64,000 bases of DNA from Patescibacteria group bacterium (lineage in GTDB: Bacteria > Patescibacteriota > Patescibacteriia > JACRDY01): NCBI GenBank assembly GCA_041653535.1, contig JBAZFH010000002.1:7209-71208 (forward strand), given 5' to 3'. The notes under the pieces are model-generated. The model saw nothing but the letters and a program-made list of their open reading frames with translations, was not told the DNA's origin and ran no database searches. The number at the start of each line of letters is the position of its first letter. Position 1 is the first letter of the stretch. The translations under genes were made by a program, and so were the position numbers. Of the stretch, positions 1-64,000 are shown piece by piece.

Positions 1-612
1 CAAACCGTTTTTGGCAATCATTCTCTCTGCCGAGTAGAGAGCATAAACAAAATAATCGGCTGATCCATCCTCCAGGGAATTTACTGCCTCGATAGCGCTA
101 TTAGCCCGAATTGTACTCAGCTTGGCAGCAGCAAAATCGTCAAACTCCTGACCGTAACTATCACCTACGGTCAGTACCCCCAGTTTACCGACCAAATCTT
201 CCCACTGATTGTATTTGAGATCACTGCCTTTTTTGACCACCACGGCAATTGGATCGGTAGTATAAGGAATGGAATAGTCCATATAAGTTTCTCTTTCCGC
301 TGTTTTATAGACAGCAACCAAAACATCAACTGACCCGACCTTGGCTTTTTGTTGAACCATATCCCATAGACCAGTGTATTTTGATTCTATTTTGACGCCC
401 AAATCGGTAAAAATCTTAGTAACCAAATCAGGGCCAGCACCAACAATTCTTCCCTGCTGCTGCCACATAATCGGCGCCCACTCCGGGTGGCCGGAAGCAA
501 CGAAAATTTCTTGTCTTTCTGTTCGGGAAACACTGACATAATAATAAACGGCAAACAAAATGATAGCTAAAATCAAAAGTACTAAAATTAAATGCTTGGT
601 AACCTGCTTCAT
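1..612 (-). CDS. ABC transporter substrate-binding protein (family 3 / PBPb-like), C-terminus truncated by window edge
   Basis: Manual reverse translation from ATG (cat at ~610-612): MKQVTKHLILVLLILAIILF... signal/TM anchor followed by solute-binding-protein-like sequence (DYSIPYTTDPIAVVVKKG, GVLTVGDSYGQEF). Not in ORF track because no stop in window. Confidence 0.65.
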   Translation of the reverse strand, partial: MKQVTKHLILVLLILAIILFAVYYYVSVSRTERQEIFVASGHPEWAPIMWQQQGRIVGAGPDLVTKIFTDLGVKIESKYTGLWDMVQQKAKVGSVDVLVAVYKTAERETYMDYSIPYTTDPIAVVVKKGSDLKYNQWEDLVGKLGVLTVGDSYGQEFDDFAAAKLSTIRANSAIEAVNSLEDGSADYFVYALYSAERMIAKNGL

Positions 613-623
613 ATTTTTATTTT

Positions 624-1301
624 TTATTTTTTTCTATTTCTTATCTTCTTTACTGCCAAAATAACAACCACGATCAAAACAACCAGCACCACCAAAATAA
701 TACCAACCGCTTTTCCTATCTTACCGTTAAAAAATGCCAACGGCTTTTCACCAAAAAATTGCATTTTTAGCCTAGGCAAATTTACCAGAGTAGCTAAAGA
801 CTCTCCGATTGGAAAAGATTCTTTTTGTCCGACAACCAAAACGTACTTTCCTGCATTTTGCGGAGCAAAAACCTCTATGCGGTAAGATCCTTTTGGTAAA
901 GAAACGGTTTGTTTTGGTCCCTGCCAGTAGTTATCGCCAGCGTATTCTTCATAATATTTGTTCCACTCATTTTCCAGTCCCATCAAAACATTGGTTATCT
1001 CGCCAGTGACTATGGTTATCAGATTAGCCGAAATATCTTTTTTAATCTCCGGAAGATCTGGAACCAACAGACTAAAATAAAAATCCATTGGCTCACTAAT
1101 TGTTACTCGATAATAATCAGGCGCTCCTTTTAGCTCACCGTAAAAAGCCTGCGAAACATCTGGCTGAGTGATAATCACTGGATTTTCTGAAGTAATCCGT
1201 TGCGGATAGACCAATCGCGGCTGGTGAGCGTCAACTGCAACAATAAAACCAAACATAATAACAACTGACAAAACCAAAATGTGGATTTTTTTCATACCCA
1301 A
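624..1301 (-). CDS. hypothetical exported protein with N-terminal signal peptide and C-terminal TM anchor plus basic tail (KKIRNRKK)
   Basis: 225-aa ORF; first codon is TTG, first ATG two codons in; hydrophobic N-terminus and C-terminal hydrophobic stretch. Confidence 0.6.
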   Translation of the reverse strand: MGMKKIHILVLSVVIMFGFIVAVDAHQPRLVYPQRITSENPVIITQPDVSQAFYGELKGAPDYYRVTISEPMDFYFSLLVPDLPEIKKDISANLITIVTGEITNVLMGLENEWNKYYEEYAGDNYWQGPKQTVSLPKGSYRIEVFAPQNAGKYVLVVGQKESFPIGESLATLVNLPRLKMQFFGEKPLAFFNGKIGKAVGIILVVLVVLIVVVILAVKKIRNRKK

Positions 1302-1315
1302 TTATTAATCAATAA

Positions 1316-1537
1316 TTACTTTATCTCATCGATACAAAAATACCCGCCACTTAAATCGTTTTCCGCATAAACCGGGCAACTGCCGCAGATACAAGGCTTG
1401 GAAGCGTCTAGATCACAAGTTGATTTTCCGACAGCACAATACAGCATTTCTTTTTTCTCTTCGGTACACTGATTATAAAGCGGGCAGTCGCCACAAATAC
1501 ATTTAGCTCGATTTTCCGGAGTATTTACTGGTTTCAT
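1316..1537 (-). CDS. small Cys-rich protein with duplicated CxCGxCPxY motif (DUF2769-like)
   Basis: 73 aa; motifs CICGDCPLY and CICGSCPVY, 10 Cys in total. Assignment to the DUF2769 family is from memory of its CxCxxCP signature. Confidence 0.55.
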   Translation of the reverse strand: MKPVNTPENRAKCICGDCPLYNQCTEEKKEMLYCAVGKSTCDLDASKPCICGSCPVYAENDLSGGYFCIDEIK

Positions 1538-1681
1538 AAGTTTGTTTTATTAAATATTTTAAACGCTTTAATAATACCAAATAAACAAAAAACCTGCTAC
1601 GTAAAAATGCGGCAACACAAAGCCATTATCTTTTTACTTAATAAAAAGAGCCAAAAAAATTGCAAAACTCACAGACTATTT

Positions 1682-2035
1682 CTAACCAATTTTACGAAAT
1701 CGAACAGAAAAAATCGGTTCGTACTCATTTTCATAATCATCAGTCACTTTTATTGTTTCGCCGCGGACCAACTGGTTAAGCGCCATATCGCTCAGCATTT
1801 CTTTGTCAGTCTTAATATCCAGCTCCATTAAAGACAGCTTTTCCAAATCACCGCGCAATTCGGATTTAACATCCTGCTCTATCTTTTTCTTACGCTCTCG
1901 CAATTCTTTTATTTTATCCAATAACTCTTGATAAGTTTTGGAATTAGCGAGCTCCTGCCGATAAACCGATTTTATTTCGTTACGCTGTTTTTTGTTCTGT
2001 TCAAGTCGTTTAAACACTTCGTGAAGCTGAGGCAT
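1682..2035 (-). CDS. hypothetical K/E-rich coiled-coil protein
   Basis: 117-aa ORF with heptad-like charged repeats; no recognisable catalytic motif. Confidence 0.4.
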   Translation of the reverse strand: MPQLHEVFKRLEQNKKQRNEIKSVYRQELANSKTYQELLDKIKELRERKKKIEQDVKSELRGDLEKLSLMELDIKTDKEMLSDMALNQLVRGETIKVTDDYENEYEPIFSVRFRKIG

Positions 2036-2170
2036 AATTAGTGATTAGTAATTAGTGGTTAATAATTAAGCGAGATTGTATCATAAAACAAAAAAACATA
2101 ACAACACAATAAAAAATTACTACTGCTTCCCTTTGTTATTATGTCGCTACGTTATTATGTTACGTTGTAA

Positions 2171-2914
2171 CTACCACCATCTCATCATCTTGCCGCTACA
2201 AAAACCACAGCTACTACCCGCACTCCAACCGTTTTTATAATTGCTAGTTACCACGTCTTCCAAATAATATCCCGTCCCTATTATCCAACCAAATGGTTTA
2301 AATTCCAAACTATAAGAACGTTTCGCCAGAGGAACGGTTCCACCGGGTTTGACAAAATAATAATCAGTAAAACCCCCGCCCGGTTTCTGACCGGATTTAA
2401 TAATCTCACGAACATGAAAAACACCATTTACTTTTGCGTCTATACGATTAGTACCCTCAACGCTTAAATTAGTCGGCAAAACGATATTTATACCTTCTAC
2501 CGTATCAGCAAAAAAATATCCCTGACCGTCTTTTCCGTAGCGTAAATTTCTTAAAATATCAGCCGCCAACTTTTTTGCTGTTTCTTCTTCCATTTCTTCC
2601 GCCATCACTTTGGCATAAATACCATCCAAAATGCTTACCGCGGTTTGTACTTGCGTTTTTATCAATTCGTCCTGATCAGCAACTTTGACTGCGGAAAATG
2701 TATAAACCATAGCTTGATTTTTCGTCTCTATTCTGACAAAGCAAAACATAACAAACGACACAAGAAAAAGAACCGTTGCTGCAGTTAACAACAAAGGCAT
2801 CCAAAAGCTGCATTGATATTTCGCCTTTTTGGCAACCGAATAAAAAATTTCTGATCTTTTAGAAGCCAAGAGATTCTTTGTTGTTAAAGGTTTTTTTGTT
2901 TTGGTTTTAGGCAT
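2171..2914 (-). CDS. single-pass membrane protein with extracytoplasmic Cache-type sensor domain, no output domain
   Basis: N-terminal basic tail plus one TM helix; C-terminal region YGKDGQGYFFADT...GGGFTDYYFVKPGG...KRSYSLEFKPFGWIIGTGYYLEDV matches the single-Cache (sCache_3/2-type) consensus known from chemoreceptor ligand-binding domains. Confidence 0.6.
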   Translation of the reverse strand: MPKTKTKKPLTTKNLLASKRSEIFYSVAKKAKYQCSFWMPLLLTAATVLFLVSFVMFCFVRIETKNQAMVYTFSAVKVADQDELIKTQVQTAVSILDGIYAKVMAEEMEEETAKKLAADILRNLRYGKDGQGYFFADTVEGINIVLPTNLSVEGTNRIDAKVNGVFHVREIIKSGQKPGGGFTDYYFVKPGGTVPLAKRSYSLEFKPFGWIIGTGYYLEDVVTSNYKNGWSAGSSCGFCSGKMMRWW

Positions 2915-2995
2915 AAATTTAAAAATGTAAACTATAAAATGATGTTATTTGTTTTTATTTAATAAACATATTATACCCCAAAAAAATAAAAATAG

Positions 2996-3571
2996 CTAGC
3001 CTACACGGTCAAACCTTTGATGTAATAATTTAAAAAGCGGCACGTACTCAGCGTGTTTTACGAACCCCAAGTCACCGGCAGCTATAATTTTCTCCAATTC
3101 TCGCCAAGGAATAAATTTTACTTCCGACACTTCTTCTGACTGCAAAGTCATGTCTTTGGTCTCAACGTCCATGGTCGTTAAAAAAACGTCGTTGTATTCA
3201 TTGTTAATAAAAGTGCCGTTATTTAAAACCGCTTGTACTGGCAAACGAAACAAAAACTCCATTTTTTTAGGGTCAACGTCTATGCCTAGCTCTTCCTCCG
3301 CTTCGCGAACGGCAGAAGTAATTATATCAGTACCAGCCGGCACATGACCGGCGCTACTAATATCCCAAAGATTGGGATGAGATTCTTTTTCCGGCGATCT
3401 TTTTTGAATTAACAATTCTTGTTTGGAGTTAATAATCCAAAGATGGGTTGAGGCATGCCAATCACCGTCGCGATGGACATCGTCGCGCGGCTTTATTCGA
3501 CCGGTCGGATTACCGTCTTTGTCCAAAATATCAAAATATTCCATACTTAAAATTTTAAAAACGTTTTCCAT
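2996..3571 (-). CDS. NUDIX hydrolase
   Basis: Nudix box GHVPAGTDIITSAVREAEEELGI (GX5EX7REUXEEXGU). Confidence 0.85.
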   Translation of the reverse strand: MENVFKILSMEYFDILDKDGNPTGRIKPRDDVHRDGDWHASTHLWIINSKQELLIQKRSPEKESHPNLWDISSAGHVPAGTDIITSAVREAEEELGIDVDPKKMEFLFRLPVQAVLNNGTFINNEYNDVFLTTMDVETKDMTLQSEEVSEVKFIPWRELEKIIAAGDLGFVKHAEYVPLFKLLHQRFDRVG

Positions 3572-4257
3572 TTTTTATACAATTCCCTGGTGGCATACAA
3601 ATCACCTACGTTATAACGGGCAATATCAACAAACTTTTTGGCTTTAAAAAGTCCAGCCACGTCGTCGCCGGTTATTCCATCAGCTTTGGGACTTTTGATA
3701 CCAAAAGCTCTGGTCCATAAATGCAAACTGCCTTTGCGCCTAACCGCGCCATAAAAGCTCAGCTCTTCATAAAGATCGACATGTTTAGCATTATCTTTTT
3801 GCAGATTGAGATAACGGTTGGACATCAAATTTTTACTAGGACGAACTTCATTAACCGCCGAACGGATCATCAAAAACGGCACGTCAAAACTCCGCCCGTT
3901 AAAAGTAACAAACTCATTGTACTCGGCTGCGCCACGCCAAAAATTTTCCAGCATTTCTTTTTCGCTTGAAGGGATAAATTTGATACCGTTTTCTTCAAAA
4001 TTTTCTAACTTCTCTCCTGGCGCTTGGAAATAAACAGCGCCTTTGTCGCGCTCTAAATCTAGAACACCAATAGCGGTTATCTCTCCGGTCAACGGTGAAA
4101 AGCCAAGCTCGCTTTTTAGCCCATCGAGCATAACCCGATAGTCGCCTTCGTCGGAAGACTCCTTTTTGATCCAACGGGTCAGATTTTCTTGAGTAGTTTT
4201 GTCTAGTGAATCAAAATCTTCACCAATTGTTTCGATGTCGATAATAAGTGTAGACAT
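3547..4257 (-). CDS. RNase H-like 3'-5' exonuclease domain protein (YprB/PolB-exo-like)
   Basis: N-terminal IIDIETIG acidic exonuclease motif; overlaps upstream NUDIX gene start by 25 nt, an operon-like arrangement. Confidence 0.65.
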   Translation of the reverse strand: MSTLIIDIETIGEDFDSLDKTTQENLTRWIKKESSDEGDYRVMLDGLKSELGFSPLTGEITAIGVLDLERDKGAVYFQAPGEKLENFEENGIKFIPSSEKEMLENFWRGAAEYNEFVTFNGRSFDVPFLMIRSAVNEVRPSKNLMSNRYLNLQKDNAKHVDLYEELSFYGAVRRKGSLHLWTRAFGIKSPKADGITGDDVAGLFKAKKFVDIARYNVGDLYATRELYKKWKTFLKF

Positions 4258-4272
4258 AAAGTTATAAAAATA

Positions 4273-4833
4273 TTAATAATGAGACCAAGTTTTTCTGAGC
4301 TCCCGTCGAGCTGCTTTGTAACCCGGTATTGCTTCGGCAACCAGCCGCCAAAACTTTGGCGAATGGTTTAACTGCTCTAAATGACACAGCTCGTGAACGA
4401 CAATATAATCAAACAAATGTTCCGGTAAATATAATATTTTATAATTAAAGTTCAAATTGCCGCTACGACTACAGCTACCCCATCTGGTTTTGGTATTGCG
4501 AATCGCTACTCGAGTAAAAGTAAAATTATAATGAATGTTAAAGTAATCTAACTTTTTTGCTATCAGTTCACGGGCAATTTCTTTTTTCGCCAAATAATCA
4601 CGTCTACTGTTTTGCACAACAGCCCTAGTTTTAACCAATGCCAATTTTTCCAAAATCCAATCAGCTTTTTGTCGAATAAAACTCTCGGCAACGTCTTCAC
4701 CCATCCAGTGTGGCATAGTAGCGACCAGACCGTCACAACGAACCACCAGCCGTAAATGCCGCGAACGTGGATTTTTTTTGAGCGTATAGTTTATCTGCTT
4801 TGTTTGTAGCTCTATACTTCTTTGCATTAACAA
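4273..4833 (-). CDS. YgjP/DUF45-family (M48-like, WLM-type) metal-dependent hydrolase
   Basis: HELCHLEQLNHSPKFW = HExxH...NHSxxFW signature of the DUF45 family. Confidence 0.75.
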   Translation of the reverse strand: MLMQRSIELQTKQINYTLKKNPRSRHLRLVVRCDGLVATMPHWMGEDVAESFIRQKADWILEKLALVKTRAVVQNSRRDYLAKKEIARELIAKKLDYFNIHYNFTFTRVAIRNTKTRWGSCSRSGNLNFNYKILYLPEHLFDYIVVHELCHLEQLNHSPKFWRLVAEAIPGYKAARRELRKTWSHY

Positions 4834-4860
4834 ATTATAGCACGTGATGATTAATACTTA

Positions 4861-5154
4861 CTAACAAAACTCGATTTTAAGCTCCCGACCAAACGCTTTA
4901 GCGATCTTTTCTAAAGTTCCGGTAGTAAGGTTTTGCCGACCAGACTCTATTCTGGCCAAATTACTTTGAGTTGTACCAATTTTCTGAGCCAACTGTAGCT
5001 GTGACATTTTTTTATTTTTTCTCAGCTGCAAAATTTGGTAAGCGACTTTCAATTGCTTGCCATAATAATCATAATGTTTTTTAAAATCATTATTTTTGAG
5101 CTGTTCTTGACGGTATCCCTCAAAACTAAACGATATCGATTTTGTTTTATTCAT
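4861..5154 (-). CDS. higA: HTH XRE-family antitoxin (HigA-like)
   Basis: Helix-turn-helix MSQLQLAQKIGTTQSNLARIESGRQN; start ATG overlaps stop TGA of upstream toxin gene (ATGA). Confidence 0.8.
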   Translation of the reverse strand: MNKTKSISFSFEGYRQEQLKNNDFKKHYDYYGKQLKVAYQILQLRKNKKMSQLQLAQKIGTTQSNLARIESGRQNLTTGTLEKIAKAFGRELKIEFC

Positions 5155-5525
5155 ATATTTTTTTTACTACTTAATACTTCGTCATAACGTTTAATCGCTA
5201 TATTAATTTCTTTTCTTGGCGTCTTTTTTGTTCTTTTCAAAAAAGCATGTAATAGAACTAATTTTTTATCAACAAAGGCGAAGTAAAATATTCGATGACG
5301 ATGTCGATCAAAATCAATCCGCAACTCCCTGATCTTACCAACGATGTGTCGAGAATATGGTTCATCTAGGTAGCCCTTATTTATTTTCAAAAAGTCTATA
5401 TATTTAACAATTTTAGCTCTCTGATTTATTGGCAAACCGTTCAAATACTCTAAAACCGGACAATAGCCGTTAGATCGTGCCCTATAAAAAACCACTTCGA
5501 ATTCCTTGTCATTATTATATATCAT
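5151..5525 (-). CDS. higB: type II toxin, HigB / phage Gp49-like (RelE superfamily)
   Basis: 124 aa; ...PVLEYLNGLPINQRAKIVKYIDFL...IRELRIDFDRHRHRIFYFAF..LVLLHAFLKRTKKTPRKEI fits the Gp49/HigB family pattern; toxin-first order with XRE antitoxin. Confidence 0.8.
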   Translation of the reverse strand: MIYNNDKEFEVVFYRARSNGYCPVLEYLNGLPINQRAKIVKYIDFLKINKGYLDEPYSRHIVGKIRELRIDFDRHRHRIFYFAFVDKKLVLLHAFLKRTKKTPRKEINIAIKRYDEVLSSKKNI

Positions 5526-5612
5526 ATATGATATATGTCAATATTGATCATAAATTAATAGTATCGTTTTTATTTAACCATAGAAAAGATAAAATTTTTC
5601 TAAACTTTTTGA

Positions 5613-5646
5613 GACATAAAAACCCCACGAAAATCAATCCGCGGGG
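5613..5646 (-). terminator. intrinsic terminator (hairpin CCCCGCGG..CGTGGGG plus T-run on minus strand)
   Basis: Downstream of the stop of the 5664..6104 membrane protein gene. Confidence 0.5.
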
Positions 5647-5663
5647 CATGAGTTGAATTGCTG

Positions 5664-6104
5664 TTAAATGACCACAGTCGACCGCTTACGACATCTACTT
5701 TTATAGGTATCGTAGGCAAACAAAATAACCAAGGCCTTGACCACAACTATCAGTAGTGACCAAAACCTCATAGCGAAGAACCATCCGGCCATCTGCGGCC
5801 ATCCCACCCAATTAAAAACAATAGAAAGACCATTGAAGATGACCGGCAGACTAAAGTATGTCAGTAGGACCGGAAAGGCATAATGGTACAGTCGCAGCCT
5901 GAACAGCCGCAGCCCGAAACGATTCTTTAATCCTTTAACCGAAAGACGCATTTCCAGAGTGACGATCAGCAAGAACAGGCATATCGGCCCAAGCATGACC
6001 GAATAACCAAAAACGTAACCGCCACCGCCGGTTATTACCGTGTAGATCAAACCAATTATCGCTCCGACGATTACATACAAAATGAGAACGACCAGACCAA
6101 ACAT
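5664..6104 (-). CDS. hypothetical polytopic membrane protein
   Basis: Start moved to internal ATG (MFGLVV...) preceded by AAGGAGGG RBS; several hydrophobic helices. Confidence 0.5.
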   Translation of the reverse strand: MFGLVVLILYVIVGAIIGLIYTVITGGGGYVFGYSVMLGPICLFLLIVTLEMRLSVKGLKNRFGLRLFRLRLYHYAFPVLLTYFSLPVIFNGLSIVFNWVGWPQMAGWFFAMRFWSLLIVVVKALVILFAYDTYKSRCRKRSTVVI

Positions 6105-6123
6105 CAGTAGTCCCTCCTTCCTT

Positions 6124-6540
6124 CTAGCTAAGCAGAAAAACCGCGACACAGGCTAGCGTCAGCCCGGCGATTTTTTTGAGAGTGATCGGATCACCAAACA
6201 GAACGACCGCGATAAGCATTGCGAAAACAGGCACCAGCGCTGCCGCTATCGGCACAAATTTGGACAGCTCAACACTGGGTGAGCTGATCATCTTGGTGTA
6301 GGCTAACATACCGATGCCGTTGACTAGACCGGCGACAAAAATGATCAAAGCTGCTTTGCTTTTCGGCAGACCGTCGCCGGCAAGATATTTACTCGTAATC
6401 ATGCCAAAAGAAGCGGTGGTCGCCGTACCAAGAGACATCAATACCGCCAACCAGCCCGGGGATGCCGAAGCAAACCTGGCTAGCGACGGCCATAATGCAA
6501 AGAAAAAAGCCGTCACGACACAAAGGATCAGAGTATTCAT
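6124..6540 (-). CDS. small 4-TM DMT/EamA-like transporter
   Basis: 138 aa, four hydrophobic helices, EamA-half-like. Confidence 0.5.
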   Translation of the reverse strand: MNTLILCVVTAFFFALWPSLARFASASPGWLAVLMSLGTATTASFGMITSKYLAGDGLPKSKAALIIFVAGLVNGIGMLAYTKMISSPSVELSKFVPIAAALVPVFAMLIAVVLFGDPITLKKIAGLTLACVAVFLLS

Positions 6541-6742
6541 TTATTTCCTCCGTTTTAATGGTTATTTTTTCAAAAATCGTTGATTGCCAACATTATCATA
6601 TTAATTATTTTTTGTCAACATAAAAACAGGTTTAAAACCCGCTTTTCAATCACGAAAGTAAAAACTACTTCCGTGCTAGTACCGTATTTTTTCACGATTT
6701 TAAAATGAAAGATCTATGAGAGTGCGGCTATTCCAAATCTAC

Positions 6743-6766
6743 AAAAAAACCGTCGATTAAGACGGT
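6743..6766 (-). terminator. intrinsic terminator (ACCGTC-GATTAA-GACGGT hairpin plus T-run)
   Basis: Immediately downstream of the stop of 6779..7156. Confidence 0.5.
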
Positions 6767-6778
6767 TTAACAATGTTT

Positions 6779-7156
6779 TTACTCATCACTTTTGTGGTCG
6801 GCAAGTTGTTCTTCGGTATAAATTCCAATAGCCCACAAAGATCCCTGGACAAAACCAAATTTCAACAACACCTGCTGAAAATCTGGCAATGCCTTTCCAA
6901 CCATAACAGGACCAAACATCTCTCTTTTGATTTGCACGACCCTATCCGGTCGCAATATTTTTTTAGCTTGCCGTGCGGCTTTCAAACCGGCGACCGCTTG
7001 TTCCAACTCATCGATAATCGCGACCAAATCTTGCAATATTTTTAAATTCAAATTTTTTGCCTGTCCTAGCCTTGCTGTTCTTTCATCAATCTTTTTTTGC
7101 AACTCCAGATGATATTGTCGCGTGAGACGCGCGATTGTTTCAAGTTTCAACGTCAA
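6779..7156 (-). CDS. hypothetical protein
   Basis: 125-aa ORF, coiled-coil-like N-terminal half; no motif recognised. Confidence 0.5.
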   Translation of the reverse strand: MTLKLETIARLTRQYHLELQKKIDERTARLGQAKNLNLKILQDLVAIIDELEQAVAGLKAARQAKKILRPDRVVQIKREMFGPVMVGKALPDFQQVLLKFGFVQGSLWAIGIYTEEQLADHKSDE

Positions 7157-7193
7157 TCCTCCTTTTGGTTAAAAACCGTTTGTTGAAGACACT

Positions 7194-7982
7194 CTATCTC
7201 CATTTTTCCATTTTGTCCAGCCAGAAAAAAATTATTTTCTTTATTTCTGCAAAATGTTCAACCGTGCGAAAAGTGTGCTCAGCACCATCAATAACATGCA
7301 TTTCCTTGATTCCGGGTAACGCCTGGAAAAATTTTTCCACTTGATAAACCGGCGTGCTGGTATCGTTTTGCCCGACAATAATCAAAACCGGCATGTTCAA
7401 TTTGTTTGCCTGCGGAATCAGATCATATTGATCCCAGTCTGCCACCACCGACCAAGGACTTCGTCTGAACGCGCCTGGTTTAGAATTGCTAGGAACCTCA
7501 AGCCAACCGGTTTGACGCCATTTTTCCCATACCGCCGGGTTTCTTCTTATCATCGCCTCGTCTAAAAACTTCCCAGATATTACTGGAGAAAACGGCGCGA
7601 TCGCCAAAACTTTCTCCGGATAATTCTCGGCATAATATGCTATACAAAAAGAACCCATACTGTGCCCAGCTAAAATAAATGGTTCTTGATACCAATCCCG
7701 TGTTTCTGACCAAGCGATCACGTCTTCTAAATCTTGATAATAACTGGTGAGACTACCGTCTTCCACCCTGCCTTCGCTTTCGCCCAAAGTATTTGCGGTG
7801 TCAAATAAAACAGTTGTATAATTTTTCTCAAAAAAAGATTCGCCGATAGCCTGAATCTGGTCCTGATCTTTAAATCCGCCAAAACCATGCATAACAAAAA
7901 CTAGTCCTGCTTGATCTTTTGCCTGACGGACATTGACTACTATTTTTTGCCCCCGACGATTGATAAAAGAAAGTTTTTCCAT
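7194..7982 (-). CDS. alpha/beta-fold hydrolase
   Basis: Nucleophile elbow GHSMGS (GxSxG) with downstream Asp/His candidates; HGFGG oxyanion region. Confidence 0.8.
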   Translation of the reverse strand: MEKLSFINRRGQKIVVNVRQAKDQAGLVFVMHGFGGFKDQDQIQAIGESFFEKNYTTVLFDTANTLGESEGRVEDGSLTSYYQDLEDVIAWSETRDWYQEPFILAGHSMGSFCIAYYAENYPEKVLAIAPFSPVISGKFLDEAMIRRNPAVWEKWRQTGWLEVPSNSKPGAFRRSPWSVVADWDQYDLIPQANKLNMPVLIIVGQNDTSTPVYQVEKFFQALPGIKEMHVIDGAEHTFRTVEHFAEIKKIIFFWLDKMEKWR

Positions 7983-7987
7983 ATGTT

Positions 7988-8467
7988 TTAAAGATTACGA
8001 CGGATGTCGGAAATTTTTATCTTGGCCTCTTTTGGCGTATTAGTAAAACCATTTTTAATGTCTTCGACCAACCAGTCACGAATCTCCAACGGATAAACCA
8101 ACATCTGCGGCAAGTCGGTAATTTTGTGCCATTGCGGTTGATAAAAATTATCATCACTCAACCTTTGAGCCTCTATACTGTCTGACGACAATCTGGGATC
8201 GCCGGAAAGATAGGAACATAAATAAAAAAACTGCTCTTGTTTATTGTCATAAATATGGTGATAGAGGAGTTTTTCTATTTTAATATCCAAAGTCGTTTCT
8301 TCTTTAATTTCACGGATAGTGGCTTGTTCTACTGACTCGCCGTCTTCCACTCCGCCGCCGGGAAAAGTAAAATATTCTTTTCCATTTTTGCGGCGAAACA
8401 TCAGCAACACTTCATCGCCTTTTATCGTTATAGCTACAGCGCGGTTTTGTAACATATTATTGATCAA
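7988..8467 (-). CDS. NUDIX hydrolase
   Basis: Nudix box GGGVEDGESVEQATIREIKEETTL. Confidence 0.8.
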   Translation of the reverse strand: MINNMLQNRAVAITIKGDEVLLMFRRKNGKEYFTFPGGGVEDGESVEQATIREIKEETTLDIKIEKLLYHHIYDNKQEQFFYLCSYLSGDPRLSSDSIEAQRLSDDNFYQPQWHKITDLPQMLVYPLEIRDWLVEDIKNGFTNTPKEAKIKISDIRRNL

Positions 8468-8921
8468 CCAGTCCTCCTAAATAATTCGCTTGATACGCCT
8501 CCTCGCCATCGAAGAATATCTTTTCTTGACCGGAAAATTTTGTTATATCGCCGATCCACTTATTTTCATAACGTAACATTGAGTCGACTAACTCGCTTGG
8601 ACCGCGCAACGGCATTTCTGCCGGAAACGATTTCAACGCTTGGCGCAAAAAATCATAGACCATTTCTTTATCAACGAAACTTTTCACTTGTCCGTAATAA
8701 ACCATAATAAAAACCGGTTTACCTTGATAAGAAACCACCTCTCGACCACCATACGGCTCGCCGCCAAAATAATTATCATTAAAACCCCAATCGCCATCAA
8801 CAAAAACTATTGTCTTTGAACCGTCGGTTTCTTTGATGAAAGAGTTTTCCGCACCCGTGGCATAGCCAGCCAGATTAGCTTCTGCTAAAAAACTTTTTAA
8901 TCGCACTAAGTCAACCGCCAC
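8457..8921 (-). CDS. hypothetical protein (DUF-type), start/stop-overlapped with downstream NUDIX gene
   Basis: 154-aa ORF; 11-nt overlap with 7988..8467 indicates co-translation. Confidence 0.55.
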   Translation of the reverse strand: MAVDLVRLKSFLAEANLAGYATGAENSFIKETDGSKTIVFVDGDWGFNDNYFGGEPYGGREVVSYQGKPVFIMVYYGQVKSFVDKEMVYDFLRQALKSFPAEMPLRGPSELVDSMLRYENKWIGDITKFSGQEKIFFDGEEAYQANYLGGLVDQ

Positions 8922-8925
8922 AAAA

Positions 8926-9231
8926 TTAATACCAAACTAAAATGACCAATAAAACCATGGTAATAACAAAAAGCCAAGCCAGGGTGTAACCGAGCAGCTG
9001 AATCGCCTGAACTTTCTTGTTATCCAAGTACATCATTATCGGACGACCAAAAACTAAAAAACCGGTAATCGCTGCGGATAAAACAAAAATGAGCAAAAAG
9101 GCTACTGGCGCTAAATAGTTTTTACCTGTGCCAAAAAGTCTCTCGCCGTTTTGCATAATGAGAGAAACGGCGGCAACATAAACGCCTACGCCCAAAGCGC
9201 TGGCTAACCCGGAAAAAATAAGTTTTTTCAT
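8926..9231 (-). CDS. hypothetical 3-TM membrane protein
   Basis: 101 aa, three hydrophobic segments. Confidence 0.5.
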   Translation of the reverse strand: MKKLIFSGLASALGVGVYVAAVSLIMQNGERLFGTGKNYLAPVAFLLIFVLSAAITGFLVFGRPIMMYLDNKKVQAIQLLGYTLAWLFVITMVLLVILVWY

Positions 9232-9247
9232 AAAATTATTGTTATAT

Positions 9248-10522
9248 TTAAACCTTTTTATCTCCTGCTTTTAGTTTAGCATAAACCGCGGTCAAATGAG
9301 AAACATATCGCGAACAAAGCTGCTGGTCGGCTAACCGCCGCTTGATCGGACTAAGTTCCAATATCACTTTTAGCATCCGGCGCAGCAACTCATATGTCCA
9401 GAGAGAATAATTATCAAAAATTAAATTTTGCAGCTTGCCGTTTTCTATCGCACCCAAAACAAATCTCTCAAAGCTGTTGTTTGGCACAAAACGCGTATCG
9501 GATCGGCGCACCATTTCCATCGCTTTAGTCGGACAAAATCTGGTACAAACACCGCAGCCGATACAGTGGGCAATATCTATTTCCGGTTTTTTGTGGTTTA
9601 TTTTTATGGCTTCAACCGGACAACGTCTGGCGCACATACCGCAGCCGATACATTTGTCGCTACTAATCTGCGGAAAATAATTGCTATTGATCGCCGGTCG
9701 AGTACCGAGTTTTTTATAAGCCAGTATCGCCTCGCAACAACAACCGCAACAATTACAAATCCAGGCAACTTTATTTTTGATATTATCGCCAAGCTGCACT
9801 AAGCCCAATTTAACACATTTGTCCAAAATCGCTTTTGCCTCTTCTTTGGTGATTTTTTTAGCGACACCGTGTTTGGACAAACTTTCTGCGGCGGTATTAA
9901 ATGTCAGACAAACATCTTGCGGCATTTGACACGCTTTACCCATGTGCTCCATTTTGTGCCGGCAATAACAAGTACCAACGGTGATACACGAAGCGGTGTT
10001 GATCACCTCTGTCGCTTTTTCGTAATCTAGTATTTCTGTTTTGGCTTTTTCTGATAAAGCGTCTTCTTGGACAAAAGTGCGGGCAATCGACGGATCTATA
10101 GCTAAAACTTCTTTAACAAAGCGATCTTCAATATTTATGTATTGATAATATAGTTCGGACAAAACTTTGCGGTCGAACCGACCATCAGTACGCATAATAG
10201 AAAATTCAAAAAACCCCGCCATCGTCGGGGCTAAAATATAATTTTGTTCTTTGCCATTTTGGATATCAAGAAAAAGTCCTTTGTCGGCCAACGTGTCCAA
10301 AATAGCCTTTGCCTCGACTTCTTTCTTTTTCCAAATCTTGGCCGCTTTTTTAGCAGTAAAAAGGTTGATCGGCAAAAACGAAACCAGCTCGGCTTCTTCC
10401 GGGGTAAACAAAATCTCCAGAATTTTAAAAAGCGTCTCTGAACTCGGCGCGCCTTGCGGCGAACGATCCAGCCGACGCTGTAAATCCAAATAATTTTTTG
10501 AAGTCTGATGACCCATAAACAT
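9248..10522 (-). CDS. 4Fe-4S dicluster domain protein with additional Cys-rich cluster
   Basis: Two ferredoxin motifs CIGCGMCARRCP and CIGCGVCTRFCP; extra CNCCGCCCE and CITVGTCYC clusters. Confidence 0.75.
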   Translation of the reverse strand: MFMGHQTSKNYLDLQRRLDRSPQGAPSSETLFKILEILFTPEEAELVSFLPINLFTAKKAAKIWKKKEVEAKAILDTLADKGLFLDIQNGKEQNYILAPTMAGFFEFSIMRTDGRFDRKVLSELYYQYINIEDRFVKEVLAIDPSIARTFVQEDALSEKAKTEILDYEKATEVINTASCITVGTCYCRHKMEHMGKACQMPQDVCLTFNTAAESLSKHGVAKKITKEEAKAILDKCVKLGLVQLGDNIKNKVAWICNCCGCCCEAILAYKKLGTRPAINSNYFPQISSDKCIGCGMCARRCPVEAIKINHKKPEIDIAHCIGCGVCTRFCPTKAMEMVRRSDTRFVPNNSFERFVLGAIENGKLQNLIFDNYSLWTYELLRRMLKVILELSPIKRRLADQQLCSRYVSHLTAVYAKLKAGDKKV

Positions 10523-10564
10523 TGACCACTATTTTCTAAGCATGAACAACTGCCTCAAAACCAT

Positions 10565-10783
10565 CTATAGTTTTTCTATTTCCTTTAAATCTTTATCCGG
10601 TAAGTACAAAACGACAAGACCAATAATAACACCAACGATAGCCGTCCACACATGACTACCGCCAAAAAGCCATTTATCAAATCCGTCTAAAACATACCAA
10701 ATTCCGCGCCAGATCAAAACCAAACTAACGGCAATGGAAATGTTTTTTGCCAAATAGCCTAGGGTTATTTTACGTTTAAACAT
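10565..10783 (-). CDS. small 2-TM membrane protein
   Basis: 72-aa hydrophobic ORF tightly packed (2-nt gap) behind 10785..11204. Confidence 0.45.
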   Translation of the reverse strand: MFKRKITLGYLAKNISIAVSLVLIWRGIWYVLDGFDKWLFGGSHVWTAIVGVIIGLVVLYLPDKDLKEIEKL

Positions 10784-10784
10784 A

Positions 10785-11204
10785 TTATTTTATTGACTTA
10801 TTTAGTCGCGCCAAAATCCAGCCTGCCAACAAACCATCTATCAGACCCATAATCGTCCAGGTTAAAATCATTACTAAGGGTAGATTAAAACTGGAAAAAT
10901 TAATTAGAAAAGCCGGGATACCACCGACAAAAAAATAAATTAAACCAAAGTTCAGACCGTTATAAAAAACGCTTTTACCAAATAATTGCTTGGTCTTATC
11001 CCAAACAAAAGATAGACCGAAACCAAGTGCTATTGGGTAGAGAAAAAAAAGCATCATGATTGGGTCCTGCCAAGGACGAAAAACTGGATTCATGTAAGAC
11101 TCTTTCAACCAAGGAAAGAGGGAGCTAAAAATCGGGTTCAGCGCCATATTAATAACTACCATGACCACGCCGGCGACTAACCCAGTCCAAAATACTTTTT
11201 TCAT
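10785..11204 (-). CDS. hypothetical 4-TM membrane protein
   Basis: 139-aa hydrophobic ORF. Confidence 0.55.
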   Translation of the reverse strand: MKKVFWTGLVAGVVMVVINMALNPIFSSLFPWLKESYMNPVFRPWQDPIMMLFFLYPIALGFGLSFVWDKTKQLFGKSVFYNGLNFGLIYFFVGGIPAFLINFSSFNLPLVMILTWTIMGLIDGLLAGWILARLNKSIK

Positions 11205-11391
11205 AGAAGTTTTTTTAATATTAAGCCAATATAGCTTATCTTAACTTATTAATTCATAAATTAAATCAGCTAGTTAAAACCCAATATTTTTTTGGCAATC
11301 AATACTAATAAAATATAACTTAATTATACTGATTTTACAAGGAAATCTCAATAAATAAAAGCAGAAACCTACTGGGATATTTTTTACCTGA

Positions 11392-12207
11392 TCAAATCTT
11401 GGCTTTGATTTGAGAAATAATTTTTTCAGTTTCGAATTCACCAATTTCAACGATCTTTTCACCGGAGTCTTTAGTAAAATATTCACGCCAACTGGAATAT
11501 CTACCAAGCGGCGGTTGAATAATAAAATCAGCATCATGCATCGAATATTCCGCCAAATAATGACGCATTATTTCCTGGGTCCTTTCCGCCACCAGAGTAA
11601 AGCCAATTTTTTGCGGAGCGACACCTAACGAGTTTTGAGAAAAATCCAGATTAACCGCAATAATCACTTGCGCACCCATACTTTTTAAATAATTATCGGG
11701 TACGGGGTTACTGACACCACCGTCTACCAAAACACGATTGCCAAAAATCACCGGTCGAAAAATGCCCGGCACTGCCATACTGGCACGAGCGGCAAATGCC
11801 AGATTACCTTCGCTAAACACCACTTGCTCGCCGCTAATCAAGTCGGTAGCGTTAATCCGGAGAGGAATCTGAACATCGGCAAAAGTTTTTTTATCAAGCC
11901 AACCATCAAGCATGGCTTCGATTTTTTCTCCTTTGACCAGACCGCCGCCTAATGTCGGTTCCAAAAAACTTAACAACTTTTCTTTTTTTCTGCCAACCGT
12001 AAATTCAGCGGTTTTTTCAATATCGCGATAAAGCGCAAAATGCGCCGCTACCCAAGCGCCAATACTGGCTCCAGAAAGATAGTCAATCGGAATATTGTGA
12101 CGCAAAAGCGCTTTAATTACTCCGATATGCGCCAGTCCTCTTACTCCGCCGCTGCCAAGGGCTAATCCAACTTTTTTAAACATAAAAATAAAACATCTTC
12201 TGTACAT
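11392..12207 (-). CDS. patatin-like phospholipase
   Basis: Glycine-rich GSGGVRG, nucleophile GASIG (GxSxG), catalytic DGG motif DGGVSNPVP. Confidence 0.85.
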   Translation of the reverse strand: MYRRCFIFMFKKVGLALGSGGVRGLAHIGVIKALLRHNIPIDYLSGASIGAWVAAHFALYRDIEKTAEFTVGRKKEKLLSFLEPTLGGGLVKGEKIEAMLDGWLDKKTFADVQIPLRINATDLISGEQVVFSEGNLAFAARASMAVPGIFRPVIFGNRVLVDGGVSNPVPDNYLKSMGAQVIIAVNLDFSQNSLGVAPQKIGFTLVAERTQEIMRHYLAEYSMHDADFIIQPPLGRYSSWREYFTKDSGEKIVEIGEFETEKIISQIKAKI

Positions 12208-12307
12208 ACAACACTACGCCCGATTATACCTTTTGTAAACCCAAATAAAAAATCAGTACTATTGAAAATAATACCGACTTTTTATTGGTTAAGTTATAAA
12301 ATAAAGC

Positions 12308-12718
12308 TTATCTCCAATTATTTTTCCATCCATTCGGTCCGGAGTCGTAATCGTTTTGTAGCTCGCTGCTGGCTTCTTTGTTTTTTGGTCTTTGCAGCTC
12401 TTCAGGAGTAGGATCTGCTTCGCCGCAATCAAGCGAATCGACTTTGACTAGCTCTGACTGCGGAACCTCGTCTCGATGATAAGCAAGATAATGAACGGCG
12501 AGAAAATTGGTCTGCTCTCCATTGGGTAACGTGTAATCACAGTTCGTGCTACGTGCTCCACACTTACAAATATGTATGCCGCGATAACCAAGACCTTCTT
12601 TGCCCTGCCGAAGAGCGGCAACCATTTTCCTGGTATACCTATCAATAACCGGCTCGGAGGAAGTTTTCGCAGAGGGCTCGATATAAAGAATTCCCATGTC
12701 TGTAATCATATTAAACAA
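12308..12718 (-). CDS. hypothetical Cys/His-rich protein (possible Zn-binding)
   Basis: 136-aa ORF, first codon TTG (first ATG at codon 4); HICKCGARSTNCDY...HYLAYH cluster. Confidence 0.5.
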   Translation of the reverse strand: MFNMITDMGILYIEPSAKTSSEPVIDRYTRKMVAALRQGKEGLGYRGIHICKCGARSTNCDYTLPNGEQTNFLAVHYLAYHRDEVPQSELVKVDSLDCGEADPTPEELQRPKNKEASSELQNDYDSGPNGWKNNWR

Positions 12719-12825
12719 TACTTAATATTTAACATTTAAAAAAATATTATCATCATCAACTACTATTTTCTGCGCTTTGCTAATTTTCACATATCCAACA
12801 TTATCACTAATTATCCACCTTGTAA

Positions 12826-12867
12826 ATAAAAAAATCCCCGCATACACCACTAAGGGCGAACGGGGAT
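12826..12867 (-). terminator. intrinsic terminator (ATCCCCG...CGGGGAT hairpin plus 7-T run on minus strand), followed by a second hairpin TAGCCGT..ACGGCTA
   Basis: Directly downstream of the cupin gene stop. Confidence 0.6.
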
Positions 12868-12881
12868 GCTGATAGCCGTGC

Positions 12882-13646
12882 CTAGCGACGGCTATAATGA
12901 ACGTCTTCCATCTGAAAAGCCGGGGAGCATACACATACTACGACAAGGTCTTCCGGAGATTCGTTGACGAAGCCATGTTCCGTTCCGGGATTGACACGCA
13001 ACCAATCACCGGACTGAATCGGCACAAGAGTTCGATTGATATTGACGAATCCTTTGCCCTCAACCACGTATGCGAACTCAGTGGTCCGCTTATGATAATG
13101 AGGTTTCTTGCGCCGCATCAGATCACTGGTAACCCAGCCTAGTGCCACACTCAAACCAAGATGGGAAAAATCATATGAGATAATTTTTGCACCGTCAAAG
13201 CAATCTTGCGGCTCAGACAAAAACAACTGGGCGGGGGATTTTTGAACAAACGATTCGTCTTTAATTATCTCGACGTCAGCGGGGTTAAACGGGGGCAGGG
13301 CAAATACCAGATGTTCCAAATATCCACCGCCAATATTTTTGAGCATATGCGGAACACCGGGCAGAATGTCAAAAGCGCTACCAGCGACTACCCGACGACA
13401 AACATCGTCCGGTTTCGAAACATCAAACAAAGCTTCTCCGTGACCCTTGGTGATAACATAAATCTCCGTCATCTCTCGATGTTTATGCAAAAGAGATTCA
13501 GCCATCGGATTCATAATCACGTGTGCCATTGACCATGTCGGCTGTTTTTCCACTTCACGCAGTACTTGTCCGCAAACATTCGCGGCGACCGGCAGTTTTC
13601 GCACCTTTACCAAAATCAACGAATCCTTAGGTTTCCGTCGTATCAT
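12882..13646 (-). CDS. bicupin-fold protein (mannose-6-phosphate-isomerase-like cupin)
   Basis: 254 aa with two cupin-like beta-barrel halves (G..H..H...E..Y style motifs HKHREMTEIYVITKGHG and PGTEHGFVN). Confidence 0.65.
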   Translation of the reverse strand: MIRRKPKDSLILVKVRKLPVAANVCGQVLREVEKQPTWSMAHVIMNPMAESLLHKHREMTEIYVITKGHGEALFDVSKPDDVCRRVVAGSAFDILPGVPHMLKNIGGGYLEHLVFALPPFNPADVEIIKDESFVQKSPAQLFLSEPQDCFDGAKIISYDFSHLGLSVALGWVTSDLMRRKKPHYHKRTTEFAYVVEGKGFVNINRTLVPIQSGDWLRVNPGTEHGFVNESPEDLVVVCVCSPAFQMEDVHYSRR

Positions 13647-13754
13647 AAAAAGCTCCTTTTTTGTTTTTTACGTACCACTAACTAATTATTCACTGATGTC
13701 ACGACAAACACTAAAATTTTAAACAAAAATCACAAATATATTCGGCAACCGATA

Positions 13755-14495
13755 TCACGCTTTTTTTATCTCAATTTTTAACCTTTTTGCCAGCTTACTG
13801 CGGTGATGCCGGTAAAAATATTCCAGGCGACTAGCTGCTTTATGCGCTTTAGCATAAATCTCGGTATAGTTTTTATTCACCCGCAACGTGCCGTTTCTAA
13901 TGTCAAAACAGTGCCCGGCAGACATTATTCTTCTCTCATAAAGTTCGTGTAGCAAAACAAATTCTCTTTCGGCGGGATACAAACCATCATCAAGCCAAAT
14001 TTCTTTATCGGGAATAAAAGAATAAACCCTGTCATGACCACCTTCGGTAAAATCAATATAGTAAAAATCACGAACCAATTCCCCTCGTACCACCCAGACA
14101 TTAACCTTCTTACTATACTCTTTTAATAATTCCTTATGAACACTGGCGACTAATTCTTTTTTATTCTTTCTAAATTTTTCTAATTTTTTAAACAATTTAG
14201 ATTTTTTTCTTTCTAACAATTCAGCTTTACCCGCCGCATCCATAGCCACGCATCGGCTCTTGCCTTCCACCATCAGCCGGTACTCCGTCAACATTCGGTA
14301 AATATAAAAACGCACTTCGCTTTGTTGCTGCTCCCGGTCGATCCAAAATTCATCCAACGGAATACTTTTGCAGGTATAATGATGACCGAAATTGGTAAAT
14401 TCTTTATCGAGGTTGGTTCGGATATATTGACCGTCTACTAACCAGATACTTATAACACCTCTGTCGTCAATCTTTTTTAAATACGGCTTTTTCAT
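13755..14495 (-). CDS. hypothetical protein with internal tandem domain duplication
   Basis: Repeat 1 ISIWLVDGQYIR..FGHHY..IPLDEFWID..YRMLTEYRLM; repeat 2 VNVWVVRGELVR..GGHDRVY.FIPDKEIWLD..LLHELYERRIM. Confidence 0.6.
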   Translation of the reverse strand: MKKPYLKKIDDRGVISIWLVDGQYIRTNLDKEFTNFGHHYTCKSIPLDEFWIDREQQQSEVRFYIYRMLTEYRLMVEGKSRCVAMDAAGKAELLERKKSKLFKKLEKFRKNKKELVASVHKELLKEYSKKVNVWVVRGELVRDFYYIDFTEGGHDRVYSFIPDKEIWLDDGLYPAEREFVLLHELYERRIMSAGHCFDIRNGTLRVNKNYTEIYAKAHKAASRLEYFYRHHRSKLAKRLKIEIKKA

Positions 14496-14549
14496 GTGGT
14501 TTAACTCTTTCGTCTAATTACGCCCGTTTTTTAAAAAAATAAATTCCTA

Positions 14550-14770
14550 TCTATGCGTAGCACATTTATTCGTAAAAACTCCACACTAAGCAGGATGTAA
14601 ATGGGGACGATGTCCCGAAGTTTGAACCGAGAACACGGCTAAGTTTCGCGTTTATTGATAAAAGTATACAGCAATTAAGGGCTTATTACAAAATTCATCC
14701 GGAATGGTTTGAGACACCGAAGCCAAAATCAGTTAAGGGTAAAAATGAGGTGGATTATTCGGTTTGATTA
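14550..14770 (+). repeat. copy A of a ~200-bp repeated peptide-coding fragment (open frame 14576..14767, no start codon; C-terminus HPEWFETPKPKSVKGKNEVDYSV*)
   Basis: Shares blocks GACGATGTCCCGAAGTT.GAACC and CATCC.GAATGGTTTGAG with 25284..25492; differences are mostly synonymous third positions. Confidence 0.5.
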
Positions 14771-14807
14771 TTAGCAAACACTCCTATTAAACTTCACCCC
14801 ACCACAG

Positions 14808-16172
14808 TTACTTATTGTGGGATTGCTTTTTGTGGGAGTAAATAAACCAAATCACGGCTATTACAGCTACTAGAACATAAAACCATAGAAATAAATGGGA
14901 AGTTGATAGACTCATTGATATTGTTTCGGGAATGCCGACAGCTGCGAAAATGGCAAAGTGAGTAAGATGATTTACGTAGAAAGTCGCGCTGACATCATCA
15001 AAGATTGCGTCGGAAACAAGTTTCCATTCGTTTGAATCATCATCGAGGTAATATACACCCAAGTCATTGCGATCACGCAAATTTTCAGGAATCACAAGCG
15101 TAATTTTGATCGGTTTATCAAATTGATGAACCACCTGACCTTGTTTATTGACTGCTGTGATATCAAAAACAGTTCCCAAGAGAGTTGTTTGGTCGTTTTG
15201 TAGAGAAGCGACAGTATCGGCTGTTGCCAGCCTAACTGAAACCGTAAGGATATCAGCTGATACTTCTTTTGGCAGCTCGATAATCACCGCCTGTCTTTTT
15301 GATTCTTGAGCCATTTCCGGCGTAGTAAAATCCCAGACCAGAAGTCCGCTTTGCTGAGGTTCTACAGCGAGCGGTGCGTTAAAACTTTCCTGATGATTTT
15401 CTTCGGGTCTGTCTGTTGGTAATTGTTTCTGTAAGCCCTTAAAAAATTGAGTAATATTTTCACTTGTAGGTTGACTATTTTCAGAGGTCGATTTGGGAAG
15501 GCTGCCATCGATTTGCATCTCTTTGTTTATGGACGGCTCAGTACTCGGCTCATTATTCGGATTTATTGGATTTTCCGATATAGGCTCAGTCGGAGAACTT
15601 GGCTCTATAGGGGTTGTCGGAGCAGAAGGACTTCCCCCACTTCCACCTCCGCCGCCAGTTGCCACGCATGATCCGCCCGATACTATATATCCGCTATTGC
15701 AGGTAGCCGGACCGCAGGTTGGGTAGGCATTATAGGTAGCGGCATTGGAAACTACCGGACAAGCCGGCCGCCAGTCAGTCCGCACATCGCAATAAGTCGG
15801 GCAGTCAAAAGTCATGGTGCCTATAAGATCGCCCGTGGCAGTTCCAGAGAATTTACCGTTTGAGGTGTTTATAGAAACGCTGCCAAAATTAATCCAGCCT
15901 AACTGATCGCCCCAGGCATAACCAGACAAATCACCATTATCATTTAAAACCCCGCCATTTGGCGGATCAAATCGTATCCAACCGAAATTTTTAGACCAGG
16001 CATAGCCGGTAAGTGCGCTGTCTGAAATAGTTACACTTTCAAAATTGATGTAGCCGGTGTTATTGCTCCAAGCGTATTTGTAATCACCAGTGATGTTAGC
16101 GGTCAACAAAAAAGAAACCGGCAGAAAAATGCCGACAATAATTAATAAAAATGTCGGAATTTTTGTTGCCAT
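14808..16172 (-). CDS. surface protein with N-terminal signal, tandem GYAWSxNxGWIxF repeats, Cys-rich and G/S/P-rich linker, C-terminal TM anchor
   Basis: Repeats YAWSNNTGYINFE / GYAWSKNFGWIRFD / GYAWGDQLGWINFG; GGGGGSGGSPSAPTTPIEPSSPTEP linker; C-terminal hydrophobic helix plus HKKQSHNK. Confidence 0.8.
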   Translation of the reverse strand: MATKIPTFLLIIVGIFLPVSFLLTANITGDYKYAWSNNTGYINFESVTISDSALTGYAWSKNFGWIRFDPPNGGVLNDNGDLSGYAWGDQLGWINFGSVSINTSNGKFSGTATGDLIGTMTFDCPTYCDVRTDWRPACPVVSNAATYNAYPTCGPATCNSGYIVSGGSCVATGGGGGSGGSPSAPTTPIEPSSPTEPISENPINPNNEPSTEPSINKEMQIDGSLPKSTSENSQPTSENITQFFKGLQKQLPTDRPEENHQESFNAPLAVEPQQSGLLVWDFTTPEMAQESKRQAVIIELPKEVSADILTVSVRLATADTVASLQNDQTTLLGTVFDITAVNKQGQVVHQFDKPIKITLVIPENLRDRNDLGVYYLDDDSNEWKLVSDAIFDDVSATFYVNHLTHFAIFAAVGIPETISMSLSTSHLFLWFYVLVAVIAVIWFIYSHKKQSHNK

Positions 16173-16177
16173 ATAAA

Positions 16178-16921
16178 TTATTTTCCGGAGATAACCAAAA
16201 TGTCGGCATCCGGTTTACCTTCGCCCTCGGGCAAAGAAGAAACTCTGCCACCCAAAAGACCGGCGATCTGGCCTGCTTCCTTGCTGTGCGCGCCGGTTAA
16301 ATCAATTACCAAAGTTTCCTTATAATCTTTTTTAGAGGCATCGCCCGAGACGCCAGTCTGATAGAGCGGGTAAGTCTTTTGCACCAGCTTTTCAGATTCA
16401 CCAGCTAGTTCAATGGATTCCGTGCCATTGTAATAAGCGATCTTCAATCCGGTCAGAGCAACGGTTGCCGACTTCTCTTGCTTAGCAACATCTTTCTGAT
16501 CAATAAAAATTGGCGCAACATTGATAATTTTGTTGGTGGATGGCCGATAGAGAATGGCTTGCATTGCCTTGGTATAAGCCAAAAGCTTGTCGCCATTTTC
16601 AGCTTTTGCAAAAAATGGCTGGTCTTTTAGTTTGTCTTTATCCATAATTGTTGCCACGGTTGGCGTTTCATCTGCTGGCAACTCCATTATTTTACTAACC
16701 GCAGATACTAAAGTTTCGGTTTCTTTTTGAGCCTCAATGTCTGGATTGGCTTTAAGCTGGCGATATCTATTAGAGTAATAAATTGATGTGGCAATTCCGC
16801 CAACGGCCAAAAGAATTATAACAACTGCCAGCCAGCGTTTTACTGCTGGGTAACTTGGAAATTTAGGCTTGCTTAATTTTTGTGCCGCATCAATACTAGA
16901 TACTTTAACGTTCTTAAACAT
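16178..16921 (-). CDS. membrane-anchored LytR_C-like domain protein
   Basis: N-terminal TM helix; C-terminal domain ending ...GKPDADILVISGK resembles the LytR C-terminal domain. Confidence 0.6.
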   Translation of the reverse strand: MFKNVKVSSIDAAQKLSKPKFPSYPAVKRWLAVVIILLAVGGIATSIYYSNRYRQLKANPDIEAQKETETLVSAVSKIMELPADETPTVATIMDKDKLKDQPFFAKAENGDKLLAYTKAMQAILYRPSTNKIINVAPIFIDQKDVAKQEKSATVALTGLKIAYYNGTESIELAGESEKLVQKTYPLYQTGVSGDASKKDYKETLVIDLTGAHSKEAGQIAGLLGGRVSSLPEGEGKPDADILVISGK

Positions 16922-16950
16922 ATCTTTTATTTAATAATAAATTACTTTTA

Positions 16951-19900
16951 TTATTGCGCAACATCGCCATTATCTGGAACTGGGGCAGGTTCAACTGCAG
17001 GCTCTGGAGTTGGTTCGGGTTCTGGGGCGGGTTCTTCAACAACAGGAGCTGACTCTGGTTCAGGATTGGGTATTGGCTCGGGCACGGGCTCTGGCGCTGG
17101 AGTTGGTTCAGTAATAGTTTCTTCCGGTTCTTGCTCTGGTTCAGAGTTTGGTGTTGTTTCTGCTTCAGGTTCGGTTGGTGCTAACTCTTCGGGAGTAGTT
17201 ATTACTGGCTCTGGTTCAGGAGTAATTTCAGATTCTGGGGCTTGTGTTGCTTCCACAACCACGGTAAATGCATTGCCCTTTTGGGCAAATACATGCCAAT
17301 CAAAAGTTATGTCGCTTGTTTGAGCAGAAGAAATGTTAACGGTAAATCCGTTTGGCGTTTTATTATTAACAAAGAATGAAACAGCCTGGTCTGGCGTTAT
17401 AGTGATTGCGGGTTTTTCTGTGTATGGAGTTGCAAATGTAATATTTGCTGAAGTTTGACCAGCCGTTATTATGGCCTCTCCAACCGTATCTTCGCCTAAG
17501 ACTACATGACCAATAACTGATAATGCTCCAGAAATTGTTAATTCGTTTAAAGAAATAACCGAAATACCACCGGAACCGCTCTCGCTTGCCAAAGTTAATT
17601 GATTTTGAATTTCTTCAATCTCCTTTTGCTGGTCTTGAATGGCCTTTATTGCCAGTACACTTAACTTAGGATAGTCAACACCGCCCAAAACCGCCACACC
17701 ATTTTCATCATAATTATAAGTATTGAGCAAAGGATCAACTTCGGCTACTTCTTCGGCAATCAAACCAACTTGCTGTTTGTCCATATCGCCGGATAAACCA
17801 TGATATGTGTCTTTGTTCCAGTAGTAAGTTACCGGTCGCAACTTCATTGCTTCATCTAAACCAAAATGTAAATCTTCAACATTTGTTTTGTAAACGCCCA
17901 AAGAAGAATTACAAGCACTAGCAGAATAAGTAATACTTCCGCCGTTATTACACAAATAGCTCGTTCCAACACTCGAGCCCAAACCATTTATTGTTAAACC
18001 GCTAGCGCCGACATTCATAGTTACTCCAGCCGCGGCAGAATCAAAAACTAGAGGAGTTTGCCAAGTGGAGCCGTTCCAATACGAAATACCAAAGTCATTG
18101 CGTTCACTCGTTGTTGAATACGCGTCTCCGCGGCCATACAATTGCCAGCCTTTCGTGCTTGCACCACTCAAACCAGAGGTATTTCCACCTTTAGTTACAA
18201 ATTCCAGATTAACGGCTGAGTCCCCCGCGGTTCCGGCTGTGCCTAAAATTTCCGAACCCACAATGTGCAATGCGGCTTGAGGAGCTGTCGTCCCGATGCC
18301 GACGTTGCCATCATTGTAATAAAGCGCCGTGCCATTACTTGTCCATTGATCCGCGCCTTCAACCGCCGGATAAAATTTAACGGTTACAGTATCATATCCC
18401 TGGGTCACCCTATAATAATTACCCTTTTTTATCGGTACCATGGCCGCGCCATATTTCGTATAGAGATTTTGATCATCACCTTGGCGCCACACAACAGTTT
18501 CGGGCGGATTGGTTGTGCCGACATAAATATACAAATCATTCATGTATGATCCGGAATAAACGGCACTCAAATAACCATCCGTGCCTGCTTGATAAATGAT
18601 ATCCGTAACCCTTGTTTGCCCATTGGCATAGTCAGGAACACCCATCCCTCCTCCACCATCTCCACTGCCGGTTCCTCCGATTACTCGCCAATAGGAAGTC
18701 GCCGCCGTTCCGGTTGAATCGTATTGCAGCGTCACCGAAGCATTAGCGGCAATAGTCAAATCCGCGTCGGTGCCAGTCAGAATTTTGTTGCCATCGCTGG
18801 ATGATGCGGAACTGTTGGAAAGAGTTACGGCGTTCGCCGCGTCCACATTCATAAGAGTAAGAATTTTCCCATCCGCTCCGCCGGCGATACCGGTAATCGT
18901 TTGAGCTGTGCCTGAAGTATCCAGTTTGATAAGCGACACATTGCCAAAATTCACATTGTTGGCTGATCCGGCAGTGGTGTAGGTCGTTCCGGCTTTAAAA
19001 GCTACCGCTCCCTGGATGTCCATTGAAAGTCCGGTTCCGGAATTGGCAATCGAAAGTCCTTTAGCACTGGCGCTGGCGTTACTTATATTTAAAGATAAAA
19101 TATTTCCTGAAGCGCTGGCGCTTGAAGTCGCCAAATTCAAAAGTCCTCCACTAGTGAGAGTATTGCCAGTCATTGTGAGACCAGTTTGTGTCGTTGCCGT
19201 TGACCAAGCCCAAGTGTGAGCATAACTTCGATTATCCAAAGATCCATTGGCGGTCGCGTCAACCAAACTACTTAACGCCACACCGGATGAAGCGGTCGAG
19301 CCGATTTGAGTGATCGATGCAAAAGATTGCCCTCCCATTATTGTTCCAGAGCCTGCAAACGCAACCAGTTTTACTTGCTGATTTGTTGTTGGCGTATAAA
19401 TAATGCTACCCGATTTGCTCTCATAGGCGGCGGCTGAATTACCCATTCCTGTATTTGCAACTAGGTTAGTAGCACCATCATTGTCCCGCCAAGCAACATC
19501 AAACTGAGCTGAATTACTAGTATTACGCAAACTATATGAAAGTTCATAGGTTTTTCCGGCAGTCAAAGTAAACACGCCTGTGGAAGTATTATAAGGAATA
19601 TTACCGCTAACCTGTGTATTGAACAGAATTGTGGTGCCGTTACTAACATCCTGATTAGATGAGCGTGTGACCATTATATACTCCACTGTACTAACCACAT
19701 TCGTCCCCATGGCCGACCAGCCCTGAATCGGGATGGAAACATGCAATGAAAAACTTCTGTTTGCGGCATTCTCAAACCAATCAGAGCCAACCACATAATG
19801 ATTTTCTGAGTATTCTTCTGTCTGAGCAATATTTAATTTATTTGGTGTTGCTCCTCCCCACACATACGCTGTCAGTATTTTTCTATTTTGATCTGTTGTT

Positions 19901-22900
19901 TGATTATAATCTCCATAACCATAACCAATATTTGTAGCTCCTTGACTTGGGACGCTTCTTGCGGCGGCAGACTGCAAAACAAGATTAGTGGTGTCAATAT
20001 TGTATCCGCTAGGGATCGGCAATAGATATGTACCCGATCCACTATTACCGGCAACACTCATATAGTAGTCGTATTCTATTTCCATATTCTGCCCGACTCT
20101 TCGCCACCGCATTTTGTTGATGGTCACAGTACCGCCGCTTGGAGCAGTGCCGGTGGACTCTATGGAGAAGGTGCTGGTTTGCCAGTTGGTTATGGTTGCC
20201 ACATCTCCGTTCTTGTTTTGCGATGAAATCAACACATTTGAACCGTCGGACCGAAAGACGACACTTTCACCCTGGTTATACAAGTAAACATCTTTGGTTA
20301 TGCCGTCTATGGTTTGTCCGGAAGAAGCAGAGATTTTAACAAAATTAGTTGAGCTATCGGTTTTATAGACTTCAATCAGTTGTCCACTATTTTCGACTGC
20401 CGTCGGCAAGGTAACCGTTACAGATGCGGAAGTCGCATCGACTTTGACTGTTCGCGTCCAACCCGCCAATGTCGCATCGGCAGTTATACTCTGTAGTGTC
20501 GTTGCACCTCCTCCGCCGCCAACAGATGACCCATTCCATTGAAGTGATCCAGAACTATTGCTTAAAGCCGTTCCGCCGATGTAAATGGAACTTTCGGAAA
20601 CATAAGCGTCTTTCCATTGCTTGGTACTTGAACCCAAATCATATGTTTCGTCGGTTCCCGGCAAAAGATTTCCGTTTATAGTAACGTTTCCATCTAAAAT
20701 AATATTTCCTTTCAAGGTAATCGTATCAAGAGCCGAACCAATAGTTACGTTATCGGCTGTCGTATTGTCGGAAGCTATATTTATAGTATTGCCAGCTGTG
20801 CCTGTGCCAATGCTTATTGTTTTTGCATTATTACCAGTGCCAATATTTACTGCTCCTGTAGAATTTGAATCCAAAGTAATCGCCCCCGTACTGCCCGATG
20901 TAATTGATAAAGCTCCGGAGCCCGCAAGAGAAGCAACATTTGAAAGCGCACCGGCATTAATAACCAGACCATTGATTGTATTAGTAGATGTGGCGCCGGT
21001 AATGGCGCCGGTCACGCCAAGCGTTCCAGCAATAAGAGTGTTTCCACTCGCAGCTGTGACAGTAAATTTGTCGGTATTTATGGCCAGGTCGCTGGCTAAA
21101 TTTAACCCTCCGCCTGAAGTAAAATCTGTTCCAGCTGCGCCGATGTTGAGCATCAGACCGTTTGCCATATCCACATTACCGGAAGTCATAGTTAAACCGG
21201 TAATGCCCGAGAGCGCACCAGAATTTATAATTAATCCGTTTATAGAATTTGCTAAGGTCGGCGCAATGATAGCTGAAGAGAAAGTTTTAGTTCCGCCAAT
21301 TGTTTGTGATTGGGTTGTGTCAACAAGGCCAGACCATCCGGTGTTAAGCGAATCACTAGTTTTAACATAAAGCACGCCGTTTGCGGTATCAATTGCTAGC
21401 GAGCCTTCGTTGGCCGCAATTGAGCTTTCCGGAGTTCCGGCAGTATTAAAAATTCCAAAAGTATCAGTGCCATCGGCAAAATTCATCCATTGTCCAGCCG
21501 AAGTCCTGGTATATTTTGGCAAGCCTCCGCTGGTGATTGCAAAAGTTAAATCGTTACCAGCCAAAGTAATACCAGTTGCAGCATCAAGTGTTAGGGCATC
21601 AGCAAGCTTGGTAAAATTTAGCGAATCGTCAGCCAAAGCAATTGTCACAGCCGCATTTTCTGTTCCAGAATTGGCAATTGTAAAAATACTTTGTCCGCTG
21701 TCTGCAAGTGTTGCAATATAGTTTCCAGTAGTATCGGTAGCAAGAGTTACTTTGTCTGCGCCAATTGTAGCTGCGCCAGTATTATCTATTGTAATGTCTC
21801 CAGACATTACAACGCCTGTTGCCACGTTTGAACTGTTGCCAACAAAAATTAGGCCGCTGTTCAGACTTTTTGCAAGTTTTTCAGTGTCCAGTTCAACAAT
21901 GGCGTCTTGTACGTTTGTGGCAACAATATTTCCACTGACTATATTGTCAATTTGGTCTGCATCATAATCATGTGCAGAGGCTGTAACAGTGCCTTGCCTG
22001 CCAAAAACAGAATCAACGGCATTTGAATTATCAAGCTTTTCCCATTTTGTGCCGTTGTGCACCACCCAATCTCCCACAGTGTAAACAATTGCACCGCTGC
22101 CAAGATTTTGAGAACCGCCTGCCGCAACTACATAATATTTTCCCTGTTGGCCGCTAGTAGGAGCGTCAGCCAAGGTTGGTGTGTTGTTTGAAGCGTCCCA
22201 AGTTCCCTGGTACACAAGCGCTCCCGTAATACCAGAAAGAAAATTCGCTCTTGTGATTTGTCTTACTGCGCTGGCGCTGGAATCATATATAGGAATCAAG
22301 TCTGCGTTATCAATTACACCTTCGCTTGTCAGTCCGCTAATATTTAAAGAAAAAGCCCCACTTGAAAGTGAAAGCCCTGTGCCGGCCGTGTAAGTAGTAT
22401 TATTGTCGGTTGAGCATGCCCAAGCTGAACCATTCCACTTTATTATTTCATTTGTAGCACAACTATTTTGTCCCAATTTACCAAAAGTTATAGTTGAGTC
22501 AGCGATGTCGGCAGTGGCGATCGTGCCGTCAATAATTTCAGAAGATTCAATTGAAGCACCTAAACTTGATGAAAGCGTGCCACTAGAAAAACTCAATCCA
22601 GTACCGGCAAGATTAGTATAAGTATTGCCACCAAGAATAAAGCCGTTACCGAAAGATTGAATGCCCGTCCAGCTGTTGGCATTAGTCAAATCAAGCGCGA
22701 AAGATGAACCGGAAAGCGAAAGTCCGCTTCCAGCGGTATAGCTCGTACCACCCGCGTCTGCCGCCCAAGTAGGCAGTCCGCCGGATAACTTTAAAACTTG
22801 GCCATCGGTGCCGGCTGATAAAAGCGACCAGGCATCGGACGAAGAAAACAACATGGCTCCATTGGTAGCGGTGTCAGATGTATAAACCGGCGCAGTAACA

Positions 22901-23094
22901 CCGCAATTGCTATCTGCAGGACCGCAAGCTGGCGTAAGTGTTTGGCCAGGAGAATACATAACCGCTCCTGCGCTTTGAGGAAACACGACACAAAGCAATA
23001 AAATCAAGATGACAAATTTGCTTATAATATTTAAAAAATTATTTACCATACTATAATGAAAACAGCCCAATCTAAAAAGATTTGGGCCGCTCAT
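16951..23094 (-). CDS. giant (2,047 aa) secreted/surface protein with tail-fibre-like repeats, Peptidase_S74-type intramolecular chaperone domain and P/E-rich C-terminal tail
   Basis: Signal peptide (alternative start at 23049 gives MVNNFLNIISKFVILILLLCVVFPQSAGA); repeated YTAGSGLSLSG.FSL units; LRPVTYYWNKD...QVGLIAEEVAEVDPLL matches S74 chaperone-of-endosialidase motif; C-terminus PEPEPVPEPIPNPEPE low complexity. Confidence 0.9.
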   Translation of the reverse strand: MSGPNLFRLGCFHYSMVNNFLNIISKFVILILLLCVVFPQSAGAVMYSPGQTLTPACGPADSNCGVTAPVYTSDTATNGAMLFSSSDAWSLLSAGTDGQVLKLSGGLPTWAADAGGTSYTAGSGLSLSGSSFALDLTNANSWTGIQSFGNGFILGGNTYTNLAGTGLSFSSGTLSSSLGASIESSEIIDGTIATADIADSTITFGKLGQNSCATNEIIKWNGSAWACSTDNNTTYTAGTGLSLSSGAFSLNISGLTSEGVIDNADLIPIYDSSASAVRQITRANFLSGITGALVYQGTWDASNNTPTLADAPTSGQQGKYYVVAAGGSQNLGSGAIVYTVGDWVVHNGTKWEKLDNSNAVDSVFGRQGTVTASAHDYDADQIDNIVSGNIVATNVQDAIVELDTEKLAKSLNSGLIFVGNSSNVATGVVMSGDITIDNTGAATIGADKVTLATDTTGNYIATLADSGQSIFTIANSGTENAAVTIALADDSLNFTKLADALTLDAATGITLAGNDLTFAITSGGLPKYTRTSAGQWMNFADGTDTFGIFNTAGTPESSIAANEGSLAIDTANGVLYVKTSDSLNTGWSGLVDTTQSQTIGGTKTFSSAIIAPTLANSINGLIINSGALSGITGLTMTSGNVDMANGLMLNIGAAGTDFTSGGGLNLASDLAINTDKFTVTAASGNTLIAGTLGVTGAITGATSTNTINGLVINAGALSNVASLAGSGALSITSGSTGAITLDSNSTGAVNIGTGNNAKTISIGTGTAGNTINIASDNTTADNVTIGSALDTITLKGNIILDGNVTINGNLLPGTDETYDLGSSTKQWKDAYVSESSIYIGGTALSNSSGSLQWNGSSVGGGGGATTLQSITADATLAGWTRTVKVDATSASVTVTLPTAVENSGQLIEVYKTDSSTNFVKISASSGQTIDGITKDVYLYNQGESVVFRSDGSNVLISSQNKNGDVATITNWQTSTFSIESTGTAPSGGTVTINKMRWRRVGQNMEIEYDYYMSVAGNSGSGTYLLPIPSGYNIDTTNLVLQSAAARSVPSQGATNIGYGYGDYNQTTDQNRKILTAYVWGGATPNKLNIAQTEEYSENHYVVGSDWFENAANRSFSLHVSIPIQGWSAMGTNVVSTVEYIMVTRSSNQDVSNGTTILFNTQVSGNIPYNTSTGVFTLTAGKTYELSYSLRNTSNSAQFDVAWRDNDGATNLVANTGMGNSAAAYESKSGSIIYTPTTNQQVKLVAFAGSGTIMGGQSFASITQIGSTASSGVALSSLVDATANGSLDNRSYAHTWAWSTATTQTGLTMTGNTLTSGGLLNLATSSASASGNILSLNISNASASAKGLSIANSGTGLSMDIQGAVAFKAGTTYTTAGSANNVNFGNVSLIKLDTSGTAQTITGIAGGADGKILTLMNVDAANAVTLSNSSASSSDGNKILTGTDADLTIAANASVTLQYDSTGTAATSYWRVIGGTGSGDGGGGMGVPDYANGQTRVTDIIYQAGTDGYLSAVYSGSYMNDLYIYVGTTNPPETVVWRQGDDQNLYTKYGAAMVPIKKGNYYRVTQGYDTVTVKFYPAVEGADQWTSNGTALYYNDGNVGIGTTAPQAALHIVGSEILGTAGTAGDSAVNLEFVTKGGNTSGLSGASTKGWQLYGRGDAYSTTSERNDFGISYWNGSTWQTPLVFDSAAAGVTMNVGASGLTINGLGSSVGTSYLCNNGGSITYSASACNSSLGVYKTNVEDLHFGLDEAMKLRPVTYYWNKDTYHGLSGDMDKQQVGLIAEEVAEVDPLLNTYNYDENGVAVLGGVDYPKLSVLAIKAIQDQQKEIEEIQNQLTLASESGSGGISVISLNELTISGALSVIGHVVLGEDTVGEAIITAGQTSANITFATPYTEKPAITITPDQAVSFFVNNKTPNGFTVNISSAQTSDITFDWHVFAQKGNAFTVVVEATQAPESEITPEPEPVITTPEELAPTEPEAETTPNSEPEQEPEETITEPTPAPEPVPEPIPNPEPESAPVVEEPAPEPEPTPEPAVEPAPVPDNGDVAQ

Positions 23095-23166
23095 GAGCCG
23101 CGTAGCTTATTTTTATTTATTATAACAAATTTTTATATATCCAATAATATTAGCCTGTGGATAAAA

Positions 23167-23985
23167 TTACTTTTTCATCCAATTTAAATGTCTATATCCC
23201 ACAAAATCTCCCAGATCGTCATAAAACGGCGAAGCTATACTTTCGCAATCTACAAAGTGACCATCTTTGTGTTTTGCTCGAAAACATGGGATCCGGAAAG
23301 ATTGTCTTTTATGAAATAAAGCTTTCTGATTGTTATCACGCCACTCCGCTTCGTCGGGCGCATACAACTCTCTAACGTTTCTACCCAATAACTCTTCCTG
23401 TTCGTAGCCGTAAAAATTTCTTACTTGTTTGTCCACATACAAAAAATTGCCGCTTGAATCCATTTCCGTAACAAAGTCGCAATGGTTTTGAGAGTCAAAC
23501 TTATTGCGCGACTCAAAGGCCTCGTCGGGGAAAATAACTTTATCAACAATTCTTAATATATAGTCACGGCCGTTTTCCTGAAATGATCGCATACAAATTA
23601 CAATCGGAACCTCGCTTCCGTCTTTTGCCTTGTGACTAGTATCCCAGCGAAAGTATTTAAATTTGGTAATTTTTGAGATAAAAATTTTATCCACACTCCT
23701 CTGCTGTTCGCTAAAATAAAGTTCGTTGACATTTTTACCAACTATTTCGTTCAATGAAAAACCAATATTCCTTTCAATAGAAGGACTGGCGTTGACTATC
23801 TTTCCATCATAGGATGTAAGCAACAAATATCTGTTAGACTCGTCTCCATCGGCAATACCATTAAAACGCACAATTTTTCCACAACGGTCGCATTTAAGCT
23901 CCTCATAGCTTTTAAGCAACATCCCTCTTATAATCAAACGATTACAGCCGTCACAACGATATTCGTGTAATAGATAAGAGTCCAT
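23167..23985 (-). CDS. Zn-ribbon (Com-like CxxC...CxxC) plus tandem PAS-domain protein without output domain
   Basis: Start at internal ATG (MDSYLLHEYRCDGCNRLIIRG...CDRCGKIV); two PAS-like segments (GKNVNELYFSE..., LGRNVRELYAPDE...). Confidence 0.7.
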   Translation of the reverse strand: MDSYLLHEYRCDGCNRLIIRGMLLKSYEELKCDRCGKIVRFNGIADGDESNRYLLLTSYDGKIVNASPSIERNIGFSLNEIVGKNVNELYFSEQQRSVDKIFISKITKFKYFRWDTSHKAKDGSEVPIVICMRSFQENGRDYILRIVDKVIFPDEAFESRNKFDSQNHCDFVTEMDSSGNFLYVDKQVRNFYGYEQEELLGRNVRELYAPDEAEWRDNNQKALFHKRQSFRIPCFRAKHKDGHFVDCESIASPFYDDLGDFVGYRHLNWMKK

Positions 23986-24015
23986 AAAATATGTTATAAT
24001 ATTATAACATATTTT
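23986..24015. promoter_or_regulatory. 30-bp perfect palindrome AAAATATGTTATAAT|ATTATAACATATTTT in divergent promoter region
   Basis: Lies exactly between the start of the PAS gene (23985, minus) and the MFS gene (24026, plus); contains TATAAT -10-like hexamers on both strands. Confidence 0.5.
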
Positions 24016-24025
24016 ATAAAAAACA

Positions 24026-25249
24026 ATGAATAAACTCCGCAATATTTTTTTATGGGCGCTCTATGACTTTGCCAACTCTTTTGTTTATATCGCTTTCTTT
24101 TTGTATTTCAGCCAGTGGGCAGTGGCTGACAAAAATGTCCCTGACATTTGGTTTAACCTTTGCCTTGCCACCTCTTCTGCTATTTTATTACTAACTGCTC
24201 CGTTTGTAGGAATAAAACTTGATGAAAAATGGCAGAACATTTCTGGCCTACGTGTTACCACCATTGCGATTATATTTTTTTATGGACTCACGGCATTTTT
24301 CGCGCTCAAAAATTATGCCGTTCCAGCTCTTGCATTTTTCACCATCGGCCAATATTTTTTTGCTTTATCATTTTCTTTTTATACTCCGCTTATCAATGTT
24401 ATTTCTCCGCCAAATAAACGCGGCTTGGTTTCGGGAATTGGTTTTGTGGGAAATTTTATGGGAAATATCGCGGGGCTGTTGCTTGCTGCGCCTTTTGCAA
24501 CAGGGAAAATAAATTTATTTGGCGAATTAAGCCGCGCCGAAACTATAGTACCGGCGATCAGTGCTTTTTTGTTATTTTCCCTGCCAATGCTGCTGTTTTT
24601 TAAAGAACCTAAAAAAGAAAACACAACCACTCAGCTTGAGGGAAATTTTTTGCAAAAAGCAACGAGTATTTTTCAAAATCGTAATATTTTAATATTTCTA
24701 ATTTCGTTTAGCTTATTCAATGGAGCCATTCTTACGGTAATAAATAATTTACCAATTATTTTTGAAAAGGTTTGGAATACAACAGATAATACTAAGGCGC
24801 TTATAACGCTAGCAACGGTTATTGCTTCGGTAATCGGCAGTTTCCTCTTTGGTCATTTTGCCGATAGATTTGGAGATAAAAAAATCCTTGTTTTAATACT
24901 TATAAGCTGGATTGTTCTATTGCCAGTCACAGCCATAATGCTGAATTTTTATTATTTTGTCATATGTTGCATTATAAGCGGATTGTTTATCGGTGCAAAT
25001 GCAACCGTATCCCGAACAACAATGACCAATCTGGCCACAAATAAAAATTATAACCTGGGTTTTTCGTATTTTAATATTATTGAACGCGCCTCAATTATTA
25101 TCGGTCCCATAATTTGGGGAACTGTTGTTTCAAGTTTTACTAGTTTTGGCATAGCGCGCTATCAATTTGCCCTATTAGCAATGGCGCTAATTGTTTTCTC
25201 TGGTTTAATTTTTTTGTTAAAAAAAAGCCGCCCATTTTCTAGCGGATAA
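24026..25249 (+). CDS. MFS transporter (UMF1-like)
   Basis: 12 predicted TM helices; N-terminal LYDFANS motif. Confidence 0.8.
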   Translation: MNKLRNIFLWALYDFANSFVYIAFFLYFSQWAVADKNVPDIWFNLCLATSSAILLLTAPFVGIKLDEKWQNISGLRVTTIAIIFFYGLTAFFALKNYAVPALAFFTIGQYFFALSFSFYTPLINVISPPNKRGLVSGIGFVGNFMGNIAGLLLAAPFATGKINLFGELSRAETIVPAISAFLLFSLPMLLFFKEPKKENTTTQLEGNFLQKATSIFQNRNILIFLISFSLFNGAILTVINNLPIIFEKVWNTTDNTKALITLATVIASVIGSFLFGHFADRFGDKKILVLILISWIVLLPVTAIMLNFYYFVICCIISGLFIGANATVSRTTMTNLATNKNYNLGFSYFNIIERASIIIGPIIWGTVVSSFTSFGIARYQFALLAMALIVFSGLIFLLKKSRPFSSG

Positions 25250-25283
25250 AAAATAATTATGCAGGCATCTTTTTGCTAAAACT

Positions 25284-25492
25284 CTTTATTTACTCAGGTT
25301 CAAACTTGGTAATCTGGCGGTGACGATGTCCCGAAGTTAGAACCTAAAACGTCTTATAGACGGCCAACTTTCTGGACTCTTGATCCTATTATAAAGAATT
25401 TGAGGCATATGCACAAAGAACATCCAGAATGGTTTGAGGTGCCTAAACCTAAATCTGATAATGGTAAAAACGTAATCGAATATTCTATCTGA
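25284..25492 (+). repeat. copy B of the repeated peptide-coding fragment (open frame 25313..25492; C-terminus HPEWFEVPKPKSDNGKNVIEYSI*)
   Basis: See copy A; it converges on the RM gene stop (25516). Confidence 0.5.
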
Positions 25493-25515
25493 CTTGAGAG
25501 TAAGTAATGTTGAAT

Positions 25516-27810
25516 CTATTCATCGTCCTGTTTTTCGAGAATATCATCCTCAAACTTAATATCCAGCTTCTTCTTCAACAGCTTAACTTTATTTTCCAGC
25601 TCGACAATTTCTCTGATTTCTTTAACTAAATCATGTTGAACACTTAGTGGTGGTAGAGGAATTTGCAAATCCTCAAATGTTCCTCTTCTAATCGACGGAT
25701 ATCCTTCATTTAATAAAATATCTTGTGCTTTAATGTTTATTAAACAATTCAAAAGATAATAAGGGTCTACTTTGTCCTCATTTGGTATGATGCAAGCAAA
25801 ATGACTTACAACATAAGCATTGCACCCTAGTATTCCTCGATGGTTTTTTAACGCAGATTTACCACTCTTAGGGAATAAGATTGTCCCCTTAGAAAACAGC
25901 CTTAACCCCTTAATTCCCTGCTCATTCAATAAATCTCTGGTTTCTTTAAGATTGAAAGCGATGTGTTCTTTTGCCAAATCAGAAACTCTAACAAATGGAT
26001 AGGTTCCGTTTTCAAAAGAATCTAGGTCTTGCGGTGCAGAATTTCCAAAAGTTACTGTAGCAATTGATTTTAGACTTACGCTCTTATATCTTCCTGATGG
26101 TATTCCATTTGCCGTATATAACGATTTTAAAAGTTCGTATTTCTTTTTCCTTATTTCTGCAATTTCTAAAACATCAAAATGAATACCGTCTAATAAATTA
26201 TCAAGATCATTTTTTTTAGTTGGTTTTCTGTAATTATCTAGAGTATATCCGTCTGATTTTACGTCAAAAAACCATATCTTCTCTTTCTTTTCAGATTTAT
26301 CTTTTATTTTTACATGAAGAATACTAGCTTTTTGCGGAGTATAAGGCAGAAACACACCAGAAGGTAGCGACACTACTGTTTGTAAATCAAATTTCTCTAC
26401 CAACCACTCCCTATCTTTTTCAAATTTAGAATCAAATAAAAAACCTTCTGGGACTATAATTCCTGCGCGACTATTTATGTTTTCACTGTTAAGTGACTTC
26501 AAACAGTGCTGCAAACAAATACTGTCTCCATTTTTAGTCGGTAGGTCATATAAATTACCCCATTCTGTTTCCTGAGAAAAAGGTATGTTAGTTATAACTA
26601 CATCATATTCGTTTTTAACTGGGTGTTCTAAACTATCCATCTGTTGGATATTGCTATGTCCATCACCAATAAGAATCATGTTCATTTTTGCAATTCGAGC
26701 AATGCTCGTTAATTCTCTCCCATATACAGTATTTTTTCTCAAAATCTCATCTGAGTTTTTATTTTGAGGCATCCTGTTGTGAATATATTTAAATGTTTCG
26801 GTTAGCATACCTCCGGTTCCACAAAAAGGATCATAGACCTTTTCTCCGAGTTGCGGATTAAGTAACTTTACAAGAGTTTTTGCAATATGACGTGGAGTAA
26901 AGTACTGTCCCATGTCATTACTATTGCCAGAGCTGTATGATTTCAAAAAATATTCAAAGGCATCTCCTTTTATATCAGCATTAGTATCTATTAAAGATAA
27001 AGGATCGAGCATGTCGATAATCCTTTTTAATCTTTCTGGGTTTTGAATTCGAAGATCAGTAAAAATGTTCGCATCATTGAACCTTTCTCTGAAGTATTTC
27101 AACACTATAGAATTTATATACTGTTTTAACTCGTTATCATTCTTATTTTTAAAGAAATTCCATCTGAATTCTCTTGGTATAACGTTGGCGACACCGTTTT
27201 GTTCGTTTAAATCCTCTCTCTCAGAAATAATTTTTAGAAATAAAAGATTGGCAAATTCACTAAATCTGTCAACTCCAGCATGTAAGCCTTCTCCTCGTAA
27301 GATATCATTCGCTTGATCAAAAATACCTATGAGCTCTTTGCGTGACTCTATGACTTTTTTGTCTTTAGTAAGTACATCACTAGTGTCTATGTATTGTAAA
27401 GCAATATACTCTTTAATGAGTTCATCCAGTTCCTCTCCATTAAGAGTCAGCGGCTTTTTTGTCTTAATGTGTAATGTTTTTGTAAAAATTCCATCTGTTG
27501 CAAAAACGATAGGCGCTTTGATTTTTTGAGCATAATCCAAGCCCTGTTTTAAGGCCTCGTGTATATTTTTTCGAGTTTTCTTTGCTTCAATAACTATTAT
27601 TGGCTGATCGGAATTTGATTTATACAACACATAGTCAGGTCTCAGTCCGCCCAAAGCTTTTTTCTGCTCAACAGTCTTTGGTTGTTGTTTATATACATTT
27701 CTTTCGTGACTTTTTGGGTCACTAACCCATCCCAAATTTTCCAGGGTACGGTCAATCAAAGTTTCCGTATCTCTTTCAATTGATAAATTATAGATATCGT
27801 CTTTATGCAT
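25516..27810 (-). CDS. single-chain type IIG-like restriction-modification enzyme (HsdR_N/Mrr-like PD-(D/E)xK nuclease + gamma-class N6-adenine MTase + one TRD)
   Basis: N-terminus PDYVLY...PIIVIEAKK (PD..ExK); MTase motif I DPFCGTGGML and motif IV NIPF; C-terminal HsdS-like target-recognition domain. Confidence 0.85.
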   Translation of the reverse strand: MHKDDIYNLSIERDTETLIDRTLENLGWVSDPKSHERNVYKQQPKTVEQKKALGGLRPDYVLYKSNSDQPIIVIEAKKTRKNIHEALKQGLDYAQKIKAPIVFATDGIFTKTLHIKTKKPLTLNGEELDELIKEYIALQYIDTSDVLTKDKKVIESRKELIGIFDQANDILRGEGLHAGVDRFSEFANLLFLKIISEREDLNEQNGVANVIPREFRWNFFKNKNDNELKQYINSIVLKYFRERFNDANIFTDLRIQNPERLKRIIDMLDPLSLIDTNADIKGDAFEYFLKSYSSGNSNDMGQYFTPRHIAKTLVKLLNPQLGEKVYDPFCGTGGMLTETFKYIHNRMPQNKNSDEILRKNTVYGRELTSIARIAKMNMILIGDGHSNIQQMDSLEHPVKNEYDVVITNIPFSQETEWGNLYDLPTKNGDSICLQHCLKSLNSENINSRAGIIVPEGFLFDSKFEKDREWLVEKFDLQTVVSLPSGVFLPYTPQKASILHVKIKDKSEKKEKIWFFDVKSDGYTLDNYRKPTKKNDLDNLLDGIHFDVLEIAEIRKKKYELLKSLYTANGIPSGRYKSVSLKSIATVTFGNSAPQDLDSFENGTYPFVRVSDLAKEHIAFNLKETRDLLNEQGIKGLRLFSKGTILFPKSGKSALKNHRGILGCNAYVVSHFACIIPNEDKVDPYYLLNCLINIKAQDILLNEGYPSIRRGTFEDLQIPLPPLSVQHDLVKEIREIVELENKVKLLKKKLDIKFEDDILEKQDDE

Positions 27811-27949
27811 ATAAGTTAATTATGCAAAAAATAAAAATATTTTACAAATGTGCCGACATTCTAAAAAACGAAAAAATACCCTTTAAAAATCACACTTGTA
27901 AAAAGTTATCCACACTCAAGTTTTTAATCCAAGTTCTAACTTGGACATC

Positions 27950-28040
27950 TGGCGGAGAGGGAGGGATTCGAACCCTCGAGACCCTTACGGGTATACCGCA
28001 TTTCGAGTGCGGCGCCTTCGACCAACTCAGCCACCTCTCC
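27950..28040 (-). tRNA. tRNA-Ser (anticodon CGA), type II with long variable arm
   Basis: Manual fold: acceptor GGAGAGG/CCTCTCC, anticodon loop CTCGAAA, T-arm GAGGGTTCGAATCCCTC, 3' GCCA encoded. Confidence 0.85.
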
Positions 28041-28098
28041 AAACAAGTGAGAAGAAACGAGGTACAAGGAACAAGCAGGAACAAATGCTCGTACCTTA

Positions 28099-29436
28099 CT
28101 ACTTCTTATTATACTCTTTTTTGTCCTCCGTCAAGATAACGCCAATACTAGCTCCATACGCCACCACCGACATTAACCCAAAAAACATCCACCACAGTAC
28201 CGCCAGATCGTTTTTAAAATACGGTACGTCTACAAGACCGTGAACCAAAATCGTTACCATTGCTGCGACCAGTCCGGCAGTAAAAATTTGTATTTGACCT
28301 TGTTTTTTATCCTTATCTTTTCGCGAAAAAACAGTCCTTAATCCTATCCAAAAGTAATGAACGATCGATCCCAAAAAAACTATCAGTCCGGCTAGACCCA
28401 GTTCCGACCAAAAGTTTATGACGAAATTATGCGGATACAAAAATATCTCGATATATTTTGCCTGATGATAAGGCACTATTGCGCTCTGATAACCGGCTAG
28501 TCCCGCGCCGAGCAACCAATGATTCTTAATCATGTTCCAGCTCTCTGCCCAAATCGTTAATCGTACACTCCCCGACCAATCAGAAAAAGTCAGCTTTTGC
28601 ATAATACTAGATGGCAAGCCAAAAAGTAAAAAGTAGAAAATAAGAAACAAAATAGCTCCAACGACATACCAACGAGTTTTTTTGACAAGCAAACCAAAAA
28701 CTACTAAACCGGCAGCCAACCCAACTAATGCTCCGTCGGAATGCGCCCACCAAATCGCCAAAGCTCCACAGACTATAGTTGAAACTAAAAAAACTATTTC
28801 TAACACTTGTTGTGCGCTGCGGGCTGCGTGCCGTTTTATTGAAACCAAATATCCCACCATCATCATCACAATCGGCGCAACAAAAAGCCCAACCGCGTTT
28901 GGGTAGCTGTAAAAACTAGTCACGCGAGGTCCTTCACCTAAATACCAATATTGATATGGCACCAGAAAACCATTGGTAAATTTTTGAATAATCGCAAAAA
29001 CAGAAATTACCAACGCCACCAAACCAAGGGAATGAACGACGTTTCTTAACTGCTCTGAGGTTTTAATCACACTGGAAAAAATTATAAAAAACAATATTGC
29101 TTCAACAAAATACGCCTTCCAAATACCGGCAGCCCGTACTAATTCTGGCGAGACAAGCATTGAGATGGTGGCAATAACCAAAATCAAAACAGACCATTTG
29201 GCAAACTTGCTTTGCGGCCAAAGTTCAAACTTACTCGATATCGCGCGCCAAAACCAAACCAGAAATAAAACTAAAATTTCCAACTCCAAAAGCGTCAATG
29301 GTAAAAACCCTAGCTGCAAACGAACGCCATAGCTAGGTAGTGTCAACAAAACCAAATACACGCCCCAGTCGAGACGACGAATGCAGACGTAGGCGAAAAA
29401 TAATAGATAGATTGTAATCAAAAGGTAGGTTAACAT
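28099..29436 (-). CDS. O-antigen ligase (Wzy_C)-like polytopic membrane protein
   Basis: 445 aa, ~12 TM helices with large periplasmic loop. Confidence 0.55.
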   Translation of the reverse strand: MLTYLLITIYLLFFAYVCIRRLDWGVYLVLLTLPSYGVRLQLGFLPLTLLELEILVLFLVWFWRAISSKFELWPQSKFAKWSVLILVIATISMLVSPELVRAAGIWKAYFVEAILFFIIFSSVIKTSEQLRNVVHSLGLVALVISVFAIIQKFTNGFLVPYQYWYLGEGPRVTSFYSYPNAVGLFVAPIVMMMVGYLVSIKRHAARSAQQVLEIVFLVSTIVCGALAIWWAHSDGALVGLAAGLVVFGLLVKKTRWYVVGAILFLIFYFLLFGLPSSIMQKLTFSDWSGSVRLTIWAESWNMIKNHWLLGAGLAGYQSAIVPYHQAKYIEIFLYPHNFVINFWSELGLAGLIVFLGSIVHYFWIGLRTVFSRKDKDKKQGQIQIFTAGLVAAMVTILVHGLVDVPYFKNDLAVLWWMFFGLMSVVAYGASIGVILTEDKKEYNKK

Positions 29437-29522
29437 AGGTAAAATATTTAGGGGCTAGTATTTAGTGACCAGAAAAAGACAACTACCAAATACCAAATAC
29501 TAAGACCTAAATACTAAAATGA

Positions 29523-30941
29523 TTATTTAACTAAATTTTGCAAAAGCTCTTTATTAATGCCACCGATCAGATAAAATATTGCGGCATAAGTTACCGTACC
29601 TACTATCAAGGAAACTAACAACCCGCCGCCATACCAACCAACCACCAATAACACAGCGCCCATCACCAAACTAGACAGGAGCGCTTTATTAAAAATATTA
29701 AACCCTACTGTTTTACCAGTAGCCCGCGTTACCACAAAGATAGAAATTACTAAAATCATCATCTCGGCTAACACCGTTGTCCATGCCGCCGCAAAGTAAG
29801 AATATTTCGGTATTAGCCAAAGATAGCCAGCTAAAGCAACAACGGCGGTAACAAAAAACCCTTTAAGGATTTGCCGTTGGCGTTCCAGGGCGATAATCGC
29901 ATGATTAAAAATAGTGCTAAAATATATTGCTCCGGTGGCAATAATTAATATTTGCAAAAGCGGTCCGGCGTCAGTAAAGCCTTGACCGGCAACTAAAAAC
30001 ATGATTTTTTTTGCTAGCACAATACCGCCAATCATCATTGGTAGTGTCACCGCGCAAATAAAGTCCCAAGATTTTTGCGTAATCTCCCAAAACCGTTGTC
30101 CGTCTTTAGCCGCCAATGACGCCGACATTAACGGTAAAACTAACCCCATAAAAATATATGGCAATCCGGCTAAAATTTCCAAAACTTTATAGGTCGCACC
30201 ATAAATCCCGACCTCTGCCTGACTGCGTATCAAAGACAAAATCAATGTGTCAGCCTTGAAATAAACCAAATTGAAAATGATTGACAGACCGATCGGCCAT
30301 GATTTATAAAATACTTCTTTCCAAACCGACCAGTCAAAAGCTAACCTGATTCTTGTAATCGAACGAGAAAGTATAAATAAAAGCAAAAAATTCACCAGAT
30401 TGCCAATCGACACCGCCGCCATAATCGCTAACAAGTTCCAACCGAAATAAACGGCTAATACGGCGCCAAAAAATATAATTGACCGACCGACCACATCGGC
30501 GATAGTCGCTTTCCCCATTTTTAATTCACGCTGAAAAAGACCGAGTATCAGTTGATTGAGTGAAGTGAAAAACAGCGCCCAAGTGGTAACTAAAACGCCC
30601 CATTTAATAATCGCTGGATAGGGGAAAAACCAAACTACTAAAGGCGCTAACGCAAAAAAGAACAGTGCCGAAATTAGACGAAAAGTAAAAATATTGGAAG
30701 TTAATTTTTCCGTCTCATCCGGTCGCGACGAGATCATTTGAACGATAATTACCGCCAAGCCGAAATCGACTATGATCCCAAAAAACTGCAAAAAAGCGAT
30801 AATCGTCGAATATTGACCAAAGCCTTCTCGTCCCAAATAACGGGTCATGACACCAATCGTCAACAAACCCAAAATCATCGCGACAGCTTTGCCCGATATC
30901 TGGATAAAGGTATTTTTCAAAACTTTTTTTACTACTGACAT
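29523..30941 (-). CDS. Wzx/MurJ-type oligosaccharide flippase (polysaccharide biosynthesis protein family)
   Basis: 472 aa, 12-14 TM; N-terminal IQISGKAVAMILGLLTIGVMTRYLGREGFGQYS typical of MOP flippases. Confidence 0.75.
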   Translation of the reverse strand: MSVVKKVLKNTFIQISGKAVAMILGLLTIGVMTRYLGREGFGQYSTIIAFLQFFGIIVDFGLAVIIVQMISSRPDETEKLTSNIFTFRLISALFFFALAPLVVWFFPYPAIIKWGVLVTTWALFFTSLNQLILGLFQRELKMGKATIADVVGRSIIFFGAVLAVYFGWNLLAIMAAVSIGNLVNFLLLFILSRSITRIRLAFDWSVWKEVFYKSWPIGLSIIFNLVYFKADTLILSLIRSQAEVGIYGATYKVLEILAGLPYIFMGLVLPLMSASLAAKDGQRFWEITQKSWDFICAVTLPMMIGGIVLAKKIMFLVAGQGFTDAGPLLQILIIATGAIYFSTIFNHAIIALERQRQILKGFFVTAVVALAGYLWLIPKYSYFAAAWTTVLAEMMILVISIFVVTRATGKTVGFNIFNKALLSSLVMGAVLLVVGWYGGGLLVSLIVGTVTYAAIFYLIGGINKELLQNLVK

Positions 30942-31028
30942 TGGTATTATCTTATCATCGTTTGATTTTTTTTTCTACCATCAAAAAAACGGCTAGACAG
31001 CCGCTTATTTTTTAGACTCAAAAAAATA

Positions 31029-31526
31029 TTATCCACTCATCGCGCTATTTCGACGGCGGCACTCTTCTGACAAAACCATTATTTTACGCGCCACAGCGTC
31101 GGCATGAGCAACTTGCTGCAAAATAGTATTAGACACAGCACCAGCGGCTTGAACGCTGATATTTCCATAATGTAACAGCGTCGGGACAAAACCGCTAATA
31201 TCAGCATTAACATCTTGCACCCGATCAAGCTGCAGTTCTATAAGCGATCGGGAAAAAAGACCTTTTTGTTCTATACTGATTATCCTTTCAGTCGTTATTA
31301 CCCATACATCCAGCCAATAATCGAGAAACCCGGCAAAAACAAACAACACTACAAATAACATATAAATACTGCCCGCCAAAAAAATTAATGCGTGCAACAT
31401 CTCGTCATCCCAAATAATGGGGAATTGTGAAGACAAAAACCAACGAATCACCCATGGCACTAACAAAAGAATAAAATAGATAACAAATTCTTTAAAAACT
31501 ATAAAACCATGACGACGGACCACCAT
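31029..31526 (-). CDS. membrane protein with bacterial PH (bPH_2/DUF304-like) domain
   Basis: Start set at internal ATG (MVVRRHGFIVFKEF...) with AAAGGAGAG RBS; two TM helices followed by the soluble domain. Confidence 0.55.
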   Translation of the reverse strand: MVVRRHGFIVFKEFVIYFILLLVPWVIRWFLSSQFPIIWDDEMLHALIFLAGSIYMLFVVLFVFAGFLDYWLDVWVITTERIISIEQKGLFSRSLIELQLDRVQDVNADISGFVPTLLHYGNISVQAAGAVSNTILQQVAHADAVARKIMVLSEECRRRNSAMSG

Positions 31527-31590
31527 CTGGACGCTCTCTCCTTTCTCCGGCATTGGTAAAAATAGTCTAGCTCTCATCATAATATAACAA

Positions 31591-31884
31591 CTAAAAAGTT
31601 TCGTTAATTTCATTAATCGCCTGTTCTTCACTACCGATATTGAACCCGCTGATCCCCGGTGGGTTAAACTCGAAACCTTCTTTCCAGTTGACTTGACGAA
31701 TATAATCAAAAGAAACAAACATGATTATTATTGTCGCGGCGATAAATAAAAAAGTAATAAAAAACGTGGCAAAGTCCCAAAAAGAAAACCGAATAGCATG
31801 ATATATGTTAAAAAAGGCAAAAAATAAAAATACAACCACCAAGCCTATGTAAAGATACAGAAAAATGGAAAGAGGAATTAGCAT
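31591..31884 (-). CDS. small hypothetical membrane protein
   Basis: Hydrophobic ORF; start trimmed to avoid overlap with ruvB. Confidence 0.35.
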   Translation of the reverse strand: MLIPLSIFLYLYIGLVVVFLFFAFFNIYHAIRFSFWDFATFFITFLFIAATIIIMFVSFDYIRQVNWKEGFEFNPPGISGFNIGSEEQAINEINETF

Positions 31885-31903
31885 AAAAATTAATAATTGA
31901 CTT

Positions 31904-32965
31904 TTAAAGCCCCAACTTGCTTTGATAATCGCTAGGAACGTTTTTACCCAGATGTTCATAAGCAGCCGGCGTTACTATCCTACCACGCGGGGTACGGGAC
32001 AACAATCCTAGTTGCATCAGAAACGGCTCATAAACATCTTCTATTGTTTCAATCTCTTCTGCAATCGCGGCAGCAAGAGTGTTCAGCCCCACTGGTCCGC
32101 CGGAAAATTTGTCTATTATTACTTCTAAAAGCCTCCGGTCGACCGCGTCCAGACCAATATGATCAACTTCCAACATCTGTAGAGCGGATAAAGCCGTATC
32201 TTTTTTTATCTTACCATCTTCCTTTACTTCCGCATAATCGCGGACTCTCTTTAATAACCGATTAGCTACACGCGGGGTTTGACGAGCGCGACCGGATATT
32301 TCGACGGCGGCATCGCTATCCATCTCGATTCCCAATATTTTTGCCGAACGACCGATGATTTGCTGAATGTCTTTATTGTGATAAAAATTCAAATGATAAA
32401 TATTGCCAAAACGATCGCGCAACGGAGACGACAAAGAGCCGATCCTGGTAGTCGCCCCGATTAAAGTAAATTTAGGCAACTGCAAGCGCAGTGTCCGCGC
32501 CGAAGGACCTTTGCCGATTATAATATCCAACGCGTAATCTTCCATCGCCGGGTAAAGAACTTCTTCCACCATTTTATTAAGTCGATGAATCTCATCTATA
32601 AACAGAACATCTCCTTCGGCTAAATTAGTCAATATCGCTGCCAAATCTCCAGCGCGTTCGATCGCCGGTCCGGAAGTAACACGAATATTGACATTCATTT
32701 CTTTGGCTATAATATGAGCAAGCGTCGTCTTGCCAAGTCCCGGAGGACCATAAAGTAAGACATGTTCGATCGGTTCTCCACGACCCTTTGCCGCCGACAT
32801 GAAAATCTCTAGATTCTCTTTTACCTTTTCCTGGCCAATATAATCTTGCAATTTTTGCGGGCGTAAAGTAACGTCAAAATTGGTTTCTTCTTTTTTTTCT
32901 TCTGGGTCGATAACCCTTTCTTTTTTTGGCTTTTTTTGAGTCATAATATATATAAACCGACCCAC
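31904..32965 (-). CDS. ruvB: Holliday junction branch migration ATPase RuvB
   Basis: Walker [19 protein letters not shown], Walker B/sensor DEIHRL, RuvB-specific C-terminal winged helix. Confidence 0.95.
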
Positions 32966-33002
32966 TTAACTATTTTTTATAAAACGCTAAAATACCAATA
33001 TT

Positions 33003-33290
33003 GGCACACTAGTTACTTGAGGAAAGAAAAAGTCGACTCCCGCTGAAAGTCAAAAACTTTCATTAAGGTCTTATGACTGAAAAGGGATCGGCCAAAACCA
33101 GTTCGGCGTACAAGCTGGCGTGCGTTGCCAAAACTGGGGTTGTAGGGATGGTCAATGACTCAACGCCAAGAGTCAAGAAAGTTACAAAACCTTATCAGGT
33201 CTTTCTGCACCACCACCCTGAAGACGGGTGCCTACCAAAGCTTTAACAGCATTATTACGACCCCCAAGGCTAAGCAAGAACTAGTGTAAG
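33003..33290 (+). ncRNA. candidate structured ncRNA, possibly RNase P RNA (rnpB)
   Basis: TAAAAT -10-like element ~32985. 13-nt 5' segment CACTAGTTACTTG (33007-33019) pairs with CAAGAACTAGTG (33275-33286) as a P1-like helix. GAGGAAAG follows P1 immediately. 3' side has ACAG...ACCCCCAAGGCTAAG resembling the P4 3' strand ACAGAA-CCCGGCTTA. Strong terminator follows. No CDS on this strand. Confidence 0.35.
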
Positions 33291-33305
33291 CCAACCATTC
33301 ATCTA

Positions 33306-33336
33306 AAGAGTTTCGCATTTTGCGAAACTCTTTTTC
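33306..33336 (+). terminator. intrinsic terminator (AGAGTTTCGCA-TTTT-GCGAAACTCT plus TTTTT)
   Basis: Perfect 11-bp stem with T-run. Confidence 0.75.
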
Positions 33337-33422
33337 TTTCTAATGACCTGCCTTAATTTTAGCCTTTTAACCGCTATAAATCAAGCAGTGATTTTATTGT
33401 TTGTTGTTCTACTTTTTACTAT

Positions 33423-33460
33423 AAAAAAAGGGAGGTCGCCGTTTGGTCGAGTCTCCCTTT
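33423..33460 (-). terminator. intrinsic terminator for the radical-SAM operon
   Basis: GGGAG...CTCCC hairpin followed on minus strand by TTTTTTT. Confidence 0.5.
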
Positions 33461-33471
33461 GTATGAATATT

Positions 33472-33954
33472 TTATTTTTTCTTCTTATTTTTTTTATCCG
33501 GCAACGAATACCGGAGCATTCCCTGACCGCCGCCCGGACCGAACGGACGACCGCTGGGAAGTCCTTGTTCGAATACCGACGACAACGAATCGGGATCGAC
33601 CTTTTTCACGAGATCAATTAGTAGATCGTCGATATCCTTATAATTCACTCGTTTAGTCTCGCCGTCATAATCGGCAAAGACACGATTGAAAGCAAAAATC
33701 ATTTTCAAATTATCGTCCAAGAAAACACCGTAGATGTTGTCGGTCTGGTTGCGACCGAAAATTTTGAGCGCCAACTTGCGTTGGAACTCCGTAATTTGCT
33801 GACCAAAGGTTACTTCGAAGTCCTCCAGTCTGCTGGTTTTTGCCTGCATCATAATAAGATATAGAAACCTTTCCTCCTCCTCACCGGGCAAAACCACATA
33901 AACTTTGTGGTTTTGTAAATCCTTAGTAATCAACCTGATAGCATTGTTGGTCAT
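33472..33954 (-). CDS. hypothetical protein with Gly-rich C-terminal tail, encoded directly downstream of radical SAM gene
   Basis: Start at ATG 33954 preceded by AAGGAGG RBS; ends ...GLPSGRPFGPGGGQGMLRYSLPDKKNKKKK. Confidence 0.55.
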   Translation of the reverse strand: MTNNAIRLITKDLQNHKVYVVLPGEEEERFLYLIMMQAKTSRLEDFEVTFGQQITEFQRKLALKIFGRNQTDNIYGVFLDDNLKMIFAFNRVFADYDGETKRVNYKDIDDLLIDLVKKVDPDSLSSVFEQGLPSGRPFGPGGGQGMLRYSLPDKKNKKKK

Positions 33955-33983
33955 TTCCTTGTCCTCCTTCTGGTTTAAGATTA

Positions 33984-35000
33984 TCAACTCTGAAAACTTC
34001 TGACAAAGCAAAACGGCGAGCTGTGCAAGTAGCCGTAATAAGCAAACGACTGGCTATTGCAGCCACCGCGGCATTGGTTCAAATAATTACAACCGGCGCA
34101 ATTGCCTTTTACGCTGCCAGGGTCAAACTGCCGATTGAAATCGAATATTGAAGAGCTTTTCCAAATCTCGCTCAAAGGTTTAGACTGGACGTTTTCACCG
34201 CGAATACCTCCTTGCAGCGAGAGACACGGCATAACGTTTCCGCTCGCATCAATACCGAGAGAAGAAATGCCAGCCGAGCATCCATTCCAGCAACCGGAAC
34301 GAATTATATCAGGAGACGCTGCGCCGAAACAATCAGCAGCCTGGATACTTATTTGGCTAAACTGTTTTCGCAGCACGGCGACTTGCCGGCAAACTTCTCG
34401 AAATTCCTGCTCGCCCAAAAGCAGCTCACGACGTGTTTTCATCCTGCCAAAAGGCATGGCGAGCTGTATTTGCCAAGAATCTACTTCGGCGAGATCAAAA
34501 AAAGCGCCTAACCGCGTCAGCTCTTGATAGTTTAACTTGTGCAAAGTCGTAACCGCACAAATCGGTACAGCCAATCGCTGTAAGACAAAAATGTTTTTCA
34601 TCAGCCCTTGCCAGCTATTTTCGTTTCTCCTTATTTTATTATGAACATTTTTCAAACCATCAATACTCAGACCAACCGCGAACGGCTGACTCTGCGTTAT
34701 CGCTTCCTGCAGTAAGTCGGAAAATGGCTGCAAACCGTTGCTGATAAAACCGACCTTCAAACCCAACCCAGCGGCTGTAAGTAAAAGGCTTTCAAAGCCT
34801 TTTTTGAGAGTCGGCTCACCACCGGAAAAAACCACCTTTTCCACTTTCATATCAGCAAGCTGTGTTAACACCTCCTGCCATTGGCAAATCGTCAGTTCCA
34901 GCTTTTCAACCAAAGCCCTGCAATCCGAACCGCAATGCATGCAGTCGAGGTTACACCGCCGAGTGGTTTCTATCACCACTTCTCTTAATAAGTATTCCAT
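33984..35000 (-). CDS. radical SAM / SPASM-domain enzyme
   Basis: CNLDCMHC (CX3CX2C) cluster near N-terminus; C-terminal auxiliary-cluster Cys run CWNGCSAG...C...CAGCNYLNQCRGGC. Confidence 0.85.
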   Translation of the reverse strand: MEYLLREVVIETTRRCNLDCMHCGSDCRALVEKLELTICQWQEVLTQLADMKVEKVVFSGGEPTLKKGFESLLLTAAGLGLKVGFISNGLQPFSDLLQEAITQSQPFAVGLSIDGLKNVHNKIRRNENSWQGLMKNIFVLQRLAVPICAVTTLHKLNYQELTRLGAFFDLAEVDSWQIQLAMPFGRMKTRRELLLGEQEFREVCRQVAVLRKQFSQISIQAADCFGAASPDIIRSGCWNGCSAGISSLGIDASGNVMPCLSLQGGIRGENVQSKPLSEIWKSSSIFDFNRQFDPGSVKGNCAGCNYLNQCRGGCNSQSFAYYGYLHSSPFCFVRSFQS

Positions 35001-35107
35001 CAGCCTCTCCTTATATAGAAAAAATATTATTAATATTTTAAAGTGCTACTTTAAAGGTTAAAACAGCTCGACCGCTCTGTCAACTAAACTTTTAAAAGCA
35101 ACGGAAG

Positions 35108-36544
35108 CTATTTTACTGTCACTTTTACCCATTTATAACCAATATGATACTTAACTTTCAGCCAAGTTGTTCCCAAAGATTTTCCCGTCAAATTTCCTTT
35201 AAAATCTATTTGAGCTGTTTCAGTGTTCAAAACATCCCACTCTGGCAAAACCTGAACTGTATTATAATTCTGATCGGTGTGTTTAATTTCTAAACTTTTA
35301 CTTTGTCCAATATTTAAATTTATTTCATCCACCTCTTTCCCTTTATCCAAAACTTGTATCCTTGTCAGATTAATCGGATCGACTACTGTTACAACACTTT
35401 TAAATGTCTGCCCGTTGTATTTGGCAGTGATTATAGCCGTCCCCAGCCCCATCGCCGTAACCAGTCCGTTACTGGAAACATACGCAACATTGGTATCGCT
35501 GGAAGAAAAAATCGGATTTACTACTGCACCTTTAAAATAAACAACTATTTTTTTAATACCGCAAGAGTAGGTTAACGGTTCATTTTTCGCTAACATCAGT
35601 TTAGCTGGATAAATAAAAGAATTGCCGCCGGTTATGGCTGTGATTGTTTTATTAATAAACAGCTTGCCGATCTGGTTATGAAAAACAATATTTCTGACAT
35701 CGTTGTTTGCGCCGACGATATCTTTAGTGTGAGCATGGGCATAGCAAATATTGCCGTGCAAAAACCACAAAAAACCTTTTATCTGACCATGAGCAAAAGC
35801 TGTTTGGACATAATAATTTTGAGAACTTGTCAGTGGCTGTGGAACATTGATATTCCTTATATTTTGATATTCCTCATCAGAATAGCCGTTTAGTTGACCG
35901 TGACTTTGGGCTACTAAAAATATATCTTTGCCGGTATTTAAAGCCCACTCAACTCTTGGGTTAACATACCAATTGTAACATTTAGAAAAATTAACCGGCA
36001 ACAAATGATTATATGTCGGACATCTTTCAAAAGTAAATGGTGGTACCGGATAAGCCGGATAAAAATAAGGATCTATCCCGACGTAATCGATATTGGAAGG
36101 GACCTCAGCATCAAGCCCTTGAGATAAACTGTAAGTAATTAACGATTTAGAATAAGGAAAATAAATCTTGGCAGTTTCAATCATTTCACTTAGTTGTTGG
36201 CTGGTAATTCCTTGCAAATCCGGCTCGTCATAAATATAAACTATGGCAACTTGTTTTTTTAATTGTTCGCTGTATCTTTCTGAAATTTTTTGCAGTTCAT
36301 TGTCAATATTGTCTCCGGAAAAAACAAAAGACAAATTAATAATCACCGACATTTTTTCTCCTGCTGCTCTCTTTACTGCTAAAATATCCGTGGGCACGTC
36401 TATCATATAGGTATTAGTGTACCCTTTTACTTGCTCCAGACTGTGATCGGAAAAATTTTCACCGCTAAAATACCCATAATAGTCCACGGCGCTTGCCGGA
36501 AGGGCAAAGAACAAAAATAATATAATAACTAATGCTTTTTTCAT
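35108..36544 (-). CDS. secreted protein: glycoside-hydrolase-like N-terminal domain plus two bacterial Ig-like (Big_2) domains
   Basis: Signal peptide MKKALVIILFLFFALPASA; C-terminal AYVSSNGLVTAMGLGTAIITAKYNGQT Big_2-like repeats. Confidence 0.75.
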   Translation of the reverse strand: MKKALVIILFLFFALPASAVDYYGYFSGENFSDHSLEQVKGYTNTYMIDVPTDILAVKRAAGEKMSVIINLSFVFSGDNIDNELQKISERYSEQLKKQVAIVYIYDEPDLQGITSQQLSEMIETAKIYFPYSKSLITYSLSQGLDAEVPSNIDYVGIDPYFYPAYPVPPFTFERCPTYNHLLPVNFSKCYNWYVNPRVEWALNTGKDIFLVAQSHGQLNGYSDEEYQNIRNINVPQPLTSSQNYYVQTAFAHGQIKGFLWFLHGNICYAHAHTKDIVGANNDVRNIVFHNQIGKLFINKTITAITGGNSFIYPAKLMLAKNEPLTYSCGIKKIVVYFKGAVVNPIFSSSDTNVAYVSSNGLVTAMGLGTAIITAKYNGQTFKSVVTVVDPINLTRIQVLDKGKEVDEINLNIGQSKSLEIKHTDQNYNTVQVLPEWDVLNTETAQIDFKGNLTGKSLGTTWLKVKYHIGYKWVKVTVK

Positions 36545-36737
36545 TATTATAAATTAAATATAAGCTTCAAATAATTTAACCATATTATTAACTTTTAGTC
36601 AATAATTTTGACGTCTTAAAATCCCGCAACCATGATATTAAAATTATAATCTAGTTATTGCTTAAACTATTTTAAAATCAGATAAAAGTAAAAAATCAAC
36701 TAAAAAACGAGTCTTTAAAACTCGTTTTATCGGAAAA

Positions 36738-36823
36738 TGCCCGGGGCCGGGGTCGAACCGGCATGGAGTTTTATCTCCAAGGGATTTTAAGTCCCTCGTG
36801 TCTGCCAATTTCACCACCCGGGC
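36738..36823 (-). tRNA. tRNA-Leu (anticodon TAA), type II
   Basis: Manual fold: acceptor GCCCGGG, anticodon loop CTTAAAA, long variable arm, T-arm GCCGGTTCGACCCCGGC. Confidence 0.85.
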
Positions 36824-36912
36824 AGACACCAAACTAAGCACTATTCTAACGAAATTATCTAAAAAGTCAACTAAAAGAAAAACCCCGCCATGTGACGGGG
36901 TGTGTTTTTTTG

Positions 36913-37653
36913 CTACAAACGGCAATATGCCGTGACAAACCCCTTACGCCACGGGGTGTCGGCATAAGGAGTGATTAGTCTGGGACCGTAGCCGTCACCA
37001 TTGAAAAAATAATGACCCGGCTCTTCTAAAAGATCGATATGCCCTTGGTTAAATTTATCTGGATAGTGCAACGCCAAGGACACAACTTCGATCGGACGTA
37101 ACGGTCGTAGTTTATGTTCGGCGAGCTCACGGACTTTTTGGCAGCGCAAAGTCGTTGGCTCGGTGTCGATATTGACGTTGAATATCAGATACAGCTCCGA
37201 CTGATCTCCAGCGACCAGTTTATTGATAAGTCCTGAGGCGACCGTACCCGATCTCATCCTAACCTGTACCGCGTCCAAACGGTTGTTCTCAAGCACCAAT
37301 CGCTTGCTTAGGATTTCCACTCCAGGCAAATTTTTTTCTTTAGCATATGCCAATTGCGAACGCAATTGGCTGATTTTTTTCAAAAACACTTCGCGCCGGA
37401 TGTCAAAATGAGCCTTCAACTCCGGCACTAAAATTTTACCTAATTGAACGTCGATCGGTAAAATAACATGCGGAACTACCAAGAGAACTTTTACAGCCAT
37501 ATCATCACCATCACCGGCGTCGATTGCCGTCGTTCTCAGTTTGGAAATTTTTTCCCAAAACTGATTGTTTGAAACTTTGAGATCTTTTGTCAGACCCAAT
37601 TTTATCAAATGTTCAAGCTGCCGCTCCAGAATTTGAAGGTAATATTGTGGCAT
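36913..37653 (-). CDS. hypothetical protein sandwiched between two tRNA genes
   Basis: 246-aa ORF, GC-richer than neighbours; no motif recognised. Confidence 0.6.
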   Translation of the reverse strand: MPQYYLQILERQLEHLIKLGLTKDLKVSNNQFWEKISKLRTTAIDAGDGDDMAVKVLLVVPHVILPIDVQLGKILVPELKAHFDIRREVFLKKISQLRSQLAYAKEKNLPGVEILSKRLVLENNRLDAVQVRMRSGTVASGLINKLVAGDQSELYLIFNVNIDTEPTTLRCQKVRELAEHKLRPLRPIEVVSLALHYPDKFNQGHIDLLEEPGHYFFNGDGYGPRLITPYADTPWRKGFVTAYCRL

Positions 37654-37779
37654 GTTATGCCCTCCTTTTTTTTGTTAAAGATCTGTGAATTATTGATATT
37701 AACCTAACGGCATAAAAAAGTCAATACAACACTATTTTACCCTCTCAAACAAAAAACCCCGACTTTAATCAGGGATTTT

Positions 37780-37855
<76 letters not shown>

Positions 37856-37961
37856 ATATTTTCCTTATACTTATTTTAATTTATTATAACCAATCTTAGC
37901 CTTTTTTCAACTAATAATCTATAATAAATCAGTGAGAATAGAATAGACTTTTTAAAGATTT

Positions 37962-39884
37962 ATGTCAATACTAAAAAATATCTTATTACAAAAACATCGC
38001 CAAATACTGTGGTTCACGATTTTTCTTTATATTATTATCTTTAGTTTTTTTTGTCTTTATAAATACTACCATTTTGGCTACAACTCGCTTGATCTGGCAA
38101 TACTCAACCAAGTATTTTTTAACACCGCCCACGGTGATTTTTTTGCTTCATCAATAAACTACCCATCATATCTTGGTGACCATTTCAAACCGATTATTTT
38201 GTTGCTATTACCCGTTTATTTTGTCTGGCAATCACCGCAAATATTATTAATTATCCAAACCTTTTTTCTGGCTCTTGCCGCTTGGCCATTATATCTGATC
38301 GGTAAAAAACTTTTTACCAACCCGCTGTATTATCTTATTTTACCGACATTGTTTTTACTCAACTCCACCGTTGCCAGCACCAATCTTTTCGAATTTCATC
38401 TTCTACCCATTGCTTATTTTACACTGTTTTTTTCTTTTTATTTTTATTTAGAAAAAAAGTTCTGGCCGTTTTTTATTTTTGCTTGCCTGAGCATGATGAT
38501 CCGCGAAGACGTTTCTTTGTTTATCTTTTGTTTCGGTTTTTTTATTTTGTACGAAAACATAAAAACGAAAGAAAAAAGGCATTGGTATTGGTTTGTCGTT
38601 CCTATAATTTTGAGCGTGCTTTATTTCTTGGTCAGTTTAAAGATTATTTCTTATTTTAACACTGCTGGTGGCTACAAATTTATTACCTATTATTCCTGGC
38701 TAGGAAATAGCTTCACGGAAATTATAAAAAATTTCTTTTCTCATCCTTTGGTTGTAGTAAAACATTTATTTTTAAAACAAAACATTGAAATGGTTTTAGG
38801 CCTGCTTGTTCCTTTTGCTTTTTTCGTACCTCTAGCCAGCCCTCGCTACCTAATACTGACTGTATTAACCTTTGGTCAGTTTGCTTTGAGTAACCTGGGT
38901 GGTGGTGGTATAACAGTACAAACTCATTACGCGACACTATTAAACATTCCGTTGTTTCTCGCCGTAGGATCGTCTTTGAAAAGGATTAACGAAAACCAAA
39001 TTTGGCAAAAACGTTTTTATATAATCACCGGCATTTTGTTTCTCGCTACTCTTTACTCAATGCTTCTGCTCGGACCTAAAATAGTCAGTCAAAATTCGCC
39101 AAAAAACATTGAAACGAAAAAAGAGTTTATCACTAAAGCATGCTCTCAGGTTTCTTTTTCTCAAAACGCAACTATTGTGGCTAGCTATGAAATTTTACCA
39201 ATTTTTTCTTCGCGCTCTAACCTCTATCCTTTAAGCTATGTCTTCCTGGGGAAAAAACAATTTTCTACCGAAAAATATCTTCCGCCCCAAAATATCGATT
39301 TTTTACTTGCTGATATGGCCGAAACCATAACCTACCAATTCCAATTTGGCGACAAAAAATATTATCAAAGCGACTATTATCGAGGTGCTAAAAATTTGAG
39401 GGATTTTATTAATGAACATAAATTAAGTTATTCATGTTCTTTTGACACCACTATTTTGTTCGAAAAAAACACTAATAGTAATAATGGTTTGGGGTTGGTG
39501 GATATCACCCATGCGGAATCACAAAATAAATTCAACTGCCAGGGTTATGATGATAAACAAAATATAGCTTTTATATGTCAGACACAGTTTTCTCAACGAC
39601 AAACAACCAACCACCAACTACAAATCCAGATTAAAAAAGACGAGAAAGAAATATACACCAAAATACTACCCTTCGCATATGGGTTTTACCAAACCACCGA
39701 GTTAGAAACGACTGATCTATTAACGATCAAATATCTTTTGACCATACCTCCGGACGTTGCTCAACAAAAAAACCAAATTTGTATAAATTTGGTTTATCTG
39801 GATGGCGACTATGTGTTAAATCAACAAAGGAGCGGAGAATTAATTGTTAAAAATATAAAAACAATCGACTCTAGCTGCTGGTAA
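37962..39884 (+). CDS. large polytopic membrane protein with C-terminal soluble domain (envelope glycan assembly, DUF2079/GT-C-like)
   Basis: ~12 TM helices in first 400 aa, then 240-aa hydrophilic domain. Confidence 0.7.
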   Translation: MSILKNILLQKHRQILWFTIFLYIIIFSFFCLYKYYHFGYNSLDLAILNQVFFNTAHGDFFASSINYPSYLGDHFKPIILLLLPVYFVWQSPQILLIIQTFFLALAAWPLYLIGKKLFTNPLYYLILPTLFLLNSTVASTNLFEFHLLPIAYFTLFFSFYFYLEKKFWPFFIFACLSMMIREDVSLFIFCFGFFILYENIKTKEKRHWYWFVVPIILSVLYFLVSLKIISYFNTAGGYKFITYYSWLGNSFTEIIKNFFSHPLVVVKHLFLKQNIEMVLGLLVPFAFFVPLASPRYLILTVLTFGQFALSNLGGGGITVQTHYATLLNIPLFLAVGSSLKRINENQIWQKRFYIITGILFLATLYSMLLLGPKIVSQNSPKNIETKKEFITKACSQVSFSQNATIVASYEILPIFSSRSNLYPLSYVFLGKKQFSTEKYLPPQNIDFLLADMAETITYQFQFGDKKYYQSDYYRGAKNLRDFINEHKLSYSCSFDTTILFEKNTNSNNGLGLVDITHAESQNKFNCQGYDDKQNIAFICQTQFSQRQTTNHQLQIQIKKDEKEIYTKILPFAYGFYQTTELETTDLLTIKYLLTIPPDVAQQKNQICINLVYLDGDYVLNQQRSGELIVKNIKTIDSSCW

Positions 39885-41499
39885 AAAGCTGCTTCACTTG
39901 ATAAATTTTCACATCTTGATTGCTGTATACTTCTTCCAAATAATCTTTTTGTCCTGGTTCAAAATAGCCGTTCCATTTTTCAAAATCTGAGTACCATATA
40001 TAATCAATGCTATTTTTATTGAGCCAATTTTTCTTTTCCGCGTCTTGGTCGTTAGTTTTAAAAAACCAACTTTTCAAAAAATATCGACGTTGATAAAAAT
40101 CTATCGTCTGATGACCATGCCCGGCATAAACGGTGCGACCAGAAAAAGCCGGGATTAGATTTCCTATCTGCACATCCGCCGCTACCACGTCGTTTGGTTT
40201 AACATTATTTTTAATCCAGGAAAAACCATCATAATAAGTATTAGGTATAAGATAAGGAAAATCCGGATCGATCAAAATGTCTATTTCTTGTTTGATTATT
40301 ACAAAATTAGTTACAAAGAAACAAATTATCAAAAAAGAAACAAAAACGGTTGAATTAATCCATGTAGCATATTTACGAAATATCGGCGCAAGATAAAATA
40401 TCCCCACTGACGCCAAAATCACCAAAGCTACATGCCAACCATTGCTAAATCGTCGTTGAACATTTAATGGTAAATAAACTAATACCAAAGATGTTATCGC
40501 CCAAATTATAATAAAATAAAACTTTTCTTTTTTTTGTTTTATTACCACCCAGACTCCAATTAATGCAAGAATAAAAACCAAACCATAACCCCAAAGATAA
40601 CTTAAAAAAGGCGGCGAAACGGTCAAGTTTTGGTCAGCCCAGCCGCCAATAGCTATTTGCGTCTTAGTTATATAATAGTAGTAAACAGCCGCCCAGACAG
40701 AAATAAAAACGATCCAAAGATAGGTCGCTATGCCGTGCCAATCAATCCTTTTTTGCCGCCAAGTACAAAAAACCAAATAAACACCCAGCACGGCACAAAT
40801 CGTCACGATATCGTAAGGATGAATAATCGCCAATACAGCCACCAGAAAACCTACTAAAAGAAATCTTTTTTCGTTAAACTTTTTAGTAAAAAAATAAAAT
40901 ATTGCCAAAATCAACGTTTGCGAAAAAATGAATAATGCTGAGTGTAACAAGGTTAAAAAAGTATTACTTTCCGAAATCCAAACATCTGTCGGCAAAAGCA
41001 AAAATACGTCTTGAGCGGAAAAAACCGGTCGTGAAGAAGAAATAATACCGCCAAAACCAGAAGCAAAGATTGTTAACAAAAAAACAATCAAACGTTTTTT
41101 TGTCGTAGTAAAAAAATAACTAATAAAAAAATACAAACATAACAAAAAAACCACGGCGGCGACACTACGTAAAAAAATAAAAACAAAAGCGTTTGACCAA
41201 CCGGTAGCAGTGCCAATCCAGCCGCCGATCAGCCACAACGGTGAAAACAAAACCGCTTTTTGCGCTTCAGGAGTATACAGGTTTTTAAATAAAATTTTCC
41301 CTTGCCTGCCCTGTTCGATTAACGAAAAGTAAACGGCATCGTCTGATTTATTTATAAAATCGGGGGTAAAAAAATGATATTGTCCTCCAGCGCGCCAATA
41401 ACCAAAAATCACTGGCAGCAGCGTCAGCCAAATGACCGCAACGATTATTACAAAAACTATTAACTTTTCGTAACGATCGACCCAGGCGTTCCAATCCAT
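39871..41499 (-). CDS. polytopic membrane protein, putative GT-C-fold glycosyltransferase (ArnT/PMT-like)
   Basis: 542 aa, >10 TM, acidic first periplasmic loop, C-terminal periplasmic domain. Confidence 0.65.
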   Translation of the reverse strand: MDWNAWVDRYEKLIVFVIIVAVIWLTLLPVIFGYWRAGGQYHFFTPDFINKSDDAVYFSLIEQGRQGKILFKNLYTPEAQKAVLFSPLWLIGGWIGTATGWSNAFVFIFLRSVAAVVFLLCLYFFISYFFTTTKKRLIVFLLTIFASGFGGIISSSRPVFSAQDVFLLLPTDVWISESNTFLTLLHSALFIFSQTLILAIFYFFTKKFNEKRFLLVGFLVAVLAIIHPYDIVTICAVLGVYLVFCTWRQKRIDWHGIATYLWIVFISVWAAVYYYYITKTQIAIGGWADQNLTVSPPFLSYLWGYGLVFILALIGVWVVIKQKKEKFYFIIIWAITSLVLVYLPLNVQRRFSNGWHVALVILASVGIFYLAPIFRKYATWINSTVFVSFLIICFFVTNFVIIKQEIDILIDPDFPYLIPNTYYDGFSWIKNNVKPNDVVAADVQIGNLIPAFSGRTVYAGHGHQTIDFYQRRYFLKSWFFKTNDQDAEKKNWLNKNSIDYIWYSDFEKWNGYFEPGQKDYLEEVYSNQDVKIYQVKQLFTSS

Positions 41500-41505
41500 A
41501 ATATT

Positions 41506-43116
41506 TTAATTAATAATTTTAAAAATTTTACTTTCCTTGTCGCTAAAAACAAGCCAAAAATCTCCAGACTTTTCCAGGCTTGATATTAAACTCTCCCGAC
41601 CAGCTGTATCGATAAAAAAATAGTTCGCTCCAAAATTATTTTTTATTTTCTCCGCGATGCCGTCGGTTGTTTTTGCCATAGTAATATTTTCAAATTCTTT
41701 GTATAACGCCGGATCTTTTTTATATAGAAACGTCGGGTCTAACCCGGCAATATAATAATTCCAATTATTATGGTAAAAAAGAACCGGAAACTCATCCCAA
41801 TCACTATGAAACACCGTGCTGCCAGCCGATGTGTTTTGTTTTAACCAAGTACTGGCGGCAGTAAATTTATTAAAACTATGACCTGTATGATGATATAGCT
41901 GCCAATTTATCACCCAACCCCGGCTAGCCAATATAACTATCGCTATAAACCAAAAAACGCCCAAACAAGTAGCTACCACCACGTGTCTATTATAAAAAAC
42001 CTTGGCTCTGGCAAAATACTCGCCGGGTGGTGTTTTTTTTATATAACTACCGACGACCATTGCCGCAAAAACCACAGCCATGGGGATATAATACTCAACA
42101 TATCTCTGCGACTTGAGAGTAATAGCAAAAAAGAAAATGCTTAATACCAGCGCTACCCAGGTTACTCGGCTTTGTCTTTTATAATTGATAACCAGCAGTA
42201 AAAAACAAAGAATCAAAGCCGCGGAAAGTAACGGCGTTTCCAAAAAAAGATTACGCAGATCATAAGGATGCCACTCGGCTCCGACACGAACTACTTTTTG
42301 AAAATTAATAACTCCGATCTGGACAAACTGCTGCCAATAAAATTTTATATTATTGGGAAAATATGGATTAATCACCACACCAGCCGCTAAACCGGTCAAA
42401 CACGAAACCATCAGTTTCCAGCGTTTTTTATCAAAAACCGCATTAAAAAAATTTTTTGCCAGTTGTTTTTTTCTCTCTTTTACTGCGTGAAAAAAATCAG
42501 CTAAAGCACTGACTAAAATCGACGATCCTAAAACCACCAACAAAACCGGCCAGCCGCCATAAAGATAAACATACATAAATGAAAATAAAAAAAGCCAATG
42601 GTAACGCTGATGAATAATTAGATGCCAACCAATAAATAAAAAAAGTAGTGACACTGCCGGAGCCTTCGCTAAGTTAATTCTAAAAACTAAAGGGCTGCTT
42701 GCCAGCATCAATAAAATAAAAATAAAATTTACTCCCACTCCGGCAGATGGATTGTTTTTTTGTAAAAACCAATAAAAAATCGCCACAAATAATGCCGCGA
42801 AAAAAACCGTTGCCGCTTTTATGCCAACCAATGGATTAAAAAATATTAAAAACGGAATAACCAATATGTGATATAGAAAATGCTGATCAATATAATAATC
42901 ATTTAATACGGTTAACGGCAACCAAGGAAAGGCTGTCACCACTCCTTGATTCTTAATCAGCTCAACAATTTTGGCATGGTAAAAGGAATCAGGATCTAAA
43001 AAACTCTTTTCCCAATTTAGAGCCCCAAAAACCACTAAACAAACAAAAAAAACCATTAAACACCACCAAAATATTTTCTTACTTTTTGTTAGATCTTTCC
43101 AAGAAGTATTTTGCAT
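41506..43116 (-). CDS. polytopic membrane protein, putative GT-C-fold glycosyltransferase (ArnT/PMT-like)
   Basis: 536 aa; DPDSFYHAKIV loop after TM1 reminiscent of GT-C DxD/E loop. Confidence 0.65.
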   Translation of the reverse strand: MQNTSWKDLTKSKKIFWWCLMVFFVCLVVFGALNWEKSFLDPDSFYHAKIVELIKNQGVVTAFPWLPLTVLNDYYIDQHFLYHILVIPFLIFFNPLVGIKAATVFFAALFVAIFYWFLQKNNPSAGVGVNFIFILLMLASSPLVFRINLAKAPAVSLLFLFIGWHLIIHQRYHWLFLFSFMYVYLYGGWPVLLVVLGSSILVSALADFFHAVKERKKQLAKNFFNAVFDKKRWKLMVSCLTGLAAGVVINPYFPNNIKFYWQQFVQIGVINFQKVVRVGAEWHPYDLRNLFLETPLLSAALILCFLLLVINYKRQSRVTWVALVLSIFFFAITLKSQRYVEYYIPMAVVFAAMVVGSYIKKTPPGEYFARAKVFYNRHVVVATCLGVFWFIAIVILASRGWVINWQLYHHTGHSFNKFTAASTWLKQNTSAGSTVFHSDWDEFPVLFYHNNWNYYIAGLDPTFLYKKDPALYKEFENITMAKTTDGIAEKIKNNFGANYFFIDTAGRESLISSLEKSGDFWLVFSDKESKIFKIIN

Positions 43117-43226
43117 GGCTATATTATAGCAAATTTCCGCTAAATAAAAACATTTTGGTTAAAAAAATTCCTCCCAAGCATGGGTGGAGGAATTTTTTAC
43201 AACTAGACCCACTAACGTAATATTCG

Positions 43227-44297
43227 TTATTTTTCTAATTGCTCTTTGAAATAATCAACCCAAGGGACCGGACTCGGATCAATGCCGTTCAACACCGCCA
43301 GATAAAAACTAACGTAACTACCAAAAATCAAAAGTTCAAATGCTTGCTCAAATTTTGTTTTCGATTGTAACTGATGTTCTATAAAATCTATACTATTACT
43401 CTCCACCACGTCTTTACTTACTTCTATTCTTTTCTGATTACGTGGGTGATAAAGTTTTGACTGAATAAATAAAAATCTCAAACTCTTTTTATATTTTTTC
43501 GGCTGAGACAATCCTTCCATTAAATGATGATTCATTTCCGATATCGGAAAATAACAGGCAAAGGTTTTAGCGTTTTCATTTAGTTGATTGGAAAAAACAT
43601 GCACGCTGCCCGTCAAAAAATCGGCAGCTACCAAAACCGGAACTCTTTCGTGTAATTTGAGAGCTATCTGCTTAGCCGGATTTTTACCAGTCGAAATGTT
43701 GGGCGCAAATTTTTTATTCAATTTTTTCAAAACATTAACTACTTGCTCGACATCTTTATCCTTTATGTCAATTATTCCGCAACGGCTTAAAAGCGCCAAC
43801 TGTCCAAAAACGGAATAGCCAATACCCATTCTGGGTTGACCACAGAGATTATGGTCTTCCTTTATTAAATACCCTGGAGTTTTCCCATTGAGCACCAACT
43901 TGCCTATTTTGCCACCTTTAGTAATAGCGATTATTTTAGCATTCTTTACTTTTGCCGGCGCGATAGTATCTATAGTCTCTTCCGTATTTCCCGAATAACT
44001 GGAAACTAAAAATAAAGTATCTTTATCGACGCAGGCAGGAATAGTATAACTGTTAATTACCTGCATCGGCAGTTTTATTCTGTCCCAAAATAAAAACTGG
44101 ATGACATGCCCACCCAGCCCGGATCCACCCATACCACTGACAACGATTTTTTTTACATTATGATAAGAGGCAGGGATTTTCACTTTTTTCGCTTCATACC
44201 AAGCCTGCCTACACTGTAATGGAAGCTCTTTAATCGAATCCAACATTTTTGATTGGTCAATTTTTTTTATTTTTATTTGATTGTCCAAAACAGACAT
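43227..44297 (-). CDS. SIS-domain bifunctional phosphoglucose/phosphomannose isomerase-like protein
   Basis: Two SIS-like halves (VVSGMGGSGLGG; LVSSYSGNTEET). Confidence 0.65.
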   Translation of the reverse strand: MSVLDNQIKIKKIDQSKMLDSIKELPLQCRQAWYEAKKVKIPASYHNVKKIVVSGMGGSGLGGHVIQFLFWDRIKLPMQVINSYTIPACVDKDTLFLVSSYSGNTEETIDTIAPAKVKNAKIIAITKGGKIGKLVLNGKTPGYLIKEDHNLCGQPRMGIGYSVFGQLALLSRCGIIDIKDKDVEQVVNVLKKLNKKFAPNISTGKNPAKQIALKLHERVPVLVAADFLTGSVHVFSNQLNENAKTFACYFPISEMNHHLMEGLSQPKKYKKSLRFLFIQSKLYHPRNQKRIEVSKDVVESNSIDFIEHQLQSKTKFEQAFELLIFGSYVSFYLAVLNGIDPSPVPWVDYFKEQLEK

Positions 44298-44514
44298 ATC
44301 TTGTTAATTTATCTGACCCACTTTTTTACTTCCTCCAGTTTAAGTGATAATTATTTTTTTGGCAAGACCGAAAACGGCTATAACAAAACAAAAAGAATTC
44401 CTGTTGATTAATCATTTAAAGACAAGCCGCATAAAAACATTGATTTCCCTGCTAAACATTGCTAAAATAGCATTATAAACAAACCCTCTAACAACTAGAT
44501 AATTCCTATTAAAT

Positions 44515-45240
44515 ATGTCTGGACACTCTAAGTGGGCAACCACCAAAAGACAAAAATTTGCTACTGATGCCAAAAGATCAAACCTTTTTACCCGGCTGGC
44601 AAAAAACATCGCTTTAGCGGCAAAAGAGGGCGGTGGCGATCCAGAGATGAACTTTAAACTCCGTATTGCCATCGACAAGGCTAAAGAAGGCAATATGCCA
44701 AAAGACAATATCGAAAAAGCAGTAAAGCGTGGCACTGGCGAAGGCGGTGGAGCGGCATATGAAGAAATTTTTTACGAAGGCTTTGGTCCGGCTGGCAGCG
44801 CTTTTATTATTCAAGTGGTTACGGATAATAAAAATCGAGCAGCCTCTGAAATAAAACATATTTTTTCAACCAACGGCGGATCGCTGGGCAGCAGCAATAG
44901 CGTTTCCTGGATGTTTGATAAGGTAGGTGGAATTAAAGCGACTGCCGCCGATAGCCGTCCTAAAGAAGACGTCGAACTTAATGCTATTGATGCCGGCGCA
45001 ATAGATTTTGAATGGTTAGATGAAAAAACTATTTGGATATATACTGAGCCAAGCGGCCTACAAAAAGTAAAAACTGCTCTGGAAATAAGCGGTCTAGTTG
45101 TTTCCGACAGTGAGCTTGGCTATAAACCGAAAGAAAGCCTACTAGTAGAAGACGATATTCGTCCAGCCATGGAAAGAATGTATGACGCGCTGGACGAGGC
45201 AGAAGATGTCCAAAATTTTTGGAGCAACATGGCCGTTTAG
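44515..45240 (+). CDS. yebC: YebC/PmpR-family transcriptional regulator
   Basis: MSGHSKWATTKRQK... canonical N-terminus. Confidence 0.95.
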   Translation: MSGHSKWATTKRQKFATDAKRSNLFTRLAKNIALAAKEGGGDPEMNFKLRIAIDKAKEGNMPKDNIEKAVKRGTGEGGGAAYEEIFYEGFGPAGSAFIIQVVTDNKNRAASEIKHIFSTNGGSLGSSNSVSWMFDKVGGIKATAADSRPKEDVELNAIDAGAIDFEWLDEKTIWIYTEPSGLQKVKTALEISGLVVSDSELGYKPKESLLVEDDIRPAMERMYDALDEAEDVQNFWSNMAV

Positions 45241-45247
45241 TTGGTAG

Positions 45248-45270
45248 AGGGTAGTGAGTAGCGGGTAAAG
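45248..45270. repeat. left arm of imperfect inverted repeat (GGTAGTGAGTAGCGGGTAAAG) flanking four-helix-bundle cassette 1
   Basis: Partner arm at 45706..45738 (CTCACTACTCACTACCCGCTAC). Confidence 0.55.
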
Positions 45271-45281
45271 AGGGACGGTTA

Positions 45282-45653
45282 TTATGACCGTTCTTTTAGT
45301 TTTCTCAGAGAGCCATTTATTAATTTCTTGGCTACAACTGTTTGCTCGGCAACCTCCAAAAACCTCTCTTCGCTAATATAACCCAGGTCTCGAGAAGCCA
45401 ATAACTAACTTTGAATTTCAACCAGCGATCCTAAAGCGATAGAATAGAAATGGATTTTTTCCAACTTAGTCCTTCTACAAAAACCTTCGGCTATGTTTGA
45501 AGGGACGGAAACGGCCGCTCGACGCAGTTGGTCAACCAAGGAATATCTTTCTTCCCTAGGAAAATTACCAGTTGCCTTATAAATCAATAAAAGTAGTTTG
45601 TGAGCCTCCTGCCAAGTAGTCAGCTGATAAAACGACTGTATTTTTTTATTCAT
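45282..45653 (-). pseudogene. four-helix-bundle protein gene (TIGR02436 / 23S-rRNA-IVS-type) interrupted by in-frame TAG at 45405..45407
   Basis: 82-aa ORF MNKKIQSFYQLTTWQEAHKL...GSLVEIQS stops at TAG; same frame continues LLASRDLGYISEERFLEVAEQTVVAKKLINGSLRKLKERS* to give the expected ~123 aa. Confidence 0.6.
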
Positions 45654-45705
45654 AATATCGTTATTTTACAAAAGCAATCATTAAATCTTTCTAAACTTTC
45701 TTTAT

Positions 45706-45738
45706 ACTCACCACTCACTACTCACTACCCGCTACTAA
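45706..45738. repeat. right arm of inverted repeat flanking cassette 1
   Basis: ACTCACCACTCACTACTCACTACCCGCTACTAAAAA. Confidence 0.55.
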
Positions 45739-45983
45739 AAACCCCTTGCCGAATATAACTACTGATTTATTTTTAGATTTAAAAAATGACCCAATTAAAC
45801 TAGGGTTATTTTTATTAAATTGACGAAAATTAGTCTTTAAGCTAAGTTATAATGATATTTTTGAGTTAAATGGCTTGGTTGCTTAAGCCAAAAACAATCA
45901 AACCATTTACCTCAATGTTGAGGTAATCGCTAAGCCTGAAGGCGGATAATTTGGGCTGGTACTTTTTTCGAAGGAGGTTTGTC

Positions 45984-46691
45984 ATGGCGGGTAAAAATTT
46001 TCCTGTCGACGGCGAACTGTACAGGACCATTGATCGACGGATGATAGAGATTAAGCGTCAGCTTAATCAGGACGGTGGAAGTCCAATTGACCCCGAACGG
46101 GTGGCAGTAGATCTTCAAAAAATTATTGAATCTGCCGTCCAAGACAATCCGTGGCCGTTTGAACTGGTGACAGATTTCGGGTTGATCGTTGTGCCCGACA
46201 ACTACAATCACGCCACGCAATTAGCCAGCTTCCGATCAAAGTACCCGGAATTGTTTGGTAACCGTTCTCAAAATATGGTTGATTCTCGTTTCGCACTGGT
46301 TAGCCATGTTTTGCGACCAGGGGAAAAATTCTGGGTTTTGGGATTTAAAAATCTTAAAGCCTATCTTAGCCCCACAACCAACGAACAGCGTTTGGCTTTT
46401 ATTAAAAGTCAAGAAGGTTTTCTGGTTGGCGCCCAAGGTCTTACCCTAGTTTGGGAGCAACGGAGCCAACTGTTTTTACCTAGGCAACATTATGCGTCCT
46501 TGGACGTAAAAAAGGCCCTGCCGAGATTTCTTGGTCATGGCAGTAAAAGTCGTGCTGGCCACGGCACTATTGTGCCGATGTTGAATTTACTAGAAAAAGG
46601 CCAAACCGAGTTTGTGCCAATCACCTTTAATTGCAACCAGTACAGCTATTTCCTCGTTTTTTATCGGCGGCAGCCGTCATTAGACAAGTAG
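45984..46691 (+). CDS. hypothetical protein, GC-rich relative to surroundings
   Basis: Start ATG 45984 preceded by GGAGG RBS; hairpin-rich leader 45870-45960. Confidence 0.6.
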   Translation: MAGKNFPVDGELYRTIDRRMIEIKRQLNQDGGSPIDPERVAVDLQKIIESAVQDNPWPFELVTDFGLIVVPDNYNHATQLASFRSKYPELFGNRSQNMVDSRFALVSHVLRPGEKFWVLGFKNLKAYLSPTTNEQRLAFIKSQEGFLVGAQGLTLVWEQRSQLFLPRQHYASLDVKKALPRFLGHGSKSRAGHGTIVPMLNLLEKGQTEFVPITFNCNQYSYFLVFYRRQPSLDK

Positions 46692-46692
46692 A

Positions 46693-46820
46693 TAGCTCTC
46701 ACTACTCTTAGGTAATCAAGGGCGTTCGTTTAGTCGGACGCCCTATTTTTTATCCATAATATCGTTAATTTATAAAAACGATCATTAACTCACCACCCGC
46801 TACCCGCTACTAAAAAACCC
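46693..46820. repeat. decayed extra copy of cassette 1 right end (5' leader, ATG, 4 codons, stop, plus IR arm ACTCACCACCCGCTACCCGCTACTAAAAAACCC)
   Basis: CATAATATCGTTAATTTATAAAAACGATCATTAACTCACCAC matches the leader of the 45653 gene almost base for base. Confidence 0.45.
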
Positions 46821-46872
46821 TATTTTTTGATATAATTCTGATACTAATAAATACCACTTAAAAACCGATCTC

Positions 46873-47340
46873 ATGTTAATCCTCGGCATCGACCCTGGTT
46901 TTGCTGATACTGGCTGGGGTGTAATAGAAAAAAAAGGTAACGACCTAAGCTTGGTTGACTATGGGGTAATAAAAACCTCAACCAAACTTGATTTTATTGC
47001 TCGCCTGGAAATCATCCATCAGGACTTGACTAGAGTTATAAAAAAATTTAAGCCGGAGAAGGTCGCCGTCGAACAGCTTTTTTTTGCTAAAAACGTCAAA
47101 ACCGCTCTTCTTGTCGGTCAGGCTCGCGGCGTAGTGCTCCTTACTATCATGGAAGAAAAATTGCCGCTGCTGGAATATACTCCACTGCAAGTAAAGCAAG
47201 CGGTATGCTCCTACGGTCGGGCAGAAAAAACTCAAATCCAAAAAATGGTTAAGGTCTTGCTGCAGATGAAAGATATTCCACGTCCGGACGACGCTGCCGA
47301 CGCCTTGGCAATAGCCATTTGTTGCGCTAATAGCAACTAA
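46873..47340 (+). CDS. ruvC: crossover junction endodeoxyribonuclease RuvC
   Basis: LGIDPGFADTGWGVI... catalytic D/E residues conserved. Confidence 0.9.
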   Translation: MLILGIDPGFADTGWGVIEKKGNDLSLVDYGVIKTSTKLDFIARLEIIHQDLTRVIKKFKPEKVAVEQLFFAKNVKTALLVGQARGVVLLTIMEEKLPLLEYTPLQVKQAVCSYGRAEKTQIQKMVKVLLQMKDIPRPDDAADALAIAICCANSN

Positions 47341-47379
47341 AGAAAAAAACGCGTGTACTGCTGACACGCGTTTTATTTT

Positions 47380-47868
47380 TTATACCGGTAATCTGCCATT
47401 TTTTTCCAGTTTGGCTATGTCGTTTAAAAAAATCGCCGCCTCTTCAAGTGCCGCTGCCATTATTTCGTTTTGATGATAAGGAACTCGGTGTTCTTGATTA
47501 TGGTTAATACACGCCGGTTGAAGACCTCCTCCCTTAGGTCCTAGCCTTAAACGAATGTAAAGAGCAGCTCCTTCCGAGGTAGAAGACGAATCGATTTTAG
47601 TACTTATATCTAACCATAAAAAACCAGCATCTTCCTCGGTAATCTCGGTGGGGTCGAGAAGTTTTATCCCGGCGCCAGTCATTAATGTTTTGAAACAAAG
47701 AAAAACCTTTTCCTCTACATTACCGACCGACTTTTGTTCCCTTGTTAAAATAAACGAATATTGATGCTTTACTGTGTTTTTGATGAAAAAGTACATTAGT
47801 TGCCACCTGAATGAAAAGGTAATAACAACTAAAAAAGCCATAATCACAAACAAAGAAGTCAGCAGCAT
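47380..47868 (-). CDS. hypothetical membrane-anchored protein
   Basis: N-terminal TM helix, 162 aa. Confidence 0.5.
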   Translation of the reverse strand: MLLTSLFVIMAFLVVITFSFRWQLMYFFIKNTVKHQYSFILTREQKSVGNVEEKVFLCFKTLMTGAGIKLLDPTEITEEDAGFLWLDISTKIDSSSTSEGAALYIRLRLGPKGGGLQPACINHNQEHRVPYHQNEIMAAALEEAAIFLNDIAKLEKNGRLPV

Positions 47869-48005
47869 TATCGTTTCTCCTTTAGTTCTTTAGAGTTGAG
47901 ATAACTTTTCATTTAAAGTGCCAGCTTAATACAGTTTATATTTTATTGGTCTTTTGTCAACCTATTGGAAAAAAAACAAAAAATCACTATAATGTAAACC
48001 AGTAT

Positions 48006-50591
48006 ATGAGTTTACCTAATAATATAAAATCTAGAAAAGACTTTAGAAAACGATCCTCTTTTTTTGGTCGCTTTTTTAAAAAGTCCAGAGAAATGCGTCT
48101 TTCCCGGCTTTCTTATATCCAGCACCACCGCCAAAAGAGAATAAAGCTGCTATTTAACTATGTTGTTAGCCTGGGAATAGTCGTTTTCCTTTTTGGCGCA
48201 CTTTTTGCATTGATTGTCTTTGCTTGGACTACTCGCGACCTACCCGATCCAAATAAACTACAAGAAAGAAGTGTTAAACAAAGTACCACTATCTATGATC
48301 GGGAGGGAAAAACCATTCTTTATCAGCTTCACGGTGATGTAAACAGAAAACTAATTAAATTGGAGGAGCTGCCGAAGTATATGATTAACGCCACCATCAC
48401 CGCTGAAGACAGGGAGTTTTATCAGCACAAAGGATTCTCTATTCGCGGCATCATCAGATCTTTTATTTCTAATATTTTTAGCGATACTCGGATCGGCGGA
48501 TCCACCATCACTCAACAGTTTGTTAAAAATGCAATTTTAACCACGGAAAAAACTTATACTAGAAAATTAAAAGAGGTTATCTTGGCGTATCGTATTGAAA
48601 ATAAATTTTCAAAAGATGAAATATTACAAATGTACTTTAACGAAATTCCTTACGGCTCTGTGGTTTATGGTATTGAGGCCGCTAGTGAAAGCTATCTTGG
48701 CAAATCAGCCAAGGATTTATCCTTAGCACAGGCTGCCGTTCTGGCCGCTATGCCCCAACGACCGACGTATTTTTCTCCTTATGGTACTAATATTGACAAA
48801 CTGATGGAACGACAACGATATATTCTTAATGAAATGGTTGATCTGGGCTATATCACAGAACAAGAAGCCGAAACTGCAAAAGCCGAAAAAATAGAATTTC
48901 GACCTCGTTCGGAAAAAATGCTTGCACCACATTTTGTTATGTATGTAAGAGAATTACTAGCTGAACAATTTGGGGAGCGTTATGCCGAAGAAGCAGGATT
49001 GAAAGTTACCACTACTTTAGAAAAAAATTATCAAGAAGCGGCGGAAAAGGCCATTGCCGACCACATAGAAAGCAACCGTACAAAGTATAACGCCAACAAT
49101 GCGTCGCTAATAGCATTAGATACAAAAACAGGACAAATAATGGCGATGGTGGGGTCAGCTGACTACTTCAATGAAGAAATCGACGGCCAAGTAAACGTCG
49201 CTTTGCGCCCACGGCAACCAGGCTCATCTTTCAAACCTCTGGCTTATGCTACAGCTTTTAATAACGGCTATACTGCTGATACCATACTTTTTGACGTAGA
49301 AACAACCTTCAAAACCGACACTGCCGACTACGCGCCAAAAAACTACGACCTAAAAGAGCACGGTCCGGTCACGATGAAAAAAGCGTTGGCAGGATCTCTC
49401 AATATACCCGCGGTAAAAACTTTGTATCTCGCCGGAGTTGATCGTGTTTTAGATTTTGCTGAAAGTATGGGCTACTCGACTCTACGCGATCGCAGTCGCT
49501 TTGGACTGTCTTTAGTTCTTGGTGGTGGTGAAGTAAAGCTGTTAGAGCACACCGCCGGCTATGCCACGTTTGCTCGCGAAGGAGTTTATCAAAAACCTTT
49601 GGCTATTTTAAAAATAGAAGATCCTGACGGCAAAATTTTGTATGAATACAAAGAAGATGAAAACAAGGGTCAGGAAGTAGTAAAGCCGGAACCAATCAGA
49701 ATTTTGAACGATATTTTATCGGATAATTCTGCCCGTGCCTACATCTTTGGTGAAAAAAATTATTTAACTTTATCTAACCGACAGGTGGCGGCGAAAACCG
49801 GGACTACTAATGATTACCGCGATGCCTGGACGATGGGTTACACTCCCTCCCTAGCTACTGGCGTCTGGGTAGGAAATAATGACAACTCGGAAATGAAACG
49901 CGGCGCTGACGGTTCGGTTGTTGCCGCTCCGATCTGGAACCAGTTTATGAATTCTGTCTTATCTGGTAAACCGGCTGAGAGCTTTAACCCTCCTCCGGAA
50001 AACACCTCCACCAAACCAGTGCTGCGAGGCGCGCTAGCCGGACTACAGCCGGTAAAAATAGACCGCTTGACCGGTAAACTGGCAACCGAACTAACACCGG
50101 CTGATCAGATTTCTGAAAAAATCTTTACCCAGTTTCATTGTATTCTATACTACGTTAACAAAGATGATCCGCAGGGTCCATCGCCGGTTGACCCTTTCGC
50201 CGACCCGCAATATGCTTCTTGGGAAGACGGAGTACAAGCCTGGGTTAAAAGACAGGGTTATAGCCAGAGCCAAGAAACTCCACCCACTGAATATGACGAC
50301 TTGCACACCTCTGCTAATAAACCAACTCTAGTTATGGTTTCTCCAGCTAACGGCGCAACAATTAATAGTAAAAATTTAATCGTTAATATTGCCGCCTCAG
50401 CTCCTCGAGGGGTAAAGAAAGCAGAATTTTTTCTCGATAATAAACCAATCGGCACCACTACCTCCGATCCGTGGACTTTAAGCACCCAACTTAGCAATAT
50501 TGAATCAGGGATTCATACTTTATCGGTAAAAATTTCTGACGATGTCGGCAACTCAGAAACAAAATCACTTGAACTAAACTTTTTATTGTAG
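48006..50591 (+). CDS. class A penicillin-binding protein (PBP1A: GT51 transglycosylase + transpeptidase)
   Basis: GT51 EDREFYQHKG; TPase SSFKP, SxN, KTGTT motifs; start moved to first ATG (ORF track starts at TTG 47946) downstream of TATAAT at ~47983. Confidence 0.9.
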   Translation: MSLPNNIKSRKDFRKRSSFFGRFFKKSREMRLSRLSYIQHHRQKRIKLLFNYVVSLGIVVFLFGALFALIVFAWTTRDLPDPNKLQERSVKQSTTIYDREGKTILYQLHGDVNRKLIKLEELPKYMINATITAEDREFYQHKGFSIRGIIRSFISNIFSDTRIGGSTITQQFVKNAILTTEKTYTRKLKEVILAYRIENKFSKDEILQMYFNEIPYGSVVYGIEAASESYLGKSAKDLSLAQAAVLAAMPQRPTYFSPYGTNIDKLMERQRYILNEMVDLGYITEQEAETAKAEKIEFRPRSEKMLAPHFVMYVRELLAEQFGERYAEEAGLKVTTTLEKNYQEAAEKAIADHIESNRTKYNANNASLIALDTKTGQIMAMVGSADYFNEEIDGQVNVALRPRQPGSSFKPLAYATAFNNGYTADTILFDVETTFKTDTADYAPKNYDLKEHGPVTMKKALAGSLNIPAVKTLYLAGVDRVLDFAESMGYSTLRDRSRFGLSLVLGGGEVKLLEHTAGYATFAREGVYQKPLAILKIEDPDGKILYEYKEDENKGQEVVKPEPIRILNDILSDNSARAYIFGEKNYLTLSNRQVAAKTGTTNDYRDAWTMGYTPSLATGVWVGNNDNSEMKRGADGSVVAAPIWNQFMNSVLSGKPAESFNPPPENTSTKPVLRGALAGLQPVKIDRLTGKLATELTPADQISEKIFTQFHCILYYVNKDDPQGPSPVDPFADPQYASWEDGVQAWVKRQGYSQSQETPPTEYDDLHTSANKPTLVMVSPANGATINSKNLIVNIAASAPRGVKKAEFFLDNKPIGTTTSDPWTLSTQLSNIESGIHTLSVKISDDVGNSETKSLELNFLL

Positions 50592-50599
50592 CCATTACA

Positions 50600-51622
50600 A
50601 TGAATAATAAAATAAAAAAACTTCTATTCGAAACTGAATATCTAACTGGCGGCTATCATATGCCGCCTGAATTTTTGAGTTTAATTATTACCTTCCGCTG
50701 CAATTTTCGGTGTCCGTCTTGTTCTATCTGGCAAAAGCAATCTTTTGACGACGAACTAACGGAAGTTGAATGGTTGTCAGCAGCGGAAAATATAAAAAAG
50801 ACTTTAAAGCCAAACGCTTTTGTCGAGATTAATGGTGGTGAGCCTTTAATCCGAAAAAATCTGACTATAAAAATAATTCAAGAACTAAAAAAATATTTTA
50901 AATCAGTGGCTCTAAATTCTAATGGATTATTAATCAACCAAGAAACGGTTAAAGAACTAGAAAACGCCGGTCTTGATATACTAAAAATCTCTTTTTATAG
51001 TCTAGACCAAGAAACTCACAATAATCTGCGCGGTACGAGCACTGCTTACGACAGCGCCCTAAAGGCAATCAAACTAATGAGTGCCAGTAAGATCAAACTA
51101 GAAGTCGGTGTTTTGGTCACCTCACACAACATAGAAGACCTACCACGGCTCGTGGAGCGCCTCCAGGAAACGCCAAACACAACTATTGTCATCCAACCAC
51201 TAGATGAGAGTGTTGAGTTGCTAGAAGCAAAGAATAATCCCAAAACAACTGCTATAAATGATGGCTTATGGCCAGCACCAGAAGTAGTTCAAAAAACTTT
51301 TTCTTGGCTATCAAAAAACAATCACAACATAAAAAACTCTGTTTTAAGTTTGCAAGCTATAAGAAACTATTATCTTGATCGGGCGAGTGCTCTGCGCTAC
51401 CGCTGTTTTGCCGGACAACGAAACCTGGTCATATATCCCAACGGAGAAATTACTTTCTGCTTTAAACGCGGAAGTGTCGGTAATATAAAAAACAAACCTC
51501 TTAACACGACTCTAAAAGGGGCTAAAAAAGAACGTTTGGCTATTAAAAAATGTCCAAAATATTGTCGGATAATTGGCTGCAACTTTTCTCGCGGCATAAA
51601 GGAGTTATTTATAAAAAAATAG
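50600..51622 (+). CDS. radical SAM / SPASM-like enzyme, co-oriented 8 nt after PBP1A
   Basis: CNFRCPSC (CX3CX2C); C-terminal Cys pattern C...C..C...C (CFAGQ...CFKRG...CPKYCRIIGC). Confidence 0.85.
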   Translation: MNNKIKKLLFETEYLTGGYHMPPEFLSLIITFRCNFRCPSCSIWQKQSFDDELTEVEWLSAAENIKKTLKPNAFVEINGGEPLIRKNLTIKIIQELKKYFKSVALNSNGLLINQETVKELENAGLDILKISFYSLDQETHNNLRGTSTAYDSALKAIKLMSASKIKLEVGVLVTSHNIEDLPRLVERLQETPNTTIVIQPLDESVELLEAKNNPKTTAINDGLWPAPEVVQKTFSWLSKNNHNIKNSVLSLQAIRNYYLDRASALRYRCFAGQRNLVIYPNGEITFCFKRGSVGNIKNKPLNTTLKGAKKERLAIKKCPKYCRIIGCNFSRGIKELFIKK

Positions 51623-51633
51623 CTTTAACAAAA

Positions 51634-51661
51634 ACACCCCCTGCGATAAGGGGTGTTTTTA
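51634..51661. terminator. bidirectional intrinsic terminator (ACACCCCCTGCGATAAGGGGTGT flanked by A-run and T-run)
   Basis: Serves the convergent rSAM (+) and GerMN lipoprotein (-) genes. Confidence 0.7.
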
Positions 51662-51677
51662 TATACTTTTTGTATTT

Positions 51678-52253
51678 TTAAAACTTAAATTCTTTGCCAT
51701 TAACAGTCACGACAACCATTTCAACTTTTTTAGATAGTTGCTCTTCTGCTGCATATTTTGCCGTCATAACAATCTGCTGTTTAGCCTGTCTTGCTTCACA
51801 ACTTCCCGCGACCAGATTGCTAATGTTGCCAGAAAAATCTAGCACAATTTTTTCGTCTTCAATCACGACTTTGTTTAAAATTGTCCCTTCTGGGATACTA
51901 GAATAATACCCGGCGCTTTTCCATTTTTCCGTCGGTCCGGCAAGAAGCAGCTTGATATTGTTCTCAACCGGATTTTCTCCCACGCCGCTAATGTGAACCC
52001 AGTAAACAGTGCTGCAGTTCTTTTTATCTGGATCATATTTAGCGCTGCCGAAAAAAATATTGTTATATTTTATTACCGCCTTTACTTCTGCGCCGGTTTT
52101 TTCAACTGGCATTGTTTGGTTGTTATTTTCGTCTAGTGTATTTAAATTATCTTCACCACCAAACTTTCCTTTAAGTGCTTCACTTAAATTTGAACAGCCA
52201 ACTAAAACAAAAGATAAAGCAACGACAACTAACAAAACTCTTGTTTTTTTCAT
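51678..52253 (-). CDS. GerMN-domain lipoprotein
   Basis: Lipobox LVGC; GerMN-like core ...LLLAGPTEKW...VVVTVNG. Confidence 0.65.
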   Translation of the reverse strand: MKKTRVLLVVVALSFVLVGCSNLSEALKGKFGGEDNLNTLDENNNQTMPVEKTGAEVKAVIKYNNIFFGSAKYDPDKKNCSTVYWVHISGVGENPVENNIKLLLAGPTEKWKSAGYYSSIPEGTILNKVVIEDEKIVLDFSGNISNLVAGSCEARQAKQQIVMTAKYAAEEQLSKKVEMVVVTVNGKEFKF

Positions 52254-52341
52254 ACTTTTAAAAATTTATTAATTTCTTTTTGACTCTTTTAATAATACAA
52301 CTTTCAAGGCTTTTTTCAACCTTGTGGGGAATAGAAAACAT

Positions 52342-53505
52342 TTATTGTTTTATTGGCATTATTAAATAAAGATAGTCTCTATCCACTCCTTCTTGCGCTG
52401 AAGCTAGTACTGGTTTTATTATCACCGGAGTATTATTATCTGTCACTTCAACTAAAGCTTCGGAAGTATTAATCGCTGTTAACCCATCAAGTAAATAACG
52501 GTAATTAAGAACAACTTCATTTTGTTCTCCATTAATATTTGCTTCCAAAGAAGAAGTATTTTCTCCAATCTGCGCGTTAATAGAAGAAATTATTAGCTCT
52601 GCCTCTGGTTTTAATTGCAAAGAAATGTCATTTATACCGGATTTTACAAACAAACTTGCTGACTTAACTGCTTTTGTTAAATCGTCCGTATGAATAATCA
52701 TTTGAGTTTTATAGCTATTTGGTATTATGGCCGAATAATTTGGGTACTGCCCTTCAATCACGCGTGATATTAACTCTATATTATTATAAACAAAAAGTAT
52801 TTGATTTTCGTTTAAATAAATATCTAAAAAATCTTCCTCTCCACCATCGTTGTCTTTTTCTTTGTTAATTACTGACAATATTCTTTGTATTTCTTGCAGT
52901 GTTTTGGTTGGCAAAACCACTTTTTTTTCTTTATTCTCTTCGCTAATTTTAGATAAATTTATTTTCTTTTCAGCTAAACGATAACTATCTGTTGCCGCCA
53001 TAATTAATTTTTTGTTTTCATTGTCAAAATACATAAACACGCCTGATATTTCTGGTCGCGCTTCGGATATGGCTGTAGCAAAAACAACTTGCTGAATACC
53101 TCTAAGAAATTCATTTGGTTTTATAGAATAAGGTATGGTTTTTTTTATTTGAGGGATGAGCGGAAATTCTGAAGCAGCTTCTCCTTTTATCGTTGTTTGA
53201 TGATTGCTGCAATTAATTTTTATTTGATCTTCTTTTAACTCAAGATCAATTTTTTCTCTGGGTAGTAAATTAATATAATCCGCTAATACGCGCGCCGGTA
53301 AGGTAAATTCTCCGTTTTCCTCCACCTTACCACGAACAAAACAAGTTACGCCTATTTCTAAATTTGTGGTGGAAATTTTTATCAAACCATCCTCCGCCTT
53401 AATTAAAATATTATTTAATATTGGAAGATTAACATTTTTAGTAGCAATATGACTTGCTATTAAAAGACCTTGATTAAAATTTTCTTGGGTACAGGAAAAT
53501 TTCAT
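52342..53505 (-). CDS. dnaN: DNA polymerase III beta sliding clamp
   Basis: Three-domain clamp, canonical N-terminus MKFSCTQENFNQGLLIASHI. Confidence 0.9.
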   Translation of the reverse strand: MKFSCTQENFNQGLLIASHIATKNVNLPILNNILIKAEDGLIKISTTNLEIGVTCFVRGKVEENGEFTLPARVLADYINLLPREKIDLELKEDQIKINCSNHQTTIKGEAASEFPLIPQIKKTIPYSIKPNEFLRGIQQVVFATAISEARPEISGVFMYFDNENKKLIMAATDSYRLAEKKINLSKISEENKEKKVVLPTKTLQEIQRILSVINKEKDNDGGEEDFLDIYLNENQILFVYNNIELISRVIEGQYPNYSAIIPNSYKTQMIIHTDDLTKAVKSASLFVKSGINDISLQLKPEAELIISSINAQIGENTSSLEANINGEQNEVVLNYRYLLDGLTAINTSEALVEVTDNNTPVIIKPVLASAQEGVDRDYLYLIMPIKQ

Positions 53506-53769
53506 AAAATGTATTTTAATTATATTATATTAAAATATAATAAGTAATAATAATAAGGGGTGTGGACGGAGTGGAAAAGTGCTTTTAAAACAGCTAGGAC
53601 AAGTAGTTTTCTTTTTATTTTTGTGAATAACTTTTGTAAAAACTGCAGGTCTTGCTGTGAACAACTTTAAAGTTAAAAACCGCTTGAGAAAAAAATTGTT
53701 GAAAAACAGTTTATAACTTCTTTGGTTATATATAGTCTTTTAACAACTAATCAACAAGTTATTCAATTT
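53506..53769. promoter_or_regulatory. dnaA-dnaN intergenic region: AT-rich stretch plus DnaA-box-like 9-mers (TGTGAATAA, GTGTGGACG)
   Basis: ATTATATTATATTAAAATATAATAAGTAATAATAATAA is a candidate DNA-unwinding element. Confidence 0.4.
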
Positions 53770-55194
53770 TTAATTGTAAAGACGTTGTTTGATCATGCTT
53801 ACATCCTGTCTGATTTTTTCATCATTTTCTGCTTCCCTGGAAATTTTGGCATAAGCGTGCATAGCAGTGGTGTGGTCTCGACCGCCCATTTCTTGTCCAA
53901 TACCAGGAAAAGAAGATTTTAACTCTTCCCGCATTAAATACATAGCAATTTGTCTTGGCACCACTAATTTTTTTTCCCGGCAAGCGCCAACCAGATCAGT
54001 TAAAGTAATATCAAAAAAATCACAAATTGTTGTTAAAATGGTTTTAGCTGTTATAGCCTTTTTCTTTGAGCCGTTAGTGGTCCAGGAGGTTAAAGATTTT
54101 TTTACATTGTCTAAGCTAGGCATCATTTTATGCACTTCTACAAGGGCTAAAATCTTGTTTAAAGCGCCTTCTAGCTCACGAATATTACTCGCGACATTGT
54201 TGGCAATATAATGTAATACGTCGCTTTCTAGTTGAATGTTTTTTTCCCGGCACTTATTTTCTAAAATTGCCAAACGCATTTCGAAATCAGGAGTACCAAT
54301 ATCAGTGATAAGCCCCCATTCAAAACGAGAAATTAATCTTTCTTCTAGCGCTGGGATGGCTTTAGGCGGGCGGTCAGAAGTAACAACAATTTGTTTGTTT
54401 TCTTGGTGTAAGGCGTTAAAAGTATGAAAAAATTCTTCTTGAGTACCTTCTTTACCCGCTAAAAACTGGACGTCATCGATTAAAAGTAAATCAGGCGTAC
54501 GATAAAAACGTTTAAAATCGTCCACCGTGCCGCTTTGGATTGATTTAATAAAATCGTTAGTAAATTTTTCACAATTAACATAAAGAATTTTTTTATTTGC
54601 CGCGCTTTCTAATACACGATGACCAATAGCTTGCATTAAATGCGTTTTTCCTAAACCCACTCCCCCATAAATAAACAATGGATTATAGGTGCGACCCGGC
54701 GCTTTTGCCACAGCCATGGCAGCAGCGTTGGCGAGTTCGTTGGTTTTACCAACAACAAAGCTGTTGAAAGTATAGCGTGGATTAAGACCGAATTTGTTTG
54801 CTTTAAGATCGTTGGCTACCGGCACCGCCATTCTTGTTTCGAAACTTTTTTCTTCAAAAACCGTTTTATCTTCATCTTTTGTTTCTTCAAGGGATTTTTC
54901 TCCGTCGGAATTATTAGCGCTAAATAGGTCTTGAGCTGTCGGCTTATAAGAGGAAACGCGAAACTCTATCTTTTTTACTTTGCCTTCAGTAATTTTATCT
55001 AAACTTTTAATAATGTTGCTATAAAATTTTTGTTCCAACCATGTTTTGGTAAAAGCATTAGGGACGCCGATAACTAAGGCATTGTCGTTTTTTTCTAAAA
55101 CAAAAGTTTTTTTAAACCAAGTAGAAAAACTTCCTTTCGTTAGCGTTAGTTCAAGCTCTCCTAGTACTGTTTGCCAAAGTTGTTGGTTAGTCAT
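53770..55194 (-). CDS. dnaA: chromosomal replication initiator DnaA
   Basis: Walker A GGVGLGKTHLMQAIGH, sensor and box VII, C-terminal DNA-binding domain. Confidence 0.95.
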   Translation of the reverse strand: MTNQQLWQTVLGELELTLTKGSFSTWFKKTFVLEKNDNALVIGVPNAFTKTWLEQKFYSNIIKSLDKITEGKVKKIEFRVSSYKPTAQDLFSANNSDGEKSLEETKDEDKTVFEEKSFETRMAVPVANDLKANKFGLNPRYTFNSFVVGKTNELANAAAMAVAKAPGRTYNPLFIYGGVGLGKTHLMQAIGHRVLESAANKKILYVNCEKFTNDFIKSIQSGTVDDFKRFYRTPDLLLIDDVQFLAGKEGTQEEFFHTFNALHQENKQIVVTSDRPPKAIPALEERLISRFEWGLITDIGTPDFEMRLAILENKCREKNIQLESDVLHYIANNVASNIRELEGALNKILALVEVHKMMPSLDNVKKSLTSWTTNGSKKKAITAKTILTTICDFFDITLTDLVGACREKKLVVPRQIAMYLMREELKSSFPGIGQEMGGRDHTTAMHAYAKISREAENDEKIRQDVSMIKQRLYN

Positions 55195-55677
55195 AATATT
55201 AGGCCCTTTTAAATTATCCGCCAGCAGCGGATGAATAAATTTTGATTTAGATTTTTGTTTAGAGTGATGTTATTTTAGCACATTATCCACAACCAAAGAA
55301 TGGTCAAAAAATAGTAAATGTTAATTAACTGTGCACTAGCTGGGGAAACATCTGATTTGTACTATGTCGCCCAATATTTATAGGGTTGTCGGCGATTTTG
55401 GCTATTCACGCTGACTCCTAAAAAGGAACCATAGAAAAGGAGTCGTAGCATTTAAAATAATTAAAAAAGTGTTTAAAATTAGACAAATAATGTGCTTGGT
55501 GCTGTTTTTTTCAGCAAACGAGCGGTTTGGCCAGATTTTGATAATAGGTGTATTTTAAAATATATTTAATTTTAGACAAATTTCATTTTTCTTGTTTTTC
55601 AAGAGTTTGATCTTTTGGGGGTTTGGTGTTAGTATTAGGCTATTACTTGTATAAAACATTTAAAATTTACCTAAATT
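55195..55677. promoter_or_regulatory. dnaA/rpmH divergent intergenic region with perfect DnaA box TTATCCACA (~55288) and near-match TTATCCGCC (~55213)
   Basis: Classic oriC/dnaA-promoter location. Confidence 0.45.
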
Positions 55678-55815
55678 ATGCCAAAAAGAACATTTCAGCC
55701 GAAAAAGGCTCATAAAGCGAAAAAACATGGTTTTCGCTCTCGAATGGAAACCAAGGATGGTCGCAAGGTGTTAAAGCGCCGACGCGCCAAAGGCCGCAAA
55801 AAATTGACTGTCTAA
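55678..55815 (+). CDS. rpmH: 50S ribosomal protein L34
   Basis: [45 protein letters not shown]; not in ORF track (below length cut-off). Confidence 0.85.
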
Positions 55816-55827
55816 AAACTCTTAAAG

Positions 55828-55848
55828 CCCCCTCTTTGTGGGGGTTTT
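55828..55848 (+). terminator. terminator/attenuator hairpin CCCCCTCTTTGTGGGGG plus TTTT between rpmH and rnpA
   Basis: Seen directly in sequence. Confidence 0.5.
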
Positions 55849-55870
55849 AAAATAGTTGTAGAATATACGT

Positions 55871-56218
55871 ATGCTAAGCAAAGAATTTCGAATAAGAAAA
55901 GACAAAGAAATAAAAACCATTCTCGGTAAGGGCAAGGGTTTTTATAGTAAAGTTTTTGGTATCAAGTTTTTGCCAAACCAAGCCGCGGTTAGCAGGTTTT
56001 GCTTTGTGGTTTCTAATAAAGTGAGTAAACAAGCAACTAAACGTAATACCCTAAAAAGAAAAGTAAACGAGATAATCAGACTCAACCTTAAAAAAATTAA
56101 ACCCGGAATTGATTTAGTGATCATGGCCAGAACTGGCGCTGATATTTTGAGCAAAGACTACAAAGAGTTGGAGCGAGAACTGTTTTGGGCTCTAAATAAA
56201 AGCGGTCTGACAAAATAA
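55871..56218 (+). CDS. rnpA: ribonuclease P protein component
   Basis: Basic 115-aa protein with RNR-type motif region ([14 protein letters not shown]). Confidence 0.85.
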
Positions 56219-56219
56219 T

Positions 56220-56492
56220 ATGAAAACTCTAGAAAAAATATTTTTCCCTTTACGACTGTTTGTGGTTTTTTTGATTAATATTTATCAGAAAGTTTTGTCT
56301 TTTGATCACAGTCCGGCAGGAAAGGCGATGTTTCCTCACGGGTTTTGTCGTTATAGTCCGACTTGTTCCGAGTATGGCAAACAAGCGATATTGAAACACG
56401 GTTTAATAAAAGGTGGTTGGCTGGCGACGTATAGAGTTTTTCGCTGCAATCCGTGGTCGAAGGGCGGATACGATCCAGTACCGGAGGATTAG
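56220..56492 (+). CDS. yidD: membrane protein insertion efficiency factor YidD
   Basis: [11 protein letters not shown] / RCNPW motifs. Confidence 0.85.
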
Positions 56493-56614
56493 TATATAGG
56501 GGTTGGTATATAGTATATAGGGAAAAATACAAAAATTTATAGAATAAAAAATCGAGGCACTCCCTCGTTTTTTATTTTACTATAAGCATAAAAGCTATGG
56601 GCTACTAGCCGTTC

Positions 56615-56842
56615 TTACATCTGTATTTCAATAGTTTTGTCTTTGCCGCGCAGACCTTTTACGATTACAATGTTGCTTTTGGCAACTTTAAACTCTTCGG
56701 AAATAAGTTCTATTACCTGATCGTTGGCTTTACCCGCAGTAGGGGCGGCAGTAACGCGCACTTTCCAGGCGCCACTGGGTTCTTTGATAATTTCATTTTT
56801 ATTAGCCCTAGCGGCTACTCTTATTTTTAATCTAAACATCAT
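56615..56842 (-). CDS. DUF167 (YggU-family) protein
   Basis: 75 aa, ...VRVTAAPTAGKANDQVIELISEEF...IVKGLRGKDKTIEI. Confidence 0.7.
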   Translation of the reverse strand: MMFRLKIRVAARANKNEIIKEPSGAWKVRVTAAPTAGKANDQVIELISEEFKVAKSNIVIVKGLRGKDKTIEIQM

Positions 56843-56854
56843 ACCTATTATTTT

Positions 56855-57283
56855 TTATAATACCTCTTTAATGCTTTTTTTATATTTTTTCTTATCGGCA
56901 ATAAGTAAAAATATAAAAATCACGGCGGTAATAACTATGGCAACTAGGTACCAACCAACGGCAACTGTCATGCCAATAGCGGCTGCTACCCAAATATCGG
57001 CAGCAGTGGTTAGTCCCCGAACCTCTCCTTTTTGTACTATAATCATGCCGGCACCAAGAAAACCGATGCCGACAACTATTTGCGCGGCGATTCTCGTAGG
57101 ATCAACAATCGCTCCGAAAAAACCATAAACAGATAACAGTGTAAAGAGTGCCGAACCAAGAGCTACCAAAGCGTGGGTTTTAGTGCCGGCGGCTTTTTCG
57201 GCAATATTTTTACGCTCCCATCCCAGCAATCCTCCTAAAACAGCGGCGAGCAAGACCTTAGCTAAAATAATGATTTGAGACAT
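56855..57283 (-). CDS. MgtC/SapB-family membrane protein
   Basis: LGWERK motif, 4 TM. Confidence 0.8.
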   Translation of the reverse strand: MSQIIILAKVLLAAVLGGLLGWERKNIAEKAAGTKTHALVALGSALFTLLSVYGFFGAIVDPTRIAAQIVVGIGFLGAGMIIVQKGEVRGLTTAADIWVAAAIGMTVAVGWYLVAIVITAVIFIFLLIADKKKYKKSIKEVL

Positions 57284-57289
57284 AATTTT

Positions 57290-57781
57290 TTATAAGTATA
57301 AAATTTTTAATTCTGCTTCGTGTTTTTCTGTATCATAGACGGCAAAAGTCGGTTTGGCAAATAGACCTGCCAGAGTGCCCGGATTTAGTAGTTTGGTTTC
57401 CCCGATGGTTTCTTCCCATGGTTTATGGTTGTGACCGTAAAAAACTACATCATATTTTTTGGTGGTGGCTAGCTCTCTGGCTTTTTCCGGTTGGTGGGTA
57501 AAAGCGATTTTGATTTCCTTGATTTCTAGTTCGCCGACATCGCCAAGTAAATGGGTATTAGGTGTGGCTAATTTTTGCATAACCTCTTTATCGCCGTCGA
57601 CATTACCAAAAGCTAAATATACTTCTCCGTCAAAATTTTCACCCAAATATTTCAAAACGCTCGGCGCGCAAACATCGCCGCAATGGATGATGGTTTTTAT
57701 TCCTTCAGCTTTAACAATCCGCAACATCTCGTCGATGTTTGGGATATTGTCATGGGAGTCGGAGATAATGGCAAATAGCAT
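57290..57781 (-). CDS. YfcE-like metallophosphoesterase
   Basis: SDSHDN, HCGDV, GNVD, GHNH motifs; start at internal ATG (MLFAII). Confidence 0.8.
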   Translation of the reverse strand: MLFAIISDSHDNIPNIDEMLRIVKAEGIKTIIHCGDVCAPSVLKYLGENFDGEVYLAFGNVDGDKEVMQKLATPNTHLLGDVGELEIKEIKIAFTHQPEKARELATTKKYDVVFYGHNHKPWEETIGETKLLNPGTLAGLFAKPTFAVYDTEKHEAELKILYL

Positions 57782-57937
57782 ATTGGTAGTTGGTAGGTGG
57801 TAGTCGGGGTTAGTTAGGGAGCGACCCTGCATGTGCGGGGTTATCGTGATTGGCGCATTTAATAACCAAATTTCCAGTTTCTAATTTCAAGTTTTTTGTC
57901 TTTGTAGCGTCAAAATAAAGAAATCAGAAATTGGAAA

Positions 57938-58783
57938 TTAAGAGTCTCTTAGATGTTTTAGAAACTTTATATCACGTTTTCTTTTTTCGTCGCTGGGGGT
58001 TTCTAGGATCATGTTAACTTTTTTTAGCTTAGAATTTCGGACGATAGCAGTGATCCCCTCTTTACCGATTTTACCGTCACCAAGATCGGCGTGGCGATCT
58101 TTTTTGGAATTCAGTTCAGTCAGCGAATCGTTGAGGTGCATTAGGTTTAAAAATTTTAAACCAATTTTTTGATCAAAAGTCTTTAGAGTTTTTTCTATAG
58201 CGGCTTTGTTTCTCCAGTCGTAGCCGGAGGCAAATGAGTGGCAAGTATCGAGACAGACGCCGATTTCCGCCTTAGGAAGCTTTTTTAGGATACCCTTGAT
58301 AATCGTACCAATTTCTTCGAATTCATCTCCAATGATTTCCCCGCTGCCGGCCGAGTTTTCGATCAGGAGTTCGGTGGTTCCTTCGTAGTCTTCCAAAACC
58401 TTGATTAAACCCTCGATGGTTTGTTTGATTGCCGGCGTTCGACCCAAGTCTTTGGCACTACCCAGGTGGGTCATGAGGTATTTCACGCCAAGCAGTGAGC
58501 AGCGTTCCAGTTCTTCACGAATAACCGAGATAGAACCATAGCGAACACGGCTGTTACCTGAAGCAAAATTTATAAAATAAGGAGCGTGGACATAAGCTTC
58601 AGCTTGTTGGTAGTTTTTACACGCTTCTTTAAAATCTTTCACTGTTTTAGGAGTAATAGTCGCGGCTGGTCCGCCCTGTGGCGGTCGGGTGAAAAATTGA
58701 AAAACCTCGCAATTGATAGAAGCGGCATTGGTCGGGGCGTTTGCTGCTCCGCCGGCAGCAGAGATGTGAGCGCCAAATTTCAT
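57938..58783 (-). CDS. nfo: endonuclease IV (AP endonuclease family 2)
   Basis: MKFGAHIS...HAPYFINFAS...; TIM-barrel Zn-site residues. Confidence 0.9.
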   Translation of the reverse strand: MKFGAHISAAGGAANAPTNAASINCEVFQFFTRPPQGGPAATITPKTVKDFKEACKNYQQAEAYVHAPYFINFASGNSRVRYGSISVIREELERCSLLGVKYLMTHLGSAKDLGRTPAIKQTIEGLIKVLEDYEGTTELLIENSAGSGEIIGDEFEEIGTIIKGILKKLPKAEIGVCLDTCHSFASGYDWRNKAAIEKTLKTFDQKIGLKFLNLMHLNDSLTELNSKKDRHADLGDGKIGKEGITAIVRNSKLKKVNMILETPSDEKRKRDIKFLKHLRDS

Positions 58784-58835
58784 ATGTCTTAATTTTAGCA
58801 GGTTGATAAGAGGATAGGAAGGTAGGAGAATAGGA

Positions 58836-58873
58836 AAAGAAAAACCCCGTTCTGCACAATGGCGAGAACGGGG
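58836..58873 (-). terminator. intrinsic terminator CCCCGTTCTCGCCATTGTGCAGAACGGGG plus T-run (copy 1 of duplicated terminator)
   Basis: Near-identical copy at 60200..60243. Confidence 0.6.
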
Positions 58874-58892
58874 TAGTATAAGTGTATGGTGG

Positions 58893-59534
58893 CTATTGAA
58901 GTAACATGCGGAGCAGGTCCTGCACCGCGTAGTATTTGGGGTTTATCAACATCAACACCGCGTCGGCGGTGCGACTGAGCGCCCATATAGTGTCGAGAAA
59001 AAGAATAATCAGTGGCAACAGCGTAGCGATAAAACCCCGCCAGCCTTTATCAGTAATACTTCCATCTTCAGAAAAATCGTCGCCATCGGGGTATTTTTTC
59101 CAGAAAATTCGGATTACCCCCATATAGACGATGGAAAGGAGAAATAGTCCCCAGGGAACGACCAAAAGGGAAATCCCCTTGGCGTATTGTTGGCGGACCA
59201 TAATCTCCCACACTTCCGGCGCAACGCCCTCCACCACCTTGGCGATGGTGCCAACGAGATTGCCGATCATATCCAAGGCTTTGTCAGCGATTCCAACAAC
59301 TGTGGTCGGAGTTTGTTGAGGAGGCTCTTTTTCGGTCGGGGTGGTAACGCCAAACATTTCCCCGAGCTCTTTCAAGCTCTCCTTGGCTTCCCCTTTTTGT
59401 TCAGGGGAAAAAACTTGGCCGCCGTCCACGGTAGGGGTTGCCTCCGGTGCCGGAACAGTGCTCGCCACGGCAGCAGCATTGTATGATAAAAACGCGAAGA
59501 CAAAAATAAAGAAAGAAATCATGAAGCGTTTCAT
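58893..59534 (-). CDS. secreted/membrane protein, paralog of 60263..60805
   Basis: Signal peptide, P/T-rich linker, amphipathic segment ALDMIGNLVGTIAKVVEG, two TM, C-terminus INPKYYAVQDLLRMLLQ. Confidence 0.6.
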   Translation of the reverse strand: MKRFMISFFIFVFAFLSYNAAAVASTVPAPEATPTVDGGQVFSPEQKGEAKESLKELGEMFGVTTPTEKEPPQQTPTTVVGIADKALDMIGNLVGTIAKVVEGVAPEVWEIMVRQQYAKGISLLVVPWGLFLLSIVYMGVIRIFWKKYPDGDDFSEDGSITDKGWRGFIATLLPLIILFLDTIWALSRTADAVLMLINPKYYAVQDLLRMLLQ

Positions 59535-59558
59535 TGGCTTACTCCTTTTACGGTTTAT

Positions 59559-60065
59559 TTAATGGTTTGCCATAAGCTGTTTGAATCTTCCCAGAGCGAC
59601 CGGATTGGATAATCCGACCGCTTCTACGATTGCATTAATATCTTTTTTCTCTCGTTTTTTGCGGAGGTGGGAAACGATCGAAATGTAGAGTTTGTCGGGG
59701 TAGTCTTTTTCCCGCAAAAGATACCCCAAAAATTTACCTAGAAATTCGTTGCTGAAATCCATGACGAGCGGCGGCAGATAGCCGTTATTGAACATAAACG
59801 AAATACCCGCCCTCCTTTTAAGGCTGAATAATACATCCAACCATTTTTGGCTGTCGTTTTTTTTAAGAACGGTTATTGTCTTTACGATCAGGTCTTGAAC
59901 CTCGGCATCCCGCCGTTTTTTTCCAATGAATGCGTAGTGGATGATCCATCCCACTACATAAAGAGCGGGAGCGCCGATGCTGAAAAGCATTGTCCAGCCG
60001 CCGAGCACTTGAAAGGCAATCGCGGAAACCAGAACGTAGGCAACCAAAAGCAACACCTTTTTCAT
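59559..60065 (-). CDS. hypothetical membrane-anchored protein
   Basis: N-terminal 2 TM, basic soluble C-terminal domain. Confidence 0.5.
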   Translation of the reverse strand: MKKVLLLVAYVLVSAIAFQVLGGWTMLFSIGAPALYVVGWIIHYAFIGKKRRDAEVQDLIVKTITVLKKNDSQKWLDVLFSLKRRAGISFMFNNGYLPPLVMDFSNEFLGKFLGYLLREKDYPDKLYISIVSHLRKKREKKDINAIVEAVGLSNPVALGRFKQLMANH

Positions 60066-60199
60066 TATTCATATCCTCCGTTTTTGTCGGTAGTTTTCAA
60101 AAAACATTCATTTTAGTGAATATGTTACATTATCATATATTAACATTTACGTCAAGGGGAAAAAGGTTGGTTAAATTGTTTATAAAATAAAAAAAACAA

Positions 60200-60243
60200 A
60201 GAAAAAAGAAAAACCCCGTTCTGGCGCGATGGCGAGAACGGGG
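60200..60243 (-). terminator. intrinsic terminator (copy 2 of duplicated CCCCGTTCTCGCCAT.G.GC.AGAACGGGG hairpin plus T-run)
   Basis: Downstream of 60263 stop. Confidence 0.6.
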
Positions 60244-60262
60244 CGATGATTGATCTTTGTCC

Positions 60263-60805
60263 CTAACGGATCGCGTTGGACGGATCAAGAGCGATGCGGA
60301 GTAGCTCCTTGGTTGCGTAGTACTCCGCGTTGGTGAGATTCATGACCCCGAACGGGAGCAGAATGAACGCTATAATCCCAGTGATCACCGCCACAACTAG
60401 GAAGAAAACGGTTATAGAGCTCCATTCATGTTCGCCGTTGTCGTTTTTTTTCATGGTTTTTTTGTCTTCCCGACGGCAGAGCACCGCCAGAACGATGAAA
60501 ATGATGGCGGTGATCGGCATTATCGTGCATTCCAGAATCCCAGCGGTCATGGTCTTTTTTACGAACATCATCCAAATCAAGGGGGATTTTTCCTTGATCT
60601 GGGCGCCGACGACCGTCGCCAACTGGTCAATCATGTTGAGCGCCTTCTCCATTGCGTCACCGACCGTTGCCGGGACCTGCTGGGTGGCGGCAGCGGGTTG
60701 CTGCGGCACAGGTGTCGAATTTTCCGCACCCGTAGAGGCAAAACCGATAACGGCGAATGTGAGAATGGCGATAATCGCGATGGTCAGAACCAATGAACGT
60801 TTCAT
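60263..60805 (-). CDS. secreted/membrane protein, paralog of 58893..59534
   Basis: Signal peptide; ALNMIDQLATVVGAQIKE; C-terminus NAEYYATKELLRIAL. Confidence 0.6.
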   Translation of the reverse strand: MKRSLVLTIAIIAILTFAVIGFASTGAENSTPVPQQPAAATQQVPATVGDAMEKALNMIDQLATVVGAQIKEKSPLIWMMFVKKTMTAGILECTIMPITAIIFIVLAVLCRREDKKTMKKNDNGEHEWSSITVFFLVVAVITGIIAFILLPFGVMNLTNAEYYATKELLRIALDPSNAIR

Positions 60806-60934
60806 CTTTCTCTCCAGTCCAGGGTTTAGATTTGGGGTTTTTTATTGCGGTTTGTTGCTAGTTGTTTAAAAATCAATGATTTATTAGTTTATCATATATT
60901 GATATTTATGTCAATATATTAGCTTAAACCAGCC

Positions 60935-60957
60935 AAAAAACGACCATTTCTGGTCGT
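60935..60957 (-). terminator. intrinsic terminator ACGACCA-TTTC-TGGTCGT plus T-run
   Basis: Downstream of tig stop. Confidence 0.6.
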
Positions 60958-60975
60958 TTCTATAGGGATAACAGT

Positions 60976-62265
60976 TTATTTGATTATTTCCTTTTTCAGA
61001 TGCTCGATCACCTTGCGGTTGGTTAGGGATGTTGCTAGATAGCGGCGATATCCCGGAGATGATAGATTATCTGCAACTTCCGGACTTTGACCATAAACTT
61101 TTTTTATTTCTTCCAGCTCTTTATCTATTTCCTCATCGGTTGCCCAAAGTTTATTTTGATCCGCCACCTTGCGGGCAATCAGTGCTGTCTGGACGCGTTT
61201 TTTTGCTTCCGGCAGTATTTCTTTCTCCAGTTCTTGCTCGGTCTTTTTTAGATGTTTCAGATAATCTTCAAACTTTAATCCTTGATGTTCAATACTGTGT
61301 TCCAGCTCATGAATCATTTTGTGCGCTTCCGCATGGATCATGCTTTCCGGCAGTTCGGAAAATTTAGCTATTTTAATCAACTCATCCAGCATTTCTATTT
61401 CTTGTTTTTGGTTTTCCTTTTCCTCTGCTTCATGGAGTAGATTGTGTTCGATACCTTTTCTTACGTCTTCGATTGTTTGGTAGCCACCGAGAGTCTTGGC
61501 AAAGTCATTATTTAGTTCCGGCAACTCGCGTTTGAAAGTTTCTTTTACTTCCACTTTAAATTTAGCGAGTTTGCCTGCTAGATTTTTGGCATGATAGTCT
61601 TCCGGAAAGCGCAGCTCAAATTCTTTATTTTCATTTTGTGACATGCCGACTATTTGTTCTTCAAATCCTGGGATAAAGCGACCTTCGCCAATAACCAACG
61701 GAAAGTTTTTGCTTGAGCCGCCTTCGATAGCCACGCCGTCGACAAAAACGTCAAAATTCACATTAACTTTGTCGCCCTTTTCCAGCGGACCGAGTTTAAC
61801 GGTTTCTTTGGCGTGAATGTTTTGTAGGTTGGTTAAAATCGTTTCAATTTCTTTAGAATCAATCTTAACGTCTTTTTTGGCAACTTTAATTTTTGAATAA
61901 TCGTCGAGAGTTACTTCCGGCAGCAGGGTGATGATGGCTTTGTAAACCAAAGGATTGTCTGGAGCCATTTTCTCGATATTTATTTGTGGTGATCCAACCA
62001 CGTCGGTGTTAGGCAGCTCTTTTTCCAGAACTTCATAAAGGGTTTTGCCGATTATGTTGTCAGCAGCATGTTGGTAGATAGTCATTTCACCCACTTCTTT
62101 TTTTACCACGTCATAAGGCGCTTTACCCGGGCGAAACCCGGCAATACTTTTCTCAGTAGAAATAATTTCCGCGGCCTTGATCAGATAAGGTTTGGTTTCT
62201 TCGGGAGACACTTCAATGGTAAATTCGATCTGGGCTTTGGATAGTTCTTTTTTAGAGATATTCAT
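60976..62265 (-). CDS. tig: trigger factor
   Basis: Ribosome-binding N-domain, FKBP-like PPIase region (GFRPGKAP...), C-terminal arm. Confidence 0.9.
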   Translation of the reverse strand: MNISKKELSKAQIEFTIEVSPEETKPYLIKAAEIISTEKSIAGFRPGKAPYDVVKKEVGEMTIYQHAADNIIGKTLYEVLEKELPNTDVVGSPQINIEKMAPDNPLVYKAIITLLPEVTLDDYSKIKVAKKDVKIDSKEIETILTNLQNIHAKETVKLGPLEKGDKVNVNFDVFVDGVAIEGGSSKNFPLVIGEGRFIPGFEEQIVGMSQNENKEFELRFPEDYHAKNLAGKLAKFKVEVKETFKRELPELNNDFAKTLGGYQTIEDVRKGIEHNLLHEAEEKENQKQEIEMLDELIKIAKFSELPESMIHAEAHKMIHELEHSIEHQGLKFEDYLKHLKKTEQELEKEILPEAKKRVQTALIARKVADQNKLWATDEEIDKELEEIKKVYGQSPEVADNLSSPGYRRYLATSLTNRKVIEHLKKEIIK

Positions 62266-62269
62266 AAAT

Positions 62270-62303
62270 TAGTGGATAGCAGCTAGTGGCTAGCAGCTAG
62301 GGT
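62270..62303. repeat. left arm of inverted repeat (TAGTGGATAGCAGCTAGTGGCTAGCAGCTAGGG) flanking cassette 2
   Basis: Partner 62753..62784 CCTAGCCGCTAGCTACTAGTCACTAGTAGCTA. Confidence 0.55.
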
Positions 62304-62338
62304 TTAATAATATTTAATAAAAAGTTTAGCAATATTTA

Positions 62339-62764
62339 ATGTTTTATTTGTTATTTTTGTGGTATCTAACTAATATTTGTAAAGCGTATGAACAAAAATC
62401 TTGTAAGGATTTAATTGTTTGGCAGAAAGCGATCAGGTTAACCGTAGAGGTCTACAAGCTAACCGAGTCTTTTCCAAAAAATGAGCTGTTTGGTCTGACA
62501 TCGCAAATGCGTCGGGCTGCCGTATCAATAGTTTCTAATATAGCCGAGGGCTATGAGAGAAGGAGTCAAAGAGAGTTTTTAAGGTTTTTATTAATATCCT
62601 TTGGTTCGGCTGCCGAACTAGAAACGCAAATGATAATTGCCAAGAGCTTAAAGTATAGCAATCAAAAGGCTTTTGTAGAGTCAGAGCAGTTGCTATCGGA
62701 AACCTCCAAGATAACTTTCGCTTTTATCAAAAAGATTAAACTCCGGTTATTTCCTAGCCGCTAG
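62339..62764 (+). CDS. four-helix-bundle protein (TIGR02436 / rRNA-IVS-type), intact
   Basis: ...DLIVWQKAIRLTVEVYKLTESFPKNELFGLTSQMRRAAVSIVSNIAEGYERRSQREFLRFLLISFGSAAELETQMIIAKSL...; N-terminal 20 codons of ORF are probably leader, so the true start is likely later. Confidence 0.75.
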   Translation: MFYLLFLWYLTNICKAYEQKSCKDLIVWQKAIRLTVEVYKLTESFPKNELFGLTSQMRRAAVSIVSNIAEGYERRSQREFLRFLLISFGSAAELETQMIIAKSLKYSNQKAFVESEQLLSETSKITFAFIKKIKLRLFPSR

Positions 62765-62784
62765 CTACTAGTCACTAGTAGCTA
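62753..62784. repeat. right arm of inverted repeat flanking cassette 2 (overlaps stop codon)
   Basis: See left arm. Confidence 0.55.
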
Positions 62785-62836
62785 TTTTTTAGTGAGCCTA
62801 GTTTAGCAAAGGAAAGAAAGAAAGGCAATATCAGGT

Positions 62837-62871
62837 AAAAAAAGAAGCGGTCGATTATACGACCGCTTTTA
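62837..62871. terminator. bidirectional hairpin AGCGGTCG-ATTATA-CGACCGCT flanked by A-run and T-run
   Basis: Between the convergent 62339..62764 (+) and 62855..63136 (-) genes. Confidence 0.5.
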
Positions 62872-63136
62872 AATTTGGTGTTTCTTTTGCCGCCACTGGC
62901 GGTAGTTTTTCCAGCATTTGGTTTTCCGACAATATCTGGAAAAAATTAATAATCGCCGCGTTGTTGTCGAGATGACCCCGCCGGATAGCGTCCAGGGTAC
63001 TGGGGATATTAACATCGCCACCCCTGGTTTTAATTATGCCGTTGTGCACGGCTAGCCTCTCGGGAATTTTTTTATTGGCTACCAGCCAATCTAACAGTTC
63101 CTCCAATGGTAATATACTGAGCTGTAGTTTTGACAT
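62855..63136 (-). CDS. hypothetical protein
   Basis: Start at ATG 63136 with AAGGGGAG RBS; 93 aa. Confidence 0.5.
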   Translation of the reverse strand: MSKLQLSILPLEELLDWLVANKKIPERLAVHNGIIKTRGGDVNIPSTLDAIRRGHLDNNAAIINFFQILSENQMLEKLPPVAAKETPNLKAVV

Positions 63137-63340
63137 TTTATTCTCCCCTTTTCTAGAATAGCAGTTTGAATAAGATACTATATTTGTCAATTTTAGTCAA
63201 GTTTATATAATGGTTAAATAATTTTTTATATTAGTACTTGTATTGACAAAATTTTTTTAAGGTGTTTAAATAAAAGGTCAATAGCATAAAAAATTGTCTG
63301 TTGATGATCTTTTTAACTTTTTAACAAGAGGAGAGGAAAG

Positions 63341-64000
63341 ATGAACCGTTTGTTGATTACTGCAATGGTTGTGATTTTTTTGGTCGTGGGTTTCTCGACA
63401 ATGGTTTTTGCTCAGGACATGAGTGTTCGCGTTCGTTATCTGAACGGCGCGGTCGACCAGGTCGCGGCTTTTGGCGATTGGCGACTCAACGACGTCGTGT
63501 CCGTCGGTCCTTGGGTTTTTGGTAGCGTGACGCAGGTTGAACTTGATGCTGCCGTCAAGGTGAAGCTCGGTAAGAGCGGATTATGGGCGATGCCGGCGTT
63601 TGGTGTTATTTCTGATCCGGTCTCCGGCGCTGCTGTTTATTTGGTGGAAGACCTGATCGTCGGATACAATCAACCTTGGGTTGAGGTCCAGTCGCAGAAT
63701 CTTTTTTCTGATTCTGTCCGATTTGATACGGGTAGTGTTTTTTTTGAACGGGCGTGGGTGCTGTTTGGCAACGCCGATGTAACTCATGTGAAAATCGGCG
63801 CGCAGGTCGAGACGTTTGCGCCGCAAGACATCGACGACAAATTTTTGCGGGCGACAAATAAAGTCGGTCCCAAAGTGTCATTTTTTTTCGCGCCGATGCG
63901 GTTCGATTTCTGGTACGGGCTGGTCACCAACGACCCGACGCCAGACGTGGAAAACGATACCAAACCTACGACTATGTTCTGGGTTTGGGTAAACTTCCCT
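63341..64000 (+). CDS. secreted hypothetical protein, GC-rich, 3'-truncated by window edge
   Basis: GGAGAGGAAAG RBS then ATG; MNRLLITAMVVIFLVVGFSTMVFAQD signal peptide; open to the window end. Confidence 0.6.
   Translation, partial: MNRLLITAMVVIFLVVGFSTMVFAQDMSVRVRYLNGAVDQVAAFGDWRLNDVVSVGPWVFGSVTQVELDAAVKVKLGKSGLWAMPAFGVISDPVSGAAVYLVEDLIVGYNQPWVEVQSQNLFSDSVRFDTGSVFFERAWVLFGNADVTHVKIGAQVETFAPQDIDDKFLRATNKVGPKVSFFFAPMRFDFWYGLVTNDPTPDVENDTKPTTMFWVWVNFP

Follow-up and report, generated by a model that had tools for sequence, protein, structure and literature searches.

A probable intervening-sequence-type cassette, old and decaying, bracketed by inverted heptamer arrays between yebC and ruvC

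In the 64-kb stretch of DNA analysed here as a whole (hereafter the window), yebC and ruvC, both confirmed by Pfam, are separated by a spacer of 1,632 bp, in agreement with the gap of ~1.6 kb claimed in a preliminary description of this region. The spacer holds a gene of the four-helix-bundle (4HB) family, an orphan gene, and a set of repeat arrays and hairpins, the positions of which are given in Table 1. Besides yebC and ruvC, the neighbouring genes are pgi and one for a PBP. Rfam searches in gathering mode returned three tRNAs and no rRNA for the whole window, and E-value mode gave chance-level matches only across 45150-46950. No transposase, integrase or RT was found in the spacer or among the neighbours, and a signature-motif search of the 64-kb window detected no RNase III gene (rnc). 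Three fetched contigs were 100% identical to the window.

Table 1. Positions of the features at the yebC-ruvC locus and of two further heptamer-bearing elements of the window.
Feature	Position	Strand	Basis
yebC (TACO1/YebC family)	44515..45240	+	Pfam PF20772 and PF01709, E 1e-47
3' arm (relative to the 4HB gene)	45238..45272	-	Inverted-repeat search; pairs with 45700-45740 in the MFE fold
Terminator-like hairpin (predicted), directly 3' of yebC and the arm	45269..45297	+	Consensus scan
4HB gene (PF05635/TIGR02436), 123 codons	45282..45653	-	Profile search
Leader, 46 nt, from the 5' arm to the ATG	45654..45699	-	Sequence; alignment with copy 2 and the ortholog
5' arm, copy 1 (gene-proximal)	45700..45746	-	TRF; inverted repeat with 45238-45272
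Upstream region of the orphan gene	45747..45983	+	Fold; Rfam
Orphan gene, 235 aa; alternative TTG start at 45951	45984..46691	+	ORF, no family match
Intrinsic-terminator-like hairpin (predicted) of the orphan gene	46719..46744	+	Consensus scan
Ancestral cassette 5' end (copy 2)	46743..46821	-	Direct repeats; three-way alignment
ruvC	46873..47340	+	Pfam PF02075, E 8e-55
Second cassette	62270..62784	+	hmmsearch E 5e-36; sequence; arms pair in the MFE fold
Gene-less heptamer hairpin, GTATTTR units	29450..29522	-	TRF, period 7, 5 copies; fold z -3.6

The 4HB gene matched PF05635 over profile positions 2-106 of 106 (E 4e-33, 114 bits against a cut-off of 33.8) and TIGR02436 (115 bits; cut-off 24). 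It scores well above the curated cut-offs of a family whose free-standing members, such as XCC0516 (PDB 2GSC), have been catalogued as proteins only, whereas the window ORF is broken by a stop. The solved homolog XCC0516, with five chains in the structure entry, matches the 4HB sequence with an E-value of 2e-28 and was described as a homopentamer (PMC4990558). The break that leaves the gene short of an intact frame of ~120 codons is an in-frame TAG at codon 83 (45405-45407), which records from four sources have in common. Because this TAG falls on a nearly invariant glutamine (Gln in at least 90% of 35 relatives, CAG in the ortholog described below) and the rest of the frame is intact, the gene is best regarded as a recent pseudogene of the PF05635/TIGR02436 family. 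Recoding of codon 83 was considered and rejected, since TAG is an ordinary stop in this genome: both yebC and the orphan gene terminate with it, and it closes 13 of 35 long ORFs. With 70% identity between the window and a relative, as compared with 75% for yebC, 75% for ruvC and 65% for pgi, the 4HB protein appears to have been under purifying selection in this lineage. The stop codon expected at the end of its frame (TAA, 45282-45284, minus strand) falls inside the predicted hairpin that follows yebC.

On either side of this gene are arms built of inverted arrays of TAGNGNG heptamers (TAGYGRG at this locus). The 3' arm, read on the plus strand from 45238, consists of five tandem heptamers (TAGTTGG, TAGAGGG, TAGTGAG, TAGCGGG and TAAAGAG), and the first triplet of the first heptamer is the TAG stop codon of yebC (45238-45240). 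On the minus strand, the gene-proximal copy of the 5' arm reads TAG followed by TAGCGGG, TAGTGAG, TAGTGAG, TGGTGAG and TATAAAG; TRF reported a repeat of period 7 with 4.6 copies at 45705-45736. The two arms form an imperfect inverted repeat of 26 nt (45241-45266 with 45713-45738, 85% complementary), which bears out the earlier view of a four-helix-bundle gene with imperfect flanking inverted repeats. A search of the 64-kb window for the 17-mer unit pair, with up to three mismatches, yielded five occurrences against 0.05 expected, all of them at the yebC-ruvC locus. The MFE fold of the whole cassette is closed by the stem formed by the arms and is marginally better than shuffled sequences (z -1.9); folded on their own, the arms give hairpins of -37.7 and -41.0 kcal/mol for the two strands, with a z-score of about -6.5 and none of 200 shuffles as good. 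The G-rich 5' and C-rich 3' polarity does not prove a strand-specific function, because an inverted repeat shows that polarity on both strands. In the leader, TGTAAAAT, located 9 nt upstream of the 4HB ATG, could be an extended -10 promoter element, a reading made by eye.

A further copy of the arm and leader is found close to ruvC, with an arm composed of TAG, TAGCGGG, TAGCGGG and TGGTGAG (46788-46813), a leader having a 23-nt gap relative to copy 1, and a short stub on the minus strand (46757-46743; ATG GAT AAA AAA TAG). The preliminary description regarded this region as a decayed second copy. The duplicate itself is real, as the arm and leader copies (45642-45746 and 46746-46821) are 87-88% identical and the ATG stub is in place, but the idea of a separate cassette is refuted by a three-way alignment in which the outer flank of copy 2 matches the flank that the ortholog has towards ruvC, so that copy 2 is the ancestral 5' end of the same cassette. 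Judging from these alignments, a duplication around a 1.1-kb segment carrying the orphan gene parted the ancestral 5' end from the 4HB gene, and the orphan gene is best seen as a passenger that entered the cassette at its 5' end. Two properties formerly ascribed to the orphan gene did not hold: its GC content is 43-48%, against 41-47% for yebC and ruvC, so that it can hardly be called GC-rich, and its supposedly hairpin-rich leader folds no better than expected (z -1.4, 17 of 200 shuffles as good) and matches no Rfam family. The orphan gene had no match in Pfam, NCBIfam, PHROG or PADLOC. Its only three homologs are weak and occur in unrelated contexts with neither a 4HB gene nor heptamer arms, and the AlphaFold (AF2) model of its product, with a pLDDT of 37, is too poor for a fold search.

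The closest homolog of the 4HB gene, 70% identical and intact, also lies between yebC and ruvC in a relative, where the cassette has TAGTGAG/TAGCGGG arms and the orphan gene is absent. In 80 other, more distant yebC loci, no 4HB gene was detected (0/80); ruvC was found at 63 of these 80 loci, where it follows yebC within 0-590 nt, so that the cassette does appear as an insertion between two normally close genes, as previously proposed. Conversely, none of 80 other 4HB loci was situated between yebC and ruvC. Being shared with the relative and absent from the more distant yebC loci, the cassette is, by all indications, an old insertion. No sign of recent mobility was seen, the site being shared with a relative that is 65-75% identical in yebC, ruvC, pgi and the 4HB gene.

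The general organization of the cassette is that of the ORF-bearing intervening sequences (IVSs) of 23S rRNA genes, a likeness already suspected in the preliminary description and now supported by two well-defined cases. The IVSs of 23S rRNA occupy helices 9, 25 and 45. In those of Coxiella, Leptospira and Azospirillum, as in the window, a PF05635 gene is carried in a loop closed by an inverted-repeat stem. On a plasmid of Azospirillum lipoferum, a 4HB ORF with inverted GAKGACR heptamers was found inside an LSU rRNA gene (530 bits). The Coxiella IVS, located in helix 45 of the 23S rRNA, has tandem GACAGAT heptamers before the S23p ATG and is cut by RNase III at the first repeat (PMC4990558). 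In both elements, the heptamers lie between the base of the stem and the ATG, as they do in the window, and ORF decay like that of the window gene has been reported for rRNA IVSs in some hosts (PMC4990558). Complementary termini enclose the element in the window and in the ortholog alike, and the tandem heptamers are found in the stem region 5' of the ORF. In contrast to rRNA IVSs, the window element is placed outside rRNA, between protein-coding genes and antisense to both, and a leader of 46 nt precedes its ORF. Excision by RNase III has been demonstrated for rRNA IVSs only.

A survey of 79 other 4HB loci, mostly from Patescibacteria, and of 37 plasmid or viral loci revealed that such arms are a recurrent companion of the gene. 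Across the 79 loci, the autocorrelation at lag 7 was 0.51 in both arms, against ~0.28 at other lags. Of 78 arms on each side, 65 of the 5' and 72 of the 3' arms had 7 as their best period, most commonly with four units per arm, and heptamer arrays were 35-fold denser beside 4HB genes than in the remainder of these loci. When the consensus unit of a 5' arm was set against the reverse-complemented 3' arm of its own locus, 6.1 of 7 positions agreed, as compared with 4.4 of 7 between loci. Among plasmid or viral loci, complementarity of the flanks exceeded that of all 100 shuffles in 29/37 and period-7 arrays occurred in 24/37. The loci surveyed include a genuine 23S rRNA IVS. The arrays are direct rather than inverted in four loci (L173, L176, L203 and L211). 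A unit core G-W-A-T is shared from locus to locus and does not change within an array, variation being found at positions 5 and 7; the conservation of the G at position 1 is partly a product of the phasing of units. Cassette sites are varied, with rRNA helices and cas operons among them, and the cyanobacterial 4HB genes examined have flanking arrays of their own (GGGTGTA in Calothrix, AAAGCTA in Pseudanabaena). In one Uhrbacteria genome, two cassettes (L033 and L066) have different heptamers. The window itself contains a second cassette, antisense between two minus-strand genes, with a 4HB gene corresponding to the annotated ORF 62339-62764, a leader of roughly 90 nt, a 5' arm of TAGTGGA, TAGCAGC, TAGTGGC, TAGCAGC and TAGGG, and a 3' arm of CTAGCCG, CTAGCTA, CTAGTCA, CTAGTAG and CTA that overlaps the stop codon. 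The two 4HB proteins of the window share 38% identity (BLASTP) and their arm units differ. A role of the arms as stop-codon "insulators" in three frames fits the yebC-ruvC locus, with a TAG every 7 nt; it was rejected, as many loci use stop-free units.

Between loci, the two arms vary in concert. Paired cells amounted to 82%, against 62% in shuffles and 37-41% in slid controls; double-sided changes numbered 152 against 60, and the covariation score was 0.49 against 0.17, with none of 500 shuffles reaching the observed value on any of these three measures. Pairing often fails at positions 5 and 7 of the unit, so this covariation concerns the consensus of the units and could also be produced by concerted evolution of the DNA. 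The order of variant heptamers is not mirrored between arms, complementarity being equally good when units were permuted in one arm, and mismatches showed no G:U enrichment (57 G:U-type, 70 A:C-type and 220 other). Exact pairing is not what is conserved between the arms. Cassettes were co-directional with both neighbours in 57 cases and antisense to both in 4. The spacers between cassette and neighbouring genes are ~35 nt per side and are therefore filled by the arms. The distance from arm to ATG has a median of -1 nt, most cassettes having no leader, and the relation between antisense orientation and the presence of a leader gave mixed results from few cases. That most of the ~115 other loci share the same bracket suggests a single widespread and little-described class of elements. 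The earlier proposal of an autonomous, possibly mobile or RNA-processed element class is thus upheld as regards the class, with recurrent arms at the 79 other loci and at 29/37 plasmid or viral loci, and covariation of the arms between loci; recent mobility was not seen.

The reading that we favour, and hold to be probable without regarding it as secure, is that the yebC-ruvC spacer holds an old, decaying IVS-type cassette whose arms form a stem that loops the cassette out, probably for RNase III. Such a cassette would consist of a promoter-poor 4HB gene of ~120 codons between inverted arrays of about four heptamers. As the arms are an inverted repeat, they could base-pair in any transcript across the cassette, whichever the strand; at this locus, such transcripts would include yebC-to-ruvC read-through and 4HB transcripts starting outside the 5' arm. 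A duplex of 22-28 bp would then loop the cassette out of the host RNA and might be cut by RNase III in the way established for rRNA IVSs, and cleavage could explain why the insertion is tolerated within an operon as it is in an rRNA helix. By analogy with these, RNase III or some other form of processing may be envisaged for cassettes outside rRNA. The window 4HB gene is antisense, and a promoter may lie in its 46-nt leader, so the mRNA of the gene itself may lack the 5' arm. Decay at this locus would have involved a C-to-T change turning the codon for Gln83 into TAG, and the 1.1-kb orphan segment, which now parts the ancestral 5' arm and leader beside ruvC from the duplicate kept with the gene.

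Two other readings address the same arms, and both seem to us improbable. The heptamers might be periodic binding sites, in RNA or DNA, for a pentameric 4HB protein or a host factor that binds 4-5 units, much as TRAP and other ring proteins do with repeated triplets, and so regulates or packages its own transcript, with complementarity a secondary matter. The strict 7-nt period, the roughly four units per arm, the shared core with variable positions 5 and 7, the unmirrored unit order with no G:U signature, the direct arrays on both sides at four loci and the five chains of the XCC0516 entry, a homopentamer according to PMC4990558, would all suit such sites, as would the correlation between heptamer and protein similarity (Mantel r 0.22, 0/2000 permutations as high). 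However, this signal is expected from common descent too, the G at position 1 owes part of its conservation to phasing, and the arms of most loci are complementary. The heptamers also diverge fast relative to the protein (unit similarity of 4.7/7 at 60-70% protein identity and 4.2 at 40-50%, against ~4.4 between loci), which makes tight co-specificity unlikely. No better placed in our estimate is a DNA-level mobile element with the arms as terminal inverted repeats, the gene-less hairpins as MITE-like derivatives and a 4HB protein that serves mobility. It would account for the presence/absence polymorphism at yebC-ruvC, for the diversity of cassette sites, among them rRNA helices and cas operons, and for the existence of gene-less heptamer hairpins; arm covariation is equally compatible with concerted evolution of DNA, and mobility of IVSs has been proposed in the literature (PMC4990558). 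MITEs, REP elements and integron cassettes are likewise small, promoter-poor, hairpin-bounded units inserted between genes, with gene-less derivatives. Unlike them, the window cassette has no transposase or integrase nearby, nor any RT, and instead of a single 3' site of the attC type it has repeats on both sides of the ORF, as tandem-heptamer arms that differ by locus. Reading of the junctions by eye in the window and the ortholog revealed no target-site duplication. No identical or near-identical copies were seen, the window pair being 38% identical and the heptamers of L033 and L066 different, and the site has been stable across divergence to ~70-75% identity. Finally, the co-orientation with host genes (57 versus 4) points to dependence on host transcription, in line with the RNA-level cassette preferred here.

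The remaining possibilities carry far less weight. Similarity to Avd, a distantly related four-helix-bundle fold family of diversity-generating retroelements (DGRs), was weak (PF22296, E 0.004; phrog_3206, E 2e-9; NF033474, 27 bits) and raised the very remote prospect of an Avd gene or its remnant. The NF033474 score lies far below the equivalog cut-off of 80, no RT or TR/VR pair was found in or around the spacer, where the only long direct repeats are those of the arm/leader duplication, and the genes around it are pgi, yebC, ruvC and that for a PBP; an Avd/DGR identity is thus refuted for the yebC-ruvC locus. To our knowledge, heptamer arms are not a described feature of DGRs. Least credible of all is a stray small gene in an ordinary spacer, with low-complexity repeats due to chance or to faulty assembly. 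The modest z-score of the whole-cassette fold (-1.9) might be cited in its favour, but five occurrences of the unit motif against 0.05 expected, an identical sequence in independent assemblies from different sources, the same arms in the ortholog and the class-wide recurrence of a covarying architecture refute it.

rRNA IVSs and their S23p ORFs have been known for decades, as attested by the early-1990s papers cited in PMC4990558, with no accepted origin or function. It is conceivable, if rather doubtful at this stage, that all PF05635 genes are the cargo of one class of RNA-level intervening cassettes, which would excise or insulate themselves from mRNA or rRNA by means of inverted heptamer arrays, the heptamers (core GWAT in Patescibacteria) being recognition sites for the pentamer or for a host ribonuclease. 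If so, the class would span rRNA IVSs, Patescibacteria operons, cyanobacterial cas operons and phage-like contigs, and the classical rRNA IVS would be a special case that happened to be noticed first. The literature searched yielded no account of 4HB genes as generally flanked by inverted heptamer arrays. Three points change this picture, namely the same inverted-heptamer bracket around the 4HB family across phyla, the usual position of Patescibacteria cassettes in line between same-strand genes, and a datable insertion at yebC-ruvC; together, they would make the rRNA IVS a single example of a more general element, no longer an oddity of rRNA. Cyanobacterial STRRs are tandem 7-nt repeats, intergenic in operons, and are described as dispersed and as having no gene of their own. 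The flanks of the cyanobacterial 4HB genes examined are likewise tandem 7-nt intergenic repeats, and the literature searched held no link between STRRs and 4HB genes. A "23S rRNA IVP" has been scored as CRISPR-associated (PMC10910872), an association that may simply reflect cassettes residing in cas operons and that calls for caution in guilt-by-association screens. Heptamer arrays could provide a cheap annotation marker for such cassettes and for their gene-less remnants. One array of the window, the GTATTTR hairpin with a minus-strand gene on either side, has the look of such a remnant, derived from a cassette but devoid of an ORF.

Between yebC and ruvC, which lie 1,632 bp apart in this metagenome-assembled genome of the Patescibacteria (CPR), there is indeed a four-helix-bundle (4HB) gene with inverted heptamer arms (see table). 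The idea put forward in the preliminary description largely holds, in that the element is a cassette of the rRNA intervening sequence (IVS) type located outside rRNA, but the second copy proposed there does not (see below). The 4HB product scored 115 bits with TIGR02436 ('four helix bundle protein', cut-off 24), and its truncated form is labelled 'MAG: four helix bundle protein [Patescibacteria group bacterium]' by NCBI. An identity as Avd, the accessory protein of diversity-generating retroelements, was rejected, as the equivalog model gave 27 bits where its cut-off is 80; neither a reverse transcriptase nor a TR/VR repeat pair is present.

Features of the yebC-ruvC locus and other heptamer elements in the window
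Feature	Coordinates	Strand	Remarks
yebC	44515-45240	+	Pfam
yebC-side arm	45238-45272	+	TAGTTGG TAGAGGG TAGTGAG TAGCGGG TAAAGAG; directly at yebC stop codon
4HB gene	45653-45282	-	PF05635, '23S rRNA intervening sequence protein', E 4e-33
In-frame TAG of 4HB gene	45405-45407		Codon 83 (translation)
Arm upstream of 4HB gene	45740-45700	-	TAG TAGCGGG TAGTGAG TAGTGAG TGGTGAG TATAAAG
Orphan gene	45984-46691		235 aa, NCBI WC310_02060; carried by the ~1.1-kb segment
Hairpin of orphan gene	46719-46744		Terminator-like
Copy 2	46746-46821		5' arm and leader with 23-nt gap relative to copy 1, then ATG, three codons, stop
ruvC	46873-47340	+	Pfam
Second 4HB cassette	62270-62784		5' arm TAGTGGA/TAGCAGC; 3' arm CTAGCCG/CTAGCTA/CTAGTCA/CTAGTAG
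Gene-less heptamer hairpin	29450-29522		GTATTTR units enclosing no ORF; minus-strand genes on either side; fold z -3.6

The 4HB frame is interrupted by a TAG in a column that is a nearly invariant Gln among 35 aligned relatives. Since the ortholog has CAG at this position, the stop amounts to one C-to-T change. TAG is an ordinary stop codon of this genome, ending 13 of the 35 long ORFs, including yebC. The truncated 82-aa product is recorded by NCBI, JGI, Logan and ENA, and the three fetched contigs (from Logan, JGI and ENA) match the window at 100% identity, so the TAG is not a sequencing error. As the frame is otherwise intact and the piece C-terminal to the TAG still matches the family (E 1e-12), inactivation is recent.

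In a related genome, the nearest 4HB homolog (P0001; intact, 121 aa, 70% identical) likewise lies antisense between yebC and ruvC; it is bracketed by heptamer arms (TAGTGAG/TAGCGGG), and the orphan gene is absent. The 4HB identity is close to that of yebC (75%), ruvC (75%) and pgi (65%) between the two genomes, and the gene therefore evolved as if under purifying selection since their split. Comparison of related loci recovered the cassette and its repeats in this relative, but not in 80 yebC loci further removed (at most 55% identity), all of which were devoid of a 4HB gene; ruvC was located in 63 of them, 0-590 nt after yebC and usually abutting or overlapping it. None of 80 other 4HB loci occupies the yebC-ruvC site. 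The cassette is thus an old insertion.

The repeat on the ruvC side (copy 2), previously taken for a decayed second cassette, is 87-88% identical to the gene-proximal arm and leader (copy 1). A three-way alignment matched its outer flank, but not that of the gene-proximal copy, to the flank next to ruvC in the ortholog; the ancestral 5' end of the cassette is therefore copy 2. A segment of about 1.1 kb now lies between it and the duplicated arm and leader retained by the 4HB gene. The orphan gene in this segment has no family match, three weak homologs in unrelated contexts and an unusable structure model (pLDDT 37). Its description as GC-rich with a hairpin-rich leader was not borne out, the GC content (43-48%) being similar to that of yebC and ruvC and the hairpins not significant. 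Over roughly 55 residues at its N-terminus (YRTIDRRMIEIKRQLNQDGGSP...; 45984-46140; ca. 23% of the length), the orphan protein shares 64% identity with the N-terminus of an otherwise unlike Saccharimonadia hypothetical protein (P0124; L168, 3001-3786), which suggests a common small N-terminal module.

A repeat search returned the arms as a 26-nt inverted repeat with 85% complementarity, and TRF gave a period of 7 with 4.6 copies. The unit motif occurs five times in the window for 0.05 expected, every time in the yebC-ruvC locus. Being inverted, the arms could form a stem in transcripts of either strand. Folding agreed with the stem anticipated earlier: when the 515-nt cassette RNA is folded, this stem closes the minimum-free-energy structure, for which the whole-molecule z is only -1.9, and arms joined by a short linker reach -37.7 and -41.0 kcal/mol on the minus and plus strand, respectively. 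Arms-only hairpins gave z of about -6.5 on both strands, with 0/200 shuffles as good. This cassette is atypical in being antisense and having a 46-nt leader, in which TGTAAAAT, not called by a consensus scan, is by our reading a possible extended -10 element. Directly outside the cassette arm, a TGnTATAAT-like extended -10, again our reading and not called by the scan, is kept in both genomes some 30-40 nt before the start codon (ATG) of ruvC (window 46822-46872; 3863-3920 in L004, the relative's locus), so that ruvC is probably served by a separate promoter beyond the insertion.

The same architecture recurs in species-representative genomes, from which the 80 loci whose 4HB genes come closest to this one, mostly of Patescibacteria, were fetched. 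In nearly all of these loci, the gene lies between tandem heptamers abutting or overlapping its ATG and stop codon. Autocorrelation at lag 7 was 0.51 versus about 0.28 at other lags (both arms, 79 loci), and 7 was the best period in 65/78 5' arms and 72/78 3' arms, with a mode of four units per arm (78 arms each side). Period-7 arrays reached 5.1/kb within 90 nt of the 4HB gene ends, as against 0.15/kb elsewhere in the same loci, a 35-fold difference in density. The unit varies between loci (GAATTAT, GTATTAA, GTAGTAA, GAGACAT and others) around a common G-W-A-T core, position 1 of which is partly set by the phasing procedure, and the two arms of a locus agree: the mean complementarity score was 34 for own-locus and 18 for between-locus arms, and the 5' consensus unit matched the reverse complement of the 3' unit at 6.1/7 positions, versus 4.4/7 between loci. 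Several loci hold further heptamer-array pairs; in L019 (4082-4272), 14 copies of CATAACG face an inverted partner array ca. 60 nt away with no ORF between, and L010 has four 4HB ORFs within 6 kb.

Cassettes are co-directional with both neighbours in 57 loci and antisense to both in four, including the window and its ortholog. The spacers to the neighbours, each about 35 nt long, are filled by the arms, and the arm mostly abuts the ATG (median distance -1 nt). Such an anatomy is what would be expected of a promoter-less unit riding host operon transcripts. The arms probably pair within host transcripts, where they would offer a substrate to RNase III, and the cassette, looped out or excised, would be tolerated in operons as in rRNA helices.

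Unit-level covariation was observed when the arms of 37 loci were phased separately (three units per arm): 82.4% of cells were paired (62.1% in shuffles; 37-41% in slid controls), 152 had changed on both sides (60 in shuffles) and the covariation score was 0.49 (0.17 in shuffles), values that 0/500 shuffles attained. At unit position 2 there is a clean alternation, with A:U in 22 loci and U:A in 13. Variant units are not in mirrored order between arms, mismatches show no G:U enrichment (57 G:U-type, 70 A:C-type, 220 other), and positions 5 and 7 are often unpaired; what is conserved is therefore inverted arrays of one unit family. The arms, whose imperfect duplex spans ca. 28 bp with 84% Watson-Crick pairs, would not form a precisely compensated helix, and covariation alone would fit RNA pairing and concerted evolution at the DNA level alike. 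That the arms act in DNA, as putative ends of a mobile element, nevertheless seems improbable to us beside the co-orientation with host genes. The nearest solved structure by sequence, XCC0516 (PDB 2GSC, five chains in the entry; E 2e-28), is described as a homopentamer (PMC4990558), and the heptamers might be periodic binding sites for a putatively pentameric 4HB protein; we regard this as unlikely too.

Pairing in RNA, our preferred reading, has its parallel in known IVSs. In Coxiella, tandem GACAGAT heptamers of strain-variable copy number precede the S23p ATG; the first of them is where RNase III cleaves, and the IVS ORF is decaying (PMC4990558). No other mention of heptamers, and no general description, turned up in the searchable literature. 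CPR rRNA insertions occasionally encode the 4HB protein (PMC11270868). By tblastn, 4HB genes were found on plasmids of cyanobacteria, Riemerella, Gemmatirosa and Azospirillum. The Azospirillum match is embedded in an LSU rRNA gene (530 bits over positions 862-1670 of the model) between inverted GAKGACR heptamers, and is a bona fide IVS bracketed like the window cassette. Inverted arms also occur at Calothrix, Picosynechococcus and Riemerella cassettes. Among 37 plasmid or viral-contig loci, flank complementarity exceeded all 100 shuffles in 29, at least one side had a clear period-7 array in 24, and arrays were direct rather than inverted in four. Two cyanobacterial plasmids, of Pseudanabaena (L173) and Picosynechococcus (L174), hold in-line cassettes in their cas operons (cas6|4HB|cas4, cas10|4HB|cmr3); such placement could account for the CRISPR association that a large screen assigned to '23S rRNA IVP' (PMC10910872). 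The AAAGCYA arrays flanking the L173 cassette are direct, with more than 15 copies.

The second 4HB cassette of the window carries a gene 38% identical to the first, with a leader of ca. 90 nt, and lies antisense between two minus-strand genes; its 5' arm begins 5 nt from the start codon of a 429-aa gene (60976-62265). The heptamer hairpin looks like a gene-less cassette derivative, comparable to ORF-less IVSs. A 117-aa coiled-coil ORF (1682-2035, minus strand), which does not belong to PF05635, has a period-7 array (2034-2069, GTRATTA units on the plus strand) directly at its ATG, with no partner arm seen at its other end. Finally, an AT-rich palindromic array of period 7/14 (5509-5537), immediately upstream of a 124-aa ORF (5151-5525, minus strand), may be the operator of a small two-gene module.

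What the first reader, a model, noticed from the sequence alone, without database searches (positions are those of the whole stretch)
62270..62792. Second, intact four-helix-bundle cassette with its own inverted repeats immediately upstream of tig
Same architecture as the 45.2-kb cassette, but the IR arms use a different sequence (TAGTGGCTAGCAGCTAGG / CCTAGCCGCTAGCTACTAG). These are still built from TAG-containing CTAG/TAGTG units. The right arm overlaps the stop codon and the left arm starts 5 bp from the tig start codon. Two independent cassettes with family-specific repeats argue for a multi-copy element family rather than coincidence.
Basis: seen in the sequence. Interest (0 to 1): 0.6.

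Follow-up and report, generated by a model that had tools for sequence, protein, structure and literature searches.

The report
Hairpin-flanked four-helix gene cassette
A small conserved gene beside the trigger-factor gene is bracketed by two mirror-image runs of 7-base repeats, the same design as the "intervening sequences" that split ribosomal RNA in some bacteria, and most of the 79 relatives I could test, from many bacterial phyla, share this design.

Summary
A PF05635/TIGR02436 four-helix-bundle ORF (62339-62764, +) lies between two complementary arms, 62266-62301 and 62753-62788. None of 1000 dinucleotide shuffles reaches the observed arm match. The arms are tandem heptads, TAGNNNN. The right arm also holds a local hairpin followed by T6, which looks like a terminator.

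This design is widespread in the family. In 79 homologous loci from many phyla, 63% have a strong flanking inverted repeat, against 1.8% of control ORFs. The arms have period 7 (46 of 60) or 8 (11 of 60). The unit reads [T>C>A]AG+NNNN in 53 of 60. The median element is 473 nt.

This matches the Coxiella 23S rRNA intervening sequence: an S23p ORF, a 28-bp terminal stem cut by RNase III, and GACAGAT heptamers. None of 40 surveyed copies lies in rRNA.

At the yebC-ruvC junction, relatives show empty, ORF-less-hairpin and filled states, and two cassette lineages occupy that site.

My best reading is an IVS-type stem-loop cassette outside rRNA, whose arms pair in transcripts and are probably processed by RNase III. 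Mobility and the protein's role are inferred.

One caveat applies to "intact": the canonical ATG (62388) is one base out of frame.

The parts
62266..62301 (+). Left (5') arm: AAAT + TAGTGGA TAGCAGC TAGTGGC TAGCAGC TAGG, heptad units in a 14-nt super-unit. On the minus strand it is the last 36 nt before the tig start codon.
   Evidence: I1-I3; TRF: period 14, 2.2 copies, 94% matches; period 7, 3.4 copies; run of five TAG at period 7.
62302..62389 (+). AT-rich leader between the left arm and the conserved part of the ORF. It contains the out-of-frame canonical ATG (62388-62390), which is followed by an A5 run (62394-62398). By eye there are weak divergent promoter-like hexamers; the promoter scan does not report them.
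   Evidence: The promoter reading is my inference only.
62339..62764 (+). Four-helix-bundle protein ORF (PF05635 / TIGR02436; 141 aa as annotated in NCBI). The conserved core starts near 62390.
   Evidence: identical protein P0001 in a Patescibacteria MAG; PDB 2GSC, E=5e-35.
62753..62788 (+). Right (3') arm: CC TAGCCGC TAGCTAC TAGTCAC TAGTAGC TATTTT, complementary to the left arm. It overlaps the stop codon at 62762-62764.
62762..62790 (+). Local hairpin inside the right arm (TAGCTACTAGT c ACTAGTAGCTA), followed by T6. It looks like an intrinsic terminator for the ORF.
   Evidence: I17: 11 nt, 100% complementary; -13.8 kcal/mol.
60976..62265 (-). tig (trigger factor), the neighbouring gene. 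The sequence just before its start codon is the antisense of the left arm.
45241..45745 (-). Cassette 1, between yebC and ruvC. It has a 3' arm at 45241-45275 (TAGAGGG TAGTGAG TAGCGGG TAAAGAG on the + strand), an ORF at 45282..45653 broken by an in-frame TAG at 45405-45407, and a 5' arm at 45705-45745.
   Evidence: The orthologue L193 has Gln at the position of the stop.
46743..46815 (-). Truncated third copy. It keeps the start codon, leader and 5' arm (ACTCACCACCCGCTACCCGCTACTAAAAAACCC), which are homologous to the 5' end of cassette 1, but it has no ORF body.
29445..29513 (.). ORF-less inverted heptad pair (units TAGTATT / TAGTGAC against CTAAATA...), with 25 nt between the arms.
   Evidence: 22 nt, 82% complementary.

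Best explanation
The 62.27-62.79 kb feature is a copy, outside rRNA, of the stem-loop cassette known from 23S rRNA intervening sequences (IVS). The unit is about 520 bp. It consists of a 5' array of TAGNNNN heptads, a short leader, a PF05635 'S23p'/four-helix-bundle ORF, and a 3' array that is the reverse complement of the first.

Shown here: the anatomy, its statistical reality, and its occurrence in most surveyed homologues. Also shown: presence/absence states at one conserved operon junction, and vertical inheritance of a cassette together with its arms.

Inferred: whenever the region is transcribed, in either direction, the two arrays pair into a duplex of roughly 25-35 bp that is a substrate for RNase III. 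The cassette is then cut out of, or insulated from, the host transcript. Here that transcript would be the tig leader; elsewhere it is an operon mRNA or rRNA. This would explain why such cassettes are tolerated exactly between a stop codon and the next start codon, in either orientation.

In this copy the right arm also folds locally into a hairpin plus T6 that probably terminates the ORF's own transcript.

The tandem 7-nt (sometimes 8-nt) structure lets the arms pair in several registers and change length by slippage. It also puts an inward-facing TAG in all three reading frames on both strands.

The encoded protein is a relative of pentameric XCC0516 and, distantly, of the DGR protein Avd. 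I presume it binds nucleic acid and acts on the element's own arms or RNA. Its role, and any mobility mechanism, are not shown. Insertion into new sites is ancient or rare, not ongoing in this genome.
For: Anatomy and significance.

Survey of homologues:
- 79 homologous loci were tested. 63% have IR score >=28, against 1.8% of controls.
- The arm period is 7 in 46 of 60 loci and 8 in 11 of 60. The median arm is 30 nt (about 4.3 units) and the median element is 473 nt.
- The unit is [T/C/A]AG+NNNN in 53 of 60 loci.
- Arrays of period 7 or 8 occur at 3.7 per kb in cassette flanks, against 0.30 per kb elsewhere in the same loci.

Same design in an experimentally studied IVS: the Coxiella IVS has an S23p ORF, a 28-bp terminal stem cut in mid-stem by RNase III, and 2-3 GACAGAT heptamers just upstream of the ORF, with copy number varying between strains (PMC4990558).

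Cassettes fill operon junctions exactly:
- L169: gaps of 32 nt after the Nramp gene and 28 nt before the BacA gene.
- Riemerella: from just after the stop of the upstream Fe-S accessory ('sufA-like') gene to 3 nt before the sufB start.
- The upstream arm ends a median of 30 nt before the start codon, which usually leaves no room for an internal promoter.

Filled, ORF-less and empty states at yebC-ruvC, in relatives with conserved synteny:
- Window and L193: cassette lineage A.
- L087: cassette lineage B.
- L195: an ORF-less inverted heptad pair.
- L196: a 2-nt spacer.
- About 64 more distant junctions lack a four-helix gene.

The arm duplex is stable on both strands: -39.5 kcal/mol sense and -36.9 antisense.
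Against: - There are no RNA data for this organism, so pairing and RNase III cleavage are extrapolated from Coxiella.
- Mismatches in the arms show no bias toward G-U on the sense strand (48 G-U type against 50 A-C type). Selection for one sense RNA stem is therefore not demonstrated. Pairing might be kept at the DNA level or on both strands.
- In this copy the arms are only 72-84% complementary. The 88-nt AT-rich leader could hold a promoter, in which case the ORF's own mRNA would lack the left arm.
- The exact same cassette protein (P0104, P0010) was found in one genomic context only across many samples. No near-identical copies at different sites were found, so there is no sign of recent transposition.
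- In Coxiella the protein was not detected in vivo (PMC4990558).
- About a quarter of surveyed homologues show no flanking repeat.
Confidence: 0.6

Rival explanations
1. The cassette is a DNA-level mobile element. The heptad arrays would be terminal inverted repeats, or single-strand DNA hairpins, recognised by the four-helix-bundle pentamer through the periodic YAG. Complementarity would be renewed each time one arm is copied from the other.
For: - Arm mismatches show no G-U bias, as expected if pairing or recognition is at the DNA level.
- A conserved AG recurs every 7 nt while the remaining positions vary between loci, which suggests a periodic recognition signal.
- Arms hold about 4-5 units and the homologue XCC0516 is a pentamer (2GSC has 5 chains).
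- Two cassette lineages occupy the same yebC-ruvC site.
- A truncated copy sits 1.1 kb from cassette 1.
Against: - There is no transposase, recombinase or reverse transcriptase within 38-64 kb.
- No target-site duplication is visible at this copy (my reading).
- No near-identical copies in different contexts were found.
- A 120-aa helical bundle has no known catalytic fold for DNA breakage and joining (my own knowledge).
Confidence: 0.2
2. These are ordinary regulatory hairpins and not an element. The arms would be terminator or insulator structures built from simple-sequence repeats common in these genomes, and they merely happen to surround a small accessory gene.
For: - The right arm contains a hairpin plus T6.
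- ORF-less inverted arrays and solo arrays occur elsewhere in the window and in relatives: 29445-29513, 2034-2069, 57783-57815, and L083, L081, L092, L133, L144, L195.
- Paired heptamer arrays without a noted ORF were reported in Xanthomonas (PMC4692102).
Against: - Arrays are 12-fold enriched next to PF05635 genes, and only 1.8% of control ORFs are bracketed in this way.
- The left arm here is upstream of both divergent genes, so it cannot terminate either.
- The same ORF+arms unit occurs inside rRNA (PMC4990558).
- At a conserved operon junction the whole unit is either present or absent.
Confidence: 0.12
3. The ORF is an Avd left over from a diversity-generating retroelement (DGR), and the repeats are decayed template/variable repeats.
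For: There are weak matches to bAvd (PF22296, 26.5 bits) and to NF033474 DivGenRetAVD (24.1 bits).
Against: - Both scores are far below their cutoffs (40 and 80 bits).
- No reverse transcriptase lies within 26 kb.
- The repeats are 7-nt tandem arrays in inverted orientation, not direct TR/VR repeats of about 100 nt.
Confidence: 0.03
4. The match between the arms is a chance effect of low-complexity, CTAG-rich sequence.
For: The units are partly palindromic, so the arms also match as direct repeats (family D1).
Against: - None of 1000 dinucleotide shuffles reaches the observed score.
- CTAG is under-represented in the window (128 observed against 228 expected) and clusters only at the two arms.
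- The pattern recurs across the family.
Confidence: 0.01

Closest known systems
23S rRNA intervening sequences that carry an S23p ORF (Coxiella burnetii helix 45; Leptospira)
   Same: - The ORF belongs to the same protein family (PF05635).
- The size is similar: 428-444 nt in Coxiella, 523 nt here, and a median of 473 nt in the survey.
- The ends are complementary and form a stem of about 28 bp.
- Tandem heptamers (GACAGAT, which fits the YAG+4 pattern) lie directly upstream of the ORF, and their copy number varies (PMC4990558).
   Different: - This copy is not in rRNA. It lies between tig and a hypothetical gene, and 0 of 40 surveyed homologues are in rRNA.
- RNase III cleavage is untested here.
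- This copy has its own terminator-like hairpin.
ORF-less 23S rRNA intervening sequences (Salmonella, Yersinia, Campylobacter, Alphaproteobacteria helix 9/25/45)
   Same: They are extended stem-loops excised by RNase III, as summarised in PMC4990558. The ORF-less inverted heptad pairs seen here are analogous (29445-29513; L195, L083, L081).
   Different: They have no ORF and lie in rRNA. I did not test whether their stems are built from heptads.
Heptamer simple-sequence arrays: GGGAATC arrays of Xanthomonas, GGGGA(C/T)T arrays of Nostoc PCC 7120, and the repetitive heptanucleotides of Calothrix (called STRR in other literature, from my own knowledge)
   Same: They are intergenic tandem 7-nt arrays, mostly of about four units. 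In Xanthomonas 70-75 occur as convergent pairs on opposite strands (PMC4692102).
   Different: That paper treats them as G-quadruplex-forming repeats and makes no link to PF05635 genes. The units here are TAG-based and are not G4-prone.
Avd, the accessory protein of diversity-generating retroelements (bAvd, PDB 4DWL)
   Same: It is a distantly related four-helix-bundle protein. Its pentameric, basic, nucleic-acid- and RT-binding character is from my own knowledge; PMC10053308 notes the similarity between PF05635 and Avd.
   Different: There is no adjacent reverse transcriptase or TR/VR pair, and the scores are below the family cutoffs.
MITEs / REP elements
   Same: They are short intergenic inverted-repeat elements with many copies per genome and no transposase of their own.
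   Different: MITE ends are conserved in sequence between copies, and MITEs have target-site duplications (my own knowledge). Here the arm sequence differs between cassette lineages, only the periodic YAG and the complementarity recur, and no duplication was seen.

Membership tests
PF05635 / TIGR02436 four-helix-bundle ('23S rRNA IVS protein', 'S23p') family | The profile HMM score is above the curated cutoff over the full domain. | tested here: met
   PF05635: 133 bits against a cutoff of 33.8, profile positions 1-103 of 106. TIGR02436: 127.3 bits against a cutoff of 24.
PF05635 / TIGR02436 four-helix-bundle ('23S rRNA IVS protein', 'S23p') family | The conserved R-x3-S-x3-N-x2-E motif is present. 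PMC3936711 gives it as GxxRxxxSxxxNxxE. | tested here: met
   R59, S63, N67 and E70 of the 141-aa ORF lie in invariant columns of the alignment.
PF05635 / TIGR02436 four-helix-bundle ('23S rRNA IVS protein', 'S23p') family | The protein assembles as a pentamer of four-helix bundles. | not testable with these tools
   Only sequence homology to pentameric structures is available: 2GSC (E=5e-35) and 2RLD (5 chains each). No structure was predicted.
rRNA intervening sequence (IVS) element | The element is inserted in a 23S (or 16S) rRNA helix. | tested here: not met
   Rfam finds only three tRNAs in the window. The cassette lies between tig and a hypothetical gene.
rRNA intervening sequence (IVS) element | Terminal complementary sequences form a long stem that encloses the rest of the element. 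| tested here: met
   The arms are 36 nt at 72% complementarity and 25 nt at 84%. The minimum-free-energy fold of 62255-62800 pairs the two arms. The duplex energy is -39.5 kcal/mol.
rRNA intervening sequence (IVS) element | RNase III excises the element in the stem. | not testable with these tools
   This needs RNA end mapping or an in vitro assay. It has been shown only for Coxiella and other rRNA IVSs (PMC4990558).
rRNA intervening sequence (IVS) element | Tandem heptamers lie upstream of the S23p ORF (a feature of the Coxiella IVS). | tested here: met
   The left arm reads TAGTGGA TAGCAGC TAGTGGC TAGCAGC. Period 7 is found in 46 of 60 surveyed homologues.
Diversity-generating retroelement (Avd component) | A reverse transcriptase and a TR/VR repeat pair are adjacent, and the Avd equivalog score is above cutoff. 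| tested here: not met
   NF033474 scores 24.1 bits against a cutoff of 80. No RT domain is found in ORFs of 140 aa or more between 38 and 64 kb.
Intrinsic terminator (as the sole explanation of the IR) | A GC-containing hairpin is followed by a T-run downstream of a gene, and this accounts for both arms. | tested here: not met
   The right arm has a hairpin plus T6. The left arm lies upstream of both divergent genes and has no T-run. The long-range complementarity recurs across most of the family.
Transposon / MITE | The element has a transposase or transposase-recognised conserved ends, a target-site duplication, and near-identical copies at several sites. | tested here: not met
   No transposase is nearby. 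Arm sequences differ between cassettes. The exact cassette proteins P0104 and P0010 occur in one context only. Target-site duplication was checked by eye at this copy only.

The most novel reading that the evidence does not exclude
PF05635 genes, which form about 40,000 clusters at 50% identity, may be the protein component of one very widespread and so far undescribed class of hairpin elements. On this reading the pentameric Avd-like protein recognises the periodic YAG heptads of its own arms and drives copying of the element. Copying might go through an RNA or single-strand intermediate, with one arm templated from the other. The classical rRNA intervening sequences, the ORF-less heptamer hairpins and cyanobacterial STRR-type arrays would then all be special or decayed cases of this class.
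Probability: 0.22. Interest if true: 0.8.

Novelty: new variant of a known kind. Interest (0 to 1): 0.6.

Why it matters
The function of the rRNA intervening sequences and of their 'S23p' ORF has been open since about 1990-93. PF05635/TIGR02436 is also one of the large families annotated only as 'four helix bundle protein'.

If the arm-ORF-arm design with phased YAG heptads is the normal state of this family, and rRNA copies are the rare exception, the question becomes directly testable. The tests would be whether the protein binds heptad arrays and whether RNase III cuts the stems in mRNAs. The design would also connect unexplained heptamer repeats in Xanthomonas, cyanobacteria and CPR bacteria to a gene.

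For annotation, the design gives a simple rule for recognising cassettes, their pseudogenes and their ORF-less relics. It also warns that genes such as tig, ruvC, sufB and the BacA gene in L169 may be expressed through transcripts that carry, or are processed at, these stems.

Tried and rejected
- **G-U against A-C mismatch test**, to decide which strand folds as RNA: 48 against 50, so uninformative.
- **Direct copy (A') of the upstream arm next to the stop codon**, which would suggest an alternative-pairing switch. It is seen in L087 and in the P0010 locus, but in only 4 of 60 surveyed loci, so it is not general.
- **Recent mobility**, tested by looking up exact proteins in many assemblies. 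P0104 and P0010 always sit in the same context with identical arms.
- **Nostoc PCC 7120 plasmids alpha and gamma.** They share an identical protein, but the shared segment also includes an ISL3 fragment and the upstream arm is missing, so this is not a clean boundary test.
- **Empty site upstream of tig.** Relatives (L081, L083, L085) lack the cassette, but their upstream genes differ, so no exact boundary could be drawn.
- **Compensatory substitutions between orthologous cassettes** (window cassette 1 against L193). The differences are explained by gain or loss of units and by register shifts, not by clean paired substitutions.
- **Defence-system link.** There are no PADLOC hits.
- **Phage carriage.** There are no tblastn hits in 50,697 phage records.
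- **rRNA context.** Only 40 of the 80 survey loci were scanned.
- **Literature.** Five full-text searches found no paper stating that non-rRNA PF05635 genes are generally flanked by inverted heptamer arrays. The library lacks most subscription journals, including Ralph & McClelland 1993.

Full report
**1. What is at the coordinates**

The window is 39.7% G+C. It comes from a Patescibacteria (CPR) metagenome-assembled genome: the ORF's product is identical to an NCBI 'four helix bundle protein [Patescibacteria group bacterium]' on a 323-kb contig.

- tig (Trigger_N, FKBP_C, Trigger_C) lies at 60976..62265 on the minus strand.
- An ORF at 62339..62764 runs divergently from it. It matches PF05635 23S_rRNA_IVP (E=5.9e-39) and TIGR02436 (E=2.8e-37) over the full domain.
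- Its closest solved relatives are XCC0516 (2GSC, E=5e-35) and 2RLD, each deposited with five chains.
- The arms are 62266-62301 and 62753-62788, 36 nt at 72% complementarity. The best sub-arms are 25 nt at 84%.
- The stop codon lies inside the right arm. The left arm abuts the tig start codon.
- None of 1000 dinucleotide shuffles reaches the observed arm score. The arm duplex is -39.5 kcal/mol on the sense strand and -36.9 on the antisense strand, against -23.6 +/- 3.9 for shuffled arms.
- The minimum-free-energy fold of the whole cassette closes it with this stem.
- The right arm also contains a perfect 11-bp local hairpin followed by T6, a terminator-like site.

**2. The arms are heptad arrays**

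Read in phase, the left arm is TAGTGGA TAGCAGC TAGTGGC TAGCAGC TAGG. The right arm is TAGCCGC TAGCTAC TAGTCAC TAGTAGC.

Cassette 1 at 45.2 kb has TAGAGGG TAGTGAG TAGCGGG TAAAGAG on one side. The complement of TAGCGGG TAGTGAG TAGTGAG TGGTGAG lies on the other side.

Runs of three or more TAG at a spacing of exactly 7 occur 10 times in the window, against 0.8 expected. They are essentially absent at spacings of 6, 8 and 9. The TAG runs always read inward, into the element. A 7-nt period therefore places a stop codon in all three frames on both strands.

**3. Survey of the family**

A scan of one genome per species returned 80 homologous loci. They come from Patescibacteria, Acidobacteriota, Bacteroidota, Firmicutes, Planctomycetota, Proteobacteria, Cyanobacteria and other phyla.

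I aligned 160 nt upstream of each gene with the reverse complement of 175 nt downstream.

- 63% of 79 testable loci score >=28. Only 1.8% of 385 control ORFs (80-220 aa) in the same loci do so.
- Among the 60 loci with a clear repeat (score >=24; 58 surveyed loci plus the two window cassettes), the arm period is 7 in 46 and 8 in 11.
- The median arm is 30 nt, about 4.3 units. The median element is 473 nt.
- The unit sequence differs from locus to locus (TAGTGGT, CAGTGAA, TAGGGTA, AAGGTTCA, CAGATGC and so on), but the two arms of each locus agree.
- The unit reads [T 28, C 10, A 4]AG followed by four variable bases in 53 of 60 loci.
- Arrays of period 7 or 8 occur at 3.7 per kb in cassette flanks, 0.30 per kb elsewhere in the same loci, and 0.16 per kb in unrelated loci.
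- The upstream arm ends a median of 30 nt before the start codon. The downstream arm overlaps the stop codon in 37% of loci.
- The family is large: 39,720 clusters at 50% identity at E<=1e-3.

**4. Link to known biology**

The Coxiella burnetii 23S rRNA IVS is a 428-nt element in helix 45.

- It carries an S23p ORF of this family.
- Its 5' part holds two or three tandem GACAGAT heptamers just before the ORF, with copy number varying between strains (PMC4990558).

This is the same anatomy, including the YAG+4 unit (CAGATGA).

PF05635 ORFs have also been reported in other places:
- in some CPR 16S and 23S rRNA insertions (PMC11270868);
- wedged between cas genes such as cmr3 and cmr2 (PMC3936711).

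Xanthomonas carries GGGAATC heptamer arrays, 70-75 of them as convergent pairs, but that work makes no link to this gene family (PMC4692102).

None of the 40 survey loci I scanned lies in rRNA. The rRNA location that named the family therefore appears to be the exception.

**5. Insertion, inheritance and decay**

Cassettes often fill an operon junction exactly.
- In L169 the gaps are 32 nt after the Nramp gene and 28 nt before the BacA gene.
- In Riemerella the cassette runs from just after the stop of the upstream Fe-S accessory ('sufA-like') gene to 3 nt before the sufB start.

The yebC-ruvC junction gives a graded series in relatives with conserved synteny (PGI-YebC-X-RuvC-PBP).

| Locus | Relatedness to window | State of the junction |
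|---|---|---|
| L196 | YebC 63% | 2-nt spacer |
| L195 | YebC 67% | 142-nt spacer holding an ORF-less inverted TACGAAT/ATTCGTA pair |
| L193 | YebC 72% | Cassette whose ORF is 69% identical to window cassette 1 and whose arms share the same unit types; the cassette DNA is 82% identical |
| L087 | tig 65% | Cassette of another lineage: ORF 43% identical to cassette 1, arms built from CAGGCCGA |
| L194 | YebC 69% | An unrelated 363-aa gene |

About 64 more distant yebC-ruvC junctions have no four-helix gene. Several of those carry ORF-less inverted arrays.

From this series I conclude that cassettes are gained at tight junctions and are then inherited vertically together with their arms. They also decay. 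Window cassette 1 has a CAG-to-TAG nonsense change. A truncated copy that keeps only the start codon, leader and 5' arm sits at 46743-46815.

The same protein in many samples always has the same context. Movement is therefore rare.

**6. How it most likely works**

Shown: the anatomy, its statistics, its occurrence in most homologues surveyed, the presence/absence series, and the experimental precedent in Coxiella.

Inferred: the two arrays pair whenever both are on one transcript. The stem is about equally stable on either strand, which fits cassettes found in either orientation relative to their host operon. RNase III cleaves the stem, so the insertion is tolerated in rRNA, in operon mRNAs and, here, in the tig leader.

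The tandem structure allows several pairing registers and length changes by slippage. Unit-number differences are seen between Coxiella strains, between two Nostoc plasmids, and between the window cassette and L103's counterpart L193.

The protein's invariant polar residues argue for a conserved biochemical role. I think binding of the element's own arms or RNA is the most likely role. This is not tested.

Evidence against a purely RNA-level constraint: arm mismatches show no G-U excess (48 against 50).

**7. Caveats specific to this copy**

- The ATG at 62388 would give the MNKK N-terminus seen in cassette 1, in the truncated copy and in homologues. It is out of frame by one base at an A5 run.
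- The annotated 141-aa product starts at ATG 62339 with a 17-residue hydrophobic extension that homologues lack.
- This copy may therefore be a fresh pseudogene, or the assembly may have a homopolymer error.
- The 88-nt AT-rich leader might hold divergent promoters for tig and for the ORF. This is my reading only; the scan does not report them.

**8. Verdict**

The cassette is a new variant of a known kind: an IVS-type S23p stem-loop cassette outside rRNA. Its presence across most of the surveyed family, its heptad phasing and its ORF-less relatives are not described in the literature I could search.

Noticed in passing
window 62388-62398: The start codon that would give the usual N-terminus (MNKK...) is one base out of frame at an A5 run. 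Read from that ATG, the frame stops after 8 codons. The annotated ORF relies on an upstream ATG (62339), which adds a 17-aa extension that homologues lack.
   Followed up: yes
window 46743-46815 and 45951-46691: A second copy of the 5' end of cassette 1 (start codon, leader, ACCCGCT arm) has no ORF body. Together with cassette 1 it brackets, as a direct repeat, a 246-aa gene with no Pfam match that sits between yebC and ruvC. The relative L194 has a different, 363-aa gene at that junction.
   Followed up: partly
window 29445-29513: An ORF-less inverted pair of heptad arrays (TAGTATT/TAGTGAC against CTAAATA...) has 25 nt between its arms. Similar ORF-less pairs occur in L081 2700-2832, L083 2782-2876, L195 2302-2436, L092, L133 and L144.
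   Followed up: partly
window 2034-2069 and 57783-57815; L083 2950-2999: Solo TAG-heptad arrays lie directly against the start codons of minus-strand genes, as at tig. In L083, tig itself is preceded by CTAAGGA/CTAGGGA x6 ending in 'CTAAT ATG'; the window reads '...CTATCCA CTAATTT ATG'. Heptad arrays in 5' leaders may have a role of their own.
   Followed up: no
L087 2856-3445; L179 (P0010 locus), about 1460-2000: Some cassettes have three arrays: upstream arm A, a direct copy A' just after the stop codon, a short loop, and then the inverse arm a. The inverse arm could therefore pair either locally or across the ORF. Only 4 of 60 surveyed loci show this.
   Followed up: yes
L189 and L190 (Nostoc PCC 7120 plasmids gamma and alpha): An identical four-helix protein (WP_010994075.1) is encoded on two plasmids. 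The downstream CTTCTGC/CCTCTGC array differs by one unit between them, and an ISL3 transposase fragment lies where the upstream arm would be.
   Followed up: partly
window, whole: CTAG is under-represented overall (128 observed against 228 expected from base composition), yet it is concentrated in the cassette 2 arms.
   Followed up: no
window 52342-55194: dnaN and dnaA are adjacent on the minus strand, so the chromosomal replication origin is probably near 55-56 kb, a few kb from the cassette.
   Followed up: no
L023 1257-1342: A Flavo-1 RNA motif (RF01705, 62 bits) lies 1.5 kb upstream of a Flavobacterium cassette. It is probably unrelated.
   Followed up: no
L191 1905-2480 (Riemerella 'plasmid' NZ_CP081930.1): A cassette sits inside the suf operon, between the upstream Fe-S accessory ('sufA-like') gene and sufB. 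The record also carries lepA and suf genes, which look chromosomal rather than plasmid-borne.
   Followed up: no
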